A DNA stretch of 64,000 nt from the human T2T-CHM13v2.0 reference genome, Homo sapiens, in NCBI RefSeq assembly GCF_009914755.1, contig NC_060947.1. One strand, 5' to 3'. Position 1 is the stretch's first letter. The number at the start of each line of letters is the position of its first letter. The position numbers and the translations under genes are program-made. The notes beneath the pieces are model-generated. The model made no database searches. It saw only the letters and a program-made list of their open reading frames with translations, and was not told where the DNA came from. Below are positions 1 to 64,000 of the stretch, piece by piece.

Positions 1-198
1 CCATGGCAGGGGACAGAAGTCACGCTCTTGGGGGCTATGACTTTGCCAGTGTCCCCATTTCTCACCTGCAGGAAGGACTCTTTTTCTCATCCCACTGGGG
101 TATAGGTATTGAGGTATATAATTTGCATGCAATAAAATGTGCAAATTTCAAGTGTATGCCTCGATGACTTTTTACACAACGCAGCTCAAGAAATGGAG

Positions 199-368
199 CA
201 GCGCTGTCCAATAGAACTTTCTGCAAAGTAGGAAATATTCTCTATCTGTCACATGTGGCTTTTGAGCATTTGAAATGTGGCTAATGCGTCTAAGCAACTG
301 AATTTTTAATTGTACTTCATTTTAATTTCATAATCACGTGTGCCTAGCGGCTACCATATTAAACATAA
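199..368 (+). mobile_element. MER3 (hAT-Charlie MITE)
   Basis: Starts CAGCGCTGTCCAATAGAACTTTCTGC; CACATGTGGCT...TTGAAATGTGGCTA core; ends GGCTACCATATT. Confidence 0.85.
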
Positions 369-477
369 ATATAGAAGATTTCATCATTCCAGAAAGTCAT
401 CATTCCAGAAAGTTCCCTTCTGCCCCCTCCAGTCACTCCCCAAGAAGTAACCACTTTTCTGACTTCTATCACCATAG

Positions 478-720
478 GCCAGAGGTTCTCCACTTGGGCA
501 CTGTTGACCTTTGGGGTGGGATGAGTCTTTGTCGTAGAGGACTGTCCTGTGCATTGTAGGATGTTTAACAGCATCCCTGGCCTCTACCCACCAGATGCCA
601 GTAGCACGCGTGCACACACACACACCCCAGTTATAATAACCAAAACTGTCTCCAGACATTGCCAAATGTCCCGCAATGGGGGATGGGAGTTGTGGATTCA
701 CCCTTGATCGAGAACCCCTA
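478..720 (+). mobile_element. MER20 (hAT-Charlie)
   Basis: GGACTGTCCTGTGCATTGTAGGATGTTTAACAGCATCCCTGGCCTCTACCCAC and TGTCTCCAGACATTGCCAAATGTCCC. Confidence 0.85.
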
Positions 721-1187
721 CCCTAAATTAGTTTTTCCTGTTCTTAAACGTCCTATTAATGGAATCATACATTATGTAATTTGTGTCCAGCTCCTTTTGC
801 CCAACATAATGTCTGAGCTTCCTCCATGTTGTTTCGAGTATCTGAAGCTGATTCCTTTTCATTGCTGAGTACTATTCCATTGCCTAGATATACTGCAGTT
901 TGTTTATTCATTGGTCTGTTGATAAACATTTGGGTTGTTTCCAATTTGGGGCTGTTATGCATAAAGTCACTGTGAACATTCATGTACAGATCTTTGTGTG
1001 GGTGTAGGTTTTTATTTCAATGCCCAAGAGTGGAATTGCTTGGTCACAGGTACATAGGTATTTAGGTTTATCAGAAACTCTTCTCCAGAGTGGCCATTTT
1101 CCACTCCTACTGGCAATGCATGAGAGTTCCTGTTCCCGAGCACCCTTGCCTCTGTCTTTTTAATTTTAGCCATTCTAATGGATTCTA

Positions 1188-1529
<342 letters not shown>

Positions 1530-1530
<1 letters not shown>

Positions 1531-1627
1531 GAAAGGAAAGGAATGGAAAGGAGAAAGGAAAGGAGAGGAGAGGAGAGGGGAGGGGAGGGGAGGGGAGGGG
1601 AGGGGAGGGGAGGGAAGAAAGGAAAAA
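1530..1627 (+). repeat. GGAAA/GGAGA/GGGGA pentamer tract grown from the Alu tail
   Basis: Direct reading. Confidence 0.9.
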
Positions 1628-1909
1628 GTGTAAGCAGTGGAAGGGAACTTGGAGACCCCCAGCCTTTGGCCTTCATGAGCTCTGAAACCAGGGAGCCGAG
1701 TATGCCTTGGAGCCACTCACAGTGGGCAGTAGGGGAGGTAGGTTGCTTCCCAGCAATGTTCTTTCTGCTCCACAGCTTGTTGGAGGGAAGAGGCCTCAAC
1801 ATGACCATCCCACAGGGAAAAAGAAAACACAGACAGGGAGACAGAGTTTGCATCATGAATGAGAATGACAGGAAAAAATGTATTTTATAGGAGACCCTCA
1901 ACCCCTTCC

Positions 1910-1968
1910 CACACACACAGACATGCATGCATATGCACACACAGACACACACACACACACACACACAC
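1910..1968. repeat. (CA)n microsatellite, interrupted
   Basis: Direct reading. Confidence 0.9.
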
Positions 1969-2625
1969 TCCCCTCCATGAGAGACATGGGACAGCAATTC
2001 CTTTGCAAAAGGTGGGGTGATGATGAAGAAGGAGAGAGGGATAAGAAGGGTTACTCAGCTGTCACATGGGGAGTTCAAAATGGTTTGGCTAAGGACTTAC
2101 CAAGTTTTGGAGGGCATGCCCTGCACATGTTGTAAATTAGACACTAGAAGATGGGAAATCTGTCAAGGAAATAAATCCCGACCCCTACCTCGGTGAAGCT
2201 CCTGGTCTAATTTTCGATGGAAAATAAATAGTGCAACTCCGAAGTTGGAGATAATATAATGCCACCAGGACCTGGACACAGAGAGCTGCCTGTGTCAGGA
2301 CTGACAGAGTGTGACAGGTTAATCCAGAGGGGCTTACCAGAGGAAGTCAGGAATCTGAAGGAGAGAAGCGCCCGGAATTAACCACGAGACAGAGGAAGCG
2401 CCCCACCATCCTAATAAGGATAGTGTCTTAACATGTTCTTCTGTTTGGTGCCGTTTCAGAGGGCCTTGTTAGCTGCAGTGTTCCCCTAAATCTCGGGGAA
2501 ATGTTATTTCCTCCTCCAAAACACTAACTTATTTTTAAAATAATAAGGAAACTCCCAGTGATAAAGCAATCTATCTCTGTTACTAAAGTAAGTGTAGGAA
2601 GGTCCCTGCCAATGTTATCCCGTAG

Positions 2626-3128
<503 letters not shown>

Positions 3129-3319
3129 TAGGGGCACTCACCAGTGGTAGGGCTCAAAGTTAGCATCTGCTTGAGGAGAAGAGATGTCAGTTAGCCAGGA
3201 ACTCGTAGCAGGAGGGACGTCAAACTGAAGATGAGTCAACTCTAAGTTGTGAGCCAAATGCTCCAGGTTCGTGTTTCTCTGTTTATTTTCTCTTTGTCCG
3301 CCTCCAAACTATTTATTAA

Positions 3320-3430
3320 AATGTGAGCTCCACGAAGGGCAAGGGCTTCATCTGTCTTGTTCACAGCTGTATCAGCAGCTAGAAATGTGCCTGGCACATG
3401 GCTCACTAAATATTTGGTGAACGGATGAAT
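3320..3430 (+). mobile_element. L2 3' end
   Basis: TGTGAGCTCCA...GGGC...TGTCTTGTTCAC...GTGCCTGGCACA...AATATTTG...TGAAT. Confidence 0.75.
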
Positions 3431-3648
3431 AACAAGACCTAATTGAATGCTCAGACCTTGGTTCAGCTGAGCTACTCAATAAATCTGGGAAGGCGACTAC
3501 TACAAAACACAGAAGGCCTGATCAGGGTGTGGCAAAGAAACTCGAAGCACCTATGAAGCCGCTGTGACAGTCTCAGGGAGACCAGAGCGAGGAGCCCAGG
3601 GAAAAGGTGACTTCTCTAAAGTTTCAAGTGCCAGCCGTGTTTTCAGCC

Positions 3649-4375
<727 letters not shown>

Positions 4376-5267
4376 CAGCCTGTCTGCATTGACTCCACTT
4401 CTATCACCAGCCGCTGGGAGAGGTGGGTCCTGTTTTACTGAACAGTGTCCCTAACATGGCCGCCCTTCCTTGTATAGGCCCCAGAACCTTCCAGGGTTAA
4501 ACAAAAGCAGGTTTCCAGGATGGAAAAGCTCCAGGCAGACATGAGACGCTAAACACCCAAACTTTCCTCCTGGAATTCCCCTTCCTCTTGCAGTTTGTAC
4601 CTTGATACCAAAGGTCACCCCTAGGAGAAAACACCCTTCATGACTAGTCCTTCAAAGGACAGAGTCCTTTTCTTTGTTTCACCTTAGCAGAGTCGAGACA
4701 GGCAGATAAAAATGTCTTGCTTTGTTAAAGAATGAAGGAGGAGCAGAAACATAAGGGGCATAAAATCATGTTCATGAGTGAGGCACGTCTGGACACACAG
4801 GGGCAACTTTGATTCCAGACCTGCCTCCCGGAGTCAGATAAGGGAGCTGAAGTGCCAGCCAGTGGCCTCAGCTTTCTTAAGTCCTCCTACTCCAGCTTTG
4901 GACAAGCCAATGCCATCTTCCTCCAAGAGGCAGGCACCATCTCTTTTCCAGGGCCTGCGGGGAGCAGTTCCCCTCTCCTTCTGCCTCAAGGATGGCACCT
5001 CCCAGCTTCCCTAATCTCTCCCCCTTAGTGTGGGGGTGCAGCTAGTCTGTGGATGATTTGCAGGACAGTGGTGGTTGACAGCCAGCAAATAATAGAGCTC
5101 CCTGGGTCTGTGTTATCTAATCCACCTACCCCTGGAGCTTCCCTTAGCAACTCACTCCGGAAGCACCCCTCCCCCCACACCATCTGGAAGTGGTTTCAGA
5201 AAAACCTACTCATTATTGTTAAAAAGCAACATGTAGGCTTTTGCAAGATACAGTTACAACAGCAGCC

Positions 5268-5385
5268 CCTAGATTGTAAGTTCCCGGAAGGTAGGGATCT
5301 TTCCCTTGTTTGCTACTGTGTAACCATCACCTGGCACATAGTAGGAACTTGATAAATGACTTTCAAATAAATGCAGAATTAATAA
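5268..5385 (+). mobile_element. L2 3' end
   Basis: CTAGATTGTAAGTTCC...CCTGGCACATAGTAGG...ATAAATG. Confidence 0.7.
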
Positions 5386-5399
5386 ACTCACAATCAAGG

Positions 5400-5915
5400 T
5401 CTTCCAATTATTTCTGCATAACAAATTACTCCAAAATTTAGCAGCTTAACAACCGTTTTATTATGCTCGAAGTTTCCATAAGTCAGGAATTTGGACGGGC
5501 CAAAGCATTGTGGATCTCTCTGCTCCACAATGTCTGGGGTCTCAGTTGAGAAGACTTGAAAAGAGCTGGGGGCTGGAATCATCCAGAAGCTTCTTCATTC
5601 ACACATCTGGTACTTAGGCTGAAATGACTTGGAGACTGGGCTCAGTTGGGACTATGGATCTCTGCACCTATGTGTTGTCCCTTCATATTAATTGGGCCTC
5701 CTCTCAGCATGGCCGGCTGAGGGTAGTCAGAGTTCTTACATGACAGCTATTCAGGGCTTCAGGGCAGAAGCTGTGTGGCCTTTTATGACCTAGCCCTTTC
5801 ATTCTCTTAGTTGAAGCTGTCACCAGCGTATCCAGATTCAAGGAGAGAAGGACCCCGCTTCTCATTGGAAGGAGTGTCAGGAAACTTTGGGGTCATGTTT
5901 TTGAACCACCCCAAA
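5400..5915 (-). mobile_element. MLT1-family MaLR LTR (old subfamily)
   Basis: GCATAACAAATTACTCCAAAATTTAGCAGCTTAA; TCAGGAATTTGG; CAGATTCAAGG. Confidence 0.75.
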
Positions 5916-5949
5916 GGGTGAAAGATTAGAAAGCTCTAATGATGTTACA

Positions 5950-6125
5950 TTCATTCCTTCAACAGAATTTACGTTGAGCATCTACCACATGTTAAGCTCT
6001 GGGTTGAGTGATGTGCAGGGATTTAGTGGTGAACAAAATAGACATTGTCTCTGCCCTCATTAAACAAATAGATACACAAACAAATGCATAATTACATATC
6101 ATGATGAGTGCTATTAAGCTGGGGG
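5950..6125 (-). mobile_element. L2 3' end
   Basis: CATTCATTCCTTCAACA...TTGAGCATCTAC...GTGAACAAAATAGAC...TGCCCTCAT. Confidence 0.7.
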
Positions 6126-6169
6126 TGGGGAGTGCCCTGAGAAAGAACAGGGAGACTTAATTTAGATTG

Positions 6170-6540
6170 CAAATGTCTTGCATACAAGGTTTTGTGTGCA
6201 AGCAGTTTCTTTGGGAGGTGATTCCAGGAAGCATCAGTAGGGCAATGAGGACATGGAGAGAGAGCCAGGGGGGCAGTCAGAGGCCGTATTGATAAGTAGG
6301 CTCCCACCCATTTGTCCGCATTTGTTGGGGCAAATGGGGCTGGGTCCTGCAGGATACCCCTGGTTGACAGTGTGGAACACACCTCAGATCATCCCTCCTG
6401 AAGGATGAGGAGGCTGGAGCATTTACTTACGGAATCCTAACAGTCAGAGTTGAGGGTGTTAGGGAGGGCTGCCCACTCACGCAGCCAAAGAGAGCCTCAG
6501 GCAAAGGACACCAAGTGCTGGCAGAAGCAGCCAAGAGAAT
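6170..6540 (-). mobile_element. ERVL-type LTR fragment (LTR33/LTR16-like)
   Basis: GTGCAAGCAGTTTCTTGGGAGGTGATTCCAGGAAGCA motif. Confidence 0.55.
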
Positions 6541-7668
6541 GGGGAAGGAGCCTGCCCAGGGGTCAGGGAAGCCCTCCATGAACAAGTGATCTTCTTAAAG
6601 AAGGAGTTCAAGGGTCAAGAAGTTAGGATTTCTAGATGGTTCATAGATTTTTCTGTGTTATATGTGGATTTTCACCAAATGCAACCCTAATGCCAGCACT
6701 TAGCACAGTGCCTTAGATAGTAATATGGTTTTGGTTTTCTTCCTGTGTAATGATTGTCCCCACTGACCACCCTGCCCCCACCTGCCCCTCTCCTTTGTGA
6801 CTAATGGAAAACATTGGCAAAATTGCCCACAGGCAGGGAGGCAGGTAGGCAAGGTGGGGAGAGAGTTTTCCCTTTGTGTGAGTTAACTGCCCGGAGTTGC
6901 GGGCGTCACACCCCACCACTCTGACCTCAGCTGAGCTTAGTGAGGCAGAGAGGCTAGCCTAGCTTAAGCTGTCACTAAACAATTCTTGGGGGAGATCTTT
7001 CATGCCTAGTCAGTTCCTCAGGAGGGGAGTCTGTGTAGAGAAATCCAGTGAGCAGTACCCTTGTTGAGGGATGGTCACATTAGCCAGACACATGGCTCTC
7101 TGGTCCCGGCAACCTGAGAGAGATTCCCAGAGACCCCTCGCAGTTCCTCAGCACAAGCTTTGCAACAAGCTTTGCAACACCAGACTCCACGGAACAGCAG
7201 GTCTGCGGTGAACTGGAAGAGACGCTACGAAAACACTAATCAGCCACCGCAACTGGGGGGAAAAAAATCAGTGAGCAACTGGAAAAAAAGCATTTTTACA
7301 AAGACAGTATAATACTCTTTCATTTTCAAATAGCTAAATAGAATTTCTGTATAATTTTCAAACAGTGTTTGTCTTAATGACTCTTTGAAAGCCTCCTTTT
7401 TCCAATTTGACTGCTACTGAATACCAAGTAGATGCCATGCCCTGGGTGAAGCATTTTTTGTAAGGTAAAAATCATAATAATGACTGCCTGTGTAGTGACT
7501 TTCAGCGCTTGACACAGTGCGTAGCTAAAGCAGGAACATGGTCCCTAGCCACTTGTCGACATATCTCTTTTTTGTGCACTCTCCTGCCTTTGGATTCTCA
7601 GCTGCTCTCCCACCCATCCCCAGGGCTGGCCTAAGTCACCGTCACCCTGAGGACAGCAAAACAGTATG

Positions 7669-7930
7669 TGGGGGAGGGGCGGGAGAGGGAGAGGAGGGGG
7701 AAGAGAGAAAAAGGGAAGGGGAGAAAGGAGAGGAGACAGAAAAGGGCAGGGGAGAGGGGGGAAGAAAAAAGGGAGAGAATGGAGAAGGGGAACAAAATGG
7801 AAAGGGGGGAAGAGGAGGGTGGGGAAGGAGAGGAGAAGGGGAGAGGGATGGAAAAGCAGGCAGAGGAGAAGGGAAAAGAGGAAAGGAGAGAAGGGGGAAA
7901 GAGAGAAGAGGAAGGGAGGGGAGGGGAGAG
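7669..7930 (+). repeat. GA-rich low-complexity polypurine tract
   Basis: About 260 bp of almost only G and A. Confidence 0.9.
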
Positions 7931-8829
7931 AATTCTTCTGGGATGGAAAAGGCAGGAAGTGAAATTCCTAACCCAGTGATAAATAGAATCCCAGCTGCAC
8001 CAAGAACAGAGCAGTGGTAAAATCATTCAAACTCTGAATTCCTGACAGTGGAAAATAAACTCATCTTTGCTGGTGAATGGAAATTTAGGGAAGGCAACCG
8101 GGTGTGCTCTGGATTCCACAGCCCCATCCCTGGTAGAGGGCACAGAAGCATTGGAGGGTTGAGAAAGGGCAACTGGCAGCCTTTGGGCCAAGTTGCTTTA
8201 AGTCCAGAGAGGCTGAGAAAAGCAGCTCAATGCTGCAGAAGAGAAGGTGGAAGTTGGAAGTAAGAAAATGAAAGAGCCAGGTGGCCCATGGTGGAGAGGT
8301 GCCCAGAGCTGGCGACAGAACCCAAGGAACCCTGGTTCCTGGGGTGACCTTGAGAAAAGACCCGGCCAGTCTTAGACAAGGTGATGAAAGGAAGGAAGAA
8401 GGCTACTGAGCTGAAGAGAACAAAAATATTTCCCCAACCCCATCCCGCTGGACAGTGAAGCATCTTCAGGGCCCCTAGCCTGGGTGCCGGACAAAAGACT
8501 TGGAGGTACTGGAATATTGGGTCTGTGCCCCAGCCCTATCCGTGCCCAGTGTTGGGCACCCCCAGAGGCTAAGCTTGGCCAAAAGCTCCTCAGGCTTCCT
8601 CATCCCACTTGTTCATGGGATGGTTCCACCCATATGAAGAGTAAGGCCTGGGTGGTGCCTCTCCTCCTGACTCCAGCCTCCTTCCCCGGCCCCAGTCCCA
8701 TCCATACAGGGGTGCTGGCCTGGCCCCCTCTGGTGGGAGGACAGATAAGCAAAGGGGTGGTGGGGACACTCTAGATGCTTCACCCACATCCCCTCGGGCT
8801 CCTTCCCCCACCCCATATAGCTTCCCCTC

Positions 8830-9462
8830 TCCTAATTCCCACAGCCTGTGCCTGGGACTCTTTGCAGGCCCGCCCGGGGCACATCCCCCTCAGAGCCAGA
8901 AGTACCCAGGAGTTTCAATCCCCACACTCACGGTAGCTCCTAGCTGGTGCAAGGGAGCATGCAGGTACAGTGCTCTTGCCTGGAGTCAGGACAGGCTCTG
9001 AGTTGACACTTGCCCTCCAGAGCTCCTCCTTTGGGAGGTCATGAGGTCATGAGGATGGAGCCCTCATGAAGGGGGTCAGTGCCCTTATAAAAAGCGACCC
9101 CAGAGAGCTCTCTCTCCCTGTCTCTGCCATGTGAGGGCACAAGGAAAAGTTGGCAATCTACAGCCCAGAAGAGGGCCCTCCCCCAAACCCGACCGTGCTG
9201 GTACCCTGATCTCGGCCTCTCAGCCTCCAGAACCATGAGAAGTACGTGTCTGTGGTTTATCAGCTCCCCGGCGTGTGGTACCGTGTTACAGCAGCCTGGA
9301 TGGACTAAGACCCTTCTGCAGAGGGACTTTGTCTGAAACTGGCTTCCTCCCCTTCTTGGTCCTGCCCTTCCATACCCTTCCGTGTTTCTTGGGAGCACTT
9401 CCTTAATAAATTGCTTCCACACGAATCCGCGTCTCAGAAGCTGCTTCTGAGAAAACCGAAGT
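8830..9462 (+). mobile_element. LTR16-like ERVL LTR interrupted by MLT1A
   Basis: 3' end GGGAGCACTTCCTTAATAAATTGCTT...CACGAATCCGCGTCTCAG...CTGCTTCTG. Confidence 0.6.
9037..9312 (+). mobile_element. MLT1A-like MaLR LTR (3' part)
   Basis: GGAGCCCTCATGAA...GCCCTTATAAAA...CAGCCTCCAGAAC...ACTAAGAC. Confidence 0.8.
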
Positions 9463-9544
9463 GATGGGGCCCCTGGGCTGCACAGTAATAACAGTTGTTA
9501 CAGACGGCACCTCCTCCAACCCTCAGAACCAGACGGCCACAATG

Positions 9545-9680
9545 GTATTGACTGCATTGCACAGAGGAGGAAACGGAAACCCAGAGAGCAGAAGGGACTT
9601 GCCCAGGATGGTGGAGTTGGTGAGCAGAGCAGCCTACATTAAACCCAGCTCCAAAGCCAGCCCTGGGTCTTTGATGCCCC
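9545..9680 (-). mobile_element. MIR fragment
   Basis: CAGAGGAGGAAACGGAAACCCAGAGAG...GACTTGCCCAGG core. Confidence 0.6.
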
Positions 9681-10053
9681 ACAGAAAATACATGGGAGGA
9701 GCCCTGCAGCTCCTGAAAGGAGCTAACATCTCCCAAGCCCCACTTCCAGGGGCAATCTGGGGCCAGCCAGGTACTTAGATGGACAGATGACCAAGGAGAG
9801 ACCACTCAAGCCCTCAGTTTGAGAATGCATTCCTCTGCGTTCACAGGCTTACCTGGAGCCAGTTCCCCAAAGCCCCACTGGACTTTTTAAGCCCCCAGAG
9901 GCCTTCAGACAGGAACCCACTGAGTCTTCAAACCCCCAATCTCCATGGGGTTAAAACAATCCCCAAAAGGCAGGACTTACTAGGAGTCGTTCAGAAACTG
10001 GCAAAAGCACCCTCTGAATAAATGTTCAGGGTTCCATCCGGAGACGCCCACGG

Positions 10054-10105
10054 TGACTGATGAGTCATCAGATAGCCAGCTGTCGCCACAGAGTGCTATA
10101 TATAG
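10054..10105. promoter_or_regulatory. Candidate enhancer motif cluster (AP-1, GATA, E-box, MEF2/TATA)
   Basis: TGAGTCA 10061-10067, AGATAG 10070-10075, CAGCTG 10078-10083, CTATATATAG 10096-10105. Confidence 0.4.
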
Positions 10106-10496
10106 AAGCTGGAGGGGTGCCTGGTACCTAAAGAAAGGGGAGGAGCACACACCTAGTAGGTGGGGTCTCAGCTGGGAGGCAGGCCTAGAGCACCTGGAAA
10201 CTGCACCCTCAGCTCCCTCTGCCCCCCCAGCAAAACAGAATCTGGGTCAGCAATTCCCCGGCACAGAATGCCGCGTGAACTGGAAGCAAGCAGCAACAGG
10301 GCCGGACGTGGGCCATGCCAGTGCATTCATGATGATTACTGCTAATGATGGTAATGGGAGAATAATGGCTCAGTGAACTTCCCGCACATCACCTCGTCGT
10401 CTTCCCATCAGACATACACACTGAGGACGCGCTTGTATTGCTGCCATTTAGACAGCCGAAACAGAACTTCCAGACCTCAGGCTTGGTAGGCTGGGC

Positions 10497-10835
10497 CTGT
10501 GCTGTCCAGGACAGGGGCCACTAGCCACATGTTTCTACTGAACACTTGAAATGTGGCCCGGCCAAATTGAGATCCTCTGTCAGCATAGAATGCACACCAG
10601 ACTTTGAAGATTTAGTTCCAAGAAAAGAATGTCAAATACCTTGTCAATAATTTTTTCCTGGTTTCATATTGAAATGATAATATTTTAGATACATCGGGTT
10701 GATCAAAATATATGATTAAGTCAATTTCACCTGTTCCTTTTTACCTTTTTAATGTGGCTTCTCGAACATTAAAATTATTAATACATATGTGGCTCACATT
10801 TGTGGCTTGCATTATATTTCTATTGGACAGTGCCG
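10497..10835. mobile_element. MER33 (hAT-Charlie)
   Basis: CTGTGCTGTCCA...GCCACTAGCCACATG...TGCACACCAGACTTTGAAGA...CTATTGGACAG; terminal inverted repeats. Confidence 0.85.
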
Positions 10836-11410
10836 GGTTGCAGGCTGGAGGCCAGAACCTTCAGGAAATCCTGGCTATGCCCTCTCCTGACAAATAAAGC
10901 CTGCTTCCTGGTTCAAGGCTGAGAGAGGCCAGGGCTGCTCTCCAGACAATGCCAGTGGCCAGCTGCAGCTCCATGTACCGATCACAGAAGGTCCAGGTGA
11001 CGCACAAAAGCCCCTGAGGGTCTGTGAACCCCAAACTTGTCCCTTATATCTTCTGAAAATGCACAGCTTTCCGGGGGAAAGATGATGAATTCTCCCTGGC
11101 CCTGTCTTCTGCCTTCCCCACTTAACCCCCAAGAGAGCTCCATGCTGTGTGATTGCATAATGAGGCCATGGAATAAGGCCACTTCACAAATGAAGCAGCT
11201 CTTTCCCTCACATATGCAAACAGCAGAGAGAGGCAAAGGAAAGTAGGGAGATGAGAAACAGAATGAGAAATGCAGACGAGACAGGCAATTCACACCAAGA
11301 GAGAGAAACTGTATCCCAGAGACAGACACACAATGTCACACACACTCTGCTCACTGACACCTGGGGGGAGGGGGAGAAGGGTGTGTGTGTGCACGTGTGT
11401 GGCGTGTTCA

Positions 11411-11780
<370 letters not shown>

Positions 11781-12509
11781 CTAGAACGAGGCAAATCGAA
11801 CAGAACAGGGAAGAGATGAGCACAGGAGGCGAAAAGAAATGGAGGTTCGGGGAGTTGACAGCCTCCATTTTGTAGCAAGGCCTGCCCTTTCTTTCTATGT
11901 CAGTTTAAATTATTTACATCAGGACAATGGAAAGAATATAGATAGCAAAATAAAAAATGCGTCGGGGCCAGGCAGGCCCAGGATTCATGTGTGGTGGAAA
12001 CAGAGTCCAGGGAGGAGGAAGGGCTGCCCGCCCTGCACCCAGGAGTGGGCTGGGCTTTGGGTGGCTGCAGTCAGGGCTGCTTTTCCAGTCACTCAGTACC
12101 TACATCAACTCCAGAGTGTTGACAGAGCTGGAGCCAAACTGCACACCCCCAGGGGCAGACCTGGGACATTTAGGGAGCTGTGTGAGTCAGACAAGGCCTG
12201 GGGACACCCACAGACCACAACCCCTCTGGGGCCAGGCTGAGGGCTGCCTGGTGTTCGCCTGCTCCCAGAGAGGCTGACACTTTGTGCCAGCCTCCTGCCT
12301 ATCCTGAGCTGACCCTTCACTGGCAAGTCCAGGGTCCCGTGGGTGACCATCAGTTAATCAAATCAAAGCAGCCTTCTGTGCTGCCAGGACAGGATGGGGA
12401 GAGGTTCTCCCTCCCCTTCCTAGGTAATTAGGAAGTGACTTCTGGAGGCCTGGGCCCACCTTGGTCACCTCACCTAAAGGAAGATTCTGTCACAGGGATG
12501 CAGGACGAA

Positions 12510-12902
12510 TGTATCAGTCTCCTCAGGCTGCTGCAACAGAAGACCACAAGCTGAGTGGCTTAAACAACGGATATTTATGTTCTCACAGTTCTGATGGCTG
12601 GAAGTCCAAGATCAAGGTTTGGTTTCCCCTGAGGCCTCTCTCCTTGGCTTGCACACGGCCACCTTATTGCTGTGTCTTCACACGGTCTTTCCTCTATGCG
12701 TATACCCTGCCAGTGTCTCTCGTGGGTCCACATTTTCTTCTAGGGACACCAGTTGTATTGGATTAAGCCCACCCTAATGGCCTCATTTTAACTTAATCAC
12801 CTCTTTAAAGGCCCTAACTCTAAATATAGCCACATTCTGAGGTCCTGGGAGTTAGGGCTTCCATAGATGAATGGGGTGTGGGGCACAGTTCAACCCATAG
12901 CA
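12510..12902 (-). mobile_element. MLT1B-like MaLR solo LTR
   Basis: TG...CA ends; TSD ACGAA/ATGAA; CTCACAGTTCTG...GGCTGGAAGTCCAAGATCAAGG. Confidence 0.85.
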
Positions 12903-13276
12903 ATGAAGTACCAAGAAAGACAAGGCCAGGTTCACACCAGGATGGGGAGAACAGTTCAGGGCCATGACCCTCTCAACGTCTGATAATCCCACTGTCTCCC
13001 TGCCTGTGCTTAGGGCCTCCTCCCAGTAAAGCTTATAGAAACCAGAGGCAACATTTCTGCAGGACAGGGGTTTGGGAGAATGTTGTTCCCATGGCTGGTA
13101 GTTGCTGTCTTGCCCAGGAGCAGGAGTTGTGTAGCCCCAAGTCCCAGTTCAATGCCTGGCCCAGCAGGGAAACTCTGATGGGGGCAGAACAGAGGCCATT
13201 AGGCAAGGCTCTGTGTCCTTACTCATTTAGAGTCTTATTGTCAATGGAAGTGACTCCAGAATAAATTTGGACTTCA

Positions 13277-14066
<790 letters not shown>

Positions 14067-14384
14067 TCAGCCCCAGGTATAGTCTGGAGGCAACTGCATG
14101 AGACAGAGAAAGAGAGAGAGAGAGAGAGACAAAGATACAGACAGACAAAAACAGAGACAGAGAGAAAAAAAAAACTAGCTAAGAGCAGTCAACCCCCAGA
14201 AGAGTGAGAGATAATAATAACATGGTAGTCGTGTTTTTTGTCACTACGTTTTGGAGTGATTCATTATGCAGCAATAGATAACTGGAACACAGGCCAAAAC
14301 ACAATTGCGTGGGCACACGCACACACACAAGGTACACAAAAATCCTCCTTCACAGGACCTGTTTTGAGGCTCCTGGCAGCCAGC

Positions 14385-14640
14385 CTAGGTGCTGGTGCTC
14401 ACGCCACAGACTCTGGGGCCAGCCTGCCAGGATTCACACCCCTTTCCCACCACTTCTTAGCTGTCCAGCCTTGGATGGGGAAACCAACACCTCTGCCTCA
14501 GTTTCCTCATCTCTGAACTGGAAACCATACTGGAGCCCTCCATCTGGGATGGCTGGGAGGATTAAATATGCTAACCCACATCAAATGCATGGGGCCATGC
14601 CAGGCATGCAGTCGGCACTTGATAACTGTTTGCTGGAATG
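14385..14640 (+). mobile_element. MIR
   Basis: CTCTGCCTCAGTTTCCTCATCT...GGAGGATTAAAT core. Confidence 0.7.
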
Positions 14641-15789
14641 ATATGACTCAACATCTGCCTTTCTGCTTCCTAACAGGTGGGCTGAGAAACACGCCATTTC
14701 CGGCAGACACGCCGCTGACCATCTTTTTCCATCACACTGAGGTCACCAGCACAGCCTCACACTTATTTGTTTTGTAAAAATGTCAGCAGCTGGGCCAGGT
14801 CCCCTCCCCCAGCCCCTGTGGAAAGTCAGCTCCCTCTCCCTCTGCAGGCGCTTGAGATCTGTCCCTGCCACTGTCATCTCCCGCCTTTGCCTTGCAAACC
14901 ACAGATTAGCAGAAGACAAAACGCTGGCTAAGGGCTGACCTCAATACCTGCTTTTAAAGTCCCTTGGCCTGGCCCAGCCACAGAGCTGTGGGACACAGGA
15001 TGAGCAGGAAGCAGACAATAACAGTTGGCTGGGCTTGCAACATCCTCTTGCCTCTCCTTTTGTGGGATGGCTAAATGGTGCAGCTTTTGGGATGCCCTGG
15101 TGCCTCCTACGCATGGAGGACCCACTTTCCAGAGGCAACTCCCACAGCCAGGAGGGGACAGGATCATGACAAGGTGCTTGCGGCTTTGCCAAGTCCTCCT
15201 CACTGCCCTGGGCTCCCCCAGGGTACCAGCGGAGCCAGAGGCCAGGTTCTTCCCATGAGGAAGCAGGGGGTGGAAGAGAATAAAGTCAGCAGAAGACCCC
15301 TTTTCTGTCTAGTCAAGGCCCGCCTGGCCTCCAGAAAGGTCTCCTCTGCCTTTTCCTCTGGGGCAACCCCTTGATTGTGCCCCATACTAAATCCCCTGTC
15401 ATGGGCATTCACGCTCCTCTGACTTTCCAGCTGTGTCACTTTTGGGGGGGCTATTGCCACCCGTGGGCCCTGTTTCTCACTCTCCATTTGTGGTAACTGG
15501 CTGCCTTACCCAGCAACACAACCCTCCCCTCCCCTTTGACCCTCACATCTCCCTCCAGGTGGCCTCTGCCAGACCTAAAGCAGGTGCCCGGGCATCTCCT
15601 CTCCAGCCTTGTTGGGCTGCAGGATGCACAGGATTTCGATAAGTTCTCCAGCTCTCTTACGCTAAGTAATCCCTGCCCCAATCCCTTGGGTCACCTTGAA
15701 AAACCATTCTTAGTCTCTAATGAACCAATTGGTTCTTTAGAAAAGACACCTGGAACTTTCTTTGCAGCGATGAGCCATGTTTGTCAATG

Positions 15790-15990
15790 GGAGCACTATT
15801 CATATTTGGGCCTGGACAAATCCCCATTGTGTGGGACAGTCCCTCCCCCATTGTTGGATGTTAATTGTCCTTGGCCCCCTGCCTGCTAAACTCCAGTAGC
15901 ACCCTCTAGTCATTGTGACAGCCAAAAATGCACCCCTATTTCCAAATGCCCCCACCCCCAGGTGGAACAGTCCCTGAATAGGGAAGCACC
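15790..15990 (+). mobile_element. MER20-like DNA transposon (degenerate)
   Basis: GGGACAGTCC...CATTGTTGGATGTT...CCAGTAGCACCC...TGTGACAGCCAAAAATG. Confidence 0.6.
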
Positions 15991-17534
15991 ATTCATCTCA
16001 GGATAAAATTCTTTCTCCGCCACAACAATCACCAAGCAGCATCTCCCTGCAGGATCAGTTATGCGCGCTTGATCAGCCCAATCTCCCTCATGTTATGCAA
16101 CCCAGAGTCAACGCCGCTGCACAAGTCTATTCTGTTTCTGCATTCACAGGCTCATACTGTGAGCAGGGACTCCAAAGTACGCTGAGGAACTCGGTCCCTA
16201 AATCTATCCTCTTTATTATAGATTGTGTGTGGGTTGCCCCTGACAGATAATTCTCAGCAAAGCGTTTACTGAGAAATCATTTGTTTAATTTCACACGCCC
16301 CCTTCCATCACTGGCATTACTTTAAAAAATAAAAATAAAAGTAAAAGAGCAGCCATTGTTGGAAGAGTTCCATTGGAGCTGTTTGTTTGTCAAGGTCCAT
16401 TGAGTCAAAATTCCCAGTTTAACTTTGAATGCTCAACGCTTCTGCCTCTAATGTGAGGTTGGTGTTTGTACCTTAAAAAGGGAGGGGAAATTGAGTCTTT
16501 GAAAGAAAGAAAAAAGGGAATAAAATAATCCTCCCTCTGTAGTGTCTATACTTTTTAACATAACATGGGAGTGCAACTACCTTTTTACCAAAACACGTCT
16601 CCAGCTTGGCGTGAAGTCCCCACATCTGGATCCGCCAGGAGGGAGGAACATCCATTCTGACAGGGACATAGCCTTGCACACACCTGCTGACACTTCTGCA
16701 TCGCTGTGAGTCTAGCTGTAGTAGCTACATTGGGTCGTTTTCCTTTTTAAAACAATAGTTCTTAACACCAAGAGCTTCTTGCTGGTGTCATAAAATCCCC
16801 GTCTCACATTGAAGACCTAATCCTGAAGGTTTTTAATCTCCCAGAGTCCACTTGTGATGATCTGATGGACCCTAAGGCCTCTCTTCACAGAACAAGACAG
16901 ACACATGTGTGGACACATAGGGTATGTCCACATGCGTGCACTCACTTCCACAGAACTTTACACATAATCACAAAGCCTCCTAAAGCCTGCCCTCAGGCAG
17001 TCAATTAAGAACCCACCGCTGGTTCCACACATGAGGAAATTGAATGTAAAAGCAGCTTTGGTGGTACATACAAATATGATTCAGTTTCATGTGGGAAGGC
17101 GACCAACTCTCAAACTGTTCTTCCTGAAACAAGCCACTAGCCTCGTGTAAAGACAATAGCCCCTGTAGATGGAGATGGTGAGAAAAAGCTTCCAGAGACC
17201 ACTGTCACTCCTGAACACTCCAAATTTATGTGGACTGCTAAGGAGAGAGACCAGAAAGCAAAGCAACCTGGAAAAACTCAAAACCCGTTACCCCAAAGTA
17301 AAACAATTCCTGTCGATGGCAGTTCCTGTAGATAACAGCACCACATTGCCTTGCACTTGCACAATGCTTTACCCGGCTCAAACAGCTTTCACCAGCATTA
17401 TTCAGCAGTCTCACAACTGCTCTGTGAAGTCAGGACCACTATAATTGCCCCCATGTATGGGTTGCAACAAAGGAAGAGGGCTCAAAGAGTGGAAGTGATG
17501 CCTGAAAGGACACGTTGGTTGGTAACGGTAGTAC

Positions 17535-17895
17535 TGACTTAGTCTGTTCTGGTTTCTATAACAAAATCCCTTAGACTGGGTAATTTACAAACAACAGAAA
17601 TTTAGTGGTCACAGTTCTAGAGGCTGGGAAGTCCAAGATCAAGGCATCAGCAGATTCCATGTCTGGTGAGGGTTCTCTGCTTCATAGATAGTGCCTTTAC
17701 CCTGAGTCCTCACGTGGCAGAAGGGACAAACAGGCTCCCTCAAGCCTCTTTTATAAAAGCACTCATCCCATTTATGGGAGTGGAACCTTTGTGACCTAAT
17801 CACCTCCCAAATACCCCACCTCTTAATACCATCACACTGGGGATTCAGTTTCAACATATGAATTTTGGAGGGGCACCAACGTTCAGACTATAGCA
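17535..17895 (-). mobile_element. MLT1A0-like MaLR LTR
   Basis: TAGACTGGGTAATTTA...AGGCTGGGAAGTCCAAGATCAAGGCA...TGACCTAATCACCTCCCAAA...TTCAGACTATAGCA. Confidence 0.85.
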
Positions 17896-18209
17896 GTAGG
17901 CAAGCCTCAACACTCAAGTGCTTGTCAAATCATGCTGCATCGCGCTTTTGTGATGTTCTTCTTTTACATGCCATTGCTGATGTTCCATTGGCCAAAGAAA
18001 GTCATGAGGCTAAACTCAACATGAGAAGGGACTACCCATGGATGTGGATATCAGGACGTATAACTCATTTGGGGGCCATATTTGTAACCACCTACCACAC
18101 ACACGAGTTAAAGCATCTCCCCTCCCACATAATGACCGAAATATCATCATTTATCTTTCAGACCATTGCCCTCTTTTTGCTTGCGCTTTGAGAAATCAGG
18201 CATGGCTTT

Positions 18210-19078
<869 letters not shown>

Positions 19079-19088
19079 GTAAGAATGG

Positions 19089-20170
19089 AATTCAGGTGCA
19101 GGCTTGGGGCTGGAGCCCAGGCTGCGGGGTCCACCTCGGGCCTCAGGGGCACGTCTGGGAGGGCAGGGCCCAGCGCCCAATTTCGGGAGTTAATTCCAGG
19201 CGTTGGTGATTTCCTAGGGATTAACTGGGGCGGAGGGTGCATGCTTTTGGGTGTATCTAGATGAGTGCTTCCTAAATCCTGGGGGCTCCGCACTTTAGTG
19301 GAGGCTCCAGCATTTTAGGAGTTACCGTCTTAAAATCCACATTTAAGAAGGTATTTTTGGAGTTCTCCAGTCTTAAGGGTTAATCCTGTGGAAACTGACT
19401 CCTAAGGGCAAATCCAAGGAGCCTGCGGTTTTGGTATTTAATTCTGAATCCTTATGAGTTACATAAGGAGTGAATCCTGGGTGGGTGACCTTGGGTCTTG
19501 GAGAATGATCCTCGCTGAAAGGTGTCTGGGGTGTGAGAGGGGTGATTCTGGTTTAGAGGATGAATTCTGCAGGCCCTGGGAGGCCTTCTAGAGCATATAA
19601 ATTGAAATAACCCCCGGCTTAGATCTGAGTATGAATTACAGACGGAGTGAGCCTACCAAAAGCAGCCGACCATCTTTCAAAACAAGAAGAAGCTCCTGCT
19701 GGGAGAAACTGGCAAGAAGCTCCTGCAGTACTACAGAACATCAATCTGGGCTTCAAGACACCTGAAGAGGCGATTGAGGGCACCTACATTGACAAGAAAT
19801 GCCCCTTCACTGGTAATGCCTCCATTCGAGGGCGGATCCTCTTTGGCATGGTGACCAAGATGAAGATGCAGAGGACTGTCATCTGCCGAGACTATCTCCA
19901 CTACACCTGCAAGTACAACCACCTTGAGAAGCACCACAAGAACATGTCCGTAAACCTGTCCCCCTGCTTCAGGGACATCCAGATCAGCGACATCATCACA
20001 GTGGGCGAGTGCTGGCCCCTGAGCAAGATGGTACGCTTCAACGTGCTCAAGGTCACCAAGACCACCGGGCACCAAGAAGCAGTTCCAGAAGTTCTGAGGC
20101 TGGATGTCTGCCCGCTCCCCACAATGAAATAAAGTTATTTTCTCAGCCCCTCCCCCACCTAAAAAAAAAC
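19089..20170 (+). pseudogene. RPS11 (40S ribosomal protein uS17) retro-pseudogene with an extra 5' intron-like segment
   Basis: 19642-20097 translates to RPS11-like [13 protein letters not shown]...[23 protein letters not shown]...KMKMQRT...SPCFRD...RFNVLKVTK...KKQFQKF*, uninterrupted; early TGA (19648) and two frameshifts; AATAAA 20128-20133; poly(A); TSD AGTAAGAATGG at 19078-19088 and 20171-20181. The RPS11P number cannot be determined from sequence alone. Confidence 0.95.
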
Positions 20171-21325
20171 AGTAAGAATGGGTTTCCTAGTGTGGCTTCT
20201 CTAGACAGGGTGGCAGCCTTGGGAGGGTGTCAAGGTGGAGAGTGGGAGGCCCTCAGCCTGGCATCATCTGGCCTGCCCTGTGCCTTCTCCCAAGCCAGCA
20301 AGGAAAAGACCTTGCTCCTTGCTTGGGCCCTGAAGAGCTCCACGTGTCACGGTAGTCAGTGCGGGTTTCTTTAGACTGGGGCACAGTGGTGATGGCCACA
20401 CAGGTTCCCCTGTGGGAAATGCTTTGAAGAGCCTTTGTTCCCAAGAGTTGATCAAGGAAACAAGCTGGTAATGAACAGCAGAAATAACAATACTTAATAA
20501 TGGGCAGAATCAAAATGGATTTCAATCCTGGCAGCTAATTTACCAGGAAACTTATTCCTGAGGCAGGCAGCTCTCTCCCCTCATCAGACTGTAGGATAAA
20601 CAAGGAAGTGGCAGGACCAGGAGAGGCAGGAGGTGGGAGGAGAGGAGGTGGAGGGAGAGAGGAAGGGGGAAGAAAGAAGGGAGGGAGGAGCAGCGGGGTC
20701 TGAATGAGGTCTTTGGAAATGTGCAGAGACGCTGGGGAGTGAGAGTGGGCAGGGGTTAGGAAGGGTAGGAGCCCCCAAATCTCAAAGATGCCTCTCAGAG
20801 GCCCTGCAGCTTCCCCGGCCCCCGTGATGGCTGTGAAGCCCAGGGCTCCTCCTCCAGATCTCCAGCTCAGCCCCTCCAACTCTTCAACCCTTGGTACATA
20901 TCCTCCACTGTTACTGCCTGCCCCCAAGAGCTAAGGAAGGGGGCCTCAAGACCACACAACAATGGAAGGAAACCCCTTGTCAGGGAAGGAAGATTCTAAC
21001 TGGAGCCCTCAATGCTCCAGAAAGATTATCTTTCCGGTTCCCATTGTAAAGAGAGCAACTCACAATCACCCCACTACCCATAAGCTCTCACTGCCCTTTT
21101 CCTCCCCCACCCCCACCCCCCAAACAGGCTGATTTGTTTGCCTTTTATCACTCTGTTAAAAAATTAGTTCTTACAGGTCCTTCTCCCAGGATGAGGGCAA
21201 AAGACAGCCTGGGCCTCCTCTGTTATTTTAAGGCAAGATATGTCGGCTTGAAGTCTGCTCTGAGATCTTGTGGGGAGGGCGGCAGGGCTTGTTATATGAG
21301 GGTCAAGTCAATAATAAGACCTGCT

Positions 21326-21767
<442 letters not shown>

Positions 21768-22519
21768 CTACTTGCCAACACCATCTACCTTCCGCACCCC
21801 CATATCCCACTTTTTTATTCAACGTCCCCATCAGGTGTAGGAGAAGCTAAAGCCCACGTGTACATCTCTGTCTCTGACCATGAATCCATCGAGGTGATAT
21901 GCCTGAACCCCAAGGCCGGTGGACGGGCACTGGGGGAACTCTTCAATTTCCACTACTTGAGTGCTTGCTTGCCTACATTGACAAATGGATCTCTCACTTT
22001 TCAACTTGAGCAGAGTGGATTCTTCTTGCTAAAGGCTGAAGTACTTGCTGAGTTGCAAGTTTTAGAAAATGAGGCCATTGTGGGGCTATTTCTGAGGGAA
22101 AGGAAGACCTGCAGTGCCAGCGCCAGCCCCGTCCACCTCCCACAAGAATCGGGCACCATTCTTTTTACATTGGGGAAAATTCCATCTCCTATTTCAAGAA
22201 AAATAACTGAATCTGGCTTCATCTTCTGCCAAAGTATACACTGTGAGGAGATGGCAAGGGTTTAATTCTTAGAGACAGTGAGAAGCAAGTGACCAAAAGG
22301 AACTTCAGGATGAAGATGACTTTTCAGTATCTAAGAGGGCTTTGCTGGTGAAGCCCCTGCAGTTAAGGTGTCAGCTATGGGATAACCAGGGGTGGGGGTA
22401 GGAGAGACCCCCTCACCATGGCATCCTGCTGGGAGCATAGCCGGTCTGTGTGAGGAGCAGAGTCAGCCTCCCAGGAAAGGGCAAAGAAAGGTGGGGTTCA
22501 TGGTCACTTTTGAAAACCA

Positions 22520-22875
22520 GCTTCCCAGGGCTTTGCCTGTAACAAAGTATCATGCACTGGGGGGCTTAAACAATGGAATTTTATCTTCTCACAGTTCTGG
22601 AGGCTGGAAGTCTGAGATCAAGGTGCCAGCAGGGTTGGTTCCTTCTGAGGCCTCTCTCTTTGGCTTGTAGATGGCTGTCTTCTGGCTGTATATCTTCACA
22701 GTCTTCCCTCTGTATGTGTCTGTGTCCTAATTTCCTCTTCTTATAAAGACACCAGCCATATTGGATTAGGGCTTACCCATATGACCTCATTTTAACTTAA
22801 TTACCGCTTTAAAGACCCCATTTCCAAATACTGTCACATTCTGGGGCACTGAGGGGTTAGGACTTCAACATATGT
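22520..22875 (-). mobile_element. MLT1B/C-like MaLR LTR (inside the putative last intron of the fossil gene)
   Basis: CTCACAGTTCTGGAGGCTGGAAGTCTGAGATCAAGGTG...GACCTCATTTTAACTTAATTAC. Confidence 0.85.
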
Positions 22876-23188
22876 TCTGAATTGCATACCCTGAAAATTC
22901 CTTTGTTGAAGTTTTTGCTTCCACAATTACAACCTATTCAAACTGCAATCGATATAGTGCTGGGACTGGGAGAAGCTGCAGGGTTGCAGATCACACATAA
23001 AAAGGTCCTCGTCTACCCCAACCCCAGGCTTCTTTCTGCCTAAATTCTCCTCAGCATCCAAGTCTTGCCTCTGCAAGAAGCCCTCCCTGTCCCCTGAACT
23101 CACATGGAGTTTTCCCTTTGTCAAATTTCACAAGGAAGGATCATTCAAGTCATGCTTTCTGCATCCTGAGTGTAAATCATAAATTCGC

Positions 23189-23314
23189 TTTTTTTTTTTT
23201 TTTTTTTCGAGACAGTGTCTTTCTCTGTTGACCAGGCTGGAGTATAATGACACATTCACACCTCATGGCAGCCTTGACCTCCTGGGCTCAAGTGATCCTC
23301 CTGCCTCAGCCTCC
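23189..23314 (-). mobile_element. Alu right-arm fragment
   Basis: Poly-T then GAGACAG...CAGGCTGGAG...CTGCCTCAGCCTCC. Confidence 0.85.
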
Positions 23315-23356
23315 TTTCTGAGTAAGATCTTTGAGAATAAGCCACCCCCATCCTAA

Positions 23357-23363
23357 CACACAC

Positions 23364-23398
<35 letters not shown>
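23357..23398. repeat. (CA)n microsatellite
   Basis: Direct reading. Confidence 0.93.
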
Positions 23399-23399
<1 letters not shown>

Positions 23400-23499
23400 G
23401 TGGCCAGTATCTATTTCCTCCCTCTCCCAGCCAGGCAGTTTAGGGAGTTGGAGTTGGCTGCACATCCAGCTCTAGGGATCAACCAGATTGGCTTAATTC

Positions 23500-23910
23500 A
23501 AAAGGGAAGATACACATGACCAAATTGGTCCAATCAGAGTGAATATCAGGATTCTTGATGGGAATGCTGGAACACAGGGTCTCTCTTCTGGGCTGGGTTT
23601 GGTTGTACAGCATGTGAGTTCTAGAGTAGAGCAGCTACAATTGGGTGGGCAGGTGGCAGGAATGGGGGCTGGAAGTTCCAGGAATCTGGATGGGGTTGGG
23701 GGGTGGGGGCAGGGAACCACTACTGTGTGTAACCATGAAACCCATCCAGAGGAAACAGAGCAGATAATGGGTGCTGGTGGCATCATTTAAGCCCTAGATG
23801 AAGCCATACCTGAAGTAGGTTACCTCTGGACCATTCAGTAACATAAACCAATCAATTTCCCCTTTTGCTAATATTGAATTGGGTTGGGTTCACAATGGAA
23901 AAATCACTAA
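23500..23910 (+). mobile_element. Old MLT1 (K/L-like) LTR fragment
   Basis: ACATGACC...CCAATCAGAGT; ATCATTTAAGCCCTAGATGAAGCCATACCTGAAG. Confidence 0.55.
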
Positions 23911-23977
23911 ATGATATAATTTCTTTGGGATCCTCCAAAGAGCCTAACCCCAGGATAGTGTGGACACTCAATAAATA

Positions 23978-24320
23978 CAAGTATGCACCACATAATGACG
24001 TACCAGTCAACAACATATTGTATATACGACAGTGGTCCCGTAATATTATAATACTGTATTTTTACTGTAACTTTTCTATGTGTAGAGATGTTTAGATACA
24101 CAAATACCACTGTATAACAATTACCTGCAGTATTCAGTACAGTACATGCTGTACAGGTTTGTAGCCTAGGAACAACAGGCTATACCATGTAGCCTAAGTG
24201 TGTAGTAAGCTATACCACATAGGCTCGTAGAAATATATGCTATGATGTTCATACAATGACGAAATCCCCTAACCAAACATTTCTCAGAACATATCCCCTT
24301 CATTAACTGACACATGACTG
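23978..24320 (-). mobile_element. Tigger3a/MER7A (TcMar-Tigger MITE)
   Basis: TA on both flanks; TIR ...ACATGACTG; TGCTGTACAGGTTTGTAGCCTAGG core. Confidence 0.88.
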
Positions 24321-24819
24321 TACTAGAGCATTACAAAGCCTCAATCTATGAAGGCTTTGTAGATAAGAAAACTGTGACCAGGGGTAAAGGGATTTACCAA
24401 GTCTCAGGAGCCAGTTAGTGGCAGAGCCTGGATGACAGCCTAGATCTCCAATCTAGTGCCATTCCCACTGCACTGGAAGGGATGTGGGCCACTGTTCCTC
24501 CTCCCTTGATCCGCCAACCTAGTCCCTGCAGGAGAGGGAGGAGCTGAGAAAGCCAGTGTGAAGCCACAGCACCCTCAACCCCCCAGATAGGAAGACTTGG
24601 TTGCAAGCCAGGAGGCCAGAGGAGAGGCGAGGCAGGAAATTGAGTGGCTCCACGTCAACCACACGTTCTGAGTCACCTGGGGGCTGTCGGTAAGAAGATA
24701 GTGCAAAGATGGTGAGCAGCTGCCAACCCAGGCAGCAGGCATGTCGGTGTCCTCAGGACCCCAGAGGGCCCCATTGCAGGCTCTAGGGAGACCTCTACCC
24801 TCAAGAAGGCTATCTCCGA

Positions 24820-25875
<1,056 letters not shown>

Positions 25876-26358
25876 TTAGAAGCCATACCTGGCAGACAAC
25901 AAGGAGCCGGTGTCCCTAACCCTGTACAATGCCAGCGCTTCCTGGCACTGCCTAAATCTGGACCTTCTGAACACGAGGGATAAAGTGAATGCTATCTTGG
26001 ACATACCAATGTCATGTGGGGTTTTTTGGTTACTCTCAGCCAAAGCTAATCCTAGCTGATACTGAGCACATGAACTGCCACGTCCTATTCCTGGCACGGA
26101 GCAAGCTCTCAAGCCAAAACTTGCTAAGTGAGAGTGGGTGGGCTGATGGAAGGAGGGAGGGAAGGAAAATGCAGCAGTGAACACACTGGACTACAGATCT
26201 CAAATACGCTGTTCCATTGGCCAGTAGATTCACTTGTATTTGTTACGCTGTATCCCAATATCTATTTGTTAAAGTGAAAAAACATGCAAAGAAAACCTTA
26301 AGTTAACATATAAGGAAGTAGAGGCCAAACAGTAAGTACCTGTGGATGGAATGGATGA

Positions 26359-26872
<514 letters not shown>

Positions 26873-27696
26873 TCCTCTTTTTCGTCTTCCCCCTTCTTCT
26901 TCTCTTTCTCCTCCTTTCTCTTCCCCCCTTCCTCTCTCCCTCCTCTTTTCCCTTCTTTGTCCTCCTTCTCCCTCTTCTCCTTCCCCCACCCACCTCTCTC
27001 TTTCCACAGCCACCTGGTATATATTCTTAGCCCCGTACCCGCCCACCGCCACACACCAAAATCTAGGCATTTCCTGATGTCCTGGACAAAGGGAAGGGAA
27101 AACCAATCAAACCATCAATCCCAGTTCCCTGACAGGCCTGGCAAATGTGGTCCCAGCACTCCGTCCATCCTTCTCTCCCTTCCCCTCACCACTTCCCTCA
27201 TGCTCCAGCCTCTTCACCACCCCCTCCTATTCTGGTCAACTCCTACTCGTCATTCACCATCCTGCTCAGATGTCACCTCCTCTAGAAAAGGCGTCAACCC
27301 AAGCCGACACAGCAGGCCCTATTGGGGTAGGTGCCTCTCCCGTGTGCTTCCAGAAGCCCCTGCTCACCTGTGTCAGAACACGCAGCCCACTGGAGTGGAA
27401 CAGTCTGCCTTGGTCTCCACCAAGAGCCGTGGAGTTGCAGGGAAGGTGCATTCCCATTGCAGAACCTCCAAGAGCCTGCCCTCCAGAAAACCTGCGAGAG
27501 TGACTCTACCAGCTTAGTCATCCCTGAATTATGGCAAAGACTAACCCTAAAGTAGCATTTCCTGGGTTGCAGGACATGGGGTAAGTGTCCTCTTGGTGTC
27601 TCTTATATCAAGGTGGCTGGGCAGCCCCTATATTGTGTCTGGACCCAAAGAAGCACTGGATGTTCCTTGGGCTGGTTCCCTGGAATTCGAGGGCTT

Positions 27697-28328
27697 TTCT
27701 TTTCTTTTTTCTTTTTTTGAGAAAGGGTCTCAGTCTGTCACCTGGGCTGGAGTGCAGCGGCATGATCATGGCTCACTGCAGCCTTCACTTCCTTGACTCA
27801 AGCTATCCTCCCATCTCAGCCTCCTGAGTAGCTGGGACTACAGGTGTGCACAACCACGCCTGACTAATTTTTTAATTTTTTGTAGAGATGGAGACTCACT
27901 TTGTTGCCCAGGCTGGTCTCAAAATCCTGAGCTCAAGTGATCCTCCCGCCTCGGCCCCCCAAAGTGCTGGGATTACAGACATGAGCCACTGCACCCAGCC
28001 GAATTCAAGTTTTATTTATTTATTTCAATTATTTTTTTTCTTCTTGAGATAGGGTCTCACTCTTTCACCCAGGCTGGAGTGCAGTGGCATGATCACAGCT
28101 CACTGCAGCTTCGACCTCCACGGCCCAAGTGATCCTCCCACCTCAGCCTCCTGAGTACCTGAGACCACAGGTACTTGACACCATGCCCAGCTAATTTTTT
28201 GTATTTTTCATAGAGATGGGGTTTTGCCACATTGCCCGGACTGGTCTCAAACTCCTGGTCTCAAGCCATCTACCCTCCTAGGCCTTCTGAAATGCTGGGA
28301 TTACAAGCATAAGCCACCACACCTGGCC
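27697..28328 (-). mobile_element. Two tandem AluJ-like elements (about 27697-28000 and 28010-28328)
   Basis: Two consecutive reverse-complement dimers. Confidence 0.9.
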
Positions 28329-28391
28329 TCAAATTCAAGTATTTAACATGTTTAAGCCACATCTTTTCCACTCTGTCTCCAGACACCTCTG

Positions 28392-28775
28392 TTGTGATAC
28401 ACTGTATTTCTCAATTATGGCCACAGTGATATTTCTGGTCCCATATGTTCTTCCAGTATCTCCTTACTCCCTCAAGAGGTGGTGTCTTTTTCCTCTCCCC
28501 TTGAACCTGGGTGGGTGACTCTTCCAACCCATAGAATATGGTGGAACTGATGCCATGTGGTTTGTGATGCTAAGTCACAACATGCAAACAGCTTCTGCTT
28601 GGTGCCCAGGAGCTCTCTTTTGGGACACTGACCTTTGGAACCTAGTCGCCATGCTGTGAGAAAGCCCAAACTACACAGAGAGGTCGTGTGTAAATATGTG
28701 ACCAACAGCCCCAGCTGAGGGCTTTAAGGACAGCCAGCATCAACTGGCAGACCTATGAGTGAACAAGCCTCCTTT
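28392..28775 (+). mobile_element. MLT1 (F/G-like) LTR
   Basis: CTCCCCTTGAACCTGGG...CCATGCTGTGAGAAAGCCCAA...CAGCCAGCATCAACTG. Confidence 0.75.
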
Positions 28776-29014
28776 CCAGGATGTGAGTGTTGCCTGACAA
28801 GGAAACCCCCCTTCCCGTGTCTGCAGTAGCAGAGAAGCCCTGGGGCAGAAAATGAAAGGCAGAGATGACTGGTACTCACTTTGGGTGAGACGCTGTCAGT
28901 GTGAGTTGAGTCAAAGCCCTCACGGAATGGTCCACCAAGGCCACAGCTGGAAGCAGCAGAGGTGAGGCCTCAAGGAAGTGAGCCAAGGCACCAGAGGCAA
29001 ATGATCCAGCAATT

Positions 29015-29140
29015 TCTTTAACCCCCTTTGCCTCAGTTTCATCATATGAAAAATGGAAATCCTAACAGGGCACTTGTGAGGATTGAACATGATAACCCAT
29101 GCAAAGTGCCAGACACATTGGAAGTGCTCAATACATATTA
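29015..29140 (+). mobile_element. MIR
   Basis: GCCTCAGTTTCATCATATGAAAAATGG...GTGAGGATT. Confidence 0.7.
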
Positions 29141-29157
29141 GTCTACTAAGAGAAAGG

Positions 29158-29531
<374 letters not shown>

Positions 29532-31474
29532 TCAGGAGCCATAGACTTCCAAATGTGAACAAAGAAGGTACTTTGGAATTCTGAACTTAATTTTTTAGAT
29601 GCCTTGGACTTGGAACGTTGATTTTACACCATAATATAAAGAATGGGGGTGGGATAATGAGAGCAGTTTTTCTGCCACAGGGAGAGGGAATCACGGTTCC
29701 ACCAGTTCAAGAGGATGGCTGGCTGGTAGAAGGGTCTACGTGCCCATGGGAGCCCTGTAACCGGCCTGGGACTCTTCCCGCACAGGGACGGGAGACGCAT
29801 GAAAACCCCAGAGAGGTTCACAGGAACAGGGAGGAGAGGGGATGGAGCCTCACGCCATGGCAGCCAGCAGCAAGGGAAGCCTGCACATCGCGCAGAGGAG
29901 GTCCACTTTTCATCTGGCACTGCGGCGGTAAAGTGGCTGTGGCTAAATGCAGTGTCTCAGCAGCGATTGCAAGGGTGGCCCAGGTCCTCACACCCCAGCA
30001 CAGTAGAGAGAGCAGCCAAGGGCACCCAAGCCACCATGGCACCAAAGGGCGCCCGCCTGGGGCATGTAGCGGAGTACCATGCAAGGCCTCTGGACTAGAG
30101 GCTGTAGCCAGCCACAACATCAGGTTTCATGTTCAAGTCCAAGAGGGACAGGCACACCTTGTCCAAGTCCACTCGGCCCAGTGGGTAGGGCCAGGATGCA
30201 GATAGCAGCATGCGGACACATGTCCCTTGCGCAATACCAGGACAGTGTAGGACCAGCCTCTCCTCCACGCCCCACACCGCCCCCTACCCCCACCCCCAGC
30301 CTCCCACTCCCAGGGCTGCAGCTCATGCCTGGGAAGAATGAGTGAGGGAGAATCCTGAAGAGACAGCATTTGCCTAAAAGTGACCATGATTTAAACCAGA
30401 AGTGACTGTTACCTTGACTTGGCAAGTTTAAGTTGTCGACCATCAGCAGAAACGGGGGCTCAAGATCCCAGTTAATGCTGCAGTTGGGGAGAAATAAAGA
30501 AAAGCTACATCTTAGCACACCTGAGTGTCAGGAGAGTGGAACTTAAACCTGCTACGCAAGGCTTTACTCAAGGCTTGGGAATAACAGGAGGAAATTAAGC
30601 CAGAGCGGAGCTGACACATAAATAATCCAGTTGACAAGCTGCGACTTGCTCTCCAGGGGCCAGTGTCCCTGCAGAAGGCACACGCATGGGAGGGGGCAAG
30701 GAGAGGGAGAAGGGGAGGAGGTCAGGAGTCTGTCCAAAGGAAGACAAAACGTGTGACTCTCCTTTTTGGATCCTGCTGCCTCTCTCAACAACTCTTAATT
30801 ACTAGCAATCAGCTCTTAATTACCTACAACAAGAGAGACCAGGGAAAACAGATAAATGAAATCCACAGATAATCCCCAAACCCCAATTTGGTCGATAACA
30901 TCATCAAGCTTCCCCAAGTAACCTCTTGCCAGGACTCCTGATCTCCTGACAAGTTGCGGATCAGAATGATCCCCAATTCTCCCTCTTTCCTTGCCCTTGC
31001 CCTTGCCCGTGCCCGCCTTCTGTTGATGCAGAGAGAAGCAGGTGGACCCTAAATAATTCCCAACTGGATATTCTTTCCTCCTGTCCCTGGGATGTGGCTG
31101 CCAGGGTCCCTGGCCAGGTGCCAGGCTCCAAGCCTCCTGGCACTGGACTGTTTTCACTGTCTGTTTGCCCAACAAACAGGAATGCTGGCTGAGAATTCAA
31201 GCCACCTTGGAGGACAGGAAGAAAGGACAATAGGTTCCAGGGCAAGGGATGCTGAAGGCACACTGTGCAGGGGGCTGCTGTGGGCCACCACATGTCCCAC
31301 AGACCCAAGGGTCTCTCTGTCCACACCTAAGTCAGGATGGCTGCCTAGAGGCAGAGGACAGAACCAAGACAAGTTAGAACCGAGAGTGAGCGCTAAGATG
31401 GACGAAAGATGGCCAAGTCTGGGGGCTCCCCATTCCTGTTTCCTGACTTTTACATACTCAGGCAGTCAGGAATT

Positions 31475-31760
31475 ATTTTTCTTTTTTTTTAGAGACAGGA
31501 TCTCGCTCTATTGCCTAGGCTGGAGTACAGTGGCACAATCATGGCTTACCGCAGCCTCGAACTCCTGGGCTCAAGCGATCCTCCCGCCTCAGCCTCCTGG
31601 TAGCTGGGACTACAGGTGTACACAATCACACTTGGCTAATTTTTTTATTTTTTGTACAGACAGGGTCTCACTTTGTTGCCCAGGCTGGTCTCAAACTCCC
31701 GGGCTTAAGCGATCCTCCCACCTTGGCCTCCTTCCCAAAGTACTGGGATTACAGACATGC
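31475..31760 (-). mobile_element. Alu (AluJ-like)
   Basis: Reverse-complement dimer. Confidence 0.9.
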
Positions 31761-32299
31761 AGTCGGGAATTCTTAAATGTTCCCTGTCTGAGCAGGCAGG
31801 CAGGGCATATACCTTAGGTCTCATGCATGAGCTAGCAGAATCCTGGGCAAACTGCCTGTCCTGCTTAAAAAGAATGTCCTGGGTTCATCACCTGGGGAAA
31901 AATGTTCAAGACTGACCCAGCAGCACAGCAAATGGGCCAGTATCAGTTAAAGAGGAAAAAAAAAAAAGGAGCAAAGGGAATCCATAGAATCAACAGTACC
32001 CCCACCCCTCCCTTTCCCACTCTTTCACCCCACTCACCCCACCCCAGCAATGGCCAAGGCAGCTAGGGGCTGGTGGCCTCTTGGGTTCAGAGAAGTAGCC
32101 ACAGTTGAGCATGAACTTGAACATCGCTCTCCCTTTTCTGACTTTTCTTTTTTCCTACCGTCCAGTGAACACGGTGGACAAGCCAATCCTCATTCCCGCA
32201 GGCCTCGTTAATGAACCTGCAGCAGCAAATGTGCCTTGTTATTGCTGGAAACGTGGGAGCAGCACGTTCCCCAGCAACGTGCAAATACCACACAGGAAG

Positions 32300-32650
32300 A
32301 GCCCTCTCCCCTCCCCCTCCCCCTCTCCCGTCCCCCCCACCTCTCCCAGCGTCGCACAGCCGAAGCTTCAAGTGCCTGAGTCCTGCTAAGCAGCCTATCC
32401 AGGGCGTGCCCCGACCCTTACCCATCGCCCCCCTAGATTTCTGTGGAGTTGAGTCGGCCAGGAGGCGGCACACGTGGAGGTCCCAGAGGGAAGGTTGCCT
32501 ACTGCAAATCAGAGGCTAGACAGTGCATTGAATGGAAGAACACCGGGCCCAGGCTGAGGCTAAGAAATACTACAGGCTAGGGGCCGCAGTGGCGGGGGGC
32601 GGGGGGGGGGGCGCAGGGATGCTGCTATGGCCTCACCTCTTCACGACGCC
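32300..32650. promoter_or_regulatory. GC/CpG-enriched segment with GC box and G-run cluster; candidate promoter or first exon
   Basis: GGGGCCGCAGTGGCGGGGGGCGGGGGGGGGGGCGCAGGG (about 32580-32618); minus-strand donor ATGG|GTAAGG at 32422/32421. Confidence 0.35.
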
Positions 32651-33848
32651 CCTCTCAACCTTGACTGGGTCACAGTCTCTTCCACATTCTAAATGGGCAT
32701 TAATGCAGCCAACGCTAATTCAATTTCATCACAGGGAGACAGGAAAGATTTTTCTCCAGTCCTTTGCTTCTGCTATGTCTGTCTCCTCCTATGGGGACTG
32801 TTGGTTCTTCTTCATGAGGTTGGATTTTCAGGCTTTTTGGCCTTTCCTTACTCCATTTGATGACCATTTGAATAAGGGAGAGACCAGGAGGGAGAGACAG
32901 GGAAACAGCCAGGCCCCAGGGACAAAGCAGTTTCCTACAATCCAAAGCCACCATGATTCCGGGGCATCATTATGCATCTCTCCTGTGACCTGGTGACCTG
33001 GGACTCCAGATAGCCCATGACACAGAAGATGAGATGTACCAACAGCCCTTCTCACCAAATTGATGTGAAATCAAATGATGCAGGGAAGTTTTTAGAAGGG
33101 AAAAGAAAAAAGAGAGTGAGAAAGACAACATTCGATTTCCCCTGCTGAGGAGGCTGACAGCACTCTCTGCCAAACAAAAATTGCCTGCCTTTCTCAAAGC
33201 CAGCATTCTGGAGCTGTTTTCTGATTATTTCAATCAGTCTAATAACGTGGAGGTTTGAGACAGCTGCTTTTGCGGTTTGGAGGGTCTGGCTTTTCTGCTG
33301 GCTCCTGCAGAAGCATAATTGTTGCTCCCTGAAGCTCACGTGCAACTAGGGAAAAAGAGTTTGAATGGATTTTTCGACCCCAGAATATAACCATCCTGGA
33401 ATGTGTTGCAAGGTCAAGCAGTCTTTTCGAGCTGACTGGCTGGATCGGAGGCCCGGTTGCCATCTCTAGTTCACTGTTCTGCATTCTCAGCTGGTTTCCT
33501 CGCTGATAATAAGAACTGGCTAAATGTGGGTTCTGTTCATTCCTGTGTGTAGTCCCCAGGTCTCGGAGCCCAGTGGGGTGTGCTGTCTGGCTGCCTGGAT
33601 TCTGGGAATGATGGCTCCCTTCGTGGCTTGTTTCTTCATGGCAGGCTTGTGCAGAAGGGTCGCCAGCCATGCCCTAAACCTCTATAAGAGCACAGAGAGA
33701 ACAGAGTGCACGCTGCCCACCGTGTGCCACAGAGCCCAGAGAAAAGGGCACAGTTCATTTTAAAGGGCAATGTTGAACTCAAGGTGGCTTTGAAGGTAGC
33801 CAAGGTTGGAATAAAATTTCTATTAGGCCAAAAAAAAATCAAAATATC

Positions 33849-34153
33849 AGCGGAGCGCTGTAGCTCATGCCTGTAATCCCAGCATTTTGGGAGGCCAAGG
33901 CAGGTGGATCACTGAAGGTCAGGAGTTAGAGACCAACCTGACCAACATGGTAAAACCCCTGTCTCTACTAAAAATACAAAAATTAGCTGGATGTGGTGGC
34001 ACATGCCTGTAATCCCAGCTACTTGGGAGGCTGAAGCAGGAGAATTGCAATTGCTTGAGCCCGGGGAGGCGGAGGTTGCAGTGAGCTGAGATCGTGCCAT
34101 TGAACTCTAGCCTGGGCGACAAAGTGGGGGAGACTCTGTCTCAAGAAAAAAAA
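33849..34153 (+). mobile_element. Alu (AluS-like)
   Basis: Dimer; TSD AAAAAAATCA(A/G)AATATCA. Confidence 0.92.
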
Positions 34154-34702
34154 ATCAGAATATCATCATAGAAAGTTAGCCAGTATATTATACAGGACTA
34201 CATTTATTAGAGTGCTGTCAAATTTTGAGTACCTGCTGTGAACAAGAGCCGTGCTAGGTGTTTTTGTATGCATCACCTCATTTAATCCTCACAAGTGATG
34301 CAGATATTACAATCGCCATTTGACATTCCAGAAATCTGGAAAACTCTCCTGTGTGTTCATATTTTTTTTCTGCAATTGCAAATCTTCCCTTCTCTGGGCC
34401 TCTGTTTTTAAAACACTTGCAATCCTAAGTAAATCTTAAAACAGCACTGTCTTCCTGAATGCCATTATCTGATGGGAAGGGTGGGTGAACTCAGGCAAAG
34501 AGCAGACTTCCAAGGCCTCCTCACAGCTATCTGCACCCACCTCCTCACTGTTCGGGGAATACATTTTTGATTTTCCTTTTTTGGCTAATCTGTCCCTGAT
34601 TGGAAATTTCTTTCTGACACTAATGCACACATGCACGAGTTGATTAATATCTTCCTTCTTGGTTGCAAAGAATTAGCAGCAGCCTAACTATCCTCAGTAT
34701 AA

Positions 34703-35090
<388 letters not shown>

Positions 35091-35489
35091 TGAGGAGCCC
35101 ATGTCCACTGCCCACTACAGGGGGTGTAACGGCAATCAAACAAAGTGTTTGCTGAACATCCCAGTGCTGGGCTACCCAGAGCTCACAAAACCCACCACCA
35201 AACCAGGGGACGGTGTTCTGTCCACACTGAGCTTCTCAGAGGCTTCACAAGAGAACCCCCTAACAAGGCAAAGCTATAGGGTGAGGAGGCTGGCCAGCCC
35301 CCTAAATGATACCCAGAACACATACATCCAAAGATGTCTCCCTCACTGCTGACACCTTAAGAGGCCAGAAACTTATTTCAATAATGCAGTCATGGCTCAA
35401 AACCGCATGCAATTCCACTTTTAGAACCACTGCCAGAGGCAGCTGACAGACGACATTGAAAAAAGGAGTTTCACTGGATAAAGCTTAGT

Positions 35490-35950
35490 CTCATGTTTGC
35501 CCTCGTTGCCTAAAGTATTATTCTCTGGGTATGGATAATCTGTTTGGGGGGCGATCCTGGGAAATAGGGTTCAGAGAGTGGAGAAAGTGAGACAAGAAAG
35601 GGGAAAAAGACAAAAAGAGTGTGTTAGTGAACAGGTTACCTCCATAGACAATGGAGGCCCAGTTCCATTTGGGCCCCTCCGGGAGATGGTGTGGTCACTC
35701 CAGGACACACCTCAGACTTCTCCCGCTGAGTCGTAATGAAAAGGAGATATTGATCCATCATCTCCACTGCCTCACTGGTTGAGAGTCAGACCTGAGGGCA
35801 TTTATTCCCCAGCTGTTTCAATGCCATCATCTCGCCTGCAAGCCACACCTGGCAGAGATGCTCAGAAAACCATCTGCAGGTACAAGAACTGTCTGCAGGG
35901 GACCTCTGGGGCGGGCAGAGGGCACATGGGCACCAACAGCACCTGCTATA
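35490..35950 (-). mobile_element. LTR33-like ERVL LTR
   Basis: GGGGGCGATCCTGGGAA...GAAAGTGAGACAAG...GGCACCAACAGCACCTGCTA. Confidence 0.55.
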
Positions 35951-36034
35951 GATCTGAATGACTTTTGAATTGTCAGCGAGAAATTAAATCCATGTTTGGA
36001 TGATAAAGATTGCTATCAGCAGAGATCTTTAGAG

Positions 36035-36190
36035 AAATAATAATAATAGCTGAAGTTTATTGAGCGTTTATTGTGTGCCAGCTGCTGTTCTAAGCACTTT
36101 ATATGCACTAACCCATTTAGTTCTCACACATATGTATAAAATAGGCACCATTATTATATTCTTTTGACAGATAAGGAAATGGATGTGCTA
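36035..36190 (-). mobile_element. MIR
   Basis: AATAATAGCT...TTTATTGAGCG...TAAGCACTTT...ACAGATAAGGAAA. Confidence 0.75.
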
Positions 36191-36569
36191 CAAACTCCAA
36201 GACAATTCCACAAACATTTTGGAGCAGTGAACCCATCATTGGAATAAACAAACAGCCATCCAGGTGATAGTTTTAAGAAGATAAATTAGATTGGTGTATA
36301 TATAAATATATGTATATGCAAATGCATTTGAGTATGTTTGGTAAAAGCAAAACTAGTCTCATGATTTATACATGAACCAATGAATAACCAATTGAATTTT
36401 GGCCACCCTAAAGGCCCTTGGAGTTTAGAAGCAGGAAGAGAATGTGCTAGAAATATCAAGGGAAGCTTTATGGAAAGGACGGGCCTAGAGCTGTAATTAA
36501 AAGGTGAAGAAATAGCATGAAATAAGTCCTAAAGGCAGGATGAAGCAGAGTGGGGAGGGGACCAACTCA

Positions 36570-36982
36570 TCTGGCATATGAGTCAAGATGGCAATGGCAA
36601 TGTTCACCAAATATCTCCAGCCCTCTTCTTTCCCAGCATATGGTAGAATTATATTTTCTTGCCCCTCTTTGAAGTCAGGTGTGGCCATGTGACTTGATTT
36701 GGTCAAGGAAATGTCACCAGAAGTTACTTGTGTCCTGTCGAATTGGAAGCACTGAATCAAGATGTGATTCACTATGTTCTCTCCCCACTTTGGAGGGAAC
36801 TCACAGACCACAAAAATGGACTCTCCATCCACCTGGATACCTGAGTAACTACCATGAGAAAAGCCTCCCCCTGCTGACCTATGAAAACATGTAGCACGAG
36901 CAAGGAAGAAATTTTTTTTGTTGTGTTGTAAGTCACTGAGATTTTGGAATTGTTCTGACAACATAACCTAGCCTGTCCTGAT
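36570..36982 (+). mobile_element. MLT1 (I/J-like) LTR
   Basis: GTGTGGCCATGTGACTTG...AAGTCACTGAGATTTTGG...ATAACCTAGCCTGTCCTGA. Confidence 0.75.
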
Positions 36983-36984
36983 AT

Positions 36985-37370
36985 GCTAGGCTTATGCTGC
37001 CGTAACACAACTGCAAGATCTCAGTGGCTTAAGAAATTTCATGTCCATACAAAGTTCACTGCAAGTCAATGGATGAAGAGGGAAAAGTGTTCTGCTCCAT
37101 ATAGTCACTCAGGAACTCAGGCAATGGAGGCTTTACCATCTGGAACACTGCAACTGATCACCCCAGCAAGGGTTAAGAGAAGTCGGAGGGTCCTGCAGAG
37201 CCTTTTCATTGTCTCAATGTAAAATTCTCACACGTCACTTCCACATATATTTCATTGACCAGAGCTAGTCACATGGCGCTGCCTAATTGCAAAGGGGCTG
37301 TGAAGTAGGATCTCCCCACTGTCCAGGAAGGAGAGAACTGGCTATTTGTGAGCACTAATAATGTCCACCA
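36985..37370 (-). mobile_element. MLT1-family LTR, opposite orientation to its neighbour
   Basis: GGCTTATGCTGCCGTAACA...CTCAGTGGCTTA...TCATTGACCAGAGCTAGTCACATGG. Confidence 0.7.
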
Positions 37371-37749
37371 CAGCTGGCTTCAGAATACTGGCAAGTGATG
37401 CTCAGCCAGGGATATGGAGAGCATGGGCACAGGTGAGGAAGGCTTTTGAGAACCAGAATATGACCCATGCAATGTCAGGGAGCCACTGTAAGTATATGAG
37501 CAGGGCAGGGACTTGAGGAAGGTTGAGTTAAAGTATCACTGGACTAGCAGTCTAGTGTTGGGCAAACAGGCATGGTGGGGGTAAATGGAAGTGAAGTGGT
37601 GACCCTATGCTTATAGGCAAGGAGATTTGTTGTGAGGCTGTTATATTAACCCAGGCCTGTGCTGATAGTTAGGATGTCACCTGGTGTTATCAGAGGAAGA
37701 GCAATAAGGAGTAAATCCTGTAGCATTTAAAAGAGTGGGGAGGGGTATG

Positions 37750-37950
37750 GTGTATCGAGAGCCCAGTCTTTGACATCAGATAGACTGAGATTCAAATTCC
37801 ACCTCTGACACCTACCGGCTTCTTGCTCTTAGGCAAAATATATCATCTCTCTAAGCCTCAGTGTTCTTATCTACAAACTGAGGATAATAATAATATTTAC
37901 CTTGTACAGCTATTATGAGTATTGAAAGACTAGAGATTATGTTTGTAAAT
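37750..37950 (+). mobile_element. MIR
   Basis: TTCAAATTCC...CTAAGCCTCAGTGTTCTTATCT...GATAATAATA. Confidence 0.7.
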
Positions 37951-37955
37951 TGACA

Positions 37956-38106
37956 GTGGAAGTGGTGATGATGGTGGAGGTGGTGATGATGGTGGAGGTG
38001 GTGGTGGTGGTGGTGGTGGTGGTGGTGGTGGTGGTGGTAGTGGTAGTAGTAGTGCTGGTAGTAGAGATGGTGGCGGAGATGATGTGGGTGGTAGTAGTGA
38101 TGGTGA
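37956..38106. repeat. (GGT)n/(GAT)n/(AGT)n compound trinucleotide repeat
   Basis: Direct reading; source of the poly-His and poly-Val ORFs. Confidence 0.93.
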
Positions 38107-39086
38107 ATCATAAAAGGACTGAGGTTAAGGCTTTGGGCAGGGAAAGTACCTACAATGAGGAGGCAAAATGAAGAGGCTCCCCGTATACAAAATGTAGAAG
38201 TAGTAGTCAGAAGACAGAAAGTCAGCTATACAATCCAAGGTCCTAGAAACCAAAGGGAAAACGCGTTTCAGTAAAAAACTCTAAACTCAAAGTGGACAAG
38301 GAAGATATGAACAACAGCCATTGGGTTTTAAAAAAATAAAGTGACTATGACCTGGTGAAGGAGTAGGTTGGTGGCAAGGGATTAAGAGGGACTAGACATC
38401 TGAAAAGCAGGGCCCAGCTTGTGTGGCCCTCTCTCAGAAGGAGTTTGGTAGTGGAAGGATGGAAGATCAAAGAACCTGTATCAGTGAGAAATGCCTTTGG
38501 CTGCAAGTAACAGAGTATATATATATATATATTCAATCAAAGATGTAACAAAAGAAGGCAATGGAGAGAAAGAGAGGGGAAATATGTACAAATGCTTTGC
38601 ATTCAGAGTTGAAAGAATCAGCCATAGGCAAAAAAAAAAAAATCAATAGCTAAAATTAAAAATAAGGCTCTTTAATTTTTAGTTCTTTTCTTTGCCTAAG
38701 AGCTCTTTACAGAGCATTTACATTGAAGAACCCCCATAGTTGGGTAAGACTGAGCTATTTGTCTTTGCTACCTGTCCCTGAATATCTTCCCTAGTGGCCA
38801 CCAGGAAAAAGACTAATTTCCCAGCTACCTGTTGTCATGTGACTAAGTTCTGGCCAATGGGACATATGGAAGCATGGCGTGTCAGTTTCCAAAAATCTTC
38901 CTTAAAAGACAGCCTGTCTCTATAAAGTACTAAGAGGAGTCAAAATCATAGAGGCAGAAAGTAGACTGGCAGTTGCCAGGGAATGGGGGCAGGGGATGGG
39001 GGAATCGGGAGTTAGTGTTTAACAGGCACACAGTTTCAGTTTTACAAGATGAAAAGAGTTCTGGAGATGAATGGTGGTGATGGCTG

Positions 39087-40095
<1,009 letters not shown>

Positions 40096-42399
40096 GCTGC
40101 ACGCCATTATGAGTACATTTAAAAATGTCTCAGATGGTAAATTTTACATCATATGTATTTTACCACAATAAAAAAATATTGAGGAAGGGGTAAAGACAGC
40201 TAGTCTGTGCCTCATCATCCCTTTCTTTTTAGTTGCTTTCTCTATCCTGCTGCCTGCTGCCTTAAACATGGGTATCATGGCTGCCATCTTGGACCAGGGG
40301 GCTAAAGTTTCCATCCTTTGAAAGGTGGAGCAGTGAACTTGGAGGATCCTGGATCCCTGAGGATTTCATGGAGCAGAGCAGTCATTCCAGCTCTGGACTG
40401 CAGCCAAAGCTTGTCTTCCCAGATACAGTCCCCAGGGAGGGGACGACCGGCCTGGATACCCACCAAGGGCAGTCTCTGAGATTGAGATTCACCCACAGAT
40501 ACCAGCCCTTTCTCTAGGGGCAGGACTTTGACATAGGGCCGTCCCCAGTCTTCCTAAGCACCACTTTGTGGAAGGGAGGAAGGAGGCCCACATTGCCCTC
40601 AGTCTCCTCAGTCTGGAGAAATCTTAGAAGAAAGGTGCCCAGAGTGGCCCTTCAGGGCTGCTTGTGAGACACCCAGCCTCTGTGTTGGCTGGCTGGCTGG
40701 CAGGAGGACAGGTTCTGATCTCAGCTGTGCATAGCTAATAAGCAGTGACCTCACATTGGCCAGCCAAGCCGATTTGAGTGCTTTCAAGGACAAAATGTGT
40801 CCTGATATCTGGAGGCGAAAATCAGAACCAAGTAGCACTGCCTTGCTATTTCTAGAGGCAAAGGAAAAGCTTTTAGAGGTCAGTTCCATCCCTGTTCTGC
40901 CAGGGTGGCCTCCCCTCAGCAACACGAGTCCCCCACTCCCACCCCAAAAGAGTTTCTGCATCATTTCTCCTTGTGAACTCATTCAGCACATCCCACCCAC
41001 TGCCTGGTTCTGTGGTCGTCTTTGGGGTAGGTGTGCTATCTCCCCCTGCCCCTCGCCTGGCCCATCGTGAGCTCCAGGAGAGCGGGGACCCAGCCTTTTT
41101 CACCTTTGTAGCCTCATTACCCAGCAACACATCTGGCACACAGCAAAGGATCAAAAAATGTTTCTGATTAACTACTACTGAATATCATTTGGGGATCTTT
41201 GCTCCAGAGAAAGGGAATCCAAAGAAGTCATTTGTGTCAATCCCCAGATGCCAGGCCAGCCTAAGAAAGCTGCGGCTAGTCCATTTTGGAGACCTGTTTC
41301 TCAGAACCCCCCAAGTTTCAGGGAGAATTTCCACCAGCTCTCCTTGGTAAAAGGTGGTGATATAGGTTTCCCAATGACAAGCCTAAATTTCTCCTGTCGC
41401 ACTTTATAACCACTCCATATGCTCTTAACGTCACTGTGACAGCCCAGCTGCTCACTGCCACCTACAACCTGGGCTGACATTCAGTCGAAATGCACTGCTA
41501 CGACAGCTGTACTGGTTGTTAAAATATTGAAATGCTTCTATCACCATAGAGTAAATAGCTACTGCCCCAGGCCCCCTGAGTGTCCCCACCTGCCACACTG
41601 GCCACCCTTGGCCATTCCCCTGGTACCTCCAGACCCCCCTCCAATCCAGATCACAAGGGACCTCTGGAGCCCAGATCTCAGAGACTGCTCTGAATGATCA
41701 GTGCCTGCATGTAAATCTCACCTAGCTAAGGCAACTCACCCTTCTCTTCCCCCAGCTGCAGAACAGTGACTCCATCAGCTTGTCCCTCCCCCAGGCATCA
41801 ATGTCCCATGATGGCTGCCCCCGGGAGATGTGCAGGTCCTGTGCCAGCCACAGATTGGGGGTGGGTGCTGGGAGCTGTCCACACTGAGAGGGGAGGTAAA
41901 GCCACTCACCTGGGATGGATGGGGATCAGATGCCCAGGGAGGGAATAGGAGGCCAAAGCCTGGACTAGGAGCCAGGATGGGGAGAGGCTGGATCCAGCTG
42001 GAGCCAGACCTGAGCAGGATGCCTGGGATAGACCAGGTTCTAGGGCAAGTGTGAGGTCAAAGCTGGCCAGGCAAGAGGCAAGCTCATCTGTGCTACTAGT
42101 TCCCTCTCCCAACCCTGAAAACACCAAAGAGGTGAGAGGGTAACATATATCCATAAGCCAACCAAAGACCTGTGAGAAGACCCAGGCGAGACTGAAGGCT
42201 GCCTTTGAAGTGGCATCTGTAGGGATGGTGGGTGGCTGGAAGCAGAAATGAAAGGATAGGTAAGAGAGAAGCTTTTAAAATTGGCTCTTGCATCCCCCAT
42301 CTGCCTGAGGCCCTGGGCTGTCATTTTCCCGGCCCTTTCATGGCAGAAATCGGTGGCAACAGCCCACGTTGTCAGTGCCCAGGAAACTAAGGACTCTCC

Positions 42400-42692
42400 T
42401 TTTTTTTTTGAGACAGGGTCTCACTTTGTTGCCCAGGTTGGAGTGCAGTTGTGCAGTCACGGCTCACTGCAGCCTCAACCTCCCTGGGCTCAGGTGATTC
42501 TCCCACCTCAGCCTCCTGAAGAGCTGGAACCACAGGCACGCATCACCATGCCTGGCTAATTTTTTTATTTTATGTAGAGACGGGGTTTTGCCATGTCGCC
42601 CAGGCTAGTCTTAAACTCCTGGACTCAAGCGATCCTCCTGCCTTGGCCTCCCAAAGTGCCGGGATTACTCACATGAGCCACTGTGGTTGGCC
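42400..42692 (-). mobile_element. Alu (AluJ-like)
   Basis: Reverse-complement dimer. Confidence 0.9.
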
Positions 42693-42849
42693 AGCCTCTC
42701 CTTAAACTCCCTGGGACTGAGAACTACTGAGACCTGGACTTGAGCCCTTCCCCAATTTACAGGACCAGGCAGGTGGCTGCCAGCCCTGTTCCATTACATG
42801 TGATCCTCTTAAGGCCAAACAATGAGGCCCCTGAGGTTGTCTATCACAA

Positions 42850-43190
42850 GAAAAAGACCATAAACTGGACATCAGAATCAGTGGAAGCAGATGGAAATGA
42901 TGGGAACAAGAGGACCCAGCATTTGCAATGAGCAAGAGAAATATAGTCAAAGAGAAAATAGAAGATAGCAGCAACAAGAAACAAGAGCACGGAATGACAG
43001 GAAAAAATATCAAGTGGAAATATGAGAAGGGAAAGAAGAAGAGATGAAATAGAGAGCACACTTGTTGGGATAAGTACTAGGATGGGTACAGTTGGAGAAC
43101 AAATTGATAAGCTAGGGAAACAGATGAAGTTACAGCCCCAGAGTACAGCAGAAAAAGAGAAAAACTCAGCCACAGGTGGATGGAAGAAGA
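42850..43190 (+). mobile_element. Ancient L1/HAL1 ORF1 remnant
   Basis: A-rich; from 43046 reads EIESTLVGISTRMGTVGEQIDKLGKQMK, resembling the L1 ORF1p coiled coil. Confidence 0.5.
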
Positions 43191-43335
43191 GGTGACTCAC
43201 TGAATTTTCCATCTGCAGCTCTTCCCTCTGCCTATGACAGTCATGTCCCCCTGCCACTGCATCCAGCCCTGAGCTCACCATCCTTTGGCTCTCTGCTCAA
43301 ATGCCCCTGGACCTGGGAAACTGGGAACATTTCCT

Positions 43336-43369
<34 letters not shown>

Positions 43370-43589
43370 AATCAGGCTATGGCCCTGTCACATGCCCTCC
43401 ACTGCCACTCTGCAATGAATGCTTTGGGTGTTATCTGCCCCTTTTCCACAAGCAGCCCCTCCCCGAGCCACATGATTTCCATGGGCAGCCCCCTATTAGT
43501 AATGCATAACGCCACCCTTTCACTGAAGTTGTTTGGTCCAAAACTGGACACCTGACTATACAGAGTCCAGTGAGACCCCTTCCCCAGAA

Positions 43590-43888
43590 TTTTTGTTTTT
43601 TTCTTTTGAGATGGAGTCTCACTCTGTTGCCCAGGTTGGAGTGCAGTGGCGCAATCTCAGCTCACTGCAACCTCCACCTCCTGGCTTCAAGCTACTCTCC
43701 TGCCTCAGCCTCCTGAGTAGCTAGGATTACAGGCACCTGCCACCATACCCAGCTAATTTTTGTATTTTTAGTAGAGAGAGGGTTCCACCATGTTGGCCAG
43801 GCTCATCTCGAACTCCTGACCTCAGGTGATCTGCCCACCTCAGCCTCCCAAAGTGCTGAGATTATAGGCGTGAGCCACTGCTCTGGGC
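43590..43888 (-). mobile_element. Alu (AluS-like)
   Basis: Reverse-complement dimer. Confidence 0.92.
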
Positions 43889-43889
43889 C

Positions 43890-44250
43890 TTCTCCTGGAA
43901 TTTTTGGACCTGAAATAGAGAAAGGTGACTGAATCTCTGATTGGGTGGCTGCAGCTGTGAGGTATAATGCTTGGGAGCATCAGCCATTATATTCTCTGTT
44001 ACATGGAGAAAACTAGTCTGTATGAGAGAGAAGAGAGGCACTAACAAGCAGAGAGGAGACATGAGAAGAGATTCCTGGGTTCCCAGTGTCTGATGCCTAA
44101 CCACATTGCTGCCTTGAGTTTTATGAGATGTGTATTTGCCTTGAGTTTTATGAGTTGTGTATTTCTCTATAAACAATGGAGAAACTCTAACCCCATTTTC
44201 CTTTAAGCTAGTCTGAGTTGAGTGTTGTGCCTTGCCACAAGAGAGGATTA
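43890..44250 (+). mobile_element. Old MLT1 LTR fragment with an internal 27-bp tandem duplication (44110-44163)
   Basis: CCTTTAAGCTAGTCTGAGTTGAG...CTTGCCACAAGAGAG end; TGCCTTGAGTTTTATGAG(A/T)TGTGTATT twice. Confidence 0.6.
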
Positions 44251-44252
44251 CT

Positions 44253-44553
<301 letters not shown>

Positions 44554-45509
44554 TTACCAGTAAGCAAGCGTTATATCAGACTTTACCATAAGCGCTTGTT
44601 TAGTTGGCCATCTTCTCTGCCAGTGATGTCTTCTTCGCTGTGGAATCAAGGCTCTGGAGAGTTTGGCATGTGGTAAGTGCTCAGTGCACACATACATAAT
44701 GGCAGTGGTGGCAGCAGCGGGTGTGGTGGCTGCTCATTGCTGCAGAACAGGCACAGGCAAAGACTGGTCATTTACTGTCTCCAGAGGCTGCCAGATCCGA
44801 CAGCTCCTGTGTCCCTTCTTGTGTCCCAGGAGCCAGCAGAGGGGAGGATGGGACACTGACTCTGGGACTCTGTTCTGTTGGATGCTTTAGGAGCCCAAAG
44901 CAGTCATCATATGGCTTTAGTGACATGCCTAAGTAGGTGTGGGCCTGGTGCTGGGTCACTGTTGAGTTATGCTTCTGCAGGGTCTTGCTGACCCCCACCA
45001 CAGGCCCAGGAGTGGGTCGGTTGTTATTCAGGGGCTCCTTCGTGTCTAGAGCCTGATGAGGATGAACGTCATGGAAACCCATTCTCACATGGCTCCGGGC
45101 ATTTCCAGAGAAAGGGGATTCTATTCGGGCAGACCAGCATACTGACATTTGAAGAGCCAAGGACTACATCCCAGCTCATGTCAACCCACAAATGTGTCTG
45201 GAAAATGCACGTGGCAGCCTTTAGAAATGTCAGCCCATGGTCATGAGCAGAGGGCGGGGGAGTGTTCTGTCACTCCACAGGGACAGCACAGCCCAGGAGT
45301 GGAAACACCAGCTCTTTTTCCACTGGAGAATGGGTGTTTCCCAAAACGGATCCACAAAGGGCAAAGCAGGTTGCGTAGCAAGGTTTAAACTAAGCATAAT
45401 TTACTCAGTGTCATAGTCACAGGCCCTACTTTTTTTTTTTTTTTTTTTTTTTTGTATCTACAGAGACCTCTGGAAGCCACGCAGTCCTTTTACTCTCCCT
45501 TTATTTTCC

Positions 45510-47260
<1,751 letters not shown>

Positions 47261-50200
47261 TGAAACCTTCCACTCCCAGATGAGAAGCAAGCAGTGGGGA
47301 GGAAACACAGACAACAGAGTTTGGACAGAAAGTTACTTTTCCTCAAACAATTAGCAACCATATATTGAGCTGTTTCTTAGTTCAGGGCTCTGGGTTGTAT
47401 TCCAGCATATTCAGAAAAAATATGACACAGTACTCAAGAAATGTTCTGGAGATGACTGTTGCTAAATTCCCCCATATATCTATCCATAGTCCCTGCTTAA
47501 GGGGTAGGCTAGGGAACTCCAATATTCCTCATGACCAAACCTCCCTGACCACTGCTGACTGGCCAGGCCAATATACCTGATCTAGGGCGGAACCAATCCC
47601 TAACCCCGACTGAATCAATGAGATTCTCTTCTGAGATTTTTTAACTCAGAGACAGAAAATCAGTCAGAGAGGATTTATGGGCCCTGGAGCTTGTCAGGCC
47701 ATTTCACAGAGTTAGAGCCGCCATTTGGGGCAGCCAAACTGAGTTAGACATAATCAGGCAAAGGAGTCAAGGAAGAGTCAGCGAGTAGAGACAGAACACA
47801 TCGGTCACCCAGAGAACCACGGGGAGGAGTGACTGTGGGCCCCAGGCTGAGGGAGAGGGACAGAGCCCAGCCTCATTTCTAGATCTCTAAGTCTCAGTCC
47901 CTGGCCCCGTGATCCGCGGTAGTTTTGGGTTATACAAGGGACCCTTGTCTCCTGTTACTAAACCTCCCGTGTCTTTGAGCTAATTTAAATAGTATTCTGA
48001 TCCTCGGTATCAAGAGTGTCCTAGGACAAGGTATTTTCATATCAACTGAAAAAGATAATAAAACATTTTCATCTTGTATGATATATTTTTGCCTTCAAGA
48101 GTTTTGTGGGTACCATCACCCCTCATTTTATAGCTAGAGGAAGTGAAACTGGAAAACCTGGGGGCTTGGCCAAGATCACCCTGACCACAAAAGGCAGACC
48201 TCAGCCACCAGCTGGAGGCATCTGCTGCCAAGTGGGCTTTCCCTCCATCCCACCTTGCTGTATGCAACCCAAAGCATTATATAAGCACGTGCTAAATCAT
48301 GGGGCTATGGCTGTAAGTGCTGACCAGTTCCTGAGAGAGAGGGTGATCAATACTGGCAAGTGTAGCCAGGGAGGCTGGCCCGGGAAGCCGGCCGGGCCCT
48401 GAATGACCTCTCTGGCTTCCACCCATTCCCCCACACACTCAGAGATGCTTCCCATGGTCACTCTTGCTTATTTATTTGTATGGCACTCTTCCTCAGAGGA
48501 ATAGGGCTGGTGCACTGAAGGAAAATCAGAGTACTGGTCCCTCAAAGTGTCAGGCTTGGCCTGCAGAGCTGCTCATGTGGCCCCTACAGCGGCCTGGCCA
48601 CCTCTTCAAGGACTCACGGGGCCATGAAGTTCACACATGGATTGCTCTCCCCACCTACGCATCATCCTCCACCATATTTCACACAAGAAGTAGGGAAATG
48701 GGCCCCTGAGCAAAGTGGCCAGGCACCGGCCCCTCCCATCGGTACCCTCTGCAATCCGCAGAAGAGCCCAGAGGTCTCAAGTGGCCTCCAATTTCCCTAC
48801 AAAGTAAGATCCTGAGAGTTCTCCAGCATGTAGAATTCCACAATGGGGGCGGGGTTGAGGGGGCAGCGGAGACAGCTCAGATCTCCCCTGCAGGGACAAA
48901 CGCGTCCCCTCGAAGGAATCCACTTTGGCCCTTCTGTCCACAGCCACATCTAAGAAAATAATTAGTTCACCTAATCTTTCCTAAGCACCCACTATGTACA
49001 AAACATCCTGGAGGGCACTGGCAGGGATTCAGGAGGCTTCCGGGTACATTCTCCACCAGGGGAGGGGACAGGGCTGGAGCCTGGGGGGAGGGGAAGCAGG
49101 AACTAAATCTCCTGCCAAGTAGGACGGAAATTACATTTCTTCCCCTCCTCCTTCTTCTGCCTCCCTCAAAGCCCCTCCCTGACGACTCACTTTTTATATC
49201 TCTCCAATTACAGTTTTAAGCATTTAGGGTGTTGGTGTTTGAGTTTTAAAACTTGTTAGGCTCAATTTATGCCACTTAGTAAAACCTCTATTCCAAATGA
49301 AGCCAAATTAGAACTAAAACACTGCAAGCAATAAAATGTGAGCGTTACATCTGGGCTGGGTTGGCTTTTTGATTGTTTGTGTAAATGAAGCCTTCGGGAG
49401 CCTGTCTCAGGCCTGGGCAAGGGGAGCAATTCCCTCAGGTCCCCCTGGAGGTCTGTTAGCTGGTTGGGGCCAGCCTTCTCCCTCGCTGAGGCTCAGGTCT
49501 GGAAGAGCAGGTTCATGTGCAGCCAGGCAAAGAGCGAGCCTTTAAAACAGGTCACTGTAACCCTTGGCAATGCCCTCCCCATCGCTGACCCCTCAGCGGA
49601 TGGTAGAAGCCACATGGTCTCCCCACAGCAACACGGCCAGCGCTTCCTGCTGGACGGCCAACAGCACCCTGGCAGGCCCTACGTCAGCAGGTGACAGCCA
49701 CCCACTGCCACTGCACAGCGTACAATAAATAGACATTGAATAGAATTGAACCAGCTGTAACCACGGACACAGTCGGGAATATCTCCTCCCCGCCCTTGCC
49801 ATGCAATGCCTGAAATATGCCCCTGCCTCCAATGGCCATTCCTCTCTGCTCTGACTCTGGGGCCACCCATCAAGGTGAAGGTGGAGCCCAAAGAGAAGGA
49901 GGAAAAGGACATTCTGAGCTACTAATTAGGCATCTGGTGTGAGGGGAGGTGGCTGCCAAGCAGGTCAGAGAAGTTCCTAACTGATGAGCCAAGGATCTAA
50001 GCTATGAGCTAGGCCTCCCTGGGGCCCTCAGGAGGTGACATCTGGGGTTCCTAGGCTGGCCCTGTCTGTGCCAGGGGAAGAAGGCAGAGAATACGGTGAG
50101 GACTGAGAGCTGGAGAGGGAAGATCAAGGCAGCGGCGATGGCCACAGTGATGAGACAGTGACTAAGGGCCAGTGTGCGGTTTGCCAAGCAATTTGGCTTG

Positions 50201-50624
50201 TCCCCATGCCAACAATAAAGGCCCAGTGTCTGGCAGGAGATGGGGATTTTGTGTGCAGAGGGACACCTTACGACTGACCCTGGCAGAGAGCCACAGTCAT
50301 CAGGAACAAGAGAGGAGAACAGATATAAGGGGGGAAAGGTCTCCTTTAGAGGGGCAGGACTGGCCTCAGGCTGCAGGAAGGGTGTCTGGGGAGGATGCAA
50401 TGGAGTTGAAGAAATTTCATGTGTGGTTGGGGGCAGGGGTTGCCCTACTGAAGGAGTCTATTATGTTTGGAATAATCTCTCAAAGCAAGGGGAAATAAAG
50501 TACAATCAGTGGAGGAAACCTCTGGAACAATTTAAGGGAAACTGGACAAAACCCCCCAGACTGTAATAAAATGGCATCTGGAGTCCTGCTGGTTCCCAAG
50601 GACTCTCTACCACAGGCTGGGGTC

Positions 50625-51330
<706 letters not shown>

Positions 51331-52939
51331 CTGGGCGGTGCCCCTCCATGTCAGCCACTCCCTCTCCCCTCCCTCAATGTCTAGGCTTCTAGCACATCTG
51401 GACAGATCAATCTCTTTCTTTACCTCGGGGCCTGGTCGCCCCCTCACTGTTCCTCCGGAGGCTGATGCCTGTCTGGAACCTGGTCTGACCCTAGCCCAGC
51501 CTTGCGTTTTAGTTGGCCCAGGCCCACGGAGGAGAACGCTAGTCTGATTTCTCCATTGTGCTTTCCTCCTACACTCAGGCACTGAGTCCCGGGAACCAAC
51601 GGCCATCACAGCTTGCGACTGCAGGGGGCCTCATGCTTCCGGCTTGTTTAAGGGTTGCTTCTGCAGGGCTGATCATTAGGCTTCATTGTGCCACCCACCA
51701 GGGCACTAGGCAGCCCAGGACGACCCTCGGACAAGCCCAACCACAGTTAAATAAGACAACCCAATCAGCACCACAAAATATCCATAGCTTGGCCCATCGG
51801 CTGTGGCGAACGTGTTCCTCTCCAGCCGCCAGCTCAGCCCCCCTTCCTCCCAAGAGTTGCCAGTGACCAGCTGTTACTTGTTCCCCAGCCATGTAGCTTC
51901 ACCAGCAAAGAATCCAGGGCTCCGGCTCCACTCTCCAGCCTGGTGGTTGAAATAACCAGCACATTCTTCACATACCTGCCAGCTTCCCAACTTGCCTAGG
52001 CTGTTCGGCAGCCCGACTTCTCTCTCTGGATTAATATTAAGGGTCTTGAAGAGGAGCAGGACAGGTCTGGGGAAACGTGGGGACTGAGTAAACATTCGGG
52101 GCTAACCCCAGCCCTCACTTCCCCTCCTGACATCTGGCCTAAACTCCCTGCTGCAAACCCCTTGAAGCTACTTCCCCTGGCACAAGTTATGGCCCAGAAC
52201 GAAGTGTTGGGTGCTGAGCAGGGAAGCCAGGAGTGGCTTCCGGCTTACCTGGTAGTAGAAAAGGAATGCCTAGAGCACTTCGCTAAAACGATCTGGGGAG
52301 AAGTTGGGGGACAGTGTGGTACTCACTGTGGCTGTGCACATAAACGACACCAGCCAATGCAAGCCACATCAGGAGGGTGGTCTTGGTTGGAACCGCCCAG
52401 CCCACTCTTGCTTATAACTTGGGTCAGCAAGAAGCTGTGGGCTTCCAGGGGTGGAATCCTAGAGGAGACCTCCTACAGGCCTACTTAACCCCCATTACAT
52501 TCATTCCCTAATATACTTTTCACCTTCAGCAAATAGTGCAAATTTGAATTTTTACTCACTGATCAAATATTTACCCTGTGAGCTGCCAGTCTGGCTGAGC
52601 TTGACTTCCACAATTCTCCACATTTGTATTAGATGAATTAGCATTTTATTGTTGGCAGATTCGACAGTGAGATAAGGAAGACCAGAGGTAGCAGCCCAAG
52701 AGATTCTCCATGAAGAGTATGTTCAGTTTAGTCTTTTGTCTTAGTGTAAGTGACAGGTCTCCCAAACAATCCATCAGATATTTTAAAACATTGTTTTGGA
52801 AGGTATGAAAGATAATTGCTCACAAAGAACAACAACTTTCTGTACTTCTCATCTTCGTGACACACACCTTCAAAATCTGTTACCTGGGAACGTGGGTTTA
52901 AGGAGTGTTTCATTGTTTCGTTCTGTTTTGTTGCCACAG

Positions 52940-53090
52940 AAGCTTGAGCAAATCAAGTCACCTCTCTGAGCCTCAGCTTCCTTATTGGCATAATGGGCAC
53001 AGTAACATTACCCCTTTCAGAAGGCTGTTGTGAGGGTCAAAATAAATATTAGAGATGACCAACACTGTAAAATATAAAGCACTACATGAA
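52940..53090 (+). mobile_element. MIR
   Basis: AAGTCACCTCTCTGAGCCTCAGCTTCCTTAT...TTGTGAGG. Confidence 0.7.
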
Positions 53091-53114
53091 GAATTGTATA
53101 AGACTAGAAACTGA

Positions 53115-53612
53115 GGCCATTTTAAAACATGGTCCCCAAAGTCTTTAACACTCCTCCCATCAAGAACTGGGGTCTATGTCCCCTCTCCTTGAATCTGAGT
53201 GGGCTCATGACTGCTTCAACCCATACAGTATAGCATGAATGACACTGTGTGGCTTCCAAAGCTGTGTCAGAAAGGTGCATGCAACTTTCACCTAGTTCTC
53301 GTAGCACAGTTGCTATGGGGGAAGCCAGTCGCCACATAAGAAATCCAGCCTTCCTGAGACTGCTGTACTGAGGAGGCCGCGCACAGAGGCTCCGGGTGAC
53401 AACTCCTCCCCACCAAGGCACCGGACATGAGTGGAGCCATGTTGGAAACCTCCAGACCCAGCTCACCTGCCACTGGGTAGTCTCAGTAGATACCATGAGG
53501 AGTGAAAGAAGGGCCCAGCTGAACCCCGCCCAAATTGTGCACAATGAAATGGGTGTGGTTTTGTGCCTCTAAATTTGGGTGGTTTGTTACACAGCAGTAA
53601 TAACTGGAACAA
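53115..53612 (+). mobile_element. MLT1 (F/G/H-like) LTR
   Basis: CACTCCTCCCATCAAGA...GGGTCTATGTCCCCTCTCCTTGAATCTG...TTGTTACACAGCAGTAATAACTGGAACA. Confidence 0.8.
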
Positions 53613-53642
53613 AAACTATTCACTTATTAAGTTCCTGTATCT

Positions 53643-53981
<339 letters not shown>

Positions 53982-54399
53982 TTATCTCTTGTTTTGTTTC
54001 CTTGTTCCAATTGGACTCTAAGAGACAGAGTGAGGTGGGATATCTCCTGACCCAACTTTGTAGATATGGGGCCACAACGTGTTCAAGTGTCCCTGGAACA
54101 AGGGAAGACTTGAACCCAGAAGTCCTGCTGCCCAGTCCCCTGCTTTCCCCACAGGACAGGGCTTCCAAGTCCATAAAGGGAGAGGTTGTCTCCATGGGTT
54201 CTGATCCCATGTAAAAGAGTTAATAGAAAACTCCTAATTATCCAAGCAATAAAGTGGAAGGGTGCCACAGAAAACCACAAACAGCCCAGCATCCCCAATT
54301 AACTTCTTGACTGTGGAATGCTGGGGTTTTGTTGTTGAAGCACGCTGTCCTTCCCACTTATGTCTGGGCTTCTGCTAAAATGCAAAAGAAAAAGAAAAA

Positions 54400-54930
54400 A
54401 AAAATAGATGGGCTTTTCCAGAACCTACACTGCCGGGAAGGAGCTTGGTGTGGCCCAGAAGGGCGTGATAAGCGTGCTGGCGGTGGCCTGTCAGGGATCT
54501 TCAAAATACCCAGCTTCAGAGACTCCGGAAAGTGAGCAATCTACACCTGGAAAACAGGTTGCTGGCTGCACAGAGCTTTCCAAGTCTGGATGCCGTTTAC
54601 ACTTGCCGAAGCGCAGCCTTCTAATTCCAGCCGCTCATGAAAAGGCACGTAGATCCTCCGTGACGTCAAATCGCTCTTTCAACTGAGCATAATTTCTTTC
54701 AATGATGGGCTTGGAGGGGTTTCAGCGACGGTGGGTTTTTTTTTTAATGAATCATAAACATGCAGATCAGATTTAGTGTTATGACTGTGGTGCGCAGAGC
54801 GTCACTGTTAATTCTTGCTAAGCGCTGACAGCAGGATCAACCCCCAAACAGCACAGGCAAATACACCATCCCAGCCCCGGGGGCTTAGAGACTGCATAAT
54901 TACAGACATCGCACAGTAGTCATTATCACC
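54400..54930. promoter_or_regulatory. Repeat-free, CpG-retaining block with a full CRE; candidate enhancer
   Basis: TGACGTCA 54661-54668; about 20 CpGs; TAAT and TGACAG motifs. Confidence 0.35.
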
Positions 54931-55892
54931 GGAACATCTCAGCCCAGGCATGGCACCCCCGATCCGGAGAGCCCCCTGGTGTGCCTGCCAGCTCCAGTTC
55001 CCTCAACCAGGGCAGAGTTTGTTCCCATCTTTAGACCAGAAGGTGGGTAAAGGTCACCAAAAGCTGGGCACAGCAGGTCAGAGCCGGAGTGCCCACTCCC
55101 CTGTTCTGAAGGTTGCAGTTCGAGGCAGTTGATGCTTCCTCTGAAATGCTAAAGAGAAGCTGGGAGGACAGGGGTGGAGCGCGGTGCAGAGTACACGCCA
55201 GATTTTGCTAAATGCCGAACAGCTGAACAAGTCCCCAGGGCTGAGGATCACTCGGTGTCTCTCATCAAAGGCAGAGAGTGGGGGCTGGAGTCAGAGCGCT
55301 AGCTCTGGGCATGCTGGGGTGCCGGGTCACTGTGTATGCCCCAAGATTGCCCAGGGGGGCCGCAGGAGCCACCGCCAGGCTGTTTTCACAGCAATCAATA
55401 AGGGCATCATAAAACCTCCCGTCTAGGGTTCTAACACCACCTTTCCTCCCGAAGATTTAAAGGGAAAACCAAACTCCTGGGGTCTGCTGAACTCTGCTGG
55501 GCTCTCCTTCCCCTTCTGGGTCAGCCTGCGAATATTTAATAAGCCTCAGCCACTTGCAAGTCTTTGAGTTGGAGCTAAGAGGCAAAAGAGGATAGAAAAT
55601 AGGCAGCCTCAAGACCTGGAGGATGGGAAGGTGATTTTAGATATTTCAGTTCAATGTTTTCTGGTGTGGGAATGCCAGTAACCATGCATTACCATGCGTT
55701 ACCATCCAGCATTCCAGAGTATTTGCTTCATGCTCCCTGCTTCGTATTTACGGTCTCACTTTGCTCTCCCAAGGACACCATGAGGTGGGTATTATCACCG
55801 CCTGCAAAACAGATGAGGAAACTGAGGCTCAACTTCAGCAACCTACTCAAAGCCACTCTATTCTTTCTGACTCTGAAGCCATACTCTTTATG

Positions 55893-56070
55893 TCGGTGGT
55901 CCCTGACCTGGGCTGCACATGGAAACCTATAGGGAGCTTTTAAAACACCCCACGCCCAGGCCACACCTGAGACCCAAGAAGTCTGAATTTTGGGGCTGGG
56001 ACAGAGGCATCGGTACATCTTACAGCCCCCCAGCTGACTCCAACATGAAGTTAAGATTGAGAACCAGTGC
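55893..56070. mobile_element. MER5A next to a MIR fragment (about 55720-55890)
   Basis: GGCTGCACATGGAA...GGGAGCTTTTAAAA...GCCCAGGCC...TTGAGAACCAGTG. Confidence 0.75.
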
Positions 56071-56390
56071 TCTGTACCACTGGAGTCATCTTTCTTTCTC
56101 TCCTTCCAGCTTTCCTCCCTTCCTTCCAACAAATATGCATTCAGTGCCTATTAAATGCCAGGCTCATAAATGTTCCATAAAGTAGCTTCCTTCTCTCCAG
56201 AGCAGTAGATCTCAGGGGTGTGTGGGAGGGGAAGGACCCTCACAGACTGTCACTCAGAGTGACAAGAAGTGATCCTGACAGAAATGGACTCGCGACACTG
56301 GCCAGAAGGCAGAAATAGTGGTGTGGTCTAGGGAGCTGAAGGTTCCCTGAGAAGCAATCCTCCAGCTCTGCTACAAACTCCAGCAGAAAG

Positions 56391-56555
56391 GGCCTGTGGT
56401 CCCAGCTACTCAGGAGGCTGAGGTGGGAGGATGGCTTGAGCCCAGGAGTTCAAGACTGCAGTGAGCCTTGATGGCACCACTGTACTCCAGCCTGGGTGAC
56501 AGAGCAAGAACCTGTCTCTGAAAAAAAGAGAGAGAGAGAGAGAGAGACAGAGAGA
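56391..56555 (+). mobile_element. Alu right monomer (FRAM/AluJ fragment) with (GA)n tail
   Basis: GCCTGTGGTCCCAGCTACTCAGGAGGCTGAGG...CCTGTCTC. Confidence 0.85.
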
Positions 56556-57424
56556 CTCCAGAAAGGGTAGAATTTGGTGCTGACCATTCCAGCCTGGAAA
56601 ATGTTACCCCTAAAGTGGCTTCCATCTTTCTGAGAGGAGAAAGGTGCACACCAACCTACAGGGCCACCTACAGAGCCACCCATAACCAAGGGGAGGGAGA
56701 GCACTCAGGCAAGTCCGACTGTACCCATCAAGCTGCTAGTGAGGGTGCAGCCAGGCCAAAGGAGTCCCCTTCCCATTGTCTGGAACAAAGGGAGAATGGG
56801 AATGTCCTGCTCCCTATTGTAGAACCCTTCCTCCCTTCTAGAAGCCAGGGAACAGTGCTGCAAATCAATTGTTTTCCAACTAAAGAAAGCTCTCTTGACA
56901 TGGGAAGCCTGGCATTGCTTTGAATGCAATATGCAAGAAGCGTGCTTATTCAAAAGAATGCCAGCCTTCTCATGTCAAGTGAGACAGGGTAAATTTTCTT
57001 GGGCAACCAGCAGAATTTTTTTTTATCTTTAAGCCATAACAAGTAGAAAAACACTAACCCCTCACCTAACCAGCATCAGGGAAGAATGGGTTGTTTTAAA
57101 GAAATGAAGTTGCAGGATAAGTAAAGCTAACCCTCTGTAAACTCCAAAACTTAAAAAGCATAACTATTTTTAAATAAACCAAGTCTAAACTGCATTTCAC
57201 ATGTCCCCATTTCCTTAGATGGCGCTGACACACTTGGTGTGTGTCTTGGTGGCCCACTCACTCAGAACATCGACAACTGTGTCTTGCTGAAAGACAAAGA
57301 GGCCTTCTGTATCTTTGGTCCTTCATTGGATGGCCCCACCCGGCTATCCTCTTTGAGTTCTGGTTTCTATTAAATAGTTTGTTCCCATCTCTTCTTTTGC
57401 TCTACTGTTGACCATAATCCCTTC

Positions 57425-57550
57425 CTGGCCAAGGCAGAAGGATCACTTGAGCCCGAGAGTTCAAGGCTGTAGTGAGCTACCGCACTCCAGCCTGGGCAAC
57501 AGAGTGAGAGCCTGTCTCTACAAAAAGAAAAGAAAACAAAAACAAAATAA
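57425..57550 (+). mobile_element. Internally deleted Alu monomer fragment
   Basis: GGCCAAGGCAGAAGGATCACTTGAGCCC...GCACTCCAGCCTGGGCAACAGAG then A-rich tail. Confidence 0.75.
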
Positions 57551-60526
57551 TAACCCCTCCCTCCCGCTTTTAGTATCCCAGAGTCCTCTTAGTCTGTGTC
57601 CAAACCTGAACTCATTTAATTATCCTTCCAACTTGTTCCTCTTTCTCTTGTATTCCTGATTTTAGTCATGGGAGTCAAAACAAAAGCAAAAATGAAAGGG
57701 GGTGTTGAAGGAATTTTAGAGTCATCTAGTTGGTTAGAATCGTGTGTGAAATAAGAGTAAAGAGGTTCTGATGAAAAAGGATCGAGCATTTGTACAACGA
57801 TGACTACTTAGAACAGGGAATTCCTCACATATTTTGGTTCTTCTTGGTTGTTCCAGATACTTGGGATTGCTAAATCAAGTAATTTCTGGATAAGCAAGCT
57901 GTCATAGCTCATAGTTTTTTCTTTGTTTCCTTTGGGTTTAAAGCATCAATTTTGTATAATTCAAGAAACAGGCTATAATTCAGGGGCTCTACGGGAGCTT
58001 TTGACCTCTCTCCCATCTCAATTCCCCTATTACATAATCCTCCAGAGGAGATCCCCCAGGACTCCAAGTCGGAAAGAGCAACTGCCAGACCCGACCAACG
58101 TGCATGAGGCTTACACCTCCTCCTTCCCCTCTTCTCCTTTGCTTTTCCTCCAATGTGAGTGTACCCCACCCCATCCCACCCATGCTGCCCCCATGCCTGA
58201 GGCACCAGTTAAAAACCACGGCAGCGGGTAGGGCTGACCAGGAATAAAAGTGGCCTTGCAACCAAGACTCGCTAAAGTGACAGAGGGGAGTCCATCTCTG
58301 AGACAGTAGCTAGGGGAAGGTAGGCTGGCAAACCACCACAGTCAGGAGCTGACTCAGAAACAGAATTTGGTCAGCATACTTGGCACAGACCTGCCTGCCA
58401 AACCTGACTCATAGTCACCAAACTCAGAAGATTGGTGGATAAATCAGATGCCCAACACAGCTATTGGCAATGGGGTGCATTCCTTTCCCAGGGCAGGAAA
58501 GCTTGTGACCACCTCTGCACCATCCTCTTTGAGGTTCCTGGGAAACTGAGTCTGTGATGGGAGTGTTGTACGTGTGTCATAGAAAGAAGAAGCAGAAGTC
58601 ACAACCAACATCTCTGCCCCGGGTGGATCAAGCCGTGCCAATGTCCACTTTAGGCCTCTTGACTCCCTGGTGACCACTCCTGCCTTTAACACAATCTATC
58701 AAACTGGTCACGATATGACAGGCCAGGGCAGAGCCTTTCTTCACATCCTGAGACTGTACCTCTGACGTCCTGGGTGAACCAGGCTATCCCAGCTCTCCCC
58801 AGGTGCCCCCGTAGCTGAGAAGGGAGGAGAAAGTGTTTGGGAGATCAAGGAGGATGGACTCACCAACAGACAAGGTTCTCATTTTCCTAAGCGCTGCAGC
58901 TCTACAGTTCCTTATGGAAAGCCCCTCTAAACTGATTCCAGTGCCACTTAGAAAATCAGTCCCTCTGGCCTTTCCCTTCTGCTTTCAGGAGGGTGAAGGC
59001 TAATCATCAAACTGATTCAAAAGTTCTGAATTCTCAGAGAAAGCCTGAACAGAGACCAGAATGGGTGTTGCATCCTGCCTCTCCTGAGCACCACATTGGC
59101 CTGGCTGCTCAAGGCTGCCTGGAGACCACCGTGCACTGCCCTGATCTGTCATTCACCAGGACAGCCCTGCTCAACCTCGTGGGAGCAGCTCACCCACAGC
59201 CTCCTCACCGACCTCCCGGGCAGCTTGTCGGAGCCGTCTCTTTGCCTAACACAGAAGCTTTGGAATGAAGCAGGGAGAGAAAGACGTGAGTGGCGGCGGT
59301 GGGGGACCCTTCTCTGAGCTTATTAAGAATCTTTTGTGCGCCATAGAATAAGTCCAGTCTTGTCCGTCCTGCTCCCCCTGCACTTAACTTTTTCAGGCCT
59401 GATGAGCTTAAATGCTTCAGTTAGTCCATGAAACCAAAAGCACTCCTTGGCCTTTGACTGTGTCTGGGTTTCTTTTATGTGGCCATCATAATTAGACAGT
59501 GGCCCGACCCCGTGGCCGGAGGTGCCTGCTCTGGCACTCCACAGCCCTGTCCTGTCTCTGGAGACTCACACACTGTGCCAGACTGGAAGAACAGTCTGGA
59601 AGGAAAGCCCGTTGTCAAACAAATCATCGTTCTGGGAACACAAAGCCGCAGGGACCCTCGGGGTGCTGCTGACACCCGGGCCGGCAGCATCAGAGAGCTG
59701 TGTCTCCTGTGTGGCGCTGAAGCCCCAAGTTTGGAGACAGAAAGCTGGCTGGTGGCCAACAGCAGCAGCAGCAGTGGACACCTTATCTAAACAAAGGGAG
59801 AGGGCACCGAGCGTGAGGGGAAGGGGTAGGTGGACACTGCGTGGGTGGTTTCGTGTTGCAATTTTTTTTTCTCTTTTGTGGCTGTTGTTTTCTTTTTCAT
59901 CTATTCAGTTTTGTAGTATTCAACAGCCGGGCGCTTGGCAAAACCTGGCAGCGTTATCCACACGGCCGTTTTCAGTCCAAATGGCTCCTGTCAACTTTTA
60001 CAGCCCCGCGCTAAAACTCCAGGCACGTCTCTTATTGCCAGCACAGGGTTATTTATTTGCCCGGACTGTCTGGCCTCACATTTTTCACGTGTGTGTTACC
60101 CCGGCAGTTGCTTCAACTTCCCTCTGGCCCTTAAAACGCTAGTAAACGCCCAGTCCAATTTAGAGCTGGGAGGTGTTGAGCATTTCATCTTTTCAGGATC
60201 CTGCACTGGTTAATGTCATTTTCGTCTCCGTTCAGCTTTTGACCTGAAGGAAGGGGAAGCCTTCTCCACTGTGAAAATTACTCTTTCACTGGAAACCATT
60301 GTTACTAATAATAACCTCACCAGGCACACCATCGAATGGTCCGGATGCCCCCTGCCCGCAGGGGTGGGGCACACACATGACTCAGAGGGGACATGGCTGG
60401 CCCAGGTCAGCGGGTGAGGGCCACAGCCTTGGCCACTCCACGTCTGGAACCCTGGTCATGTTCTGCAACTGGGCCTTTCATTCTTTTTTAATCCTTTACA
60501 CAAACAGTGTGTGTGTGAACATGCGC

Positions 60527-60534
60527 ACGCTGGT

Positions 60535-60566
<32 letters not shown>
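60527..60566. repeat. (GT)n microsatellite
   Basis: Direct reading. Confidence 0.9.
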
Positions 60567-61704
60567 TCACGCGCGAGCTTATGTGTGGCTTTGAAATCAT
60601 CCAAAAAAGGTTTTTCATGGTTGAGGCTGACCTGGTGCAATGCAGAATATATTATTTCTTTCAGAGCGTGGATAGCAGATCTGCACGTGAAACACAGATC
60701 AAACACGGCCCACAGAAACAATGGTAGGAAGCATAACCAGAGTGAATCGATTCCTTGATCCTGCTCTGCCAAAAAATTAAAGAGGAGCACTCCTGGGGTT
60801 TTTAACCCAGATAAGACTTCAGCCACAGCCGTATTTCCCATGTTCCTGGATCTCTTGTTCTGGCTCTTATTCTGCGGATAAAATGTGGAATAGAGTAAGC
60901 AGTGTCGAGTTCTGCCGGTTCATCTGGCTTTTTAAAAAAAAATTAAATGGCTCTATCTCTTTGCCCTCAACACTTCTGCACACGCACATGTGCACGCACA
61001 CAGCCTTGTTTTACCTTTTCTCCAGAACTAAACTGGACAGACTTTGCCATTTCTTTCAACAGGACAAGGAGAAGGTAGAAAGGGCCCTCTCAGGCATCAG
61101 CCTCTTAAAAGGACAAATTTCTTGAAGCAAAGAAAGTTCTAGTCCCCAGTCTGAGACCCATTCTGTCTCTCCATCCCCAAGTGATGACACAACCCCTTCG
61201 TTCTCAAAGATCTGTTTAAATATGTAGGTGGTCTTGCTTGAGTCAACTGGTTTTTATGTCAGCATTGACCTCAGTCCTGAGATCCTAGATTGCCCAGCTG
61301 GCAGAGCACTGGAGGGTAGAGCTCGCTGCAAGTGAGGCCAGCCCACCCCCAGCCTTCTGATGGGCCACTGAGGCCACCCCGTTGGGCTGGTCATCTGCAG
61401 CCGGTGTCCTCTCCTGACCTCTGCTCTAATCTCAAGGGCACCCTTTATTTAGACACCACAGTCCAGCCTGAGCCTCAAGTCCTCGATTCATTGGCTGGAC
61501 ATGAGCCAGGGACAGCCACAGGCTGGCTCCAGAGGGCTCCCCAAAAGAGGCCACAGAGGCCCCAGGAGGCAGGCTCTGGCCGAGCTGGAACAGAGAACGG
61601 AGGTTTAAATTTCCGAGGCCTCAGTTCGAATTCCAGCTCTCTCACTGGCGATGACCTTGATCCGTGGGGTAACTTCCCTGAGCCTGGTGCCTGCATCAAT
61701 CAAA

Positions 61705-61992
61705 TGGAAGAGGAGAAGACCACGTGAACGTGGAGCAGAGTGAGATGCAAAGATGCTGGCCTTGACGTTTGTAGTGATTAGTGAGGCAGCCACAAGCCAA
61801 GGAAGGCCAGCAGCCACCAGAAGCCAGAAGAGGCAAGGAACAGATTTTTCACTGGATTCTCATGAGAAAGTATGGCCCAGTGAAACTGACTTCAGGCTTC
61901 TAGCTTCCAGAACCATAAGAGAATATATTCCTACTGTTTTAAGCCACCAAATTGTGGTCATTTGTTATAGGCAGCCATAGGAAGCTAAGACA
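61705..61992 (+). mobile_element. MLT1C/D-like LTR (3' part)
   Basis: GCCACAAGCCAAGGAA...AGAGGCAAGGAACAGATT...TTTTAAGCCACC...GCAGCCATAGGAAGCTAAGACA. Confidence 0.82.
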
Positions 61993-62039
61993 GAATTTAC
62001 AAAGGGCCTCCGGGAGACCTCTGTGAAATGGTACTAGAT

Positions 62040-62245
62040 ATTGACTTGTATTATCTTAATGGGCCCTGACAACGAGCTTTTAAGGTAGTGGGCAAGGCAA
62101 GCCTTGTCAGTGTTTTACTGATTAGGAAATGGAGGCTCTGAGAAATTAAGTGTCTTGTTCGAGGTCACATGTTGTTTGGTGGCAGAGCTGGGACTGGAAC
62201 AGAGGTGACCCAGAGCCTGGTGCTGGTCCCTTTCCACCACCCGCC
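62040..62245 (-). mobile_element. MIR
   Basis: TTTTACTGATTAGGAAATGGAGGCTCTGAGA...GAGGTCACA...GGCAGAGCTGGGA. Confidence 0.7.
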
Positions 62246-62869
62246 ATGCCCTGTGCCCACCCTCCCTCCTCTGACCAAGTCTAAGCAAGTGGAAAGGAGG
62301 GCTTGGCCTCCAGTGGGAGCTTAGCAAGGCCTCTCAAGGGCCTGGAAGACAAGGGGACCCTTCTCTAGCCCCCTGCCTGGCCCTGGGTGTTTGCATTTGG
62401 ACATGTGCTGTGGCAGAGGCATCACGGGGGCACTGGATGCTCCATCTGGAGTTACGTCTCTTCTCCTAGAGGAAAGGGAATCCAGGGACATGAATTCTCT
62501 CTCAGTGACTCACCTCTGAGCCCTGTCAGGTCTCCCCGGGCCTCAGATTCCTCTGTGGTGACATGGAAATAATAACAGGGCCGCCCCCTCCTTGAGGAGC
62601 TGTGGAATTAGAGAATGAGCCTGCACAGAAATGCCCACGGTGAGTCGATTACCCAGTTCCGCTCTCCTCTGGCCCAAGCGGTGGCCCCGAGAGTCCCCTG
62701 GAACAGGAGGGCCTCAGGGAAATTTGCCAGGGGCACCACACAGAGAGCACGCCAGGGAGGCGTTGCTCAATCTCTCACCCACGTGGGCCCCAGGGAAAGC
62801 CCGCAGCCCAGCCATGACTCCTGAACTGCCCTGAGAGCCTGGGACAGGCTCGCACTGCGCTCACTCATC

Positions 62870-63710
<841 letters not shown>

Positions 63711-64000
63711 TAAGATACCCTGGTAGGTTCTAGAGAAGGAAAATCAGGAAAGATGTGCCTGCCCTGCCTTCCAAGAGCTTCTGGCCTGGGAGGAGAAGCA
63801 TCCTGAAGGAGAATACAGGGCAATACCCCCTGTCCCAGGTGCTGCAATTGAGGTCTACTCAGCCCACCACAAAGCACCAGGGATTAGGTGATGTGTTGAG
63901 TGTGTGGAGGGATAATCGGGGAAGGCTGCATAGAGGAGGTGGCCCAGGTTAATAAGGAAATAGGGGAGGGAAGGGAGATGAAAGGGAAACAGGAAAGAAA

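What the first reader, a model, noticed from the sequence alone, without database searches (positions are those of the whole stretch)
19078..20181. Semi-processed RPS11 retrocopy containing an intron-1-like segment
Seen in sequence: the TSD AGTAAGAATGG (19078-19088 and 20171-20181, at a TT/AAAA L1 endonuclease site) brackets about 1080 bp, yet spliced RPS11 coding homology starts only at 19642. The insert opens with ATTCAG (19090-19095) directly followed by GTGCAG, and a 546-bp segment with a GC-rich 5' end runs to ...TTACAG (19641). From recalled RPS11 structure, exon 1 ends ...GAC ATT CAG (MADIQ) and exon 2 starts ACT GAG CGT (TER), exactly where this segment sits, while the later introns are absent. 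There is no pyrimidine tract before 19641, so the template may have been an isoform using a downstream alternative 5' splice site in intron 1 rather than full intron retention. Inference: this copy records an unproductive RPS11 isoform present in the ancestral germ line, of the kind linked to ribosomal-protein autoregulation by AS-NMD.
Basis: partly seen in the sequence, partly recalled or inferred. Interest (0 to 1): 0.7.

Follow-up and report, generated by a model that had tools for sequence, protein, structure and literature searches.

The report
RPS11 retrocopy preserving an alternative splice
This is a dead DNA copy of a ribosomal-protein message in which the first intron was cut at a second, downstream splice site, so it preserves a rare stop-codon-carrying RNA form that was likely made in the germ line of a primate ancestor; a second, older copy on chromosome 1 preserves a similar form.

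Summary
Observation confirmed. Window 19090-19641 aligns at 86% to the parent RPS11 gene: 6 nt of exon 1 plus the first 544 of 722 nt of intron 1. It ends exactly at an internal donor (CAG|GTAAGG) and joins exon 2; introns 2-4 are removed precisely. The template was therefore a fully spliced alternative-donor isoform, not an intron-retaining one. The annotation RPS11P7 misses the 5' 549 nt. The isoform has a stop at codon 43 in both parent and copy.

New here: an independent, about 2.6-fold more diverged copy on chr1 joins about 245 nt of intron 1 to exon 2, at a site with no GT in today's human gene. Extended forms are 2 of 7 informative copies.

Autoregulation by AS-NMD is untested. The extension has diverged at a near-neutral rate, and its predicted fold has no covariation support. 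The start-proximal stop in a long exon may blunt NMD (recalled rule).

Verdict: a new member of a known kind (retrocopies as isoform fossils), and a modest, testable lead on RPS11 splicing.

The parts
19078..19088 (+). 5' target-site duplication (may extend to 19075-19093) at a TT|AAAA L1 endonuclease-type site
19090..19095 (+). Last 6 nt of RPS11 exon 1; TOP tract and ATG lost by 5' truncation
19096..19641 (+). Exon-1 extension: parent intron 1 positions +1 to +544, ending at the alternative donor; missed by the RPS11P7 annotation
   Evidence: 86% identity, E 2.9e-183; alignments
19207..19209 (+). TGA in the exon-1 frame, same codon (43) as the premature stop of the parent's alternative isoform
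19642..19769 (+). Exon 2 copy; carries a 3-nt and a 1-nt deletion
19770..19845 (+). Exon 3 copy, intron 2 precisely absent
19846..19972 (+). Exon 4 copy, intron 3 (which hosts SNORD35 in the parent) precisely absent; 3-nt deletion
19973..20149 (+). Exon 5 copy with a 1-nt insertion, stop at 20095-20097 and AATAAA at 20128-20133
20150..20170 (+). Degenerate tail: C-rich stretch, then 9 A
20171..20181 (+). 3' target-site duplication

Best explanation
This is an inactive retrocopy of RPS11 whose first exon runs 544 nt into intron 1 and is joined to exon 2 at an internal GT donor, likely written into the X chromosome by LINE-1 machinery in a simian ancestor's germ line. Shown: exact junctions, loss of introns 2-4, polyA signal, A tail, TSD, a stop at codon 43 in copy and parent, frameshifts in the coding part. 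Inferred: the parent's canonical donor competes with a slightly stronger downstream donor, so a minor share of this very abundant pre-mRNA is spliced at +544. That polyadenylated RNA likely persisted long enough to be captured by L1 ORF2p, perhaps because its stop is start-proximal and in a long exon. It was reverse-transcribed at a TT|AAAA nick and lost about 30 nt of its 5' end at a microhomology with the target. Insertion is inferred at roughly 35-45 million years ago. The isoform is most likely a persistent minor by-product rather than a proven regulatory switch. An older chr1 copy shows that exon-1 extension also occurred earlier, at a different junction.
For: 86% colinear match to parent intron +1..+544 ending at CAG|GTAAGG. 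All four joins fall exactly on parent splice sites. The alternative donor ranks 2 of 49 GT sites in intron 1 by a crude U1-pairing score, 8 against 7.5 for the canonical donor. It leaves a normal 178-nt intron. TSD is significant. Five other full-length copies have the canonical exon1-exon2 join, a control for the alignments. The chr1 copy has its own 17-nt TSD (15/17; 8 of 1991 random pairs score as high), a polyA tail and a join of about +245 to exon 2. Non-CpG divergence from parent is 21/403 in the CDS and 50/489 in the extension. Lykke-Andersen 2014 (PMC4233243) Table S3 lists four RPS11 transcripts as NMD substrates by RNA-seq, one also in the relaxed 5'-end set of Table S4.
Against: No transcript annotation or RNA-seq could be examined, so present-day use of the +544 donor is not shown. 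The exon structures of the four NMD-listed RPS11 transcripts were not seen, and that table lists 35,055 transcripts. The empty site was not checked. The age rests on a recalled mutation rate. The donor score is crude, and another GT (+615) scores higher. At the chr1 join the human gene has TT, not GT, so that donor is inferred. Extended forms are 2 of 7 informative copies, more than a rare by-product would predict (P of 1 or more among the other 6 is 0.06 at 1% usage).
Confidence: 0.88

Rival explanations
1. The +544 isoform is a regulated AS-NMD switch: excess RPS11 (uS17) would bind intron 1 and shift splicing to the downstream donor, as RPL10A does. This concerns the isoform's function and is compatible with the retrocopy origin.
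For: Same architecture as human RPL10A, a downstream alternative donor giving a PTC (PMC4937301 passages). The PTC is kept at codon 43. Exon-1 extension is recorded twice at different ages. The parent extension folds better than shuffles (z -5.9 global, -3.2 block, 12 shuffles each; three control regions +0.2 to -1.2), with a predicted 17-bp helix starting 10 nt from the canonical donor. RPS11 is a snoRNA host, a class enriched in NMD isoforms.
Against: The extension shows near-neutral divergence. No covariation: pair retention P=0.11-0.44 in 9 of 12 settings and 0.029 in 3 settings that share the same 45 pairs; compensatory changes never exceed the null. The junction moved between the two copies. 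RPS11 is absent from the searchable supplements of three AS-NMD papers. Gupta and Warner saw no substantial change in non-canonical RP junctions other than RPL3 in NMD-deficient mouse data.
Confidence: 0.2
2. The template was an intermediate of two-step intron removal: the first splice (+544 donor to exon 2) leaves a CAG that would then act as acceptor for the canonical donor, giving normal mRNA.
For: The site is AG|GT and a second splice would restore the canonical mRNA exactly. The chr1 join also ends in AG.
Against: No pyrimidine tract (0.45 vs 0.70-0.90). The RNA was polyadenylated with all later introns removed, which fits a mature product.
Confidence: 0.05
3. The template retained all of intron 1, and the last 178 nt were deleted later in the genome or skipped by the reverse transcriptase.
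For: The CAG before the donor and the TAG acceptor share a 2-nt AG microhomology. Intron-retaining retrocopies exist.
Against: Both ends fall exactly on a strong GT donor and on the annotated acceptor, which a random deletion is very unlikely to hit.
Confidence: 0.03

Closest known systems
RPS11P7 (RefSeq pseudogene, 19639-20150)
   Same: Same locus and coding remnant
   Different: The annotation omits the 5' 549 nt, which belong to the same insertion
Retrocopies as archives of transcript isoforms (Shemesh et al. 2006 PNAS, PMID 16432206; not held, seen only as cited in PMC4772013 and PMC5470649)
   Same: A processed copy preserves an alternative splice junction
   Different: Here two copies of different age record different junctions in one intron; whether RPS11P7 was in that study could not be checked
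Semi-processed ribosomal-protein pseudogenes RPSAP8/RPSAP9 of sheep (PMC2850357, passages)
   Same: RP retrocopy carrying part of a parental intron
   Different: Those carry part of intron 4 with SNORA62; this one ends at a proper alternative donor and has no Rfam match at the gathering threshold
RPL10A / rpl-1 AS-NMD autoregulation via L10ARE (PMC4937301, passages); RPL3 and RPL12 as cited there
   Same: Two competing 5' splice sites, the downstream one giving a PTC
   Different: No conserved element or protein binding shown for RPS11; the stop is start-proximal in exon 1; the extension is near-neutral in the one comparison available

Membership tests
L1-mediated processed pseudogene | Precise intron loss | tested here: met
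   Four joins exact to parent splice sites
L1-mediated processed pseudogene | PolyA signal and A tail | tested here: met
   AATAAA 20128-20133, 9 A before the TSD, tail degenerate
L1-mediated processed pseudogene | TSD at an endonuclease-type site | tested here: met
   TT|AAAA consensus is recalled
L1-mediated processed pseudogene | Disabled reading frame | tested here: met
   No ATG, 1-nt deletion and 1-nt insertion
L1-mediated processed pseudogene | Empty site in outgroup | not testable with these tools
   No relatives held
Semi-processed (intron-retaining) pseudogene | An unspliced intron or intron remnant with its acceptor | tested here: not met
   The last 178 nt, including tract and acceptor, are absent and the join is a GT-AG splice; it meets only the loose sense of holding intron-derived sequence
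Alternative 5' splice-site isoform fossil | Colinear with 5' intron, ending at an internal GT, joined to the normal acceptor | tested here: met
RP-gene AS-NMD autoregulation (RPL10A type) | PTC more than 50 nt upstream of a junction | tested here: met
   430 nt upstream of the alternative junction, three more junctions downstream
RP-gene AS-NMD autoregulation (RPL10A type) | Isoform stabilised by NMD inhibition | tested here: inconclusive
   Four RPS11 transcripts listed as NMD substrates, structures unseen; no rows in three other supplements
RP-gene AS-NMD autoregulation (RPL10A type) | Conserved cis element between the donors | tested here: inconclusive
   Near-neutral overall, no covariation, only three sequences
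RP-gene AS-NMD autoregulation (RPL10A type) | Protein level controls donor choice | not testable with these tools
   Needs an experiment

The most novel reading that the evidence does not exclude
RPS11 has long run an unproductive exon-1-extension pathway whose donor moved from about +245/+254 in an early placental ancestor to +544 in simians. The two retrocopies are dated snapshots of an undescribed RPS11 feedback or snoRNA-uncoupling circuit. Such PTC-bearing RNAs are over-captured by L1 (2 of 7 informative copies), possibly through UPF1, which is part of L1 RNPs (PMC5821459 passages).
Probability: 0.17. Interest if true: 0.65.

Novelty: new member of a known kind. Interest (0 to 1): 0.36.

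Why it matters
It extends the annotated pseudogene by 549 nt and names an exact RPS11 junction (intron 1 +544 to exon 2) that can be counted in existing RNA-seq. The chr1 copy may preserve a splice donor that the human gene has since lost. If the isoform proves regulated, RPS11 would join the short list of ribosomal proteins that control their own splicing. If PTC isoforms are generally enriched among retrocopies, that would say something about what L1 captures.

Tried and rejected
Full intron retention: rejected.

Repeat or other-gene origin: rejected; only the parent and the chr1 copy match, and tandem repeats in the insert are limited to one weak 19-nt doublet at 19280-19318.

Known RNA in the segment: none at the Rfam gathering threshold in this copy or the chr1 copy; only SNORD35 in parent intron 3.

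Reading the chr1 5' end as exon 1: my first reading, dropped once it proved to be the TSD (missed because my window was too short, found).

One intron-bearing copy derived from the other: rejected, because they have different joins, TSDs and ages, and the chr1 copy shares an older parental base with four old copies that this copy lacks.

A conserved RNA structure: folding z-scores are suggestive but the pair-retention test gave no support.

One global alignment of the chr1 copy failed and was discarded (first block).

Literature: six searches found no paper on this isoform or on intron sequence in RPS11P7; I saw most hits only as listings. RPS11P7 appears in one table row (PMC9223589) and one listing (PMC11523315). 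The library lacks most subscription papers. Shemesh 2006, Zhang 2014 and two NMD-rule papers were not held, and Gupta and Warner Table S8, which could list RPS11, was unreadable.

Full report
Observation. The 11-mer TSD occurs exactly twice in the window, at 19078 and 20171 (0.03 expected), after a TT|AAAA site, and brackets 1082 bp. It may extend to 14 or 19 nt with 1 or 3 mismatches; only an empty site can settle that.

Identity of the segment. A search of the own genome places query 13-564 on chr19:52,496,450-52,496,999 at 86%, directly upstream of four exon-sized hits. The parent locus translates to the 158-aa RPS11. Intron 1 is 722 nt. The copy holds the last 6 nt of exon 1 and intron positions +1 to +544, stops at CAG|GTAAGG and continues with the first base of exon 2. 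The joins at window 19641, 19769, 19845 and 19972 all match parent splice sites. The missing 178 nt form a normal GT-AG intron. By a crude U1-pairing score built on a recalled consensus, this donor ranks 2 of 49 GT sites in the intron (8, against 7.5 for the canonical donor and 8.5 for an unused site at +615). The template was thus a fully spliced alternative-donor isoform.

Coding consequence. In the parent the isoform reads 42 codons to a TGA that lies 126 nt from the ATG and 430 nt upstream of the new junction; the first downstream ATG in the RPS11 frame gives 79 aa. The copy has TGA at the same codon (19207), so the template already carried the stop. The 50-nt rule predicts NMD. Recalled rules on start-proximal stops and long exons (here about 581 nt) predict partial escape; the papers were not held.

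Age. Non-CpG differences from the parent are 21/403 in the CDS and 50/489 in the extension (Fisher p=0.006). The twofold ratio is what one expects if both branches drift in the extension and only the copy drifts in the CDS. With a recalled non-CpG rate near 1.2-1.5e-9 per site per year this suggests 35-45 million years, an inference.

A second copy. The intron matches one other place, chr1:150.88 Mb. That copy has about 245 nt of intron 1 (65% to parent, 69% to this copy) joined to the first base of exon 2, an Alu inside exon 2, a polyA tail and its own 17-nt TSD (15/17; 8 of 1991 random pairs). It differs from the parent at 78/449 non-CpG sites against 30/457 for this copy in the same alignment. 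At its join the human gene reads TT, not GT. Either an ancestral GT was lost, or the donor lay 9 nt further on (GTA in this copy, GTT in the parent) and the chr1 copy later lost 9 nt between AAG repeats. Neither could be tested.

Family count. Searches give 10 retrocopies. Seven reach the exon 1-2 join: five canonical (two on chr12, chr1:240 Mb, chr20, chr10) and two extended. Three are 5'-truncated (chr9, chr1:49.6 Mb, chr16). I dropped three 30-35-nt tail matches unexamined, and the searches score best candidates only. Gupta and Warner (PMC4114680, section read) found only 14 of 376 RP introns alternatively spliced above 1%. At 1% usage, 2 or more of 7 has P=0.002, but after discounting the copy that prompted the study, 1 or more of 6 has P=0.06 (0.11 at 2%). 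This is suggestive only.

Regulation. The layout resembles human RPL10A (PMC4937301 passages). RPS11 hosts SNORD35 and is among 173 snoRNA hosts in PMC4233243 Table S6. Four RPS11 transcripts are in its RNA-seq NMD list of 35,055 and one is in the relaxed combined list (Table S3 was cut when stored, so cleavage positions were not seen). Their exon structures were not available. The parent extension folds better than shuffles and has a predicted 17-bp helix beside the canonical donor, but pair retention and compensatory changes in the two copies do not exceed the null in 9 of 12 settings, and the other 3 are one set of 45 pairs at P=0.029. RPS11 was not found in the searchable supplements of PMC8091538, PMC10123112 or PMC6547761. 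A review (PMC8623629, two passages) lists splicing feedback for RPS13 but not RPS11. Autoregulation stays open at about 0.2.

Comparison and novelty. Retrocopies as records of isoforms are established (Shemesh 2006 as cited; not read), RP pseudogenes with intron remnants are described (PMC2850357 passages), and occasional intron retention in retrocopies is noted (PMC2584115 passages). Six searches found no account of this case. PMC5667991 (one table row) confirms only that ENST00000594493 is an RPS11 transcript; I recall it as a 79-aa isoform, unverified, so the junction may already be annotated. This is a new member of a known kind; the pair of differently joined copies is the part worth following.

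Noticed in passing
L010:1797-2936 (G000:C1:150,880,796-150,881,935): Older RPS11 retrocopy with about 245 nt of intron 1 joined to exon 2, its own TSD, an Alu in exon 2 and a short duplication just after the join; the human gene has no GT at the join.
   Followed up: yes
window 19075-19095 and L010:1797-1815: Both intron-bearing copies begin within about 6 nt of the canonical donor, with target-site microhomology to exon 1, whereas the five canonical copies reach the TOP region. Microhomology-guided truncation or templates with a trimmed 5' end; unexplained.
   Followed up: partly
window 20150-20170 and L020 (chr16 copy): Both have a C-rich stretch between the polyA site and the A run; no shared private substitutions were evident by eye, so probably independent.
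   Followed up: partly
L009:966-982 with 1289-1305: Predicted 17-bp helix starting 10 nt after the canonical donor of the parent; no covariation support.
   Followed up: partly
L028 (G000:C10:112.79 Mb): Very old RPS11 retrocopy (71% identity) with the canonical join, found only by the protein search.
   Followed up: yes
window 18553-18838: Alu-like element (recognised by eye, within the masked stretch) about 240 bp upstream of the insertion.
   Followed up: no
window 19639-20150: RPS11P7 is listed as up-regulated by melatonin in granulosa cells (PMC9223589 table row); may be cross-mapping from RPS11.
   Followed up: no
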